Positions 1-41,850 of a stretch of DNA of 41,850 nt are shown in pieces. Both the position numbers and the translations under genes were made by a program. The stretch comes from an uncultured Syntrophomonadaceae bacterium (GTDB taxonomy: Bacteria; Bacillota; Dethiobacteria; DTU022): positions 1 through 41,850 of the forward strand of contig CAYFRE010000004.1 in the NCBI GenBank assembly GCA_964345455.1. Direction: 5' to 3'. The first letter of the stretch is position 1. Every line of letters starts with the position of its first letter. The notes below the pieces were generated by a model. It was not told where the DNA came from, searched no databases, and saw only the letters and a list, made by a program, of their open reading frames with translations.

Positions 1-81
1 AAGAGTGCACACGGCCTTGCCGGCCCCGGCCTTGAGCAGCTCATTCAGGCCGTCCCTGGCGATCTCTTTTGAATTATTCAT
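1..81 (-). CDS. PmbA/TldE-family protein, first 27 codons only (gene runs off the left edge)
   Basis: ATG at 81 on the minus strand, with GGGAGG at 91-96. It reads MNNSKEIARDGLNELLKAGAGKAVCTL and stays open to the window edge. It starts 2 nt after the stop of the TldD-like gene, the usual tldD/pmbA tandem. The family call rests on context only. Confidence 0.4.
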   Translation of the reverse strand, partial: MNNSKEIARDGLNELLKAGAGKAVCTL

Positions 82-83
82 GT

Positions 84-1463
84 TTACCTACCTCCCACGT
101 TAACCTGGCATTTGATCGCCGGTCCGCCCATGCCCACGGGGATCGGCTGCTTCTTGCCGCACATTCCGCCGCTCAGCCAGCTCATCTCGCCGGAGACCAT
201 GGAGACGGTTTTTAAAACATCGAAGGCCACACCCGAGATGGTGGTATCCTTGATCGCCCGGCCGATTTTGCCGTTTTTGATCTCATAGCCAAGGACAATC
301 CCAAACATAAATTCGCTGGTCGAATCGGCCTGGCCGTTGCCCGGTTTGATGAGGTAGTAACCGTCGTCAACGGAAGCGATCATATCTTCAAGAGTGGCCG
401 TGCCCGGGAGTATGGCCGTATTGCGCATCCGGATGAGGGGTTCGTCCGAGTATGCATAAGCGCGGGCATTGCCCGCAGGCGCTACGTGGACATGGTTGGC
501 GCTCTCCTTGTTATGCAGGAAACTTTTCAAGACACCCTCTTCGATGAGCACGGCATCTTTCGCCGCGGTGCCCTCGTCGTCCACGTAAACGGGAACAGGG
601 CAGGTCTCGCCTTTGTATGAGTTTGCGAAATCGATCAGGGTGATCAGGGGGCCGGCCACCTCCCGGCCGATTTTATCCCCGGCCACGGAGCCGCTCATGA
701 CGATGTCCGCCTCCACGGTATGGCCAATGGCCTCGTGGGCCAGGATGCCGGCCAGGTCGGCGTCGAGAACGCAGGTTTTCAGCCCGGCATCTGTGAACAC
801 CCCTTCACCTTTCTTAATCAGGTGGTGATACTGCCGGGCAACCTTCTCGAAAAGCTCTCCGGGCGTGGAAAATTGATCTTCAAACTGCCCCAGACCGCCA
901 TAAACATCGAGCAGCTCCACCGGGTGGCCGTTCTTTATCACAGAGAGGTGGACATAAATGAAGCTCCTGGGGATCATGGAATGAGAGTAAGATCCGTCCG
1001 AAGTCAGCAGCCTTTTCTCCATGTCGAGGCAGCGCAGCGAGAGCGTCCGCCCCGCCAGTTGCGGGTAGGTAGAGGCGATATGATCGTCGAGTTCCCGGAT
1101 AAACTCAACCAGATCTTTTTGGCTTAACCTGGGCCTGGCCGTGGAGAAGTCATTCTCTGAAGAGGCCGGGACCGCGGGCAGCGGATCCTTTTCTTTTTGT
1201 TCTTTTGAATCGAGGAAGAGAGCATTATCCGTGGCCGCCCGGATCGCCGTTTTAACGTTTTCTTCAGAGATCCCGGGATGAGAGGCGAAGCCCCAGGAAC
1301 CGTTACGGTAGACCCGCGCCGATATGCCGCCGGTTGACGAACGGGAGTTCAACGTGTTGCTGCCCTTGACGAAAGTAATATTTACAGACCGGTTCTCCTG
1401 GACTCTCAGCTCGGTATAGGCGGTAAAGAGCCCTTTGTAGTCATGCAGATTCATGTTAAGCAA
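84..1463 (-). CDS. tldD: TldD/PmbA-family metalloprotease (TldD-like)
   Basis: Long ORF with an HEAIGH metallopeptidase motif and a Gly-rich C-terminus (GGMCGKKQPIPVGMGGP) typical of TldD/PmbA. The likely start is TTG 1463, with GGAGG at 1471-1475 and a 7-nt spacer. ATG 1454 is an alternative. The ORF-track start at 1541 has no RBS. Confidence 0.85.
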   Translation of the reverse strand: MLNMNLHDYKGLFTAYTELRVQENRSVNITFVKGSNTLNSRSSTGGISARVYRNGSWGFASHPGISEENVKTAIRAATDNALFLDSKEQKEKDPLPAVPASSENDFSTARPRLSQKDLVEFIRELDDHIASTYPQLAGRTLSLRCLDMEKRLLTSDGSYSHSMIPRSFIYVHLSVIKNGHPVELLDVYGGLGQFEDQFSTPGELFEKVARQYHHLIKKGEGVFTDAGLKTCVLDADLAGILAHEAIGHTVEADIVMSGSVAGDKIGREVAGPLITLIDFANSYKGETCPVPVYVDDEGTAAKDAVLIEEGVLKSFLHNKESANHVHVAPAGNARAYAYSDEPLIRMRNTAILPGTATLEDMIASVDDGYYLIKPGNGQADSTSEFMFGIVLGYEIKNGKIGRAIKDTTISGVAFDVLKTVSMVSGEMSWLSGGMCGKKQPIPVGMGGPAIKCQVNVGGR

Positions 1464-1772
1464 ATAGATCCCTCCTTGCATGTGGGGGCGAACAGTATAA
1501 CCGACACAATGACAATACCGGTTCCTTATTGCAGCATACATACCATATTATAGTATTTGGAAGCTCCCGGGTCAATGAATCCTTCGAGCCGCGCTTCTCC
1601 CCGCCTGCTCTGAGCTCCCCTGTTCTCCCAGCATAAATTGCGCTAAGCAGGGCATAGCTAAACTTGCAATATTAATATGATCACTCATGTACATGATTAT
1701 TTTCCGAAATGCTTAGGGAAAACGTTATGCAGACCGCAACAAATCATAATGCCGTTTTGAAGGAGGTGAAAA

Positions 1773-1988
1773 GTGATGCCGCATCAACAGCTCGGAATTC
1801 ATGAAAAGATCGAGTTGCACGAGCTTCTGACCATGAAAACGGTTTGTGCGGGAAAGTCCATGGCCATGAAAGAGATGGTCACCGACCCGCAGCTAATTTC
1901 CTTGCTGGAGCAGGACGCCAACAAGGCCAGGGAGCATATACGAGAGCTGCAGGATATAATTGCCGGCGGTTCTGCCGGTTTCCAGTAA
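1773..1988 (+). CDS. small spore coat protein, CotF (Coat_F) family
   Basis: GAAGGAGG RBS at 1760-1767, then GTG 1773 / ATG 1776. The LGIHEKIELHELLT...DPQL..LL motif matches the Coat_F pattern of B. subtilis YraD/YraF/CotF-type proteins. Confidence 0.7.
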   Translation: MMPHQQLGIHEKIELHELLTMKTVCAGKSMAMKEMVTDPQLISLLEQDANKAREHIRELQDIIAGGSAGFQ

Positions 1989-2012
1989 AAATCAATGAAG
2001 GAGGTTTTTCTC

Positions 2013-2300
2013 TTGGTACAAAACGTGACCGAGAAAATTAGCGATCAGGTCATCGCCCCTGATTTGCTTCTTGCCGCCAAAAACGGTGTGCGGACCTACG
2101 CTTACGCCATTACCGAGGCGCATTCACCGGCAGTGCGCAGTGTTTTGAAACGGCATCTCGATGATGCCATCAGTTTCCACCAGCAGGTAGCCGACTATAT
2201 GGTCAACAAGGGGATGTATTATCCTCACGATCTGGAAAAGCAGATCCAGACAGACCTGTCCAATGCGCAGTCGGTTTCCGGGGCGGCCTTTAACACCTGA
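2013..2300 (+). CDS. spore coat protein, CotF (Coat_F) family
   Basis: Same operon. The product has the Coat_F pattern (D..IA.DLL..AK......A..EA..P.VR...). AAGGAGG at 1998-2004 lies inside the ORF-track start, so in-frame TTG 2013 (8-nt spacer) is the better start than ATG 1995. Confidence 0.7.
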   Translation: MVQNVTEKISDQVIAPDLLLAAKNGVRTYAYAITEAHSPAVRSVLKRHLDDAISFHQQVADYMVNKGMYYPHDLEKQIQTDLSNAQSVSGAAFNT

Positions 2301-2335
2301 TTGCTCGTTACAAACCTGCTCATGGAGGGAAGCCA

Positions 2336-3022
2336 ATGTTTAAATATGACCGCAACCTGCTCCAGCCGGTGAAGGTGGAGAGGCCCAACCCTACCTACGC
2401 CGCCATGCTGGTTGAACAGCTGGGCGGCCCCCAGGGTGAGTTGAAGGCGGCAATGCAGTACATTTCGCAGAGCTACCGGATCAAAGATCCCGAAATCAAG
2501 GACCTGTTTATGGATATCGCCGCGGAGGAGCTCAGTCACATGGAGATGGTGGCCACGGCGGTAAATCTGCTTAACGGCCATGATGTTGATTCCACCGCGG
2601 TGGAAAGCGGCACCATTGAGCACCAGGTCCTCACCGGGCTCGCCCCGTATCTGGCCAACGCCTCCGGTTTCCCCTGGACAGCCGCCTACGTCAACGTGAC
2701 CGGGGACCTGCCCGCGGATCTGCTTTCCAACATAGCCGCGGAGCAGCGGGCCAAGGTGGTCTACGAGTACCTGCACCGCCAGATTGCGGATAAGCATATC
2801 CGCGAGATGATCGACTTTCTCTTGAACCGCGAAGAGGCCCACAACACTCTCTTCCGCCAGGCTTTGCAGAAGGTCCAGGGGACCGGGTCTACCCGCGACT
2901 GGGGTGTTGATGAAAATGCCCGGCTTTACTTTGACCTCTCCAATATAGGCGGGCGGCAGTTCTCCCTTGAACAGCCCCAGCCGCCTTCTTCCAACGAGCC
3001 GGCGCAGCCGGCCCCGTCCTAA
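2336..3022 (+). CDS. cotJC: manganese catalase-family spore coat protein (CotJC-like)
   Basis: The N-terminus MFKYDRNLL.PV.VE.PNP.YA..L.EQLGG..GELKAAMQY..QS and the EELSHMEMV di-metal motif are characteristic of the CotJC/Mn-catalase family. GGAGGGA RBS at 2324-2330. Confidence 0.9.
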   Translation: MFKYDRNLLQPVKVERPNPTYAAMLVEQLGGPQGELKAAMQYISQSYRIKDPEIKDLFMDIAAEELSHMEMVATAVNLLNGHDVDSTAVESGTIEHQVLTGLAPYLANASGFPWTAAYVNVTGDLPADLLSNIAAEQRAKVVYEYLHRQIADKHIREMIDFLLNREEAHNTLFRQALQKVQGTGSTRDWGVDENARLYFDLSNIGGRQFSLEQPQPPSSNEPAQPAPS

Positions 3023-3029
3023 ACAGCCC

Positions 3030-3059
3030 GGGAGCCCCCGCTTATGTTCAGGGGCTCCC
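3030..3059. terminator. GC-rich hairpin between convergent genes (possible bidirectional terminator)
   Basis: GGGAGCCCC (3030-3038) pairs with GGGGCTCCC (3051-3059) across a 12-nt loop. It follows the cotJC-like stop directly. There is no clear U-tract on either strand. Confidence 0.45.
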
Positions 3060-3061
3060 CA

Positions 3062-3292
3062 TTACGTTAGAGAACCTGGCCGGGATAATTTTTTTTCACC
3101 CGGTATTGTGCCTTTAAGACGCAACCCGTCAATGAATTGATTTCTTAATAATCTTTCTTTCAAACCTTTACCATACACCCTTTCCCTAAGAATACCGGCA
3201 TCAGGCATTTTTGCTATTTCTTCAAGAATTTGTTTGGCTTCATCTGCTCGATAGTTTAAATCAATAGCTTTCCCTACCACCCATATTCTCAC
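3062..3292 (-). CDS. hypothetical 76-aa protein in the low-GC island (no family recognised)
   Basis: GTG-initiated ORF with AT-rich codon usage like the adjacent IS and unlike the flanking genes. I see no clear RBS and recognise no motif. Confidence 0.3.
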   Translation of the reverse strand: MRIWVVGKAIDLNYRADEAKQILEEIAKMPDAGILRERVYGKGLKERLLRNQFIDGLRLKGTIPGEKKLSRPGSLT

Positions 3293-3423
3293 ATTAATAT
3301 TTTCATGTTTCAGGCTGTTTATGATAATCTAAAAGTACCCCGGGGTAATAATTGAAAACTCCCCCACCATAGAATAAGCTCTCCTGTGCATAGGAACCAG
3401 AGGATACATAGGAGGCCGGGGAG

Positions 3424-4115
3424 ATGATAAAGAACCCACCGAAGCGCTGCTTAAGCTATCTTTGTATTATGGATTTAACTACAGGTTTTGTAACGCCCGG
3501 GCCGGTTGGGAAAAGGGGCATGTGGAGCGTAGAAATATGATACAGCAAGGGTTACTGAGCTGAGGGTGGGCAAGTATTCCACCATATGTGTAGATACCTG
3601 CCGCTACTCGGTGCCAGATCAGTACGTGGGGGAATTTTTATTCGTTAAGATATACACTTCTTGCATCTTTTGTTACTACAAAGATCGGAAAGTAGCCGTC
3701 CATGAGCGTAAATACGGCCCGAGGAAGTGGAGCATCAAAATTACCCATTACACCAGAACTCTGAAAAGAAAGCCCGGTGCCCTTGCTGGCAGTTTAGCCC
3801 TACAGCAAGCGGAACCGGGACTTCAAAAAATTTACCGTGAACATTATAACGGAAAAGAATAATAATTCATAGAGTTGCTCGAGCTGGTGGGCGAAAAAGG
3901 TTGAGCTAAAGTAGCGGCAGCCGTGGAGGCTCTGAGAAAGGTATCCCCTACCCACTTGTCAACGAAGAAAATCGATATCTATCTGCAAGCGCAACGATGA
4001 CAATATTTTGCCGGGTAATGGAGATGACACGCTGACCATGTCCAAGGGTATTCTCGAATCTTACAGCCGGCTTCTAAACGGCAGTGTTAACAAATTCGAT
4101 CAAGGAGTCCAGGTG
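3424..4115 (+). pseudogene. istA: istA (IS21 transposase) pseudogene: N-terminal/catalytic region deleted, several frame breaks and stops
   Basis: Fragments such as ...YGFNYRFCNARAGWEKGHVER... (about 3470-3535), the 98-aa ORF 3566-3862 (CVDTCRYSVP..YVG......) and ...ELLELVGEKG*..AAVEALRKVSP... (3863-4110) resemble the C-terminal half of IstA. They lie in different frames and are interrupted by stops. A normal IstA is about 400-500 aa. Confidence 0.7.
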
Positions 4116-4117
4116 CT

Positions 4118-4885
4118 ATGATTACAAAACGGGAAATAAATGAACAGATAGAAAATTATTGCAAAGAATTGAGACTCCCGGCTATCAGGCAGAACTTTGT
4201 AGAAGATGCCCGGGAAGCAAATCAAAATAATTATGGTTATGAGGAATTCTTGTATTACCTATTGCAAAAACAAAGTGACTTAAGGCGGGAAAACGGGAAA
4301 AAGAACAGGATCCGCTTGGCCAATTTCCCCTCAAAGAAATATCTTGAAGATTTGATTGTAGAGGATTTACCGGAGGATGCCAGAAAAAAGTTAAAACTTC
4401 TTAGCTCCCTTGAATTTATTAAAACAGGGCAAAACGTTATACTGGCGGGCAATGCTGGTACCGGGAAAACCCATATTGCCACGGGCCTCGGAATCAAGGC
4501 TTGTTTGGAAGGATACAAGGTGCTTTTTACTACTGTACCTTTGTTAGTCAACCAGCTTAAAGAATCCCGCTCCGCCAAGGTCTTAAGAGCCTTCGAAAGT
4601 AAGTTTGAAAAATATGACCTGGTTATCGCTGATGAGCTGGGCTATATTTCTTTTGATAAAGAGGGTTCAGAACTTTTGTTTACCCACCTATCTTTAAAGG
4701 CTGGTCGCAAATCAACCATTATCACTACAAATTTATCTTTTGAAAGGTGGGAGGAAATATTTAAAGATCCAGTGATGACAGCCGCCATGATCGATCGGCT
4801 CACTCACAAGTCGTATATTGTGAATATGAACGGTAACTCTTATCGCTTAAAAGAAACAAAAAAATGGTTGGAGGAACAAGAATGA
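4118..4885 (+). CDS. istB: IS21-family helper ATPase IstB
   Basis: 255 aa with Walker A GNAGTGKTH and Walker B LVIADELG, plus the IstB-like C-terminus (ERW...F.D..M..A.IDRL.H). GGAG RBS upstream of ATG 4118. Confidence 0.9.
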   Translation: MITKREINEQIENYCKELRLPAIRQNFVEDAREANQNNYGYEEFLYYLLQKQSDLRRENGKKNRIRLANFPSKKYLEDLIVEDLPEDARKKLKLLSSLEFIKTGQNVILAGNAGTGKTHIATGLGIKACLEGYKVLFTTVPLLVNQLKESRSAKVLRAFESKFEKYDLVIADELGYISFDKEGSELLFTHLSLKAGRKSTIITTNLSFERWEEIFKDPVMTAAMIDRLTHKSYIVNMNGNSYRLKETKKWLEEQE

Positions 4886-5009
4886 GCATGTTTTTTTAAC
4901 TTTAAGTGGGGGAGTTTTCGATTAAAATATGGGGGATTTTTCAATTGACAAATACATCGCCGGTATAGAGCTCCCTCCTCTGAGCTTCTCCGGCAGGAGG
5001 GGGGACAAT

Positions 5010-6716
5010 CTATTCTGAGATCATTTCAAAGCAGGCGATCAGATCGCGGTTGCCTTCCACAGGAAAAGTATATATAGCCGTATCGCAGACATGCGCACCG
5101 TATTCCGTCCACCCGCTAAATCTATATCCTTCATCAGGTATGGCCTTCAAAGTAACTTCAGAGCCGTAAATATAAAAACCGCTCCCTTCTACACATCCGC
5201 CATCTCCGGCAGAAGCGGTAATTGTATATTCCCTCAACTTGAAATTTGCGCTCAAAATGCGGTCGGCGGTGACTCGAACCGCCAAGTCAGGATCTGTTCC
5301 CAGGATATCTCCATTCTCGGTCCAGTTCACAAAATCATAGTGCGTTTGCGGCCTGGCTGAAACTTTCACTTCGGTACCGTATCTATATTGGACCTCGCCG
5401 CCCCCCGTGACCTCTCCGCCCTGTTCGGGACTTACCCGGCAGGTTATTGTAAAATGGGTCCGGTAACCCGGTAGATTTTGCGCGGTAACCAGTGGCAGCG
5501 CCCTCGTTTTGGGCCAGATTGTCTTCAGGTCGCTCATATTCAAATAACCGGTTGTATATTTCCCTATCTCCACCGTGATACAGGGAATTTTTAAATTATA
5601 TACTACCCATGCGGTCAGGTGTGAAGGCGAATCCCAGGTCACCCATCGAGAAGGATAAGCCTGGTAGCCTGAATAGTTGCTCATGGCCTGGACTATTTTT
5701 TGATCCCTTTCCATTATCTTGCTGCCATGAAGAAAAAAAAAAAAATACCAAAAGAAGCGATTTCCCGTTGAATGGTAGGTGAGAATCGCTTCAAAGTTAC
5801 CCTGCCGGATTAAGCCGGCAATTGCTTTGCTCTCCGGTTCACTTTCCGGAGAAAGGCCGGGATATTCCTCGAACCAGGGTTTCCGGGGCGTCTTTGGAGC
5901 ATTTTTGTGCTTCTCCCACCCCTGGGGCCCTGCCGAGTGCTGGCGGTTGAGATCCACCCCGCGGATGTTGGCTTTCCACCGGGTAAAATTGTCACTTTTC
6001 CCGGGTTTCATGGCCAGCAACTGATCATGTTTATCCTCGGGAAAAGCAGCCAGGCCGTGCTGCGCCAGCGTTACTCCATCGGGGTTTTGCATGGGTACGA
6101 AGAGCATAGTGTATTGATCCAGCACCTCCCTGACCGGATATCCGCCCACGGTGCCGCCGCTGCCGTATGCCTGGGCATAAGTCTCTATGGTTTTTACCAA
6201 CAGCGCACTGGTGAGCCATTCCCGGGCATGACATGCACCCACAATCAAGATCCTCTGATCTCCCTTGCCCATGGAGAGAGACCACAGGTTCCGGCCCTCG
6301 ACAGAGCTGCCCACGCTGCCGAGTTTGATCAAATCCGGATATGCCCCCTTCAGCGAATGCAGCCTGGATGTCATCTGCTCATATGTATAAATTGAAGAAG
6401 CCGGCAGCGGATAAACCATGGGAACAGTCCGCCCCGGCGGAGACGATGAACCCTTTGCCCCTTTGCCTTTTTCTTCCACATCATCCCCTGCTTTCGCTTC
6501 AGCTTCAACAGGCGGACCGGCAGCAGAGGTATAGACGGCAGGAGGCCCGCCAATGCGGCGGTTATCTCCATTTCGGGAACAAGCATCGCTTTCGCCCGTA
6601 TGGAGACTGCCATCAGATGTGGGAGATTGCCCGCCGGCTCCGGGTAGGGCGGCGGCAATAAAAAATATAACGAGAAGATAGGCTGCGATCAATAAGGAAA
6701 GTTTTGAACGATCCAT
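5010..6716 (-). CDS. secreted M14-family zinc carboxypeptidase (gamma-D-glutamyl-diamino-acid peptidase-like) with C-terminal InlB-B/Listeria-Bacteroides-type repeats
   Basis: Zn ligands are present: HAREW (HxxE), YHSTG and the catalytic E in ITVEIG. The C-terminus has two repeats of the type Y.I...A...GG.V.G.G.Y..G..V...A.P..GY.F..W.E.G. Start is ATG 6716 with GGAGG at 6724-6728, followed by a signal/TM segment LSLLIAAYLLVIFFIAAA. The ORF-track start at 6749 is rejected. Confidence 0.85.
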   Translation of the reverse strand: MDRSKLSLLIAAYLLVIFFIAAALPGAGGQSPTSDGSLHTGESDACSRNGDNRRIGGPPAVYTSAAGPPVEAEAKAGDDVEEKGKGAKGSSSPPGRTVPMVYPLPASSIYTYEQMTSRLHSLKGAYPDLIKLGSVGSSVEGRNLWSLSMGKGDQRILIVGACHAREWLTSALLVKTIETYAQAYGSGGTVGGYPVREVLDQYTMLFVPMQNPDGVTLAQHGLAAFPEDKHDQLLAMKPGKSDNFTRWKANIRGVDLNRQHSAGPQGWEKHKNAPKTPRKPWFEEYPGLSPESEPESKAIAGLIRQGNFEAILTYHSTGNRFFWYFFFFLHGSKIMERDQKIVQAMSNYSGYQAYPSRWVTWDSPSHLTAWVVYNLKIPCITVEIGKYTTGYLNMSDLKTIWPKTRALPLVTAQNLPGYRTHFTITCRVSPEQGGEVTGGGEVQYRYGTEVKVSARPQTHYDFVNWTENGDILGTDPDLAVRVTADRILSANFKLREYTITASAGDGGCVEGSGFYIYGSEVTLKAIPDEGYRFSGWTEYGAHVCDTAIYTFPVEGNRDLIACFEMISE

Positions 6717-6869
6717 CAGGCTACCTCCATGTGCGTAAAACTGTATCATTTTCCATATATTTTTTTAATTCGAGGTTAATCAACATATTTCCTTTTAATT
6801 TCTGAAACGTAAACCGGTGCTGAACGATGCCCCTACAGGGGTTAAAGAATGGTATAAAGCAGCATGATG

Positions 6870-6903
6870 GAATGAGAAGAAAGCGGGCGGCCTGGCGCCG
6901 CCC
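6870..6903 (-). terminator. rho-independent terminator candidate after gatB
   Basis: On the minus strand, GGGCGGC-gccag-GCCGCCC (6885-6903) is followed by the T-rich gcTTTCTTCTCATT. It lies about 50 nt downstream of the gatB stop. Confidence 0.55.
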
Positions 6904-6953
6904 TTCTCAAAAACAGATTCACGGGATAGCATTGAGAAATAACCCGGTACGCG

Positions 6954-8384
6954 CTACAGTTTCTCCCGGAAAAGGCGGTTTAGCTCTTGCGGATCGGCGC
7001 GGCCCCTGGTCATGGCCATTACTTTTCCGACCAGGAAGGCCAGTGCCTTCTCCTTTCCCTTGCGATAGTTTTCCACTGCAGCAGGGTTTTCAGCGATGAC
7101 CTGCTTCACCAGCGGTTCCAGCGTCTCCTCGCCCGATATTTTACCCAAGCCCCGCTGCCGGACCAGTTGGCGCGGCGAGGCGCCGCTTTTGACCGCCTCC
7201 GCCAGGAGCTCCTTGGCCACGGGGCGGTTGATCTCGCCGGTATCAAGCAGTTCGAGCAGCTCCACCAGGATTGCGGGAGCAAGCTCCTCCACTTTTCTCC
7301 CGCTCTCGCGCAGCCGGTAGATCAGGTCCCCCTGCACCCAGTTGGCCAGGTTGCGGTAGTCGCGGTAGCCCTCTGCCGCCGCTTCAAAAAAGTCGGCCAG
7401 CTCGCGGGTTCCGGTAAGCATGGCGGCCTCTTCAGCCGAGAGATCGTAACGCTCCCGCAGGCGCTGCCGCCTCTGCCGCGGCAGTTCGGGAAGCCGCTCC
7501 TTAATCGCTTCAATATAGGAGCGCTCCAGGAGCAGCGGCGGCAGGTCCGGCTCCGGGAAATAGCGGTAATCGGCTGCTCCTTCCTTTTTCCGCATGACCA
7601 CGGTGACCCTGCGGCTGTCATCCCAGTGGCAGGTAGCCTGGAACAGTTCGCCTCCCCCGGCGAGGATCCGGCCCTGGCGTTCGGCCTCGTAATTCAAGGC
7701 CTGCTCCACCGCCCGGAAAGAATTTAAGTTCTTGACCTCCGTCCGGATGCCCAGCTCCTCAGATCCGGCCGGGCGCAGCGAGATGTTGGCGTCACAGCGC
7801 AGGGAACCCTCTTCCATCTTCACATCGGAGACGCCGGTATAGAGCAGCAGCGTGCGCAACTCTTCAAGAAAGAGTCGCGCCTCCTTTCCCGAATAGATCT
7901 CCGGAGCGGTGACGATCTCCAGCAGCGGCACTCCGGCCCGGTTGTAGTCAACGAGGGAGTAAGCAGCACTCAAGATGGAGTCCCCGGCATGAATGAGCTT
8001 GCCCGCCTCCTCCTCCAGGTGGGCCCGGTGCAGGTTGACCCTGCGGCTGCCTTCGGGAAAATCTATTTCGAGATATCCTCCCCAGGCCAGCGGCTCATCG
8101 TCCTGTGAAATCTGGTAGGCTTTCGGTAGGTCGGGATAGAAGTAATTTTTTCGGGCAAATACACTTTTCTCTTGCACCCGGCAGTTCAGGGCCAGGGCCG
8201 CCAGAACGGCATATTCCACAGCGCGGCGGTTCAGCAGCGGCAGGGTGCCGGGCAACCCCAGGCAGCCCGGGCAGCAGTTGGTGTTCGGTTCTGCTCCGAA
8301 GGCGGTGCTGCATCCGCAAAATATCTTAGAGCGGGTCTGCAACTCTACATGGATCTCGAGACCGATAATTGCTTCATATTCCAT
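6954..8384 (-). CDS. gatB: Asp-tRNA(Asn)/Glu-tRNA(Gln) amidotransferase subunit B
   Basis: The N-terminus MEYEAIIGLEIHVEL.T.SK.FC.C is the canonical GatB signature, and the C-terminus has a YqeY-like tail. GGAGG RBS. Confidence 0.95.
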   Translation of the reverse strand: MEYEAIIGLEIHVELQTRSKIFCGCSTAFGAEPNTNCCPGCLGLPGTLPLLNRRAVEYAVLAALALNCRVQEKSVFARKNYFYPDLPKAYQISQDDEPLAWGGYLEIDFPEGSRRVNLHRAHLEEEAGKLIHAGDSILSAAYSLVDYNRAGVPLLEIVTAPEIYSGKEARLFLEELRTLLLYTGVSDVKMEEGSLRCDANISLRPAGSEELGIRTEVKNLNSFRAVEQALNYEAERQGRILAGGGELFQATCHWDDSRRVTVVMRKKEGAADYRYFPEPDLPPLLLERSYIEAIKERLPELPRQRRQRLRERYDLSAEEAAMLTGTRELADFFEAAAEGYRDYRNLANWVQGDLIYRLRESGRKVEELAPAILVELLELLDTGEINRPVAKELLAEAVKSGASPRQLVRQRGLGKISGEETLEPLVKQVIAENPAAVENYRKGKEKALAFLVGKVMAMTRGRADPQELNRLFREKL

Positions 8385-8402
8385 CCAGAAGTAAACCTCC
8401 TT

Positions 8403-9875
8403 CTACGACTCAAGCGGCAAAAGCCGCGGGCGCAGCGGCTCCATACCGTGATCTTGCTCCAGAAGATGTGCCGCCCGGAAAAGGATCTCTTCCCGGAAGG
8501 GCGCCGCCGTCAGCTGTACTCCCATGGGCAACCCGCCTGAGTCCAGGCCGTAAGGGACGGAGACGGCAGGCACTCCGGCCAGGGGTCCGGGAAAACTGAA
8601 GATGTCGGCATAGTGCAAAGCCACGGGATCATCTACCTTTTCCTCCAGCTTGAAAGCCGTCGTCGGAGTAGCCGCTCCCAGCAGGAGATCGAATCGCTTG
8701 AAGGCAGATTCGTAATCACGGCGGACCAGGGTGCGCACGCGCATCGCCTGGGCGTAATAGGTCTCGTACTGCTTCTCGCGCAGGATATGTGTCCCCAGGA
8801 GGATACGCCGTTTCACTTCCAAACCAAAGCCTTCACCCCGCGACCGGCTGTACATTTCGGTTACATTCTCCCCCGCCGCGCTGCGGCCGTATCTGACTCC
8901 ATCGAAGCGGCCGAGATTGGAGGCCACCTCGGCGGCGCTGATCAGGTGATATGCTTCCAGGCTGTGGCCGGCATGCGGCAGGGTAACTTCTTCTATGATA
9001 GCCCCGTTTTCGGCAAAGCTTTTGGCGGCTTTATGTACCGCGGCAACGATCTCCGCGTTGAAATGCTCCGGCATGTTTTTAGCCAACAGCCCCACGCGCA
9101 GCCCCTTGACCCCTTTTTGCAGTGCAGATATATATCGGGCAACAGGTTCGTCCGACGAAGTGGCATCAGCCGGATCTGCGCCTGCGATGAGCTCCAGCAG
9201 CAGCGCGGCATCGGCTGCGGTCAGGGCCAAAGGACCGGCCTGATCCAGTGACGAGGCCATCGCGATGAGCCCCGCGCGGGATACCCGGCCGTAAGTAGGG
9301 CGCAAGCCCACGAGGCCGCAGAAGGCGGCCGGCTGGCAGATCGAACCCCCGGTATCCGAACCCAGCGCCAACGGCGCCATGCCGGAAGCAAGAGCTGCGG
9401 CGGAGCCGCCGCTGGAGCCCCCGGGGACCCGCGCCAGATCCCAGGGATTACGGGTGGGAAAAAACGCCGAGTTCTCTGTTGAAGAGCCCAGGCCGAATTC
9501 ATCAAGGTTAGTCTTTCCAAGAAGGGGCATGTCCGCGGCGCGGGCTTTCTTGACCACGGCGGCATCTTCCGGAGGAATGTATGCCTCGAGAAAGCGGGAG
9601 GCGCAGGTAGTCCGCACCCCACGGCTGCAGAAATTATCTTTAACCGCCAGAGGAACCCCGGCCAGGGGGTGCAGCGCTTCGCCGCGGCCTCTTTTCTCAT
9701 CAACCGCCGCTGCTTCGGCCAGGGCGGTTTCCGGTGTCCGGGTAATATAAGCCCGGACCTGCGGCTCCACCGCTCCGGCACGATCGATAAAGCTCTGCGT
9801 TACCTCCACCGCGCCGGCTTCTTTCTTCTGCAGTAGCCGGCTTAACTCCAGCGCCGTCATCTCAAAAAGTTCCAT
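8403..9875 (-). CDS. gatA: Asp-tRNA(Asn)/Glu-tRNA(Gln) amidotransferase subunit A
   Basis: Amidase signature GGSSGGSAAA and a Ser-cisSer-Lys family layout. Positioned between gatC and gatB. AAGGAG RBS. Confidence 0.95.
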   Translation of the reverse strand: MELFEMTALELSRLLQKKEAGAVEVTQSFIDRAGAVEPQVRAYITRTPETALAEAAAVDEKRGRGEALHPLAGVPLAVKDNFCSRGVRTTCASRFLEAYIPPEDAAVVKKARAADMPLLGKTNLDEFGLGSSTENSAFFPTRNPWDLARVPGGSSGGSAAALASGMAPLALGSDTGGSICQPAAFCGLVGLRPTYGRVSRAGLIAMASSLDQAGPLALTAADAALLLELIAGADPADATSSDEPVARYISALQKGVKGLRVGLLAKNMPEHFNAEIVAAVHKAAKSFAENGAIIEEVTLPHAGHSLEAYHLISAAEVASNLGRFDGVRYGRSAAGENVTEMYSRSRGEGFGLEVKRRILLGTHILREKQYETYYAQAMRVRTLVRRDYESAFKRFDLLLGAATPTTAFKLEEKVDDPVALHYADIFSFPGPLAGVPAVSVPYGLDSGGLPMGVQLTAAPFREEILFRAAHLLEQDHGMEPLRPRLLPLES

Positions 9876-9913
9876 CGAACCGCTCCTTTCGACGATTTGC
9901 CCGTTCGCCGCGA

Positions 9914-10228
9914 TTAAGCTTCATCCAGTGCATCCTCAGCGATGCGGGGAACGTAAAAATATTGCTCACGCCGGTTGCCCGTGTTTCCAAAGACAAGGTC
10001 CGGGCGCAGCGAAGGCTCCACCTCATCTTCCCGTAAGCGGAGCTGCAGCGCAGCCGGATGAACGGCAGGCTCGACCCCCGTTGTATCTATCTCTTGAACC
10101 TGACGCAATACTTTGATTGATGAATTCAACTGGCGGGCAATCTGTTCTTTTTCAGCGTGGTCCAGGTAGAGGCAGGCCAGGGTGCACAGCTCCTCCAGCT
10201 CCTGTTCAATTCCCGGTTCAGCAGCCAT
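9914..10228 (-). CDS. gatC: Asp-tRNA(Asn)/Glu-tRNA(Gln) amidotransferase subunit C
   Basis: 104 aa, first gene of the gatCAB order. Carries the GatC-like motif ...VD..GVEP..HP......LREDE. AGGAGG RBS. Confidence 0.9.
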   Translation of the reverse strand: MAAEPGIEQELEELCTLACLYLDHAEKEQIARQLNSSIKVLRQVQEIDTTGVEPAVHPAALQLRLREDEVEPSLRPDLVFGNTGNRREQYFYVPRIAEDALDEA

Positions 10229-10305
10229 GGTTAACGCCTCCTGTTCTTATCTAAAAATCCGGTGTAATATATGCAAATTTATCCGGTAAAGAAAATTTCA
10301 TCTGC

Positions 10306-10334
10306 ATTATACATCAACAGAGGCGATCTTTAAA
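10306..10334 (-). promoter_or_regulatory. candidate sigma-A promoter for gatCAB
   Basis: On the minus strand: TTTAAA (10334-10329), a 17-nt spacer, then TATAAT (10311-10306). It sits about 75 nt upstream of the gatC ATG. Confidence 0.4.
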
Positions 10335-10360
10335 GGGAGAGCCTGCAAAGAACCGCTCAG

Positions 10361-11284
10361 TCAATCGTTCAGGGGGTCGGGGTGCACGATGGCCCTGCAG
10401 TTGAATTTTTCTTCGAGCCTATCCTGAACCAGGTGTGTGATCTTGTGGGCCCGGTGCAGGCTGATGCTGTCAGCCACCCTGATATGCATCGTCACTGACT
10501 TGTGCATACCGTAGTCGTGAACCTCCAGGTCGTGCACATCGAGGACCCCTTCCACATCCAGCGCCTCTTTTTCAAGATTGCCGAGCAGATCCGAAGGGGC
10601 ATTGGTGCCAATAAGTTTATCGCCGGCATGGTAGGCGATCTCCCCGCCGGTGTAAATAATAAACCCGGCCACGAAAAAAGCGCTCACCGGATCAATCCAG
10701 CTGATTCTGAAGTAGCCGCCGCAAACCGCGATCAGAACAAGGACAGAGGTGAGAGCGTCACTCCGGTGGTGCCAGGCGTCGGCAATCAGCGCTTCCGAGC
10801 CGATCAACCTGCCGAGACTCCCGGTAAAACGATACATCAGCTCCTTGGCCAGGATCGATCCAAGAGCCACAAAGACAGCCACCAGGCTGGGCTGCATGGT
10901 AATTCCCCCGGCAAGGCGCCTGCAGGCATCCCAGATGAAGCCGATACCTACCCCGATCAAAGCCACGGCCACGGCCAATCCGACCAGGTATTCCACGCGC
11001 CCGTGACCGTAAGGATGTTTTCTATCCGGCCCCTTGCTTGATATTTTGAAGCCGATGATCACCACAACCGAAGTGACGATGTCAGAAGCGGTATGCACCG
11101 CGTTGGCCAGCATGGAAACGCTGCCGGTGGCCATGCCTACGGCAAATTTCAGCAGGGCCAATATGGCATTGCCGGTAATGCTGGCCCAGCCTCCGATATA
11201 CCCGAGACGCAATCTTTCCTGTGGCCGGCTGATATCCCTCCCGCCGGCCACGGCTTTAACCAGGGCCTCATCCAGTGATTTCAT
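10361..11284 (-). CDS. cation diffusion facilitator (CDF) family divalent-metal efflux transporter
   Basis: Six predicted TM segments. CDF motifs are present: SVSMLANAVHTASD, HPYGHGRVE and HH.SD in TM5. The C-terminal cytoplasmic domain reads V..VHDL.....G. Start is ATG 11284 (GAGGGA RBS). The ORF-track start at 11371 has no RBS. Confidence 0.9.
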   Translation of the reverse strand: MKSLDEALVKAVAGGRDISRPQERLRLGYIGGWASITGNAILALLKFAVGMATGSVSMLANAVHTASDIVTSVVVIIGFKISSKGPDRKHPYGHGRVEYLVGLAVAVALIGVGIGFIWDACRRLAGGITMQPSLVAVFVALGSILAKELMYRFTGSLGRLIGSEALIADAWHHRSDALTSVLVLIAVCGGYFRISWIDPVSAFFVAGFIIYTGGEIAYHAGDKLIGTNAPSDLLGNLEKEALDVEGVLDVHDLEVHDYGMHKSVTMHIRVADSISLHRAHKITHLVQDRLEEKFNCRAIVHPDPLND

Positions 11285-11402
11285 GATCAAAATTCCCTCA
11301 CTTAAGAAAAACGGCTTTTTGTCCCACCGGTTGGATAAGAGCCGACCGGCTGCTAAAAAGCCCGGCTTCACCGGTTACCCGGCAGCCTGTTCCCTATCAA
11401 TA
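11285..11402 (-). promoter_or_regulatory. structured ~115-nt 5' leader of the CDF gene (candidate metal-responsive riboswitch/attenuator, unproven)
   Basis: The minus-strand RNA reads GGGAACAG-GGCUGC[CCGG-GUAA-CCGG][AAGC-CGG-GCUU]GCAGCC-..CCGGU/ACCGG..-GGGACA-AAAAGCCGUUUUU. It shows nested helices including a GNRA loop, two mutually exclusive 5-bp pairings, and a U-run before the RBS. Confidence 0.3.
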
Positions 11403-11408
11403 TACTAT

Positions 11409-11437
11409 GCCGGGATGAGAAATTCAATCCAGAATTC
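11409..11437 (-). promoter_or_regulatory. candidate sigma-A promoter for the CDF gene
   Basis: On the minus strand: TTGAAT (11437-11432), a 17-nt spacer, then TATATT (11414-11409). Confidence 0.45.
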
Positions 11438-11601
11438 TTGAAAAGTAAATTATTGACTTCATAGCAATATACCGGTTGCCGCCATCCCTCTTACAGCGCC
11501 TCCCCTACGGGGAAAATAGGATTAACGCGGTCAAAGAGGTGACATCAATGGGCGCTGTCATAATAATAGACGGAGGCAGAGCCGGGGCTGCGGGATCACA
11601 G

Positions 11602-12315
11602 TTAAGGGAGCGCCGCAGCGGCGTTGACGAAGGCCTGGAAAAGGAGACTCGATGCAGGATGCTGCAAGGACTCCGGATGCCACTGCACCCCGATGAGAAA
11701 ACGGTGATCCGGATCTTCAAGAGCCTCGATCACCCCGTCCGGAGCGGCCGCCGCTTTTTTTAGTCCCGGGGCAATCGCGGCAGGGGCCTGGTGATGGTAG
11801 CTGTTGACCGCGAGGCGGCCCTCTCCCAGGAGATATGCCAGGCGGGTTTGCGGAAAGATCTCCACGGTATGCGAGGGATGAGTGCGGGGGGCCTTCTGCC
11901 GGTGCTGCAAACAACCCACCCTGCCAAGATCCTGGATCAGGGTCCCGCCCAGAACAACATTCAGCATCTGCAGGCCGCGGCAGATACCAAAAAGAGGCAA
12001 ACCCCGGACCAGCGCCGCCCGGACCAGAGCATACTCCCAGGCGTCGCGCTGCGGATCAACTTCATCGAGGTCCGGTTGAGGCTCCTCTCCGTAGTAGAAG
12101 GGAGCCACGTCGCCACCCCCGCTGAGCAGCAGGCCGTGCAGAGAACCAAGCAGGAGACCTGCAGCAACAGGCTCCAGAGGGGGCAGCAAAAGCGGGAGCG
12201 CTCCCGCCTCCTCGATCCGGCAGCTGTAGGTATAGGGCAGCCAGACCCGGCGGCGGTTGTAATTCCGGTTAACGGTAATCCCGATTAGCGGTCTCTGATG
12301 CGGTTTTCGGGTCAA
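11602..12315 (-). CDS. class I glutamine amidotransferase, gamma-glutamyl-gamma-aminobutyrate hydrolase (peptidase C26) family
   Basis: Nucleophile elbow GICRGLQMLNV, plus SYHHQA and GVQWHPE motifs. TTG start at 12315. Confidence 0.85.
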   Translation of the reverse strand: MTRKPHQRPLIGITVNRNYNRRRVWLPYTYSCRIEEAGALPLLLPPLEPVAAGLLLGSLHGLLLSGGGDVAPFYYGEEPQPDLDEVDPQRDAWEYALVRAALVRGLPLFGICRGLQMLNVVLGGTLIQDLGRVGCLQHRQKAPRTHPSHTVEIFPQTRLAYLLGEGRLAVNSYHHQAPAAIAPGLKKAAAAPDGVIEALEDPDHRFLIGVQWHPESLQHPASSLLFQAFVNAAAALP

Positions 12316-12337
12316 CGGCTCTCCCGCTCCTTCTGCA

Positions 12338-12371
12338 AATTAAAAACCGCCCCGGCCAAAAGAAGGCGGTT
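12338..12371 (-). terminator. rho-independent terminator after mazF
   Basis: On the minus strand, AACCGCC (12371-12365) and GGCGGTT (12351-12345) flank a 13-nt loop and are followed by TTTTTAATTT. Confidence 0.6.
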
Positions 12372-12400
12372 ATAAAAGAAAATTATTCCGGCAGTGGGTA

Positions 12401-12754
12401 CTAGAATTCTATCAGGCCAACGCTGATCCGCAGCGCATCATCAATCCTTACCATGATCCGATCATCCAGCTCGGTAATCTTTTTCTGCAACCGCTGTTTA
12501 TCGATTGTCCGGATCTGTTCGAGCAGAACTACCGAATCCCGATCGAGATTATACTCGGCAGCGTTAATCTCAACATGTGTCGGCAGCTTGGCCTTGTCGA
12601 TTTGAGAAGTTATCGCGGCAATAATGACCGTGGGGCTGTAGCGGTTGCCGACATCGTTCTGAATCACCAGGACGGGGCGCACCCCGCCCTGTTCGGAGCC
12701 GACAACAGGACTTAAATCTGCAAAAAATATATAGCCTCGTTTAACCTCCACCAT
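12401..12754 (-). CDS. mazF: type II toxin MazF/PemK (EndoA-type mRNA interferase)
   Basis: From ATG 12754 the product reads [40 protein letters not shown]...[15 protein letters not shown]. This is close to B. subtilis EndoA/NdoA as I remember it. The start lies 1 nt after the antitoxin stop. The ORF-track N-terminal extension is rejected. Confidence 0.92.
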
Positions 12755-12755
12755 T

Positions 12756-13028
12756 TCACTCTCCACTGACCAGCTCTTCCAGAATCCTGCCGGCCTCGTT
12801 TTCAGCGTAAACCGCCTCTTTGGAAAGAGCCAGGTTGATCTTGGCCATCTCGAGGTAGCCCTTCTGCATCCGTTCACGGATTTGCCTTTTTTTCCGCTCC
12901 TGCAGATACAGCTTCATCGCTTCGCGGATAAACTCACTGCGGGTTCTCTTTTCCAGCGCCACAATCCCGTCTACTTCCGTCAAGAGGTTTTGCGGCAAGC
13001 TAATCATGATCCTTTTTGTTTCCGCCAT
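12756..13028 (-). CDS. mazE: type II antitoxin MazE/EndoAI (ribbon-helix-helix, CopG family)
   Basis: [19 protein letters not shown]......R.RSE.I.EA...Y..ER........M.KGY.EMAKINL matches EndoAI. Start is ATG 13028. Confidence 0.88.
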
Positions 13029-13165
13029 GATGCCAACTACCCCCTTCATTAGTAATATCAACCAGGCCGCATTGCTTCCATATGAGGTATTATACGGTTT
13101 CGTTTAATAGTTATGCAGCCTGCCCTGGAAAAAGAAGCCTAAAACCGGGTTGACTATAAGATATT

Positions 13166-14335
13166 TTAGCGCTCCTCCGCAAAGCGTCCCCGCCTCAGGT
13201 AGCAACGGGGCACCCTTTTACCGACATTGCATAGCAGCTCATAATTTATTGTCCCCAAAAGCTGCGCCACCTCTTCAACGGTAATGCGCTCAGATTCCTG
13301 GATCCCGTAAAGGACAACCTCGTCGCCCTCCGCCGCACCCTCGATACGGCTGACATCGATCATCATCTGGTCCATGCAGATGCGTCCGATAACCGGAGCC
13401 CGCCGGCCGCGCACCAGCACTTCGCTGCGGTTGGAGAGACGGCGGTGATAGCCATCGGCATAGCCGATGGGCACCGTTGCAATGATGGACCTTTCTGCCG
13501 TGCGGTAAGTCCGTCCGTAGCTGAGCGGCGTTTGCGGCGGAACCTCTTTGATAAAGACGATTTTGCTTTTCAGGGACATCGCCGGACGCAGCTTTACCGC
13601 TGCATGGTTTTGCATCCACGGCGCCGGGTAACAGCCGTAGAGAGAAATCCCGATCCGGACCAGGTTATATCGGGATTGCGGGAAAAGCAGGGCGGCGGCG
13701 CTGTTGGCGGCGTGACAAACAGGAGGAAATATTCCTTTTTCCCGGGCGGCGGCAATTACGCCGTCAAAAAGCTGCAGCTGGCCGGCGGTGTATGCCTTCG
13801 CGCTATCATCATCTTCATCGGCGGAAGATAAATGAGTAAAAATCCCTTCCAGTTTCAGGCCCGGCAGGCGGGATACGGCGGCGATAAATCCGGCGGCATC
13901 AGCCGGACGGACACCGATCCGCCCCATCCCGGTATCAATTTTCAGGTGTACCGGTAAAGGCTTCTCTACCGAAGCACACCGGCTGCTGAAAAGTTTGGCC
14001 TTCTCCAGATCGAAGAGAGCCGGTGTCAGGTTGTGTTTTAACAGAAGCGGCACGTCGGCAGGATCGGTACAGCCAAGCAGAAGAACCGGGACCTCAATCC
14101 CGGCCCGCCGGAGCTCCAGCGCTTCTTCAACCAGAGCTACCGCCAGGCAGGAACCCCCTGCCTGGCGGGCTGCCCGGGCCACCTCCACGGAACCGTGGCC
14201 GTAGCCGTCAGCTTTAACTACCGCCATGATCTGCACATCCGGACCGAGCAGCCGGCGAAATTCGCTCACATTATGCCCGATATTGTCGAGATTTATTTCC
14301 GCCCGGGTAGGCCGCAGGTGAGAAACGGGGCTCAC
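13166..14335 (-). CDS. alr: alanine racemase
   Basis: PLP-lysine motif AVVKADGYGHG, plus the C-terminal RICMDQ and ..NYE.... motifs. Start is GTG 14335, with GGGAG 7 nt upstream, giving about 389 aa. The ORF-track start at 14674 would overlap thrB by 190 nt and is rejected. Confidence 0.9.
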   Translation of the reverse strand: MSPVSHLRPTRAEINLDNIGHNVSEFRRLLGPDVQIMAVVKADGYGHGSVEVARAARQAGGSCLAVALVEEALELRRAGIEVPVLLLGCTDPADVPLLLKHNLTPALFDLEKAKLFSSRCASVEKPLPVHLKIDTGMGRIGVRPADAAGFIAAVSRLPGLKLEGIFTHLSSADEDDDSAKAYTAGQLQLFDGVIAAAREKGIFPPVCHAANSAAALLFPQSRYNLVRIGISLYGCYPAPWMQNHAAVKLRPAMSLKSKIVFIKEVPPQTPLSYGRTYRTAERSIIATVPIGYADGYHRRLSNRSEVLVRGRRAPVIGRICMDQMMIDVSRIEGAAEGDEVVLYGIQESERITVEEVAQLLGTINYELLCNVGKRVPRCYLRRGRFAEER

Positions 14336-14383
14336 TTCAACACTCCCATCATGGTTTCGGCTGCAAGAAAAAAAGTCAATCAG

Positions 14384-14410
14384 ATAATCAATACTCCGGG
14401 TATTGATTAT
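14384..14410. repeat. perfect 11-bp inverted repeat (ATAATCAATAC-tccgg-GTATTGATTAT) between thrB and alr
   Basis: Read directly from the sequence. On the minus strand it is followed after 9 nt by a T7 run (14374-14368). It could be an AU-rich terminator or an operator in front of alr. Confidence 0.5.
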
Positions 14411-14483
14411 TCTATTCAACAGTAGCAGCTTTATTCCTGCCGCAACCGTCTGCCAAAATTTATAGACTGTTCTGCGTGGCCGG

Positions 14484-15413
14484 TCACTCAGGCAGCAGGG
14501 AGGCGCCGCAGCAATCGGGGATAGCGGGAATGAGCCGGCAGCGGATCCCGGCATTGGCAAAAGCGGCCTGCAATGCGGCGGAAACCAACCCTTCTCTCGG
14601 ATCATTGTCTCCGCGCTCAAACCAGAAAGCGATGATCGAGGGTCCGGCGCCGCTGATTGCGGCACCGCCGGCACCGGCGCGGCGGGCTGCCGCCACTGCC
14701 GCTTCAGATCCCGGAATGAGGTGGTAACGGTAGGGCTGATGCAGCCGGTCTTCCGTGGCCCAGCTCAGAACATCCTCTTTTCCGGCAAGCAGGGCGGCGG
14801 CCAGGGCGGCGGCGCGGCCTGCATTGAAAACGGCATCGCTGTGCGTCACCTGCTCCGGCAATATGCGGCGCGCTGTTGATGTGGAAAGGATGATATCGGG
14901 CACCGCCAGCAGCAGGCGCAGCCCGGGGGCGGGTGAAGTATGATATGTGCGCAGCTCCCCCTGTTCGCGGCAGCTGATCACCATCCCCCCGTAAATCGCC
15001 GGCGCCACATTATCCGGATGTCCTTCCATCTGCACGGCCAGCTCCAGAATCTGCTCACGGCTGAGCGGATGCGGTAAAAATGCATTCGCGGCAACCATTC
15101 CGCCGACAATGGCGGCGGCGCTTGAGCCGAGCCCGGCGCCTATCGGGATCCGGTTAATCTGCCGCAACGCCCAGGGAGGAGGCTTCAATCCGGCAGCCTT
15201 GAAGAGAGCGCCGGCGGCCTGCAGCGAGAGGTGACTTTCATCCCGCGGCAGTGACTCCGCCCCTTCACCCTCGATCTGCACCTCGGGCCGGGGGCCCGCC
15301 GCAACGGACAGGGTCAACTCATTGAAAAACTGCAGTGCCAGGCCGATGGCATCAAATCCCGGGCCGAGGTTGGCGCTGGTGGCAGGCACTTTCACTCTTA
15401 CTTTCACGTTCAT
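14484..15413 (-). CDS. thrB: homoserine kinase
   Basis: GHMP kinase motifs: N-terminal VKVPATSANLGPGFD and the ATP loop PIGAGLGSSAA. Confidence 0.92.
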   Translation of the reverse strand: MNVKVRVKVPATSANLGPGFDAIGLALQFFNELTLSVAAGPRPEVQIEGEGAESLPRDESHLSLQAAGALFKAAGLKPPPWALRQINRIPIGAGLGSSAAAIVGGMVAANAFLPHPLSREQILELAVQMEGHPDNVAPAIYGGMVISCREQGELRTYHTSPAPGLRLLLAVPDIILSTSTARRILPEQVTHSDAVFNAGRAAALAAALLAGKEDVLSWATEDRLHQPYRYHLIPGSEAAVAAARRAGAGGAAISGAGPSIIAFWFERGDNDPREGLVSAALQAAFANAGIRCRLIPAIPDCCGASLLPE

Positions 15414-15432
15414 TTCCCGACCCCCGTCAACC

Positions 15433-15452
15433 GGGCGAGGCCCGCCTCGCCC
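15433..15452 (-). other. intercistronic GC hairpin between hom and thrB
   Basis: GGGCGAGG-cccg-CCTCGCCC, an 8-bp stem with a 4-nt loop and no U-tract. Possibly a processing, stability or attenuation element. Confidence 0.4.
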
Positions 15453-15486
15453 CTACACAAACTGACCGTTTTCTTCACCCTCCAAT

Positions 15487-16851
15487 TCATCCAGACAGGT
15501 ACCCGGTCCCTCCGTCCAGGACGCGGAAGACGCCGGGGTCCGGCTGAATTGCCGGCAGCCGGAGCGCCTTTTCCAGGGAGCGGTAAAAACGCTCCTCGGT
15601 GACATCGTGGGTCACCAGGACAATCTCGGCGATGCCGTTTGTTTTGCGTTTCTGAATGATCATATCCAGGCTGACCTCCTCTTCGCCAAACACGGTGGCC
15701 AGGGCGCCGAAAACCCCCGGAAGGTCCCGGGCCTGGAGCCGCACGTAAAAACGCGAGTCGATAGCGGAGAGGGGCAGCAGCTTCACATCCCTGACGCCGT
15801 TCGGATAGGGCCCGTTTTCAGTCCGGGCATGAAGCGAGCGCACGGCGTCGATAATATCGGCCACCACCGCGCTGGCCGTGGGGAGAGCGCCGGCGCCGCG
15901 CCCGTAAAACATAGCCTCACCTATGAGATCACCTTCGATAAAGAAGGCGTTAAACTCATCGTGAACCGAGGCCAGCGGATGTGTCAGCGGGACCAGCGCC
16001 GGGTGAACCCGCAAAGCCAGGCCGGCAGGCTGCTGCTCCCCGATGGCGAGAAGTTTGATCGTATAGCCGAACTCGCGGGCATAGTGAATATCAGCCCTGG
16101 TAACAGCGCTGATCCCCTGAATAGAGAGATCGTCGGGATCAACCGGGCAGTTGAAGGCGATCCCGGCCAGGATGGTCAATTTGTAAGCGGCGTCCCTTCC
16201 TTCAAGATCGTTGGAGGGGTCTGCTTCGGCAAAACCGAGTTCCTGAGCCCGGACCAGCGCCTCCTGAAAATCCATATCATCGAGGGACATCCGGGTGAGG
16301 ATATAGTTGGTGGTGCCATTGATGATCCCGATCATCCGTTTGATCCGGTTGGCCACGAGACAGTGTTTCAGGGGGCGAACCAGGGGAATGCCTCCACCGG
16401 CGCTGGCTTCATAGTAAATATTCCGCCCGCAGCGGTGGGCCAGCTGCAAAAGCTCCCGGCCGTGCCGGGCCATCAGATCTTTGTTGGCGGTAACAACATG
16501 TTTATTTTCTTTCAGCGCTGCGCTGATCAGGGTGCGCGCCGGCTCGATCCCGCCCATGAGCTCCACCACTACGCTGATCGAGGGATCTTTGATCACCGCA
16601 TCAGGATCGGCGGTATAGGTTTGTGCAGACAGCTCCACCGCCCGGCGGCGGGAAAGGTCCCGCACCAGCACCCGCTGCAGGGTTAATTTGATATCCGTCT
16701 TGTTGGCCAGCAGGCCGCCGTTGCGCTCGATGATCTCGGCCACACCGCCTCCAACCGTACCCATCCCCAGCATGCCGATCTTAACAGTTTCCCCAGAACT
16801 CAATCCCGGACTGCCCCCTTTTTCATATTTCCGCTCATTATACCATACCAT
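15487..16851 (-). CDS. hom: homoserine dehydrogenase
   Basis: NAD-binding G.LG.GTVGGGV, a central homoserine dehydrogenase domain and a C-terminal ACT domain. The true start is probably TTG 16803 (AAAGGGGG upstream) or ATG 16851. A terminator and an extended -10 box sit inside the longer ORF-track version (start 16896). Confidence 0.9.
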   Translation of the reverse strand: MVWYNERKYEKGGSPGLSSGETVKIGMLGMGTVGGGVAEIIERNGGLLANKTDIKLTLQRVLVRDLSRRRAVELSAQTYTADPDAVIKDPSISVVVELMGGIEPARTLISAALKENKHVVTANKDLMARHGRELLQLAHRCGRNIYYEASAGGGIPLVRPLKHCLVANRIKRMIGIINGTTNYILTRMSLDDMDFQEALVRAQELGFAEADPSNDLEGRDAAYKLTILAGIAFNCPVDPDDLSIQGISAVTRADIHYAREFGYTIKLLAIGEQQPAGLALRVHPALVPLTHPLASVHDEFNAFFIEGDLIGEAMFYGRGAGALPTASAVVADIIDAVRSLHARTENGPYPNGVRDVKLLPLSAIDSRFYVRLQARDLPGVFGALATVFGEEEVSLDMIIQKRKTNGIAEIVLVTHDVTEERFYRSLEKALRLPAIQPDPGVFRVLDGGTGYLSG

Positions 16852-16866
16852 CGGGGGCTTGTCCGG
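16833..16866 (-). promoter_or_regulatory. candidate promoter for hom-thrB (extended -10 TGGTATAAT)
   Basis: The minus strand reads ..CGGACAagcccccgatggtaTGGTATAATgagcgg. It follows the upstream terminator directly and lies about 30 nt before TTG 16803. Confidence 0.45.
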
Positions 16867-16875
16867 AAAGTGCTT

Positions 16876-16899
16876 AAAAAAACCGGTGCAGCGCACCGG
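16876..16899 (-). terminator. rho-independent terminator after the Cys-rich protein gene
   Basis: On the minus strand, CCGGTGC-gct-GCACCGG is followed by TTTTTTT (forward A-run 16876-16882). Confidence 0.7.
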
Positions 16900-16929
16900 C
16901 AGAACGAATTGTTGGTTTAAAAATACGAC

Positions 16930-17613
16930 TTATTCGACACGCAGATCTGCCTGCGGCGGGAAAGGCGGCCACTCCGGCTCGAAATCCGGGCATTCCGCCT
17001 CCACCTGGGTGCAAAAGTCGGGTTCCGGGCAGAAACCGTAAGAGGGAACCAGCAGCTGCACCAGGGCCACCAGTTTAACCAGAATCAGCTTGCCGATACA
17101 GCAGGTCACCTCCTGCGGTCCCGAAACGAAGCACTCGAAACATTCGAGAAATACTTCACACTGGACAAAGAGCCTCTTGTCGAAGATGCGGTCGCTCAAG
17201 ATCACCGTTTTTTCAAAGAAAATCGGTGGACTGGTGAAAAACTTCTGTCCTGCCTGATCGATATAGGCAAAGCGGAAGCGGTACCAGAATGAAACCCTGG
17301 CGCGATTTGTGTTCGGAACCTTCTCGCAGGTAAAGGGGTGCTTCGCATCAATCACTAGTTCGGCATCAATACACCAGACATCCTCGATCTCGCCGACAGC
17401 GATATTGCTCAGATCGGTGACCTCTTCGTTGGTTTCAACCTTCTTGCAGGATTCGTAGACCTTCTCGGTTTTAATGCAGACGATCTCGATTCCTGTATCG
17501 ATATTAGGCACTCCCATTTCACCCAGTTCGGGCGGTACCGGGCGGCTGTAGAGCTCCCCGCTCTTTTTCCGCTGGTAGCCGGGATAACCGGTATCTTTAC
17601 TGCATCCCATCAT
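16930..17613 (-). CDS. uncharacterised cysteine-rich protein (about 227 aa), no family recognised
   Basis: Strong RBS (AAAGGAGGG at 17618-17626) before ATGATG at 17613. It has its own terminator. Fourteen Cys, including CEVFLECFECF, VTCC and CPEPDFCTQVEAECPDFEPEWPPFPP. The ORF-track start at 17688 is rejected. Confidence 0.65.
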   Translation of the reverse strand: MMGCSKDTGYPGYQRKKSGELYSRPVPPELGEMGVPNIDTGIEIVCIKTEKVYESCKKVETNEEVTDLSNIAVGEIEDVWCIDAELVIDAKHPFTCEKVPNTNRARVSFWYRFRFAYIDQAGQKFFTSPPIFFEKTVILSDRIFDKRLFVQCEVFLECFECFVSGPQEVTCCIGKLILVKLVALVQLLVPSYGFCPEPDFCTQVEAECPDFEPEWPPFPPQADLRVE

Positions 17614-17826
17614 CCAACCCTCCTTTACGCGTTGATAGATGAGCGATATACAAAAATCATCGGTTCTGCTCAATGACATAGTATGCATTCCGCTTCAGAA
17701 GGTGATATTGAAAAAGCTACAATAACTATGTTTTTTGGGTTCACCCGGCCCGGATTTACCGTTCGGGATGGTTACTTCTCAATTTTCTGGGCGGGGCATA
17801 TAGATTAAATAATCCGGATCAGGCGG

Positions 17827-19368
17827 GTGATGCTGATGCCTTTTCATCTTCAAGAGAGCTCCTTTCTGGAGGCTCCCTATCTGCTGGCTTCCACCGGTAA
17901 ACAGTATCTGATCAATCCCGGTCCAGGGGGAAAGCTGCTGCTGCAAAGGGGGACCGGTTCGGCATGGGATGAACCCCGTCCCCTCTCGCAACCTGGAGAG
18001 AGGTATTGTGCCGCCCTGGACAGAAACCGCCTGCCCCATCTGGCGGTCATGGATCGCGGCAACTTTTATCACCTCTTTCTCTCGCCGGAGCAGGAGAAAG
18101 AGACCGCAGTTTTATTTTACCGGGAAGAGAGCAAGGAGGGCAGCCATTTTTTGATGACCGGGCTTCACTTCATCTGCCTCGCGGTTGACCCTTCCGCGGA
18201 GCGCTGGTGGCTGCTGCACCACCGTTACTTCGGCGGCTCCTGGGAAGAACCGCGGGTGATCGACTTCGGCAGCGGCGCATCCGAAAATTACGGGGACCTG
18301 GCCGTCGACGCCCGCGACTCCCTGCACCTGGTCTATCGCATTGCCGGATCCGGCCAGGCCGGCCTTTACTATCGTTATTTTGATCCGGAAAACAGCCACT
18401 GGAGCAAAGCTATCCCTCTCACCGCCTCATCCCCCGTGGATTACCCTTCCATCGCCGTCGATCAGGAACAAAATCTACATGTGCTCTGGCGGACTCTTCT
18501 TGAAGGAAAGTACTATATCTGTTACCGGTTCAAGGGCGGACCCCGCTGGAAAGCAGGCGGGTGGAGGCCGGAAACTGTGATCTCCCCGGGCTTGACAGAC
18601 CCGCCCTTCCCTTTTATTTCGTACCACTTTGAGGAGTTGCTGATCGCCTGGCTGGAGAGCGGCAATCTATGGCGGTACCGTTTCAGCGGCGACCAGTGGG
18701 AGCGGATTGCGCCGCAACGCTTTGAAAATCCGCTCCTGATCCGCAGCAGCTCTTTCAGTCTCGAAGGAAGCCCGCTGAATTACTGGATCCTCGTGGAAGG
18801 CGGCGGGACAGCCGCCGGCGCGCCTCTCTCCAGCCTGTTGCCGGCGGCGGATGATAATCTGGACAGCGACTTCAACAGGCTGCACCGGTACTCCGGCAAG
18901 TTGTTCGGCCGCATCTCGGATCTGTCAACAGCGAAAGGACGACTGGAGGAAGAAGTTAAAACAAAGAGCAAAGAGATGCTCCACTTCTCCCGGCAAAGCG
19001 AGAAAACCATGCGCCAGCTGCGCAAGAACCTGGATGACAAAGATGCCGAGTTGAAAAAGCTGCAGAAAGATTTTGATCAGATCATCAAAAACATGAAGCA
19101 AAAAATTGAACAGGGCAATCAAACCAGGGAAGCGGAAAGAAGGCGCTATCTCGACGAACTGCAGGAGCTAAAAAAAGAGCGGAGGCAGATTGAAAAAATC
19201 TTGCAGGAAAAGGAGAAAACGATCTCCAGGCTGGAGGCGCGCATTCGAGAACAGCAGTACTGGATCGAAAAGCTCAACGAAGAGAACGAAACATTGATCG
19301 CCAAAACAGCCGGAGGCTGGAGCATAAGAAAGCTCTGGGAGCGGATCATCCTCCACAAAAAACCATGA
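17827..19368 (+). CDS. uncharacterised protein: N-terminal repeat (beta-propeller-like) region plus ~150-aa C-terminal coiled coil
   Basis: 513-aa ORF. Five or six repeats of the type ..AVD....LHLVYR......YY.YF.....W (aa ~60-340). After that comes a K/E/Q/R-rich heptad region (aa ~355-500). The start is ambiguous (GTG 17827, ATG 17830 or ATG 17836) and the RBS is weak. Confidence 0.65.
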   Translation: MMLMPFHLQESSFLEAPYLLASTGKQYLINPGPGGKLLLQRGTGSAWDEPRPLSQPGERYCAALDRNRLPHLAVMDRGNFYHLFLSPEQEKETAVLFYREESKEGSHFLMTGLHFICLAVDPSAERWWLLHHRYFGGSWEEPRVIDFGSGASENYGDLAVDARDSLHLVYRIAGSGQAGLYYRYFDPENSHWSKAIPLTASSPVDYPSIAVDQEQNLHVLWRTLLEGKYYICYRFKGGPRWKAGGWRPETVISPGLTDPPFPFISYHFEELLIAWLESGNLWRYRFSGDQWERIAPQRFENPLLIRSSSFSLEGSPLNYWILVEGGGTAAGAPLSSLLPAADDNLDSDFNRLHRYSGKLFGRISDLSTAKGRLEEEVKTKSKEMLHFSRQSEKTMRQLRKNLDDKDAELKKLQKDFDQIIKNMKQKIEQGNQTREAERRRYLDELQELKKERRQIEKILQEKEKTISRLEARIREQQYWIEKLNEENETLIAKTAGGWSIRKLWERIILHKKP

Positions 19369-19453
19369 GGTTGAGATCTCTCAAATGTTATAGTTTTTTA
19401 ACAAAGCGGTATAGCCAGATTGCCAGGTCAACGCTGGCAGGGAATCCTCCCGG

Positions 19454-19483
19454 TTGACATAATTATATTTTCCGGGTAATTAT
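19454..19483 (+). promoter_or_regulatory. candidate sigma-A promoter for the CAP-domain gene
   Basis: TTGACA (19454-19459), an 18-nt spacer, then AATTAT (19478-19483). It lies about 35 nt upstream of ATG 19519. Confidence 0.4.
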
Positions 19484-19518
19484 TAAAGAACAATAACATG
19501 TTTTAAAGGAGGATTCCC

Positions 19519-20373
19519 ATGACCGGACCTCGACAGTCCAAAAAACGTCTTACCATTTACCTGCTTACCGCGCTGCTGATTCTGACCCTGGCTTTTCCCA
19601 CCGCTGCCGGAGCCTATGTCTCCCGCTCGGCAGGAGAAGCCATCCCCGGCTACGGCATTGCCCGTTCACAACCGCAGTATCAGGGCAGCCTGCCGGCTCC
19701 CTCTCTCCCGTCTCCCCGGCCTGAAGAGACGGCTGACCCGGTAGAGCCTGCGCCCACCACGCCGGTATCACCGCCGTCACAACCGGCCTACAGCTTCAAT
19801 GGCAGTTCTTACGGCCGGGCCCGGTCGAGCAACCGGGGCTTTTACGATTGGACACCGCAGGCTCCTCCGTCAGATCCGGTTACGCCGCCGGCGCAGCCGG
19901 AACCCCCGGAGTTTCCGGAAAAACCGGTTGATCCTGAACCGCCTGCAACACCCGAACCGCCGCCTGCCGGCGGAGAAGCGGTAACCTTAAATCCGCAGGA
20001 ACGGCAGCTCTTTGACCTGGTCAACAGCGAAAGGGTGAAGCGGGGACTGGCTCCGCTGCAGCTGAATGCTCAGCTTACATACCTTGCCCGGCTGAAGAGC
20101 CAGGATATGTCCGATCTGAACTATTTTGCCCACGAATCTCCCACCTACGGCCGCTCCGGGGACATGCTCAGAAATGCAGGGGTCAAGTTCTCCCTGGCCG
20201 CGGAAAATATCGGCATGGGCGGCAGCATCAAAGCGATCTTTAACGCTTTCATGGACAGCTCGGGACACCGGAACAAGATCGTGAGCTCCCGTTACACCCA
20301 GACAGGAATCGGCGTAATCTACAAGCCGGGCCGGGGGTACCTGGTAACCCAGCTGTTTGTTTTACCCCGCTAA
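19519..20373 (+). CDS. secreted CAP/SCP (YkwD-like) domain protein with Pro-rich linker
   Basis: Signal peptide LTIYLLTALLILTLAFPTAAGA, a P/T/E-rich low-complexity linker, and a C-terminal CAP domain (E..L..L.N.ER...GL.PL......L...A..KS.DM....YF.H.SP.YG...........ENI..G.....F...M.S.GHR.NI). AGGAGG RBS. Confidence 0.85.
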   Translation: MTGPRQSKKRLTIYLLTALLILTLAFPTAAGAYVSRSAGEAIPGYGIARSQPQYQGSLPAPSLPSPRPEETADPVEPAPTTPVSPPSQPAYSFNGSSYGRARSSNRGFYDWTPQAPPSDPVTPPAQPEPPEFPEKPVDPEPPATPEPPPAGGEAVTLNPQERQLFDLVNSERVKRGLAPLQLNAQLTYLARLKSQDMSDLNYFAHESPTYGRSGDMLRNAGVKFSLAAENIGMGGSIKAIFNAFMDSSGHRNKIVSSRYTQTGIGVIYKPGRGYLVTQLFVLPR

Positions 20374-20532
20374 AGCGGGACCACAGTGCCGGCAACAACA
20401 CCCCCTCCCCGATTCCGATTCCCCCCTCCAGGAAGGGAGAATCCCGGGACCACAGAGGGTTGGTAGAGGGGGCCTGCGTTTTCTTTCACCTTTCATCACC
20501 CGGTTTCATATGCTGATTCCGGGTGATCGATT

Positions 20533-21510
20533 TTGCGTGTCCTGATGTTAAGCCGCTTCCGTTACAGCGGGATGATGAGCCATATCTTCAGCCTCGCTGC
20601 CGGGCTAAACCGGCAGGATGTCAAAACGGTAGTGGTAATCACAGATTGCCCTCCCGGTTTCCTGGAACCGCTGCGCCGTTACCAGAAACTTTTTCCCTGT
20701 TTCGCTGAAAACCGGCCGGAGAACATTTTGCAGCTGGCTCGCCATTACCGCTTTGACCTGCTGCACCTTCACGATCTCTCTCTGGTGAGAACGGCGCAAA
20801 GACTGCTCCGTTCTCTGCGGATCCCCTGCGGCATCACCCTGCATGAAGAGCCGAATCCGGCGGTCAACCTCGCTTCGTTGCCCGGTCTTTCTTTTCTGAT
20901 CACGCCGTACCCGGCAGCAACGGGAATCCATGCCGGATTGCGCCAAAAGCTGGTCTTTATTCCGGAAGGGGTGGCCCTGGAAACATACCGGCCTGCCCCG
21001 AAGGAAGGCTTCAAAGTAACCTTTATTGGAGAAAAAGGCGGCTTCACCGGCGAGGGGGCCACGGCGCTGCTTAAAGCCGCGGGGTTGGCCGGCCTTGAAC
21101 TGGAGCTGATCTGCCCGGAGCAGCTTCCCTTGCTCAAAGGTCATTATTACGGCTGGCAGCTAGATAGCTCCCCGGTGCTCTCCGGATCGCAAGTGGTAAT
21201 TGGACGGTTCCGGGGGCTGCTGGAGGGGATGGCCTGTGGAAACGCCGCCCTGATCATGGGGCGAAGCTATCGAGGCATGTTTGATCCTTCGCAGTATCCG
21301 GCGGGAGTTTCTTTCCCGGATCTCTCCGGTGAAGGAGCTGATCCGCCTTGCTACCGCACAATCTTCTTCGACCTCTCCAACCTGCTGAAAGATCGCCCCC
21401 TTCTCGAATCAATGCAGCAGCAAGGTCGTAAATTCATCCGGGAAAATTGCGAACTGCGGCTGATTGCCGAGCATACTCAGCGCCTCTACCGCCGGGTTAC
21501 CGGAAAATAA
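20533..21510 (+). CDS. glycosyltransferase-like protein (GT-B fold, GT4-like; divergent)
   Basis: The N-terminus MRVLMLSRFRYSGMMSHIFSLAAGL......V.VIT resembles a GT4 N-domain. LLEGMACGNA resembles the donor-binding helix, but I cannot see a clear E-x7-E motif. TTG start with only a GGTGA RBS. Confidence 0.55.
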   Translation: MRVLMLSRFRYSGMMSHIFSLAAGLNRQDVKTVVVITDCPPGFLEPLRRYQKLFPCFAENRPENILQLARHYRFDLLHLHDLSLVRTAQRLLRSLRIPCGITLHEEPNPAVNLASLPGLSFLITPYPAATGIHAGLRQKLVFIPEGVALETYRPAPKEGFKVTFIGEKGGFTGEGATALLKAAGLAGLELELICPEQLPLLKGHYYGWQLDSSPVLSGSQVVIGRFRGLLEGMACGNAALIMGRSYRGMFDPSQYPAGVSFPDLSGEGADPPCYRTIFFDLSNLLKDRPLLESMQQQGRKFIRENCELRLIAEHTQRLYRRVTGK

Positions 21511-21528
21511 AGTTGCGGCGAACCGTCT

Positions 21529-22230
21529 TTAGCCGGCGGTATCAACCTGAAACAAAACTGCTTCAAGCGTGGGATTTAGCTGCAGCAGCTCAAAAACAGT
21601 GACCTGGGTCAGGCGGCCGGCGATATCAAAACTTTCAATCCGTACCGGTAACAGAGTTCTTTTCTCCAACCAAACCCTCTCGCTGACCCGGTAGCGGTGC
21701 GGCTCAGAAGGGACAACTTCAACCTGATAGTAGTTATGTCGCGAACCGCTCTCTTCACTCAAGTAGTCAAAGCAGGTAGCCTCGCTGATCGAGCGCCAGT
21801 AATCCTCGAGAGAGGAAGCGGTAATTCCCTCATCGGTCAGTTCGCCTGCCGGCAGAAACTCACCGCCTTCAGGATCGTATAGATACACCCCGTCGCCATC
21901 ACCGATAACCACCTCCAGATTGCTCTGCCGTCCTGCCTCATATGTGGTCATCTCGAGGCGGTAGCGATCGGGAAGCTCTTTCCAGATTTCAACGCTGTAA
22001 GTGGTTTCGGCATTCCTGCCGGCAGGAATCGTTTTGAAACGGGCATGGTAGCTCACCAGTCCGGAGATCTTTTCCTGCATGCGCTTCCGGATCTCCTCCG
22101 CCGGGCCGGTGTGGCGGCCGGTATGATAAAGGCGCCATCCGCCGAAACCAAGGCCGCAGAGCAGGCCCAGCAGCAACAAAATCAGCAGAGGCAGCCGGCA
22201 GACCAGGAAAACCCCCCTAGGCGCGGACAT
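21529..22230 (-). CDS. membrane-anchored LolA/RseB-like (outer membrane lipoprotein-sorting/DUF4367-type) protein
   Basis: N-terminal TM anchor LPLLILLLLGLLCGLGF. The body has the pattern ...Y.A.F.........Y.VEIW...PDRYR.E.........VV..DG...Y.YDP... typical of LolA-like beta-half-barrels. GGAGGAGGG RBS. Confidence 0.55.
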   Translation of the reverse strand: MSAPRGVFLVCRLPLLILLLLGLLCGLGFGGWRLYHTGRHTGPAEEIRKRMQEKISGLVSYHARFKTIPAGRNAETTYSVEIWKELPDRYRLEMTTYEAGRQSNLEVVIGDGDGVYLYDPEGGEFLPAGELTDEGITASSLEDYWRSISEATCFDYLSEESGSRHNYYQVEVVPSEPHRYRVSERVWLEKRTLLPVRIESFDIAGRLTQVTVFELLQLNPTLEAVLFQVDTAG

Positions 22231-22292
22231 GGGAGCCCTCCTCCAGGATGATCTTTTTTACCTGCAAAATGCCTACCCCCTCGCAAACTGAT

Positions 22293-23891
22293 TCAAACCG
22301 GCCTGAGCTTGCGGTTATACGGGCCCCAGGAAGAGGTGGCCGTAATTTCTTGCTCCAGGTGCTGAAATGCCGCCGGGAAGCGGGCCAGGATATCTCCCGC
22401 CATGGCGCCGCGCCCTTTCGGAAGCAGGTCGCCCGCCAGGCCGTGAATATATACCGCCGCCACGGCGGCGCCAAAGGGCGGCATCCCCTGGGCAATCAAC
22501 GAAGCAATCAGCCCGGTAAGCAGATCTCCCGTCCCGGCCGTAGCCAGAGCCGGTCCACCGGTGGGATTAAAATAGATCTCCCCGCCGGGAGAAGCGATGA
22601 CCGTTCCGGCTCCTTTCAATACGATAATAGATCTCCACTCCTGAGCCAGCCGGCGGGCCAGCTCCGGACGGGACCGCTGGACCTCGCCCGGGCTTAGCCC
22701 GGTCAACCTGGCCATCTCGCCGGGGTGCGGGGTCAACAGGGGTGTCTGCGGCGCCGCCCGCAACAGCGCCATCCGCTCTGCTTCCGGTAGCAGCGCCAGC
22801 GCCCCCAGAGCTCCGGCATCGAGCACCAGCGGGAGAGAGCAGCGCTGAAGCAGCTGCTCCAGAAGGGAGGCATTCTCTCTCACCGGCGCCAGGCCGGGCC
22901 CCACTGCCAGCACATCGCATCCACCGGCTTTTTCAACAAGCAGCTCCGCCGCCTGCAGGTCGATCAAGCCGCGCGCACACTCTGGAAGCGGGACCGTGAT
23001 CACCTCGCACAGCTGCCCTTCCAGCGCGGGACAGATCGAGGCAGGAGCAGCCAGGTAAATAAGTCCGGCGCCGCCGCGGAGCGCCGCTTCAGAGGCCAGG
23101 GCTGCGGCACCGCTCATCCCCACCGAACCGGCAGTGATCAGCACTCGGCCGAAGTTCCCTTTATGCGCCTCCGGCGGGCGAGGCGGCAGCAATTCACGGA
23201 CCCGCTGCGCTGTGGTCAACGAAGCCTGCTCTTCCGCTGCCAGGAATGAAGGGATATTGATCTCCCCGATAATCACCTCGCCGGCCAGATCCGCGCCCGG
23301 ATACTGCAGCAGGCCCGGCTTCGGAAAGGCAAAGGTGACCGTCCAGCGCGCCTTCACGGCGCATCCCATCACCTTTCCGCTATCGGCCTGCACTCCTGAA
23401 GGAAGATCAACCGCCAGTACCGGAACGCCGCCGGTATTAACGGCCTTGATGACCCCGGCGGGCAGCCCCTCCACCGGCCGGTCCAGACCCATGCCAAAGA
23501 GAGCATCGACCACCAGATCAACCCCGCCCAGAGCGGCCTGGAACTGCCCCAACGCCTCATAGTCCAGTATATGCTTGATCTGAAACCCTCTATGCCTTAA
23601 AAATTGATAGTTGACCGCTGCATCGCCCCGGTAGCCGCCCGGCGGCACCGTGGTCCAGAGGGAAACATCCCGCCCCGCCTGCTGCAGCAGGCGGGCGATG
23701 ACCAGCCCGTCCCCCCCGTTGTTCCCCGGTCCCGCCACAACCAGCACCCGCGCCGGGGCAGGCTGAAGAGACAAAATCACCTCCGCCACCCTCATCCCGG
23801 CGCTCTCCATCAGCACTGCCCCGGGAAAGCCGAGCTCCTCGATCGTACGCCGGTCCGCCTCGCGCATTGCCGTAGATGTTAATACCTTCAT
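22293..23891 (-). CDS. nnr: bifunctional NAD(P)H-hydrate repair enzyme (epimerase / ADP-dependent dehydratase)
   Basis: An N-terminal YjeF-N domain (GPGNNGGDG) is fused to a C-terminal carbohydrate-kinase-like YjeF-C domain (GTGD.L.G). 532 aa. Confidence 0.9.
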   Translation of the reverse strand: MKVLTSTAMREADRRTIEELGFPGAVLMESAGMRVAEVILSLQPAPARVLVVAGPGNNGGDGLVIARLLQQAGRDVSLWTTVPPGGYRGDAAVNYQFLRHRGFQIKHILDYEALGQFQAALGGVDLVVDALFGMGLDRPVEGLPAGVIKAVNTGGVPVLAVDLPSGVQADSGKVMGCAVKARWTVTFAFPKPGLLQYPGADLAGEVIIGEINIPSFLAAEEQASLTTAQRVRELLPPRPPEAHKGNFGRVLITAGSVGMSGAAALASEAALRGGAGLIYLAAPASICPALEGQLCEVITVPLPECARGLIDLQAAELLVEKAGGCDVLAVGPGLAPVRENASLLEQLLQRCSLPLVLDAGALGALALLPEAERMALLRAAPQTPLLTPHPGEMARLTGLSPGEVQRSRPELARRLAQEWRSIIVLKGAGTVIASPGGEIYFNPTGGPALATAGTGDLLTGLIASLIAQGMPPFGAAVAAVYIHGLAGDLLPKGRGAMAGDILARFPAAFQHLEQEITATSSWGPYNRKLRPV

Positions 23892-24127
23892 TTAATTTCA
23901 CCTCATTTGCTGTAACAGGGCCGAGCGGAACACCGGGGACGGTTCCGTTTTCCCGATTTGACCTGTTAACATTTGCATGATCTTACCTATTCTCATTCTC
24001 TGCTTTTTTTTATTTTCCTCTTATCAGACCAGGTCTATCTGAATCTGGTATTTTTTTGGGAGGCAGGAGCGGGCTCACAATCTGTCGAAAACTGTATGCA
24101 TTAAACTGCAGGCAAAGGGGTGGGCAG

Positions 24128-25219
24128 ATGAACAGTAGATTGAAAGCCTGGTGGCAAAAATTCAGGTTTCGGATGGTGCTCCTGCCGGTTGTGCTGTTTC
24201 TTGCATTTACGCTGCTGGTATCTTGCAGCAGTTCCGGAAACAGCACCGGGGAGCCTCCCGGAGAAGATGAGAATCCCGGAAACGGGAATCAGGGCGGTTC
24301 TGAAAACCCGGGCGAGGAGATCGATTACCGGGCTCTCGGCGTTAACGAGGGGGGCCGGATCATGATCCTGATGTACCACGAAATCGGTGAGCCCGAGGCC
24401 GAATTCTGCCGCACTCCCGCCAATTTCCGCAAAGACCTGGAGTCGCTCTACGAGGCCGGATACCGCCTTATCTCGATGAACAACCTGCTCGACGGCCATA
24501 TCGATGTCCCCGCGGGCTGCTCTCCGGTAGCGCTTACCTTCGACGACGGCACCGCCGGGCAGTTCCGTTATATGGAAGAAGACGGCCGCCAGGTGATCGA
24601 CCCCGACTGCGCCGTCGCCATCCTCGAAGAATTTTACGAAGCACACCCCGATTTCGGACTCGCAGCGACCTTTTACATATATTACGATAATCCGTTCAGG
24701 CAGTATGAGTATGTCCAGCAGAAGCTCGAATACCTGGTTGAAAAAGGTTTTGAGATCGGCAACCACTGCTACACACACGGCGTCCTGAGCAAACTCTCCC
24801 CGGAAGAGGCCCGCCGCGAACTGGCGCTGCACGTGAAGCGGACGCAGGAATACCTGCCGGGCTGCACCGTGCGCAGCCTGGCCTTGCCCAAAGGAGAACG
24901 CCCCGAAAAGATGAGCCATGTTATTAAAGGATGCTTTGAAGATACCGCTTACCACAACGAAGGGATCCTTTTGGTCGGCGCCGAGCCCGCCCCCTCCCCG
25001 TTCAGCATTAAATTTGACCCGGCGGCGCTGCCACGTGTTCGGGCCAGCGAGATGTATGTCGATGGGTACGGGCTCTACGATTGGCTGGAGCGGCTCCACG
25101 ATAATCCGGAAATACGCTATATCTCGGACGGCGACCCCGCCACGGTGGTGGTTCCTGAAGAGCTCGCCGAACAGGTAGACCGTTTCCGCCTGGAAGATAA
25201 AACCCTGATCCCTTACTAG
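24128..25219 (+). CDS. polysaccharide deacetylase (NodB homology domain) lipoprotein
   Basis: Start is ATG 24128 (AAAGGGG RBS). Lipobox LLVSC follows a hydrophobic signal. NodB motifs LTFDDG and GNHCYTHG are present. The ORF-track start at 24056 is rejected. Confidence 0.85.
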   Translation: MNSRLKAWWQKFRFRMVLLPVVLFLAFTLLVSCSSSGNSTGEPPGEDENPGNGNQGGSENPGEEIDYRALGVNEGGRIMILMYHEIGEPEAEFCRTPANFRKDLESLYEAGYRLISMNNLLDGHIDVPAGCSPVALTFDDGTAGQFRYMEEDGRQVIDPDCAVAILEEFYEAHPDFGLAATFYIYYDNPFRQYEYVQQKLEYLVEKGFEIGNHCYTHGVLSKLSPEEARRELALHVKRTQEYLPGCTVRSLALPKGERPEKMSHVIKGCFEDTAYHNEGILLVGAEPAPSPFSIKFDPAALPRVRASEMYVDGYGLYDWLERLHDNPEIRYISDGDPATVVVPEELAEQVDRFRLEDKTLIPY

Positions 25220-25225
25220 ACCAGG

Positions 25226-25266
25226 AGTAAGTGAATTTAAGTGCCCGGCGCCAAAATTCACTTACT
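25226..25266. terminator. 13-bp inverted repeat between the convergent deacetylase and gpr genes (likely bidirectional terminator)
   Basis: AGTAAGTGAATTT (25226-25238) pairs with AAATTCACTTACT (25254-25266) across a 15-nt loop. It overlaps the gpr stop codon. Confidence 0.5.
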
Positions 25267-26281
25267 GGAGGTATTTTTCGCCGCCTTCGCTGTGCACGCG
25301 GGGGTGAAGGGCCGAGTTAAGGCCACCCGAGATGATATAGGCCATGTCCTCGATGAAGGTGTCGGTCTCTTTCGGCGTGACCATAAGGCGGCCGCCTGCG
25401 TAAGGCTCGAGCACCTCGGTAATGAGCATGCGGCGCCTATCCCAATCAAAATCTTTGAGCGCATTGGTCAGGGCGAACCCCCGCGCGTCCTTTTTGAAAT
25501 GATCCGCCAGGGCATCGAAGGCTTCACCGGCAATCGTGGAGGCGTCCACCACCGTGGGCACGCCGATAGCTACAACGGGAACCCCGACCGTTTGGCGGTT
25601 GATCCCGAGACGGTTATTGCCCACTCCCGAACCGGGGCTGATCCCCGAGTCGGCTACCTGGATGGTCGTATGAAGCCGCTCCAGGCGGCGGGCGGCAAGG
25701 GCATCGATCACGATAACGAAGCTGGGTTTAACCATTTTGACCAGCGCGGCAATGATCTCTCCTGTTTCCATTCCGGTAGTCCCGAGAACACCCGGTGAGA
25801 GTGCACAGACCGCCCGGAAACCTTCTCCCAGGATCTTTTGGCCCTTCGTCATCGCGTGCCGCGTCACCAGAAGATCTTCAATTACCTTCGGCCCTAAAGA
25901 ATCCGGGGTCACATTCCAGTTCCCCAACCCCACCACCAAAACTGCCTGATTGAGATCGGAGGGGAGATCCAGAAAGCTTACCAGTTCACGGGCCAAAATT
26001 TCGGAAACGCGGTCCTGGAGATCCGCATCTTTGCGCCGAAGGCCGGGAACTTCAAAGGTAAGATAACGGCCCCTGCTCTTACCAAGCTGCTGCGCCGCCT
26101 GATCTGTCTCAACCTGAAGCCGGTTGATGGCGATGCCGTTTTCCTGAAGTTTTTCCGAAACCACACCGGGAATCTCTGCTGCAGTTTGGCTTTGGACAAT
26201 CTCCTGCGCTTCCAGAGCCAGGTCGGTTCTGATATTGTAGAGCGGTACAAAACCCGCTCTCTGCTCCGGTTGTAAGGACAT
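25262..26281 (-). CDS. gpr: germination protease (spore SASP endopeptidase)
   Basis: N-terminal ..RTDLA.EA motif, the GPR family layout, and the conserved position next to rpsT as in Bacillus. AAGGAG RBS. Confidence 0.9.
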   Translation of the reverse strand: MSLQPEQRAGFVPLYNIRTDLALEAQEIVQSQTAAEIPGVVSEKLQENGIAINRLQVETDQAAQQLGKSRGRYLTFEVPGLRRKDADLQDRVSEILARELVSFLDLPSDLNQAVLVVGLGNWNVTPDSLGPKVIEDLLVTRHAMTKGQKILGEGFRAVCALSPGVLGTTGMETGEIIAALVKMVKPSFVIVIDALAARRLERLHTTIQVADSGISPGSGVGNNRLGINRQTVGVPVVAIGVPTVVDASTIAGEAFDALADHFKKDARGFALTNALKDFDWDRRRMLITEVLEPYAGGRLMVTPKETDTFIEDMAYIISGGLNSALHPRVHSEGGEKYLQ

Positions 26282-26299
26282 TACTTTGCTCCTTCCAGG

Positions 26300-26626
26300 C
26301 TAGCGTAGTTCGGTAGGGACAAAAAGGTCGACAATACCGATGATCACCGCAGCGAGCGCCGCCCCGAGAAAAGAGACGGTCATACCCGGGACGATAAACT
26401 GCGCAACATAAATAACTATCGTGGCGGTGATGAAGCCGACCAGGCCGCGGTTTTGCGGTGAGATCTTTCGTCCGAACAGGCTTTCGACGATAAAACCGAG
26501 CAGGGCAATCACCACCGCCGCAATCAAGGCATGCACGAAGGTAAGCGTGGCAAACCCCGGCAGGAGCCAGCTTACCAGCATCAGCACCACCGCAGATACA
26601 ATCAAGCGAACGATCAAACCAAGCAT
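26300..26626 (-). CDS. DUF360 / phage-holin-4-like small membrane protein (YvlD-type)
   Basis: 108 aa with four hydrophobic segments. N-terminus L..R.IV.A..L.L..W.LPG. AGGAGG RBS. Confidence 0.75.
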   Translation of the reverse strand: MLGLIVRLIVSAVVLMLVSWLLPGFATLTFVHALIAAVVIALLGFIVESLFGRKISPQNRGLVGFITATIVIYVAQFIVPGMTVSFLGAALAAVIIGIVDLFVPTELR

Positions 26627-26744
26627 TGGAAAGCCTCCTTTGAAGATGGATTCCTTAATACAGCCGGAATGGCCCGGCCGGCTGCAAATTTAGCATAACC
26701 AATAAATTTTTGCTCTATGCACAGGAGCGTTTTGTCCCCGCACC

Positions 26745-26773
26745 TTGCATTTCAGAGCAATTGATGGTAATAT
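26745..26773 (+). promoter_or_regulatory. candidate sigma-A promoter for rpsT (extended -10)
   Basis: TTGCAT (26745-26750), a 17-nt spacer ending in TGg, then TAATAT (26768-26773). Confidence 0.55.
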
Positions 26774-26809
26774 TTCAATGTTTGATAGAAAGAAAGGAGG
26801 TAGCCGGTT

Positions 26810-27079
26810 TTGCCTGTTACCAGATCAGCTGAAAAAAGAATGCGGCAGACGATTACACGGACCGCCCGCAACCGCCGCGTGAAAAGCATGGTGAAAACCT
26901 CCGTACGCCGTTTTGAAGAGGCAATCCAGAGCGGCGACCGCGAACTTGCCCGGACCAGGTTAATTACTGCTATCCGCCGGATTGACCAGGCTGCGGCCAA
27001 GGGTGTCATTCACAAAAATAACGCCGCCCGGAAAAAATCGCACCTGGCCCGCTTGTTTAACCATAATGCAGCCGGCTAA
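26810..27079 (+). CDS. rpsT: 30S ribosomal protein S20
   Basis: TTG start after AGGAGG. The product reads (M)PVTRSAEKRMRQ.....RN....S..KT..R........ and ends in the basic S20 signature HKN.AARKKS.L. Confidence 0.92.
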   Translation: MPVTRSAEKRMRQTITRTARNRRVKSMVKTSVRRFEEAIQSGDRELARTRLITAIRRIDQAAAKGVIHKNNAARKKSHLARLFNHNAAG

Positions 27080-27211
27080 TCTCCCGCTACTGCATTATAT
27101 TGTGCTTGCGCACGAGGTATGCGTCTATTGGCCTGTTAACTGAATATGTTTTTTGTTTCAAATCCCCCGGCTCTCCTTTTCCAAAGGGGGAAGCCTGAAA
27201 AGACCGGAAAG

Positions 27212-27237
27212 TCCCCCTTTTTTAAGGGGGATTTATT
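27212..27237 (+). terminator. rho-independent terminator candidate (rpsT 3' region)
   Basis: TCCCCCTT-tttt-AAGGGGGA, an 8-bp stem, followed by TTTATT. It lies about 130 nt downstream of the rpsT stop. Confidence 0.5.
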
Positions 27238-27432
27238 GTCATCAATAACCGTTAGTTCAAAGAAAGTTGCTTGTAAGAAAAGCCATAGCCCCTATATTTA
27301 TCAAGGTGAGCGGCCGGACGGAGACCCCGCGGCAAGAAGGTTAAAACAGTCTCCTCACTCTCCAGCCGATTCTACTCAACCTAAACCTGTAGATTGACGG
27401 GCCTGATCTATGGGAATCCTTCATCCAAGGAT

Positions 27433-28524
27433 TTAGTGGTAAGAGAGGTAAACCAGGGTCACGATGATCAAGTCTCCCCTGTTAATTACACCCACTGTCA
27501 ACGATTGAAACCCGGCATCATTCAGATAAGTCTTTCCCTCGGTGATAATATGCCGGTAGAGCTCCTCAGCCGTGGGAATGGGGTAATCCCAGAATGTAAC
27601 CATATTCATTCCCGCCTTTGCCAACCGCAGTTCCGAAGCCCTTCGTTCAAGCTCCGCTCTTAGCTGATCAAGTGAATGCTCTTCACCGCGGCAGGCCTGT
27701 TCAGCGGCTGTCGCAGCGCTTTGTCGGACTGTCGTTAACAGCCTTGCTTCCCCGGCAAAAGGGGTGAGCCCGGCCTCGGCGCGCGTCTCGTTGAAGAGCG
27801 CCAGCAGCCGGGACTCATATTCCGGCAGGTAGACGGGCTTCTCCGCCGCCGCTTCCGCCCGCTGCCATTCCTTCTCGCGGGATTCTTTATAGGCCGGGTC
27901 GTTGTGCAACCGGGCCAGCTCTTCAGGCGCAGTCAGATAGAGACGCGACGGCCTCTGGACAAATTTTCCTTTTTCCTCATCGACAAAGCCTGCTCCCCAG
28001 GTTGTATCAAGGCCGTACCAGGTTTCCCCGATGCAGGCGTGATTCCAGGCATGGCGCTCCGTTCTGCCGGGAGCGGGGTGAACCTCGCCTTTTTCATAGG
28101 TTGCCTTGATCCCTGCAGCCTTTAACAGCGCTCTGGTCAAATCTGCATAATCGTGGCAGACCCCTTTTCTCTTTTCAAGAAGATATTTCGCCCCTGAACC
28201 GTAGTCCTCCATATTTTTGGCCTTCTCCACGTCGTAGGCGATGTTGGCGGTAACCCAGTCGTAAATCGCGCATAACTTTTCGTAGTCGTTCGAGGCTTCG
28301 GCAGTAATCTGCCGGGCCAAATTTTTCAGGTTGGTTGCCGGAGGCTCAACATTATTAACTTCCGCATTGCCACTCGTGACGGGGCGCATCGGTACCTTTT
28401 CCGCTTCGCCAATTCTTTCGATAAAACGGTAAATATGAGCCGTCAGCAGATCACGCTGAAAAAAAGCCGGCAGCATGGCTGCAACTAAAAAAGCGATTAA
28501 ACAGATCCAGCCAAATCGTTTCAC
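27433..28524 (-). CDS. transglutaminase-like cysteine protease-fold protein, membrane-anchored, with a possible degenerate CAP-like C-terminal domain
   Basis: N-terminal TM anchor. Transglutaminase core GVCHDYA (Cys) ... HAWN (His). The C-terminal half (ESRLLALFNETRAEAGL.PF...) is CAP/SCP-like by eye only. GTG start in a GTGA overlap with the holA stop. Confidence 0.75.
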   Translation of the reverse strand: MKRFGWICLIAFLVAAMLPAFFQRDLLTAHIYRFIERIGEAEKVPMRPVTSGNAEVNNVEPPATNLKNLARQITAEASNDYEKLCAIYDWVTANIAYDVEKAKNMEDYGSGAKYLLEKRKGVCHDYADLTRALLKAAGIKATYEKGEVHPAPGRTERHAWNHACIGETWYGLDTTWGAGFVDEEKGKFVQRPSRLYLTAPEELARLHNDPAYKESREKEWQRAEAAAEKPVYLPEYESRLLALFNETRAEAGLTPFAGEARLLTTVRQSAATAAEQACRGEEHSLDQLRAELERRASELRLAKAGMNMVTFWDYPIPTAEELYRHIITEGKTYLNDAGFQSLTVGVINRGDLIIVTLVYLSYH

Positions 28525-29612
28525 CGTTTCCTCCTCCGCCGGGGAGACAGCTGGTGGATCTGGGCGATGGCGACCTCGAGGGCCTGATGCGGGATCACCC
28601 GACCGGTCTTGATCCGGTGATCCAATTTTTGCAGAAATATAATGATCTCTTCCAAAGATTCGCGGTTGAAGGCGGCCGATTGCCCGTAAAGCTTGCGGGC
28701 TTCAAAAGGCTTTACTCCCAGTGCCCGGGGATGCTGCGCCGGGGGTACTTTCTCTTCACGCAGGGAGCGGGCGCCGAGCAACAGCCGGAAATGGCGCACC
28801 AGCATAAAAAAGATCCGCAGCGGCTCTTCACGCTTCCCGGCGAGCTGTGAGAGAACCTGCAGAGCCCGGTCGGGGTTGCCCTCGCTGAGCGCATCGGTGA
28901 GCGTGAAGACGCTGCTTTTTACGTCACCGGAGAAGAGCAACTCGACCACCTCTGCAGTGATCGTCGTCTCCCCGTCGCCCAGGTAAGCGCCATACTTGTC
29001 GAGTTCATTGGAGAGAAAGTGGAGGTCGTTTTCCCCGCTCCAGAGAAGCCGCTGCAGGGCGGCGGATTCAATTTTTTTACCTTGCCGGGCCAGCTGTTCC
29101 CGGATCCAGCGGGAAAGCTCGCCCCCTCTCAGTGGAGCGCACTCCACCACGACGCCCTTCTTTTCCAGCAGCTTGAAGAGACGCCTGCGTCGGTCAACCG
29201 CCGCCGCGCGGAAAAGGATGATCCGTGAAGGAATTTTTCCGGCCCTTTCACTCTCAACAAAGCGTTCCAGCTGCTCTGATGCCTTTTCTCCGCTCTCTTC
29301 GGGTCCTGTTTCTCCTCCTGCCGCGTCCCGCTTCTCTCTACTTTTCGGGACCAGGTAAGGGGGTTCATCCACCAGCAGCAGCTTGCGCGGCGCAAAGAGG
29401 CTTACTTCATCGAGGCGCTGCAAAGCTTCATTCAGTGTCAGTTCCGTCCCGTCAATTTTCTCCCGGCCGTAGTCTCCTTCTTCCCCCAGGTAGGCTCCGG
29501 CAAGTTGATCGGAAAGCTCCCGGATCAAAAATGGCTCGCCACCGTAAAAGAGGTAAGCGGGAACAAGTTTCCTCGAAGCAATCATCTGCGCGGCTTCCCG
29601 GTAGCCGATCAT
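28521..29612 (-). CDS. holA: DNA polymerase III subunit delta
   Basis: N-terminal ...L.P.YLFYG.E.FL and the three-domain delta layout. The conserved position is divergent from rpsT, as in Bacillus. Confidence 0.88.
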   Translation of the reverse strand: MIGYREAAQMIASRKLVPAYLFYGGEPFLIRELSDQLAGAYLGEEGDYGREKIDGTELTLNEALQRLDEVSLFAPRKLLLVDEPPYLVPKSREKRDAAGGETGPEESGEKASEQLERFVESERAGKIPSRIILFRAAAVDRRRRLFKLLEKKGVVVECAPLRGGELSRWIREQLARQGKKIESAALQRLLWSGENDLHFLSNELDKYGAYLGDGETTITAEVVELLFSGDVKSSVFTLTDALSEGNPDRALQVLSQLAGKREEPLRIFFMLVRHFRLLLGARSLREEKVPPAQHPRALGVKPFEARKLYGQSAAFNRESLEEIIIFLQKLDHRIKTGRVIPHQALEVAIAQIHQLSPRRRRKR

Positions 29613-29617
29613 CTAAT

Positions 29618-31090
29618 TTATGTCCCCCTGACACTGTTTCTGAAAAGACGGCGCGACTCGGGTAAAAAGAGAACCAGCACCGTGTAAATTTCCAGGCGCC
29701 CCATGATCATCATCAGGCTCAAAAGCGCCTTCCCGGCAGCGGGAACAGCCTGATGGGTAAAGCTCGGTCCGACAAGGCCGAGGCCGGGACCGATATTACC
29801 CAGGGCCGAGGCAGCGGCCGAAGCGGCGGTGGTAAAATCGAGATCCATCCAGCTCAGGGCCAGGGTGGTGAGCACAAAGAATAAAATATAGAGAAAGGTG
29901 AACCCGGCCACGCCCCGCAGTGTCTCTTCGGAAACAGCCTGATCGTCAAGCTTGACCGTGGCCACGGCAGAGGGATGGATCAGGCGCAACAGTTCCCGCC
30001 GCGCATGTTTAAGCAGCAGCAGCAGTCGAGTCTGCTTGATCCCCCCGCCGGTTGAACCGCCACAGGCTCCGAGAAACATCAGGAAGAAAAGCAGAACCCG
30101 TGAAAAATGGGGCCAGGCATCAAAGTCGGCGCTGGCGTAACCGGTGGTCGTGGTAATCGAAACCACCTGGAAGGCGCTCTGCCGAATTGAAAGAAGGATA
30201 TCCGAGCCGGAAACGGGAGCAATGTTTACTGCCATCAGCACGGTGGCAACAGCCAGCGCCACAACATAAAAGCGCAGCTCTTCACTCTTCAGCACACCCC
30301 GGTCTCTACGCAGCAGGCGGTAATAAAGGGTAAAGTTTACTCCGGCCAGGAACATAAAAATAAAGATCACCACTTCGGCCGCCGGGTTATGCAGGGCGGC
30401 GACGCTGGCGCTGTAGGTGGAGAAACCACCGGTAGGCATGGTGGTAAGGGCATGGGCCAGGGCATCATAGAGGGTCAAACCGCACAGCATCAATAGCAGG
30501 GTTTGCAAAACTGTAAACGCCGCATAGATCAGCCAGAGCCAGCGCGCCGTTTCGACAACCCGAGGGACAAAACGTTCGGCAACCGGGCCGGGCAACTCCG
30601 CCCTGTAGAGAGTCGTACTTTTGAAACCGAAGCGCGGCAGAACGGCGAGAAAGAGAACGATGATCCCCATACCCCCCAGCCACTGGGTGAGGGAGCGCCA
30701 GAAAAGAAGGCCGCGGGGCAGGCTCTCCACATCGGCAATCACCGTCGCCCCGGTGGTGGTAAATCCGGAGACCGCTTCAAAAAAGGCATCAAGGAGAGTA
30801 CCCCCGAAGCCGTCGTAAAAATAGAAGGGGAGCCCGCCAAAAAAACCGGCCAGCAGCCAGGCCAGCGATACCAGGGAGAAGCTTTCAGCCAGGGAAAGTT
30901 TTTCCCGGCGCGACGGATAGGCGACGGCGCATAAAAAAGCCCCTGCACCGGCAGTAGCCAGGATGGCTCGTAAAAAGGCAGACCGGTCTCCCCCCTGCTC
31001 CCCGATCGACCAGAGAGCCGCCAGCGCCATCATGACCGACAAAAATATCATCATGATTCCCAAAAGATAAAAAATCCTGATGCGACGCAC
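29618..31090 (-). CDS. trkH: Trk/Ktr-type potassium uptake protein, membrane subunit TrkH
   Basis: About 10 TM segments with repeated selectivity-filter-like motifs (SGFTTTGAT, TMPTGGFST, TTTGYAS, SALGNIGPG). GTG start after GGGAGAGG. Confidence 0.9.
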   Translation of the reverse strand: MRRIRIFYLLGIMMIFLSVMMALAALWSIGEQGGDRSAFLRAILATAGAGAFLCAVAYPSRREKLSLAESFSLVSLAWLLAGFFGGLPFYFYDGFGGTLLDAFFEAVSGFTTTGATVIADVESLPRGLLFWRSLTQWLGGMGIIVLFLAVLPRFGFKSTTLYRAELPGPVAERFVPRVVETARWLWLIYAAFTVLQTLLLMLCGLTLYDALAHALTTMPTGGFSTYSASVAALHNPAAEVVIFIFMFLAGVNFTLYYRLLRRDRGVLKSEELRFYVVALAVATVLMAVNIAPVSGSDILLSIRQSAFQVVSITTTTGYASADFDAWPHFSRVLLFFLMFLGACGGSTGGGIKQTRLLLLLKHARRELLRLIHPSAVATVKLDDQAVSEETLRGVAGFTFLYILFFVLTTLALSWMDLDFTTAASAAASALGNIGPGLGLVGPSFTHQAVPAAGKALLSLMMIMGRLEIYTVLVLFLPESRRLFRNSVRGT

Positions 31091-31152
31091 AGAATCATCC
31101 TCTCCCGGTTGGCTCGCCGGATACCGGCGGCATTTCTTTTCAAGCCGTGTTT

Positions 31153-32544
31153 CTACTTGATATTACCGGATGGGTGATGATTCACCCGGTTTTCCCTGGC
31201 CGCAGCAAAATAACGTTCCAGCTGCCCGCTTATTTCAGGCAGGGTGAAGATAATCAAATGGTCTCCCGGTAGAAGTTCGGTTTGCCCTCCGGGGATGATC
31301 ACCTCTTGCCGGCGAATAATCGAACCGACCAGCATTCCCCGGGGGAAATTTGCCTCGGCCAATTTTTTGTGGGCCACCCGCGCTGTTTCAGGGAGGACCA
31401 GCTCCAGAATCTCGGCCCGTTCATCGTTCAAAATGGATAGAGAGACCAGGTCCTCGCGGTGGGTAAAACGGAGGATCTGCGCCGCCGTGATCAAACGCGG
31501 GTTGATGATGCTCTCCAGGCCGAGGGCTCTGTATACCGGGGTAAACTGCGGATCAACCACTTCGCAGATGATCTTTTTTATCCCCGACTGCTTCGCCAGC
31601 ACCCCGGCGATGATGTTGGTGCGATCGTCCCCGCTGACCGCGACAACGGCATCGGTCTGCTCAATCTCTTCCATCTTGAAAAAGTCGAGATCTGCGGCAT
31701 CCCCCTGCAATACCAGGGTATGCGAAAGTTCGCGGCTGAGCTGCTCGCAGCGCGCGGTATCTTTTTCAACCAGTTTCACCTTAAAGGGGCTGTGGCTCTC
31801 CTCCAGCAGCTTTGCCAGTTGGTAGCCGATCATTCCGCCGCCGAGAATGGTGACATGGTTGATCCTGGTGCGCTCGTGCAGCAGCAACCGGCTGATATCC
31901 TTGAGCGTGCGCGACCGGCCCAACAGGTAAATTTTCGCACCCGGTTTAACCATATCTTTACCGCCGGGGATGATAAATTTATCCTGTCCCTCGCTGATCC
32001 CGACAATGATACAGCCCGGCGGTAGATTTAACTGGTGGAAAGGTTTTTTCACAATATCGGTTTCGGGACCGGCGACCAGGCTGAGCATCATCACCCGTCC
32101 CTTGCTGAAATACTCTATCTCGCAGGCCTCGGGGAAATGGAGCATGCGGGAGATCTCGTAAGCCGCGCTGCGCTCCGGGCTGATCGTCAGGTCAATCCCC
32201 AGTTGCTGCGGGTCAAGCACGGAAGAATCAAGAGCATAGTCGGCGTTGCGCACCCGGGCCACGGTCACGGGAACACCGTAGCGTTTGGCCAGCATACAGG
32301 CGATGATGTTGATCTCGTCGGTCCCGGTTACCGCAATAAACATAGCCGCGGACTTGACTTCCGCTTTTTCCAGGGCCGGGGCATTGGCCCCGTTTTCTTC
32401 AAGAACCATTACATCGTACATGTCCCTTAATTTACGCGCCTGCTCCGGGTTTTTTTCAATGATGACGACATCAAAATTTTTTTCGGAAAGATTTCGGGCC
32501 AGCTCCGAGCCGACCCCGCCGCCGCCGATAATGATCATGTACAC
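31153..32544 (-). CDS. trkA: Trk system potassium uptake protein TrkA (tandem RCK: 2x TrkA-N/TrkA-C)
   Basis: Two Rossmann motifs (IIGGGGVGS and ILGGGMIGY), each followed by a TrkA-C domain. Sits directly upstream of trkH. Confidence 0.9.
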   Translation of the reverse strand: MYMIIIGGGGVGSELARNLSEKNFDVVIIEKNPEQARKLRDMYDVMVLEENGANAPALEKAEVKSAAMFIAVTGTDEINIIACMLAKRYGVPVTVARVRNADYALDSSVLDPQQLGIDLTISPERSAAYEISRMLHFPEACEIEYFSKGRVMMLSLVAGPETDIVKKPFHQLNLPPGCIIVGISEGQDKFIIPGGKDMVKPGAKIYLLGRSRTLKDISRLLLHERTRINHVTILGGGMIGYQLAKLLEESHSPFKVKLVEKDTARCEQLSRELSHTLVLQGDAADLDFFKMEEIEQTDAVVAVSGDDRTNIIAGVLAKQSGIKKIICEVVDPQFTPVYRALGLESIINPRLITAAQILRFTHREDLVSLSILNDERAEILELVLPETARVAHKKLAEANFPRGMLVGSIIRRQEVIIPGGQTELLPGDHLIIFTLPEISGQLERYFAAARENRVNHHPSGNIK

Positions 32545-32661
32545 TTAACAATCACCCTTCCCCACGGCAATGATATCTCGATATTATCATAAATAATCAA
32601 GTAGGGAACATTATTTTTCATGCAGAAGAAAAATATTTTTCGAGGTTGGATAAAGCGGCGC

Positions 32662-34386
32662 TTATCTTTGTTCAAAATCGTTGGAGGAAGAGACCATGGA
32701 GACAGGCCCGGCCAGGGGATCACCGGCAAAAGCTTTCTCTCCGGGTTGGGGCCGGATCAGGGGGCGGCAAAGCTGATCGGGCACTGCCGCTCCCAGGGAG
32801 TGATAAACCGCGGCGAGATGTTTGCGAAAAAGGGCGTCAAAAGGAGCGGCCAGGTAGTAAGGCATGCTGTCGATCCACCAGGGGAAATCGCTCCCTTCGG
32901 CGATATGGATATTCTCCAGGGCCCGCTTCAATATTTTGGGATCGCAGGAGCCGCCGTGGCGGTGGCGCTCCACCGTTTCACGGGCGTCGAGCAGGTGATC
33001 CCAGAGAAGATTCTTGTTTTCCGTGCCGATCCAGCGGGTCAGGTTGTGGTCTACCCACGAACCGGTAAAAAGATCATCGATCACCCTCTGTGGCGGATTC
33101 GCCGCCAGGTAATCGCTGACCGTGCAGCAGCAGAGGAGCGGTTCTTCGCTCAAACGGCGGTAGAGACTGTGTAAAAAGGGGCCCTTGTCCCCCGGGTACG
33201 ACTCCCAGGCGTTTTCTCCATCCAGCGAAAGCGTGACCAGGTGGTTGCCCGGAGCCCAGGCGAGGTTCTCCCGGATCTTCAGCAGGCGGTGCACCAGGTC
33301 GGCGGCGGCATCACCGGGGCGAAAATGCTGGTATTCGAACCCGATCCGGTTGGAGAGATGGTGATCCCGGAAAATCATGGTGATCTCGCCACCTGCCCCG
33401 CGGACCCGGTAGGGCTGGTAAAGCAGATCCCCGTTCAAGACATGGCCGTAACCGTCGCGAATGATCTCGGCATTCAGCGAACGGGCCAGGATCTGTTCAT
33501 CGCTGATCGACCAGCTAAAACCATAAGTCATGAAGAGGGCAATTGTCTCCGGGCTTACCGCCATCTCCGGCGGCCAGATCCCCCTGGGGCGGCAGCCAAA
33601 AAGCCTCCGGTATTGCTTTCCGGCCAGGGCTAGCTGTTCACAGGCATCCTGCGGATATTGAAAACGGCGCGGTAGCGGCAGTCCCGGGCAGGCCTGCAGC
33701 GCACTGTAGCTGTCGATGAGCAGCGGAATGATCGGGTGATAGAAGGGGGTGGTCATGATCTCGATCTGCCCGCGCTCCTGCAAGCGGCGGTGCAGGGGAA
33801 CGATCCCGGCAAGCAGGTCACGCTGTCTCTGCATCACCGAGCGCCGCTCCGCCTCGGTAAAATTGCTCCCTTTTTCAGCAAGGCCGTTCAAGCGGGGATC
33901 AGAGCGGCGGATTTCAGGATCTATCCAGGTCAGGTTAAACCAGACCTGCAGATCGCGATAATCCTGCAGGCTGTAGCGCTTCAGGGCCAGCCGGACTGCG
34001 TCCGGTTCACGGGTCCAACCCTGAAGCTCCAACAGCTCCAGGTAACGGGGATACTGCCGGATTACCTTATCCCAATGAATATCAAAATAGTGATGCAGCA
34101 GGTACTGTTTCTCTTTATCGTTAAGTTTCTCCGCAGGTTTGTCCACCTTCTGATAAAAATCTTCAGTACCGGAAAGATAGCTTTCAATCTGCTCCAGCAG
34201 GGACGGGGTCAGGTTGAAGGTCTGGCGGACCTTCGGATATTGTTCCAGGATCGCCGCCATCTGGTAATAATCCTTGCTCCCGTGGAGCCTTACCCAGGGC
34301 ATGATCAGATCGCCCGATAGAGAATCCCGGTAGAACGGCTGGTGCTGGTTCCAGATAAACGCCACATAGAGCGGCTGCCCGTTCAT
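32662..34386 (-). CDS. glycoside hydrolase family 57 protein (alpha-amylase/debranching-like; DUF3536-type)
   Basis: GH57 region I at the N-terminus (FIWNQHQPFY), the nucleophile region WPPEMAVS, and the acid/base region SLDGENAWE. Its ATG is in an ATGA overlap with the upstream GH57 gene stop. Confidence 0.85.
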   Translation of the reverse strand: MNGQPLYVAFIWNQHQPFYRDSLSGDLIMPWVRLHGSKDYYQMAAILEQYPKVRQTFNLTPSLLEQIESYLSGTEDFYQKVDKPAEKLNDKEKQYLLHHYFDIHWDKVIRQYPRYLELLELQGWTREPDAVRLALKRYSLQDYRDLQVWFNLTWIDPEIRRSDPRLNGLAEKGSNFTEAERRSVMQRQRDLLAGIVPLHRRLQERGQIEIMTTPFYHPIIPLLIDSYSALQACPGLPLPRRFQYPQDACEQLALAGKQYRRLFGCRPRGIWPPEMAVSPETIALFMTYGFSWSISDEQILARSLNAEIIRDGYGHVLNGDLLYQPYRVRGAGGEITMIFRDHHLSNRIGFEYQHFRPGDAAADLVHRLLKIRENLAWAPGNHLVTLSLDGENAWESYPGDKGPFLHSLYRRLSEEPLLCCCTVSDYLAANPPQRVIDDLFTGSWVDHNLTRWIGTENKNLLWDHLLDARETVERHRHGGSCDPKILKRALENIHIAEGSDFPWWIDSMPYYLAAPFDALFRKHLAAVYHSLGAAVPDQLCRPLIRPQPGEKAFAGDPLAGPVSMVSSSNDFEQR

Positions 34387-36485
34387 ACTCCCGCCTCACC
34401 TCGCGCCATGGCCTGCTCCAGCTCCTTATTACCGGTCCCGGACAGCTGCAGCAGCAAATTTAGATCACGGCTCTCGCCGGCAGCCAGGTGAAAATCCCAG
34501 CGGGGCAAAATGAGCGACTGCTGGTAGGATCGCTCCAGGCCGGCCTCTGACTGGGAGACAGTCTCTACCGGCATTCGCCAGAGCAGGGCCGGCTGCCGCC
34601 AGGAGAGGATCAGCTGTAGATTGCGCCGCCGGTCAACCAGCGTTATCTCTTTCGCCGCTTCCGCGGCGCCGCTGGAACCGAGGGTAATATCTTCCGGTTC
34701 ATGCCCCGGAATGATGTAGTTAAGCTCTTCGTCCGACCCGGACCGAAAAGCAAAATTGAACTCTACTCCAAAACAGATCGAGGCATTATCTTCCCCCCGG
34801 TTGGCCAGGTGATAGTCTACCCGGAAACTGTCCTCCCCTGCGTAGACGGTCACCGTCTTCTCCAGCAGCAAGAGCGCTGCTCCGTCGAGCCGCCCCTCCC
34901 GCTGAAAGACAATCTGGACACCCTCACCGTTATGACCCTCATCCGCTGACAACCGCTCGATCCGCACTCCGGCCGGCTGCAGCAGGAAGTCGCCGCACTC
35001 CCGGTAGCTACCCTTGCTGAATTCTTCCAGGGTCACGTTTTCTTCAAAAAAATGCTCGATCAGAGCCCCGCGAGGGTAAGGGTCGTAGAAGAGATGATCG
35101 AGTATGCCTTCCTCTTTGACTGCCCGCAGGTGGTGAATCGAGGCAGTCTCTTCCGCAGGCGGTGAAGGTGCCGCCTGCTCCAGGTATTCCTGGTGGTACG
35201 GCTCGGGGCGGCGGGTAAGGGTATCGAGATAATTCACCGCCGCCGGTCTCCATGAAAGCTCCCACAGGCTGCCGCCATGCTGCGGCGCAAGCAGCAGGTT
35301 CAGGCGGTCGGTAAAAAGATAGAGCTCTTCCGCGCCGCTGTAGCTGTAGTCCCCCCGCTGCAGCTCCAGGTATGGCGCGGATTTCATATGGTCGTCGATG
35401 ACCTTTTCGGCCTGCAGCAGCTTCTGCCAGACGGCCGCTCTCAAGAAATTCAGGTAGAGACCGCCGAAGACCCCGTGCCAGTAGGCACAGTTGCACTGGC
35501 CCGCCCAGAGCAGCCGCTGGGCATGCGCGCGGACCTCTCCTTCCGGGAGCTCTGCCCAGCGGCGGCGCACCGCCAGCATCTTCTTATGCATCCGGTTGCT
35601 TTCTGGATAGCGGCTGAAAAAATTACGCCAGAAACCGCCGGACCACTCTTTCATCTCGCGGTAGGACCCCGCCGGCAGGTAAACCGGACCCCGCGGGGGG
35701 AAAAGGCGGCGGTACTCTTCAAAGGTGACTACATTCAACCAGTCGCCCTGCTCCTGCAGCAGGGTAAAGAATTCTTCAAGCCAGCCTTTTTCATAGACCG
35801 ATTCATAGGTCCCCGGCCAGCCGCCAAATTTTTCTCCGTCGTCTGCCAGCACGAAAAGGCGCTGCTCCTGTTCATCCCGCCGCTCCTGGAAAAAAGCAAC
35901 CGTTTCGCCCGGCGCCTTGAAGGGGATCAGGTAGCGCAGCTCTTCACTGATGGGGAATATGTCCAGGGGATAACCATCTTCTTCAGTCCTGAAGTAGTGC
36001 TCCAGATCCGTGTAACCGGCATCCTTGAAGTGAGTATCATCCACGGCCAGGTAATCGATCCCGGCCTCATGGATGGGGCGGGGCAGATGCGGTTCCCAGA
36101 CCCGCTCCGCCAGCCACATTCCGCGCGGCTCCACTCCAAACAGCTCTTGCAAGCGGGTTGTCAGCAGGCGGATCTGGCCAATTTTATCTTCATCCGGGAT
36201 TGCGGGGAGAATCGGCTCATAATAAGCCCCTCCCAGGATCTCCACCTGCCCGCCGGCAGCGAGTTTCTTCAGGCGCCCGATGAACTCCGGTCTGTTTTCA
36301 ACCAGCCAGTCCAGGAGGCTGCCGGAGTAGTGCAGTGCCAGCCTGATACGGGGAAATCTCTCCAGGACATCGATAAACGGCTCATAGGCGCGCGTAAAGG
36401 TCTGCTCAAAAACCTCATCCAGGTTGCCTACAGGCTGGTGATTGTGCAGAGCAAGTACGAAGTAGATCTTTCCGCCATGATCCAT
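34383..36485 (-). CDS. GH57 alpha-amylase/4-alpha-glucanotransferase-type protein (GH57 catalytic domain plus large C-terminal beta-domains)
   Basis: LALHNHQPVGN (region I), WLAERVWEP (nucleophile Glu) and LADDGEKFGGWPG (acid/base Asp). Start is ATG 36485 (GAGGGG RBS). GTG 36506 is less likely. Confidence 0.85.
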   Translation of the reverse strand: MDHGGKIYFVLALHNHQPVGNLDEVFEQTFTRAYEPFIDVLERFPRIRLALHYSGSLLDWLVENRPEFIGRLKKLAAGGQVEILGGAYYEPILPAIPDEDKIGQIRLLTTRLQELFGVEPRGMWLAERVWEPHLPRPIHEAGIDYLAVDDTHFKDAGYTDLEHYFRTEEDGYPLDIFPISEELRYLIPFKAPGETVAFFQERRDEQEQRLFVLADDGEKFGGWPGTYESVYEKGWLEEFFTLLQEQGDWLNVVTFEEYRRLFPPRGPVYLPAGSYREMKEWSGGFWRNFFSRYPESNRMHKKMLAVRRRWAELPEGEVRAHAQRLLWAGQCNCAYWHGVFGGLYLNFLRAAVWQKLLQAEKVIDDHMKSAPYLELQRGDYSYSGAEELYLFTDRLNLLLAPQHGGSLWELSWRPAAVNYLDTLTRRPEPYHQEYLEQAAPSPPAEETASIHHLRAVKEEGILDHLFYDPYPRGALIEHFFEENVTLEEFSKGSYRECGDFLLQPAGVRIERLSADEGHNGEGVQIVFQREGRLDGAALLLLEKTVTVYAGEDSFRVDYHLANRGEDNASICFGVEFNFAFRSGSDEELNYIIPGHEPEDITLGSSGAAEAAKEITLVDRRRNLQLILSWRQPALLWRMPVETVSQSEAGLERSYQQSLILPRWDFHLAAGESRDLNLLLQLSGTGNKELEQAMARGEAGV

Positions 36486-37506
36486 GGTCCCCTCTTCCTT
36501 TCTCACGTAAAAACCGGGCCGCTTCTTCAGGCCGTGTTACGTTGATATAAACTCCGCTGCCCATTTCAAATCCCGCGGCAATGCTTACCCTTGGATGCAG
36601 TTCGATATGCCAGTGATAATGGGGCAGCGGTGAGCTGCGCAAGGGTGCGGTATGCAGGTAGTAATTGTAAGGAGGGTCGCCCAAAGCGTGCGTGAACAGG
36701 CGGAGCAACTCTTCAAGGATCTCCGCCAGCCCCGCCCGTTCCGATTCACCAGTTTCAAAAAATGAAGCTTCATGACGCCGCGGCAAGATCCAGGTTTCAA
36801 AGGGGCTGCGGGCGGCAAAGGGGATAAAGGCGCTGCAGGCGTCGTTCTGAACAATCACCCTCCGGGCGAATTGTCTCTCTTCATCCAGCATCCGGCAAAA
36901 AGGGCAAACCCCTTCTACAAGGTAAGCGCGATGTCCCCGCTCCAGCTCCTGCCGGACAGCGGAAGGAACAAAGGGCAGCGCGATGAGCTGGGAGTGGGGA
37001 TGTTCAATCGAGGCGCCCGCTTCACGGCGGTGATTGCGGAAGATCTGCAAATAACGCAGATGGCGGTAATCCGCCAGGTTCCGGCCGCGCCGGTAATATC
37101 CTTCGATAACCAGATCCATTTGCCGCGGCGGAAAGGTGCCGGGGTGGCGGTTATGCTCCGGGATTTCAACCAGCACTTCATGAGTGCCGTAACCGGGGCT
37201 CAATGCTCCCCCGGAATCCGGTTTCGCCTTTTCACCCAGCGTCACCGCCGGATACTTGTTCGGCACAACCCTGACCCGCCACCCGGCTGTATCCGGGGCC
37301 GCCGTACTGCGACCCAGGGCAAAGAGCTCCGGAGGGGTCATCCGCTCATTCCCGGCGCAAAAAGGACAGCTCTCCACGTAAGCCGGGACAGCGGCGCGGC
37401 CGCTTTCTCCGCCGCCTTCTCCGGCAAAAGCTGCGGGCCTTCTGGAGCGCTCCGTGGCGATGATCACCTGCCGCCCGGAGATGGAATCACGACGAATTTC
37501 AGACAA
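36415..37506 (-). CDS. galT: GalT-family (HIT branch III) hexose-1-phosphate nucleotidyltransferase / possible ADP-glucose phosphorylase
   Basis: Zn motif CPFCAGNE, NKYPA, and active-site EHPHSQL (H-x-H-x-Q). Start is TTG 37506 (MSEIRRD..SGR.VIIA, GAGGTG RBS). The 3' end overlaps the next gene out of frame. Confidence 0.85.
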   Translation of the reverse strand: MSEIRRDSISGRQVIIATERSRRPAAFAGEGGGESGRAAVPAYVESCPFCAGNERMTPPELFALGRSTAAPDTAGWRVRVVPNKYPAVTLGEKAKPDSGGALSPGYGTHEVLVEIPEHNRHPGTFPPRQMDLVIEGYYRRGRNLADYRHLRYLQIFRNHRREAGASIEHPHSQLIALPFVPSAVRQELERGHRAYLVEGVCPFCRMLDEERQFARRVIVQNDACSAFIPFAARSPFETWILPRRHEASFFETGESERAGLAEILEELLRLFTHALGDPPYNYYLHTAPLRSSPLPHYHWHIELHPRVSIAAGFEMGSGVYINVTRPEEAARFLREKGRGDHGSWRKDLLRTCSAQSPACRQPG

Positions 37507-37571
37507 ACAAGGCACCTCGCAACAGAATATTCACCTGAAAACCTGTGCGGCCAGGCCTCCGCCCCGGACTG

Positions 37572-38999
37572 TTAATACGGCTCGGCGTAGGAGACAAAGG
37601 GCAGCTTCAAGGGAGCCATCCCACGGTAGAGAAGGCGATAGCGCCCGGCGGCGCGCTCCCAGTTGTAGTTTTCAAGGACATGCCGCCGCCCGTTGCAACG
37701 TATTCTCTCTATCCGGGCGGGCTCTTCTTCCAGCATCTCCACCATGTTATGCATCGCCGCGGCCAGGGCTTCCGGATCGCGCTTCGGGATCAAGAGGCCG
37801 GTAGCCCCGGTGCGGTTCTCCCCGATATCAATGACGGTATCGTTGATTCCGCCCACCCGGCTTCCGATGGGGATGCAGCCCATGCACATAGCCTCGAGCT
37901 GGACCAGGCCGAAAGGCTCGAAAATCGAGGGGACCAGGCAGAAATCGGCCGCTCCGTAAAACTCGCGGGTCGCCTCGCGATGAAGGTATTCCCGGATCAC
38001 TTTCATCTGGCGGGGATAGCGCGAGGCAAGGCGCTGCGCCTTCGCTTCCAGAAGCGGATCCCCCGCTCCAAGCAGAACCAGGCGGATCTGTTCTGCAGCG
38101 CTGTTTTGAGCTTCCATCAGCTTTTCGAAAGCACGCAACAGGATATCGACCCCTTTCCGCGCTGCATCCATCCGGCCGACATAGAAGAAAAAGGGACCAT
38201 CGGCAAGATCGTTTTCCTCCAGGATCCGGCGGCGCCTCTCCGTTCGTGGCAGTGCGGCATCCCTGAGTTCCTCTGGATTCCAAAATGTGGCATCGGTCCC
38301 GTTCCAGACATAGGTGACCTTGCCCTGGAATGAACTGAAAAAAGAGGCCCATTCCTCATCAAGATAAGTGCGGCTTACCGTGGTCAGATAGTCGCACTGG
38401 TGTGCTCCAAAAGCCTCGATATTGAACATTTCCCCTTCCAGGTAGCGAAGCTCGATCAGTTCCCCCAGGTTGACCTCTCCGAGCTCGCGCGCGGAGATAC
38501 GCTCGCGGCAAAGCCGGTGAATGGTAAAGATGAATGGAATCCGAAAATATTTCTTGACGAGAGAGCCGGCGAAGACGCAGTGCCAGTCGTGAACATGGAT
38601 CACTTCCGGCTTGCGGCCTTCGCGTTTGATCATCAGGTTGATCAGGCCCGGCAAAGCCTTGGTGAAGTGGATCATCTTCTGAATAAAATCCGGGTGAGGG
38701 TGATAAACAGAAGGGCTGTCCAGGACTTCATTGCTCAACAAGAAGATCCTCACCCCGCGGCGGCGGGCCTGGTAGACAGAGACCGGGTGAAGCCTCTCCC
38801 CGACGGTGATTCTAAAATCGGCATATTTATGTAAATCGAATCCGCCATCAGCGGGCCCTTTCCCGGTCAGACCGTGAGAAGGCATAAACAGGTCGACATC
38901 GTCTTCTTTGCTCAAAGCTTCGGCCAGTGAAGTTACGGCCTCGGCGAGGCCGCCCACCCTGATCGGCAGAAGTTCAAAGACAGCCATTCCGATCAGCAT
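37572..38999 (-). CDS. glgA: glycogen/starch synthase (GT-B, archaeal-like GT5 type)
   Basis: The N-terminal FELLPIRVGGLAEAVTSLAEAL resembles the Pyrococcus-type glycogen synthase motif (FE.LP.KVGGLAEA). The C-terminal EPFGLVQLEAM donor-binding motif is present. Start is ATG 38999, or less likely ATG 38984. Confidence 0.85.
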   Translation of the reverse strand: MLIGMAVFELLPIRVGGLAEAVTSLAEALSKEDDVDLFMPSHGLTGKGPADGGFDLHKYADFRITVGERLHPVSVYQARRRGVRIFLLSNEVLDSPSVYHPHPDFIQKMIHFTKALPGLINLMIKREGRKPEVIHVHDWHCVFAGSLVKKYFRIPFIFTIHRLCRERISARELGEVNLGELIELRYLEGEMFNIEAFGAHQCDYLTTVSRTYLDEEWASFFSSFQGKVTYVWNGTDATFWNPEELRDAALPRTERRRRILEENDLADGPFFFYVGRMDAARKGVDILLRAFEKLMEAQNSAAEQIRLVLLGAGDPLLEAKAQRLASRYPRQMKVIREYLHREATREFYGAADFCLVPSIFEPFGLVQLEAMCMGCIPIGSRVGGINDTVIDIGENRTGATGLLIPKRDPEALAAAMHNMVEMLEEEPARIERIRCNGRRHVLENYNWERAAGRYRLLYRGMAPLKLPFVSYAEPY

Positions 39000-39098
39000 T
39001 GATTGAGGCGGCTCCTTTCCACGGTGTATTCCTACCAAAAATCAAGCTTAGGTTTCCCGCGGTAGTCCTTTTTATTCCACCACTGAACCTGAAAAACC

Positions 39099-39110
39099 GG
39101 ATATATATCC
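39099..39110. repeat. 12-nt perfect palindrome GGATATATATCC in the divergent glgA / DUF4912 control region
   Basis: Read directly from the sequence. It lies roughly midway in the 216-nt divergent intergenic region. Confidence 0.5.
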
Positions 39111-39215
39111 TGACGCATAGGGCATAATAGCAGTTGAAATTGATGCTCTCTTTCTTGCATTTATTGCCAATCACAGGGTTATTTTCTTCACCATTTTTAG
39201 CAAGGAGGCGAACAC

Positions 39216-39728
39216 GTGGCCGATCCACAGACAATTTATTTAAACCGCGGCGAGTCCCTGCCGCAGTGCTACGGCGAAGACCGCCTGGTGATTTTGCCCC
39301 GGGATCCCTACAATATTTTTGCTTACTGGGAAATAAGCTTGCCGGCCAGGGAGGCCCTGGAAAAGAGAGTGGGGGTGGAACAGTGGCCGGAGGTCACTTT
39401 TACGCTACGGGTATATAAACATGCCTGGGCCGAAGAAAAAACAGTAGAAAACTATTTTGACCTGGAAGTAGACCGGGAAAGTAATAACTGGTATATTCCG
39501 GTCCCGGACGCGGACCGGTTTTACCATGTCGAACTGGGCTGGAAACTGCCGGAGAGCTCTTTCCAATCGATCCTTCGTTCAAACCTAATCCGCACCCCGC
39601 GTGACGGCCTCAGCGACCTGATCGATGAAAACTGGCAGCTCCCCGACTGGAAAGCGCGAAAGCTTTTCCGCCGGATCTCCATGCACCATCTCAGCTCAGC
39701 GGAATTTTTAAGACGCCGCAAGAAATAA
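39216..39728 (+). CDS. DUF4912 domain protein (conserved partner of GH57 branching enzymes, function unknown)
   Basis: GTG start after AGGAGG. The motifs LP..YGEDR.V.LPRDP...FAYWE and W.IPV.DADR.Y.VELG match my recollection of DUF4912. Sits immediately upstream of the GH57 branching enzyme. Confidence 0.7.
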   Translation: MADPQTIYLNRGESLPQCYGEDRLVILPRDPYNIFAYWEISLPAREALEKRVGVEQWPEVTFTLRVYKHAWAEEKTVENYFDLEVDRESNNWYIPVPDADRFYHVELGWKLPESSFQSILRSNLIRTPRDGLSDLIDENWQLPDWKARKLFRRISMHHLSSAEFLRRRKK

Positions 39729-39785
39729 ACCGGGAACAATCACAATCAACCCGCGTGAACTATCCGAAGGAGGCTCCACCAAAGA

Positions 39786-41417
39786 ATGGCTCAAGGTTTT
39801 CTTGCAATAATTTTACACGCGCACCTGCCCTATGTCCGCCACCCGGAATACGATCATTCCCTCGAAGAAAAATGGTTTTTCGAAGCGATCACCGAATGCT
39901 ACATCCCCCTGCTGATGGTTTTTGAAGGATTGCGCGATGAGGGAATTGACTTCCGGCTGACCTTTTCTCTGTCACCAACTTTGCTGGCGATGTTGGAAGA
40001 CCCTCTGCTGCAGAAGCGCTACCGGCAATACCTGCAGGGTCTGCAAAATCTGGCCCGGCTCGAAGAAGAACGAACCGCCGGTGATGTCTCTTTTGCTCCC
40101 CTGGCCCGGCTCTACCGCTCCCATTTTGACTCTGCCGCAGCCTACTTTGACCGCTACGGCAGCCGCCTGGTCGGCGCATTCCGCAAGCTGGCCGAAGAAA
40201 ACTACCTGGAGCTGATTACCACCGCCTCCACGCATGCCTACCTGCCGCTGCTGCAGCTTCAACCGGAGAGCATTTATGCACAGATCGCCAATGGAGTCCA
40301 GTATCATACGGCGCTTTTCGGAGAGGCTCCGCGAGGGATATGGCTGCCCGAATGTGCCTTTGAACATGGCCTGGAAGATTTCATCGGGGAGCTGGGGATA
40401 CAATACTTTATTACCGCCACGCACGGGGTGCTCTACGCCTCACCCCGCCCAAAATACGGAATCTACAGCCCTATCCTGACCAAAAGCGGCACAGCCGTCT
40501 TCGGAAGGGACGCGGAAACATCCAAGCAGGTCTGGAGCGCGCAGGAAGGCTACCCCGGGGATTACGACTACCGCGAATTCTACCGGGATATCGCCTATGA
40601 CCTGCCGCTTGACTATATCGGTCCACACCTCCACCCGCCGGGCATGCGCAGCGACACCGGCATAAAATATTACCGCATCACCTGCGAAGGGCTGGAATAC
40701 AATGAGCCCTACCGGCCGGAGCGTGCCCGGGAAAAAGCCGCCCTGCATGCCGGAAACTTCATGTTTAACCGCGAGCAGCAGGTCCGGTACCTGTCCGCGG
40801 TGATGGGCCGCCCCCCCATAATCATCTCCCCCTATGACGCCGAGTTGTTTGGTCACTGGTGGTTCGAGGGGCCGCAATGGCTCGATTTTCTCTGCCGGAA
40901 AATCGCTTTTGACCAGCCGCATTTAAAACTGATCACCCCCGGGGAATACCTTGACCTCGGTTACCCGCTGCAGCTGGCTGCTCCCAACCCTTCCAGCTGG
41001 GGTGACAAGGGATATCACGAAGTCTGGTTAAACGGAAGCAACGACTGGCTTTACCGGCACCTGCACAAAGCCGCCGCTGATATGATCGAGCTGGCCACTG
41101 CATATCCCGAACCTGAAGGGCTGCAAAGCAGGGCCCTTCGCCAGGCCGCCCGCGAACTGATGCTGGCCCAAAGCAGCGACTGGCCCTTTATCATAACCTC
41201 GGGAACCATGGTCGAATATGCCCGCAGCAGGGCAGAAAACCACCTGGTTCGCTTCAGGAGCCTGCTGCGCCAGATAAACGAGGGGTCCATCGATGCCGGA
41301 TGGCTTAAAGCATTGGAAGAAGCGGACAATGTCTTCCCGCACCTTGATTACCGCTTATACCAAAATTTCGAAACAACCGTGCCGCATATCTTGGAGGAGT
41401 CGTTTAATCCAGTCTAA
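39786..41417 (+). CDS. GH57-family 1,4-alpha-glucan branching enzyme (DUF1957 type, Thermus/Thermococcus-like)
   Basis: LHAHLPYVRHPE (region I), GIWLPECAF (nucleophile Glu), SPYDAELFGHWWFEGP (acid/base Asp), and a C-terminal helical DUF1957-like domain. Confidence 0.9.
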   Translation: MAQGFLAIILHAHLPYVRHPEYDHSLEEKWFFEAITECYIPLLMVFEGLRDEGIDFRLTFSLSPTLLAMLEDPLLQKRYRQYLQGLQNLARLEEERTAGDVSFAPLARLYRSHFDSAAAYFDRYGSRLVGAFRKLAEENYLELITTASTHAYLPLLQLQPESIYAQIANGVQYHTALFGEAPRGIWLPECAFEHGLEDFIGELGIQYFITATHGVLYASPRPKYGIYSPILTKSGTAVFGRDAETSKQVWSAQEGYPGDYDYREFYRDIAYDLPLDYIGPHLHPPGMRSDTGIKYYRITCEGLEYNEPYRPERAREKAALHAGNFMFNREQQVRYLSAVMGRPPIIISPYDAELFGHWWFEGPQWLDFLCRKIAFDQPHLKLITPGEYLDLGYPLQLAAPNPSSWGDKGYHEVWLNGSNDWLYRHLHKAAADMIELATAYPEPEGLQSRALRQAARELMLAQSSDWPFIITSGTMVEYARSRAENHLVRFRSLLRQINEGSIDAGWLKALEEADNVFPHLDYRLYQNFETTVPHILEESFNPV

Positions 41418-41438
41418 ACGTGGTTCAGAACAGCACTG

Positions 41439-41471
41439 AAAAAAAGGGTACAAAATTTGAATTTTGTACCC
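41439..41471 (-). terminator. strong rho-independent terminator (minus strand); the hairpin could also stop the convergent branching-enzyme transcript
   Basis: On the minus strand, GGGTACAAAATT-ca-AATTTTGTACCC (41471-41446) is followed by TTTTTTT (41445-41439). It lies 29 nt past the + strand GH57 stop. Confidence 0.75.
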
Positions 41472-41526
41472 AACGGTGAAGGAACCAAGCCGGGGTTAAG
41501 CTGGCTTGATATCTTTTTCAAGTATT

Positions 41527-41554
41527 AAAAAAAGAGACAGCTTACGGCTGCCTC
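41527..41554 (-). terminator. riboswitch expression-platform terminator
   Basis: On the minus strand, GAGGCAGC-cgtaa-GCTGTCTC (one G-U pair) is followed by TTTTTTT (41533-41527). Confidence 0.75.
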
Positions 41555-41580
41555 ATCAGGGAGAAATAAATATATCAGTT

Positions 41581-41662
41581 CCTGACCGGCAGCCTGGCAA
41601 TCCTTTACAGGACCCATAGCTTTGCGTCACTGCCTTGCGGCAGTTTTGCCCTTGACGGTTAA
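41581..41662 (-). promoter_or_regulatory. c-di-GMP-I (GEMM) riboswitch aptamer
   Basis: The minus-strand RNA is ACCGUCAAGGGCAAAACUGCC-GCAA-GGCAGUGACGCAAAGCUAUGGGUCC-UGUAAA-GGAUUGCCAGGCUGCCGGUCAGG. It has the GGCAAA element, a GNRA-capped hairpin, the near-invariant GACGCAAAGC, a second hairpin, and an AGG.UGCCGGU 3' segment. In these it parallels the V. cholerae Vc2 aptamer as I recall it. Confidence 0.7.
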
Positions 41663-41674
41663 AGCTCTATAAAG

Positions 41675-41703
41675 ATTATATAATGTTTATGAATAATTTA
41701 CAA
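41675..41703 (-). promoter_or_regulatory. sigma-A promoter driving the riboswitch RNA
   Basis: On the minus strand: TTGTAA (41703-41698), exactly 17 nt of spacer, then consensus TATAAT (41680-41675). The predicted TSS is near 41668, a few nt before the aptamer. Confidence 0.6.
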
Positions 41704-41761
41704 GCTGTCTTTGAAAAAAATTATTAATACAGCCAACGGCCGGCAGATGCATACCGTAATG

Positions 41762-41850
41762 CTATTCACCGCCGACCGGGTAAAATTCAGCCAGCTCCGA
41801 GAGGGTGCCGTTGATTTCATCGACATATTTCACCAGCGGGTGTGGCGGTT
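41762..41850 (-). CDS. possible 3' end of an unidentified gene entering from the right edge
   Basis: This is the only open frame at the edge. It reads ..PPHPLVKYVDEINGTLSELAEFYPVGGE* with TAG at 41764-41762. It is too short to assign. Confidence 0.3.
   Translation of the reverse strand, partial: PPHPLVKYVDEINGTLSELAEFYPVGGE

What the first reader, a model, noticed from the sequence alone, without database searches (positions are those of the whole stretch)
41439..41703. Orphan c-di-GMP riboswitch unit with tandem terminators, converging on the glycogen branching-enzyme gene
The minus strand carries a complete, self-contained unit:
- a near-consensus promoter, TTGTAA-17-TATAAT;
- a GEMM-I-like aptamer (GGGCAAAA.CUGCC-GCAA-GGCAG.GACGCAAAGC...);
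- a candidate antiterminator, in which GGCUGCC..UCAGG of the aptamer 3' side pairs with CCUGA..GGCAGCC;
- an intrinsic terminator, GAGGCAGC/GCUGUCUC plus U7, whose 5' arm is the strand captured by the antiterminator.

This arrangement predicts a c-di-GMP OFF switch. There is no RBS or plausible ORF downstream. Only about 55 nt follow before a second, stronger terminator (12-bp stem plus U7), and after that comes the antisense 3' end of the GH57 branching-enzyme gene.

The element is therefore not a conventional 5' leader. Three readings are possible: a ligand-gated small RNA or c-di-GMP sponge; a regulator of antisense transcription into the glycogen locus, which would link c-di-GMP to glycogen storage; or a relic of a lost gene. 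Riboswitch-controlled non-coding or antisense RNAs are known for B12 and SAM elements, but this architecture next to a glycogen locus is not something I can place.
Basis: partly seen in the sequence, partly recalled or inferred. Interest (0 to 1): 0.72.

Follow-up and report, generated by a model that had tools for sequence, protein, structure and literature searches.

The report
Orphaned but conserved c-di-GMP riboswitch RNA
This is a real c-di-GMP-sensing RNA switch that sits directly in front of potassium-transport genes in related bacteria; here a glycogen gene cluster separates it from them, yet it stays intact with no gene to control, so it probably now acts as a small signal-gated RNA.

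Summary
Window 41703-41439 (minus strand) carries a near-consensus promoter, a GEMM-I/c-di-GMP-I aptamer (Rfam 67.5 bits, E 5e-14, the only Rfam hit in the window), a terminator T1 with a competing antiterminator, a second terminator T2, and no conserved ORF.

The best model is the "GGC" variant (RF03167), but the pocket bases are the canonical G/A/C. The predicted ligand is therefore c-di-GMP, and the switch is predicted to be OFF.

New context:
- The same unit lies convergent with the GH57 branching-enzyme gene in 11 of 16 informative related species.
- It is under purifying selection: aptamer 79-93% and platform 85-97% identical, against 44-66% at four-fold sites.
- In soda-lake relatives the same promoter, P1 and platform sit 20-45 nt upstream of trkA-trkH-holA.
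- In this window those genes lie 9 kb downstream on the same strand, behind the glycogen cluster.

So this is a displaced operon leader kept as a free-standing non-coding RNA gene, not a dead relic.

T2 stops read-through before the branching-enzyme ORF, so deep antisense control is unlikely here. The unit's output is unknown; no local target was found. Precedents exist: orphan and antisense-RNA-linked c-di-GMP-I riboswitches in C. difficile, and EutX/Rli55. I file it as a new member of a known kind, of moderate interest.

The parts
41675..41703 (-). Sigma-70-type promoter TTGTAA-17-TATAAT; predicted transcription start near 41668
   Evidence: 10 of 12 matches. A TTGxxx-17-TAtAAT promoter sits at the same distance from the aptamer in the ten relatives whose contig reaches it (sequences; L010's contig ends just upstream of the aptamer).
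41584..41659 (-). c-di-GMP-I (GEMM-I, type 2) aptamer. P1 is ACCG/CGGU. P2 carries a GCAA tetraloop. P3 is present. Pocket bases are G (41650), A (41623) and C (41589).
   Evidence: Rfam RF03167 67.5 bits, E 5e-14. 98.9% of cells are paired and 4 pairs show compensatory changes across 12 species. The pocket columns are invariant.
41567..41583 (-). Variable linker. Its 5' part, UCAGG (41585-41581), is one arm of the antiterminator.
   Evidence: Linker identity to relatives is 17-65%. The UCAGG:CCUGA helix is pairable in 82% of cells.
41527..41566 (-). Conserved expression platform UUUCUCCCUGAUGAGGCAGC-CGUAA-GCUGUCUC-U7. It holds the antiterminator 3' arm (41560-41546) and terminator T1 (stem 41554-41534, U7 41533-41527).
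   Evidence: It is 85-97% identical across species. The same sequence occurs in 52 metagenome leaders.
41472..41526 (-). T1-T2 spacer, present only in the read-through isoform. It contains the motif CUUAACCCCGGCUUGGUUCCUUCAC (about 41501-41476).
   Evidence: The motif is shared by L111, L004, L013, L005 and L011, with traces in L014, L007 and L116. It is replaced in other relatives. It is not a repeat within the window.
41439..41471 (-). Terminator T2: GGGUACAAAAU-UCAA-AUUUUGUACCC plus U7. It is unidirectional for the minus strand and ends 22 nt before the BE stop codon.
   Evidence: A hairpin with its U-tract on this strand is present in about 8 of 13 distinct BE-linked loci.
41486..41508 (+). 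Weak terminator-like hairpin on the + strand (CAAGCCGGGGUUAAGCUGGCUUG plus AUAUCUUUUU). It is a possible 3' end of the BE mRNA and overlaps the spacer.
   Evidence: It is not conserved as a hairpin in L005 or L011.
39786..41417 (+). GH57 1,4-alpha-glucan branching-enzyme gene, convergent with the unit
   Evidence: Pfam PF03065 + PF09210.
41762..41850 (-). 3' end of the upstream DUF3108 gene (stop codon 41764-41762), cut by the window edge
   Evidence: The identical longer contig L001 shows DUF3108 and ABC-transporter genes upstream.
28521..32544 (-). trkA (31153-32544), trkH (29618-31090) and holA (28521-29612). This is the operon that the homologous leader directly precedes in relatives. Here it lies 9 kb downstream, and trkA has its own short upstream region.
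   Evidence: Pfam TrkA_N/TrkA_C, TrkH and DNA_pol3_delta. Synteny. No leader was found in 32545-32661.

Best explanation
The unit is a free-standing, independently transcribed non-coding RNA gene. Its 5' two-thirds are a canonical c-di-GMP-I riboswitch.

Shown:
- It has its own promoter, a GEMM-I aptamer with the c-di-GMP pocket bases, and a terminator T1.
- The 5' arm of T1 is captured by the aptamer's 3' strand when the aptamer is not folded.
- A second, constitutive terminator T2 stands just before the branching-enzyme stop codon.
- No ORF follows.

Shown by comparison:
- It is the leader of the trkA-trkH-holA operon in related lineages.
- In this clade the glycogen cluster (BE, DUF4912, glgA, GalT-like and two GH57 genes) lies between leader and operon.
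- The unit is nevertheless held under purifying selection.

Inferred mechanism:
- With c-di-GMP bound, the aptamer holds GGCUGCC..UCAGG, T1 forms, and a roughly 140-nt RNA is released with UUUUCUCCCUGAU unpaired.
- Without c-di-GMP, the antiterminator forms and sequesters that stretch. Transcription then runs about 85 nt further to T2, giving a roughly 230-nt isoform that carries the spacer motif.

Inferred output: the RNA itself. It would be a c-di-GMP-gated small RNA with two isoforms, acting in trans on an RNA or protein partner, in the manner of EutX/Rli55 or SreA. It is probably not a protein-coding message, and in this genome probably not deep antisense transcription of the branching-enzyme gene. 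The partner is not identified.
For: - The aptamer is real: 67.5 bits; compensatory pairs in P1 and P2; pocket G/A/C invariant.
- The switch logic holds. The antiterminator is in the minimum-free-energy fold of 10 of 12 orthologues. Aptamer plus T1 is only 1-5.5 kcal/mol less stable in 11 of them. The 7-bp antiterminator core is pairable in 100% of cells.
- It is autonomous. The promoter is conserved in position in the relatives that reach it. The gene upstream of the unit varies between relatives.
- Selection acts on it. Aptamer identity is 79-93% and platform identity 85-97%. Four-fold sites of the adjacent gene are 44-66% identical, the linker 17-65%, and the spacer alignment has 40% mean column identity.
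- Its origin is a displaced leader.
- T2 carries its U-tract on the unit's own strand.
- Two observations argue for a function independent of BE orientation. L018 keeps the promoter, a P1 stub and the platform, without the aptamer and on the opposite strand. L116 carries the unit between toxin-antitoxin cassettes.
- Precedents for riboswitch-gated non-coding RNAs exist: PMC7602753, PMC8237595, PMC11477304, bioRxiv 10.1101/803072.
Against: - No target was found. Duplex energies of the conserved stretch with the translation-initiation regions of all local genes are at background, here and in relatives.
- The T1-T2 spacer is conserved only within a sub-clade.
- Four of 16 informative relatives (L006, L016, L030, L032) have no unit at this site, so it is dispensable or mobile.
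- Part of the platform's conservation follows simply from having to pair with the invariant aptamer strand.
- There are no transcript data.
- Conserved c-di-GMP riboswitches that do not respond in vivo are documented (Bc1, PMC11218506).
Confidence: 0.45

Rival explanations
1. The unit is a cis-antisense, convergent regulator of the branching-enzyme operon. At low c-di-GMP, read-through past T1 produces RNA complementary to the BE mRNA 3' UTR. Where T2 is absent, it is complementary to the BE coding region. The result would be duplex-dependent processing or transcriptional interference, so c-di-GMP would raise BE expression.
For: - The unit is convergent with BE and 1-135 nt from its stop codon in every BE-linked locus: 11 genome and 15 metagenome loci.
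- The gene on the unit's other side varies.
- In L017 T1 abuts the BE stop codon, and L012 has no T2.
- A weak + strand terminator at 41486-41508 would make the BE 3' UTR overlap the read-through isoform.
- c-di-GMP riboswitches are the class most enriched in antisense orientation (PMC9943018).
Against: - T2 is a strong terminator on the unit's own strand. It stops transcription 22 nt before the BE ORF here and in most relatives.
- The + strand terminator is not conserved.
- L018 has the unit on the same strand as BE.
- The linkage to BE can be explained by inheritance of the order leader, glycogen cluster, trkA.
Confidence: 0.25
2. The unit is a dormant leftover: a former trkA leader stranded by the glycogen cluster, still transcribed but without a function.
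For: - Relatives carry the same leader directly upstream of trkA, a Na+/H+ exchanger gene or holA.
- Here trkA has its own upstream region.
- Four relatives have lost the unit.
- L018 has lost the aptamer.
- Bc1 shows that a conserved c-di-GMP riboswitch can be unresponsive (PMC11218506).
Against: - The promoter, pocket bases, helices (with compensatory changes) and platform are conserved across at least 11 species. Neutral sites in the same species are 44-66% identical, and the flanking intergenic DNA cannot be aligned.
- A back-stop terminator, T2, has been added or kept in most lineages.
Confidence: 0.1
3. The unit is a c-di-GMP sponge or buffer. An abundantly transcribed high-affinity aptamer RNA would titrate the second messenger, and T1 would simply end the RNA.
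For: - The promoter is near-consensus.
- The strictly conserved pocket implies that ligand binding matters.
- There is no ORF.
Against: - A sponge needs neither a ligand-responsive antiterminator nor a second terminator, yet both are conserved.
- The platform is more conserved than the aptamer.
- No precedent was found in the papers read.
Confidence: 0.07
4. The unit is still a long-range leader. Read-through past T1 and T2 would cross BE and DUF4912 in antisense and feed the co-oriented glgA-GalT-GH57-GH57-trkA-trkH-holA genes.
For: All of those genes lie on the unit's strand, downstream of it.
Against: - Two terminators and 2.2 kb of untranslated antisense RNA intervene.
- The glgA/DUF4912 divergent region and the trkA upstream region leave room for their own promoters.
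Confidence: 0.03

Closest known systems
c-di-GMP-I (GEMM-I) riboswitch, Rfam RF01051, clan CL00126
   Same: - It has the three-helix architecture and a GNRA (GCAA) tetraloop in P2.
- It has the conserved GGCAAA...GACGCAAAGC...GCUGCC core with the G/A/C pocket bases.
- It has an intrinsic-terminator expression platform, the usual form in Bacillota.
   Different: - No gene lies downstream.
- It scores higher on the variant model RF03167.
- It lacks the tetraloop receptor (type 2).
- The platform sequence is more conserved than the aptamer.
c-di-GMP-I-GGC variant, Rfam RF03167
   Same: It is the best-scoring model here (67.5 bits) and in all 11 related genome loci (60-72 bits). The trkA-linked relative L122 also matches it.
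   Different: The model consensus has G after GACGC (GACGCGAAgC). Here, and in all 12 orthologues, that base is A, as in RF01051. From my own knowledge, 'GGC' names the bases at pocket positions 20/47/92 of the Vc2 structure.
Orphan and antisense-RNA-linked c-di-GMP-I riboswitches of Clostridioides difficile (orphan between CD2517 and CD2517.1; those upstream of RCd11 and RCd12)
   Same: These are c-di-GMP-I riboswitches with no protein-coding gene downstream, or that gate a non-coding or antisense RNA (PMC11477304).
   Different: - The organisms and neighbouring genes differ.
- Those antisense RNAs are type I antitoxins; no toxin ORF is seen here.
- Here the origin as a displaced operon leader can be traced.
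EutX (E. faecalis) and Rli55 (L. monocytogenes): B12-riboswitch-gated small RNAs
   Same: The layout is the same: promoter, riboswitch, ligand-dependent terminator, extra RNA segment, second terminator, no ORF. Ligand gives a short form and its absence a long form (PMC7602753, PMC8237595).
   Different: - The ligand is c-di-GMP, not AdoCbl.
- No ANTAR-type dual hairpin or other recognised platform is in the extension.
- The extension is conserved only within a sub-clade.
Antisense-acting riboswitches (SAM/ubiG-mccBA in C. acetobutylicum; B12/AspocR-pocR in Listeria)
   Same: The riboswitch with its own promoter lies at the 3' end of a convergent gene, and a ligand-dependent terminator decides whether antisense RNA is made (PMC9943018).
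   Different: A second terminator stops read-through before the target ORF in this genome.
Bc1 c-di-GMP-I riboswitch of the Bacillus cereus group
   Same: It is a c-di-GMP-I riboswitch with two tandem intrinsic terminators (PMC11218506).
   Different: - Bc1 precedes genes, and its terminators are 28 bp apart within one platform.
- Here T2 is 55 nt away, is not part of the switch, and no gene follows.

Membership tests
c-di-GMP-I / GEMM-I riboswitch (clan CL00126) | Covariance-model score at or above the curated threshold | tested here: met
   RF03167 scores 67.5 bits against a gathering score of 59, E 5.4e-14. A second clan model also passed its own threshold. The near-identical aptamer of L116 scores 61.5 bits on RF01051, gathering score 35.
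c-di-GMP-I / GEMM-I riboswitch (clan CL00126) | P1, P2 and P3 helices supported by comparative data | tested here: met
   98.9% of cells are paired in 12 species, against 25-48% when partners are slid. Compensatory changes occur in P1 (1 pair) and P2 (3 pairs). P3 varies on one side only.
c-di-GMP-I / GEMM-I riboswitch (clan CL00126) | Ligand-contacting bases G20, A47 and C92 (Vc2 numbering; the mapping is from my own knowledge of the published structures) | tested here: met
   G (41650), A (41623) and C (41589) are invariant columns in alignment A1. The consensus lines of RF01051 and RF03167 agree with this placement.
c-di-GMP-I / GEMM-I riboswitch (clan CL00126) | Binds c-di-GMP and changes termination | not testable with these tools
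   Only thermodynamic prediction is available: antiterminator -51.6 against aptamer plus T1 -46.1 kcal/mol. The same ordering holds in 10 of 12 orthologues.
c-di-GMP-I / GEMM-I riboswitch (clan CL00126) | Located in the 5' leader of a regulated gene | tested here: not met
   No ORF with an SD sequence, and no conserved ORF, follows the unit. The next features are T2 and a convergent gene. Homologous leaders in relatives do precede trkA, a Na+/H+ exchanger gene or holA.
c-di-GMP-I-GGC variant (RF03167) | G at the position after GACGC (pocket position 47) | tested here: not met
   The base is A in the window and in all 11 related genome loci. The model consensus is GACGCGAAgC. I therefore do not file the aptamer as the variant, despite the best score.
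Riboswitch-gated small RNA (EutX/Rli55 type) | Own promoter, riboswitch with ligand-dependent terminator, no ORF, second terminator | tested here: met
Riboswitch-gated small RNA (EutX/Rli55 type) | Read-through extension carries a conserved binding platform for a protein or RNA partner | tested here: inconclusive
   The motif CUUACCCCGGCUUGRUUCCUUCAY is conserved in about 6-8 loci, replaced in others and absent in L017. It gives no Rfam hit. No partner is identified.
Antisense-acting riboswitch | Lies at the 3' end of the target gene on the opposite strand, with conserved linkage | tested here: met
   This holds in 11 of 16 informative genome loci and in 15 metagenome loci.
Antisense-acting riboswitch | Read-through transcript overlaps the target gene | tested here: inconclusive
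   T2 is predicted to stop transcription at 41439, 22 nt short of the BE stop codon. Overlap is possible only with an undetermined BE 3' UTR. It is direct in L017 and L012, which lack T2.
Hammerhead ribozyme type II | Covariance-model score and catalytic core | tested here: not met
   The score is 18.6 bits against a gathering score of 37, E 0.4. CUGAUGA is followed by a hairpin but no GAAA follows. L009 and L014 have CUGGUGA.

The most novel reading that the evidence does not exclude
The orphaned leader has been taken over as a c-di-GMP-gated trans-acting RNA. Its conserved 3' module, UUUUCUCCCUGAUGAGG plus hairpin, would be the effector. Ligand binding would both terminate the RNA and expose the module.

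More broadly, this promoter-P1-platform cassette may be a constant output device. On it, GEMM-I-derived sensor domains have diversified. In soda-lake relatives the helices are kept by compensatory changes while the pocket bases differ from leader to leader. That would point to new ligand specificities controlling K+ transport operons.
Probability: 0.25. Interest if true: 0.7.

Novelty: new member of a known kind. Interest (0 to 1): 0.5.

Why it matters
If the RNA is functional, it would be a traceable case of a cis-acting riboswitch leader surviving separation from its operon and acquiring, or revealing, a role as a stand-alone RNA gated by a second messenger. That would extend c-di-GMP signalling output to small RNAs in an uncultured clade of anaerobic-digester Bacillota.

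It also marks a family in which the expression platform is more conserved than the sensor, the reverse of the usual pattern for riboswitches. The sensor variants of that family, upstream of trkA, are candidates for altered ligand specificity.

[quoted passage not shown] The adjacency to the branching-enzyme gene is most simply explained by gene order.

Tried and rejected
- **Hammerhead ribozyme.** The invariant CUGAUGAG gave only a sub-threshold Hammerhead_II hit. There is no GAAA after the hairpin, and two orthologues have CUGGUGAG.
- **Small ORF in the T1-T2 spacer.** The 35-codon TTG ORF has no SD sequence. Relatives differ by indels that are not multiples of three.
- **Tiny ORF AUG-AGG-CAG-CCG-UAA inside T1.** It has no SD sequence, and the stop codon is not conserved (CAA in most relatives).
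- **Trans targets in cis-linked genes.** I computed RNAduplex energies of the platform stretch and of the spacer motif against 780 candidate start regions of the window. The best true start was holA at -18.5 kcal/mol. That pairing is not conserved in 18 relatives (-9 to -15, within background). No glycogen or trk gene stands out in 16 loci.
- **Exact or near-exact complement of the platform elsewhere in the window.** 10 matches with up to 3 mismatches, against 4.7 +/- 2 expected; none lies at a real start site.
- **T2 as a repeated REP-like element.** It is unique in the window.
- **T2 as the terminator of the BE gene.** Its U-tract is on the wrong strand.
- **Recent inversion of DUF4912-BE as the origin.** The divergent arrangement of DUF4912-BE against glgA/GalT/GH57 is found in loci down to about 60% BE identity, so it is old.
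- **c-di-GMP turnover genes near the unit.** None were found among the 27 ORFs scanned with Pfam, which are housekeeping genes, one IS21 IstB gene and a few ORFs with no Pfam match.
- **What 'GGC' means.** The paper defining the variant is not in the library, so that point rests on my own knowledge plus the two model consensus lines.
Full report
**1. What is in the sequence**

Read on the minus strand, 41703-41439 contains the following:
- a TTGTAA-17-TATAAT promoter;
- a 76-nt stretch matching the Rfam c-di-GMP-I-GGC model;
- a variable linker;
- the sequence UUUCUCCCUGAUGAGGCAGC-CGUAA-GCUGUCUC-U7, which is terminator T1;
- 55 nt of spacer;
- a second hairpin, GGGUACAAAAU/AUUUUGUACCC plus U7, which is terminator T2.

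The Rfam match scores 67.5 bits against a gathering score of 59, E 5.4e-14. It is the only gathering-level hit in the 41,850-base window, and one further model of the same clan also passed its own threshold.

The region holds 3 promoter-like sites against 1.2 +/- 1.1 in shuffles, and 4 terminator-like sites against 1.4 +/- 1.1.

The GH57 branching-enzyme (BE) gene ends at 41417 on the + strand (Pfam Glyco_hydro_57 and BE_C). The window edge cuts a minus-strand DUF3108 gene whose stop codon is at 41764-41762. An identical, longer public contig (L001) shows that gene and an ABC transporter upstream.

No credible ORF follows T1. The 35-codon TTG ORF across the spacer has no SD sequence and is broken by frame-shifting indels in relatives. 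The only corrections are that the T2 stem has 11 pairs, not 12, and the point about the variant model below.

**2. Which ligand**

The best-scoring model is the "GGC" variant. Its consensus reads GACGCGAAgC, whereas the canonical c-di-GMP-I consensus reads GACGCAAAgC. The window and all 11 related genome loci have A at that position.

The other two pocket positions are also invariant. They are the unpaired G before the GC of P2, and the C in UGCCG.

From my own knowledge of the Vc2 structures, these three positions are G20, A47 and C92, and "GGC" names the bases at those positions. On that reading the aptamer is a canonical c-di-GMP binder. It is of the type without a tetraloop receptor (GCAA or GUAA loop) and simply resembles the seed sequences of the variant model. 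The almost identical aptamer of L116 is in fact assigned to RF01051, at 61.5 bits against a gathering score of 35.

**3. The switch**

ViennaRNA places the antiterminator in the minimum-free-energy structure of the 142-nt leader, at -51.6 kcal/mol. The antiterminator is GGCUGCC:GGCAGCC plus UCAGG:CCUGA. Forcing the aptamer gives aptamer plus T1 at -46.1 kcal/mol.

Across the 12 orthologues:
- The antiterminator is in the minimum-free-energy fold of 10.
- The aptamer-plus-T1 state is 1.2-5.5 kcal/mol less stable in 11. L012 gives 12.2, probably because its row is shifted in the alignment.
- The 7-bp antiterminator core is pairable in every sequence, but it never varies, so there is no covariation evidence. 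The second helix is pairable in 82% of cells, partly in other registers.

This is the ordinary logic of an OFF switch. Ligand gives T1 and an RNA of about 140 nt. No ligand gives read-through to T2 and an RNA of about 230 nt. These steps are predicted, not shown.

**4. Conservation**

I fetched 80 loci from species-representative genomes using the BE protein. They are Bacillota MAGs labelled Dethiobacteria or "Syntrophomonadaceae", mostly from anaerobic digesters.

Rfam found the aptamer in 11 of the first 20 loci. It was always on the strand opposite to BE and just past its stop codon. A covariance model of aptamer plus T1 (R1) found no others among the 80, apart from a partial copy in L018.

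Sixteen loci have BE at 70% identity or more and enough downstream sequence to judge:

| Outcome | Count | Loci |
|---|---|---|
| Full unit | 11 | L004, L005, L007-L014, L017 |
| Platform only | 1 | L018 |
| Nothing (BE is followed by an unrelated + strand gene) | 4 | L006, L016, L030, L032 |

Identity to the window, by segment:

| Segment | Identity |
|---|---|
| Aptamer | 79-93% |
| Platform | 85-97% |
| Linker | 17-65% |
| Four-fold degenerate sites of BE | 44-66% |
| Spacer alignment (mean column identity) | 40% |

P1 and P2 show compensatory changes. A TTGxxx-17-TAtAAT promoter is present at the same place in every relative whose contig reaches it. A non-functional remnant would not look like this.

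**5. Where the unit came from**

I scanned metagenome contigs with the platform sequence and obtained 52 loci.
- Fifteen are further BE-linked copies.
- One, L116, lies between two toxin-antitoxin cassettes.
- The other 36 come mainly from soda-lake and saline sediments. They share a promoter (GGTGTTGTCA-N17-TATAAT), the P1 helix GACCG/CGGUC, the linker AGGAAUAAAUUUG and an identical platform.

In those 36 loci the platform is followed as below:

| Gene following the platform | Loci | Distance or note |
|---|---|---|
| 468-aa TrkA, then TrkH and HolA | 22 | start codon 14-46 nt after the platform, behind a GAAAGGnAGG ribosome-binding site |
| Na+/H+ exchanger gene, then trkA paralogue, trkA, trkH, holA | 4-5 | |
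| holA directly | 6 | |

The remaining three or four contigs end just past the platform.

The window itself carries trkA (31153-32544), trkH (29618-31090) and holA (28521-29612) on the unit's strand, 9 kb downstream. In between lie BE and DUF4912 on the opposite strand, then glgA, a GalT-like gene and two GH57 genes on the same strand. The same order is seen in L091, L098, L099 and L100.

The trkA upstream region here (32545-32661) has no leader. The unit is therefore the leader of the trkA-trkH-holA operon, separated from it by the glycogen cluster. I cannot say whether the cluster was inserted in this clade or lost in the others.

The ORF is displaced rather than deleted, and the unit is maintained rather than decaying.

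**6. What it does now**

Deep antisense transcription of BE is unlikely in this genome. T2 has its U-tract on the unit's strand and ends 22 nt before the BE stop codon. A comparable hairpin with a U-tract on that strand is present in about 8 of 13 distinct BE-linked loci. L012 and L017 have none, and in L017 T1 abuts the stop codon.

Overlap with the BE 3' UTR is possible if the BE mRNA ends at the weak + strand hairpin at 41486-41508. That hairpin is not conserved.

Three observations point to a role that does not depend on orientation relative to BE:
- The platform is the most conserved part of the unit, and UUUUCUCCC is not explained by the antiterminator.
- L018 keeps a perfect TTGACA-17-TATAAT promoter, a P1 stub (AACCG-UUUUUGUUG-CGGUU) and the platform, on the same strand as BE, with no ORF after it.
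- L116 carries the unit away from BE, at least within the 1.7 kb that is held.

The spacer motif CUUACCCCGGCUUGRUUCCUUCAY, just before T2, is shared by a sub-clade only.

I therefore favour a c-di-GMP-gated non-coding RNA with a short and a long isoform. Ligand binding would expose the conserved stretch, and the antiterminator would hide it. I could not find a partner: duplex energies with all local start regions are at background, here and in relatives. This part is inference, and I give it less than even odds.

**7. Comparison with what is known**

- Orphan c-di-GMP-I riboswitches, and c-di-GMP-I riboswitches in front of antisense RNAs, are listed for C. difficile (PMC11477304).
- c-di-GMP riboswitches are the family most enriched in antisense orientation: 152 cases, P 4.6e-62 (PMC9943018).
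- The B12-gated small RNAs EutX and Rli55 have the same two-terminator, no-ORF layout (PMC7602753, PMC8237595).
- Terminated riboswitch leaders that act in trans have been reported (bioRxiv 10.1101/803072).
- A c-di-GMP-I riboswitch with two terminators, unresponsive in vivo, is described for Bacillus thuringiensis (PMC11218506).
[quoted passage not shown] Nothing here requires such a link.

**8. Side finding**

In the soda-lake leaders the sensor domain between the P1 strands is very variable. A few are canonical: L090, L119 and L122, with L122 at 61.4 bits on RF03167. L126 scores 47.9 bits, below the threshold. Of the 16 loci scanned, mostly diverged leaders, 12 gave no c-di-GMP-family hit at E 0.1 or better.

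When 16 of these leaders are aligned to model R1:
- The GEMM-I helices are kept, with 92% of cells paired against 32-56% when partners are slid.
- Sixteen pairs show changes on both sides. The alignment was fitted to the model, which favours this result.
- The pocket positions differ from one leader to the next.

This looks like diversification of the sensor on a constant platform rather than decay, but I did not test it further.

**9. Verdict**

The unit is a bona fide c-di-GMP-I riboswitch with an OFF terminator. It is an orphaned but selectively maintained operon leader and most likely acts as a ligand-gated non-coding RNA.

The glycogen connection is probably positional. I file it as a new member of a known kind, of moderate interest.

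Noticed in passing
L083-L134 (metagenome loci), e.g. L095:4259-4408, L113:586-729, L127:1245-1392, L129:104-245: This is a family of leaders upstream of trkA-trkH-holA, a Na+/H+ exchanger gene or holA. Promoter, P1, linker and terminator platform are identical across them. The GEMM-I-like sensor domain keeps its helices by compensatory changes but varies at the ligand-pocket positions. Most have no Rfam hit. They may be new specificity variants linked to K+ homeostasis.
   Followed up: partly
L018:5690-5790 (+): The unit has lost the aptamer; only a P1 stub, AACCG-UUUUUGUUG-CGGUU, remains. It is inverted onto the same strand as the BE gene. It keeps a perfect TTGACA-17-TATAAT promoter and the conserved platform with its terminator. 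No ORF follows it.
   Followed up: partly
L116:741-883 (-) and flanks: A canonical copy of the unit (RF01051, 61.5 bits) sits between two vapBC-like toxin-antitoxin cassettes rather than next to the BE gene. Its downstream spacer shows traces of the window's spacer motif (GCUUAAACCCCC, CUUCACC, UUUUUUCAG).
   Followed up: partly
window 41486-41508 (+): A terminator-like hairpin on the + strand lies inside the T1-T2 spacer. It could be the 3' end of the BE mRNA, in which case the BE 3' UTR would overlap the read-through isoform. It is not conserved in L005 or L011.
   Followed up: partly
window 41527-41566 (-): UUUUCUCCC, upstream of the antiterminator arm, is nearly invariant across species. 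The switch model does not need it, and no partner for it was found.
   Followed up: partly
window 32545-32661 (-): The trkA upstream region in this genome is a short AT-rich stretch with no riboswitch-like leader. It contains a possible extended -10 element (TGATAATAT) and a GGGGAAGGG ribosome-binding site. So trkA appears to have lost the c-di-GMP-type leader control seen in relatives.
   Followed up: partly
L009:4671-4790 and upstream of its unit; also L098, L100, L131, L014: Copies of a palindromic repeat of about 30 nt (TGCAACAGGAAGGTACGTCCCCAATGTTGCA and variants) flank the unit and take the place of T2. They look like REP-type intergenic repeats.
   Followed up: no
window 4118-4885 (+): An IstB-like IS21 helper ATPase gene lies in a region of lower G+C (0.45 for 4001-6000, against about 0.56 elsewhere). 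This suggests an insertion sequence.
   Followed up: no
window 39216-39728 (+) and all 80 BE loci: A DUF4912 gene precedes the GH57 branching-enzyme gene in almost every locus, down to about 55% BE identity. It is usually divergent from glgA, GalT-like or GH57 genes. This is a very stable gene pair of unknown joint function.
   Followed up: no
L095:5973-6051 (+), L103:2642-2720 (-): There are sub-threshold matches to the isrK Hfq-binding RNA model (about 30 bits, gathering score 50) near the trkA/trkH junction. They are probably terminator-driven chance hits.
   Followed up: no
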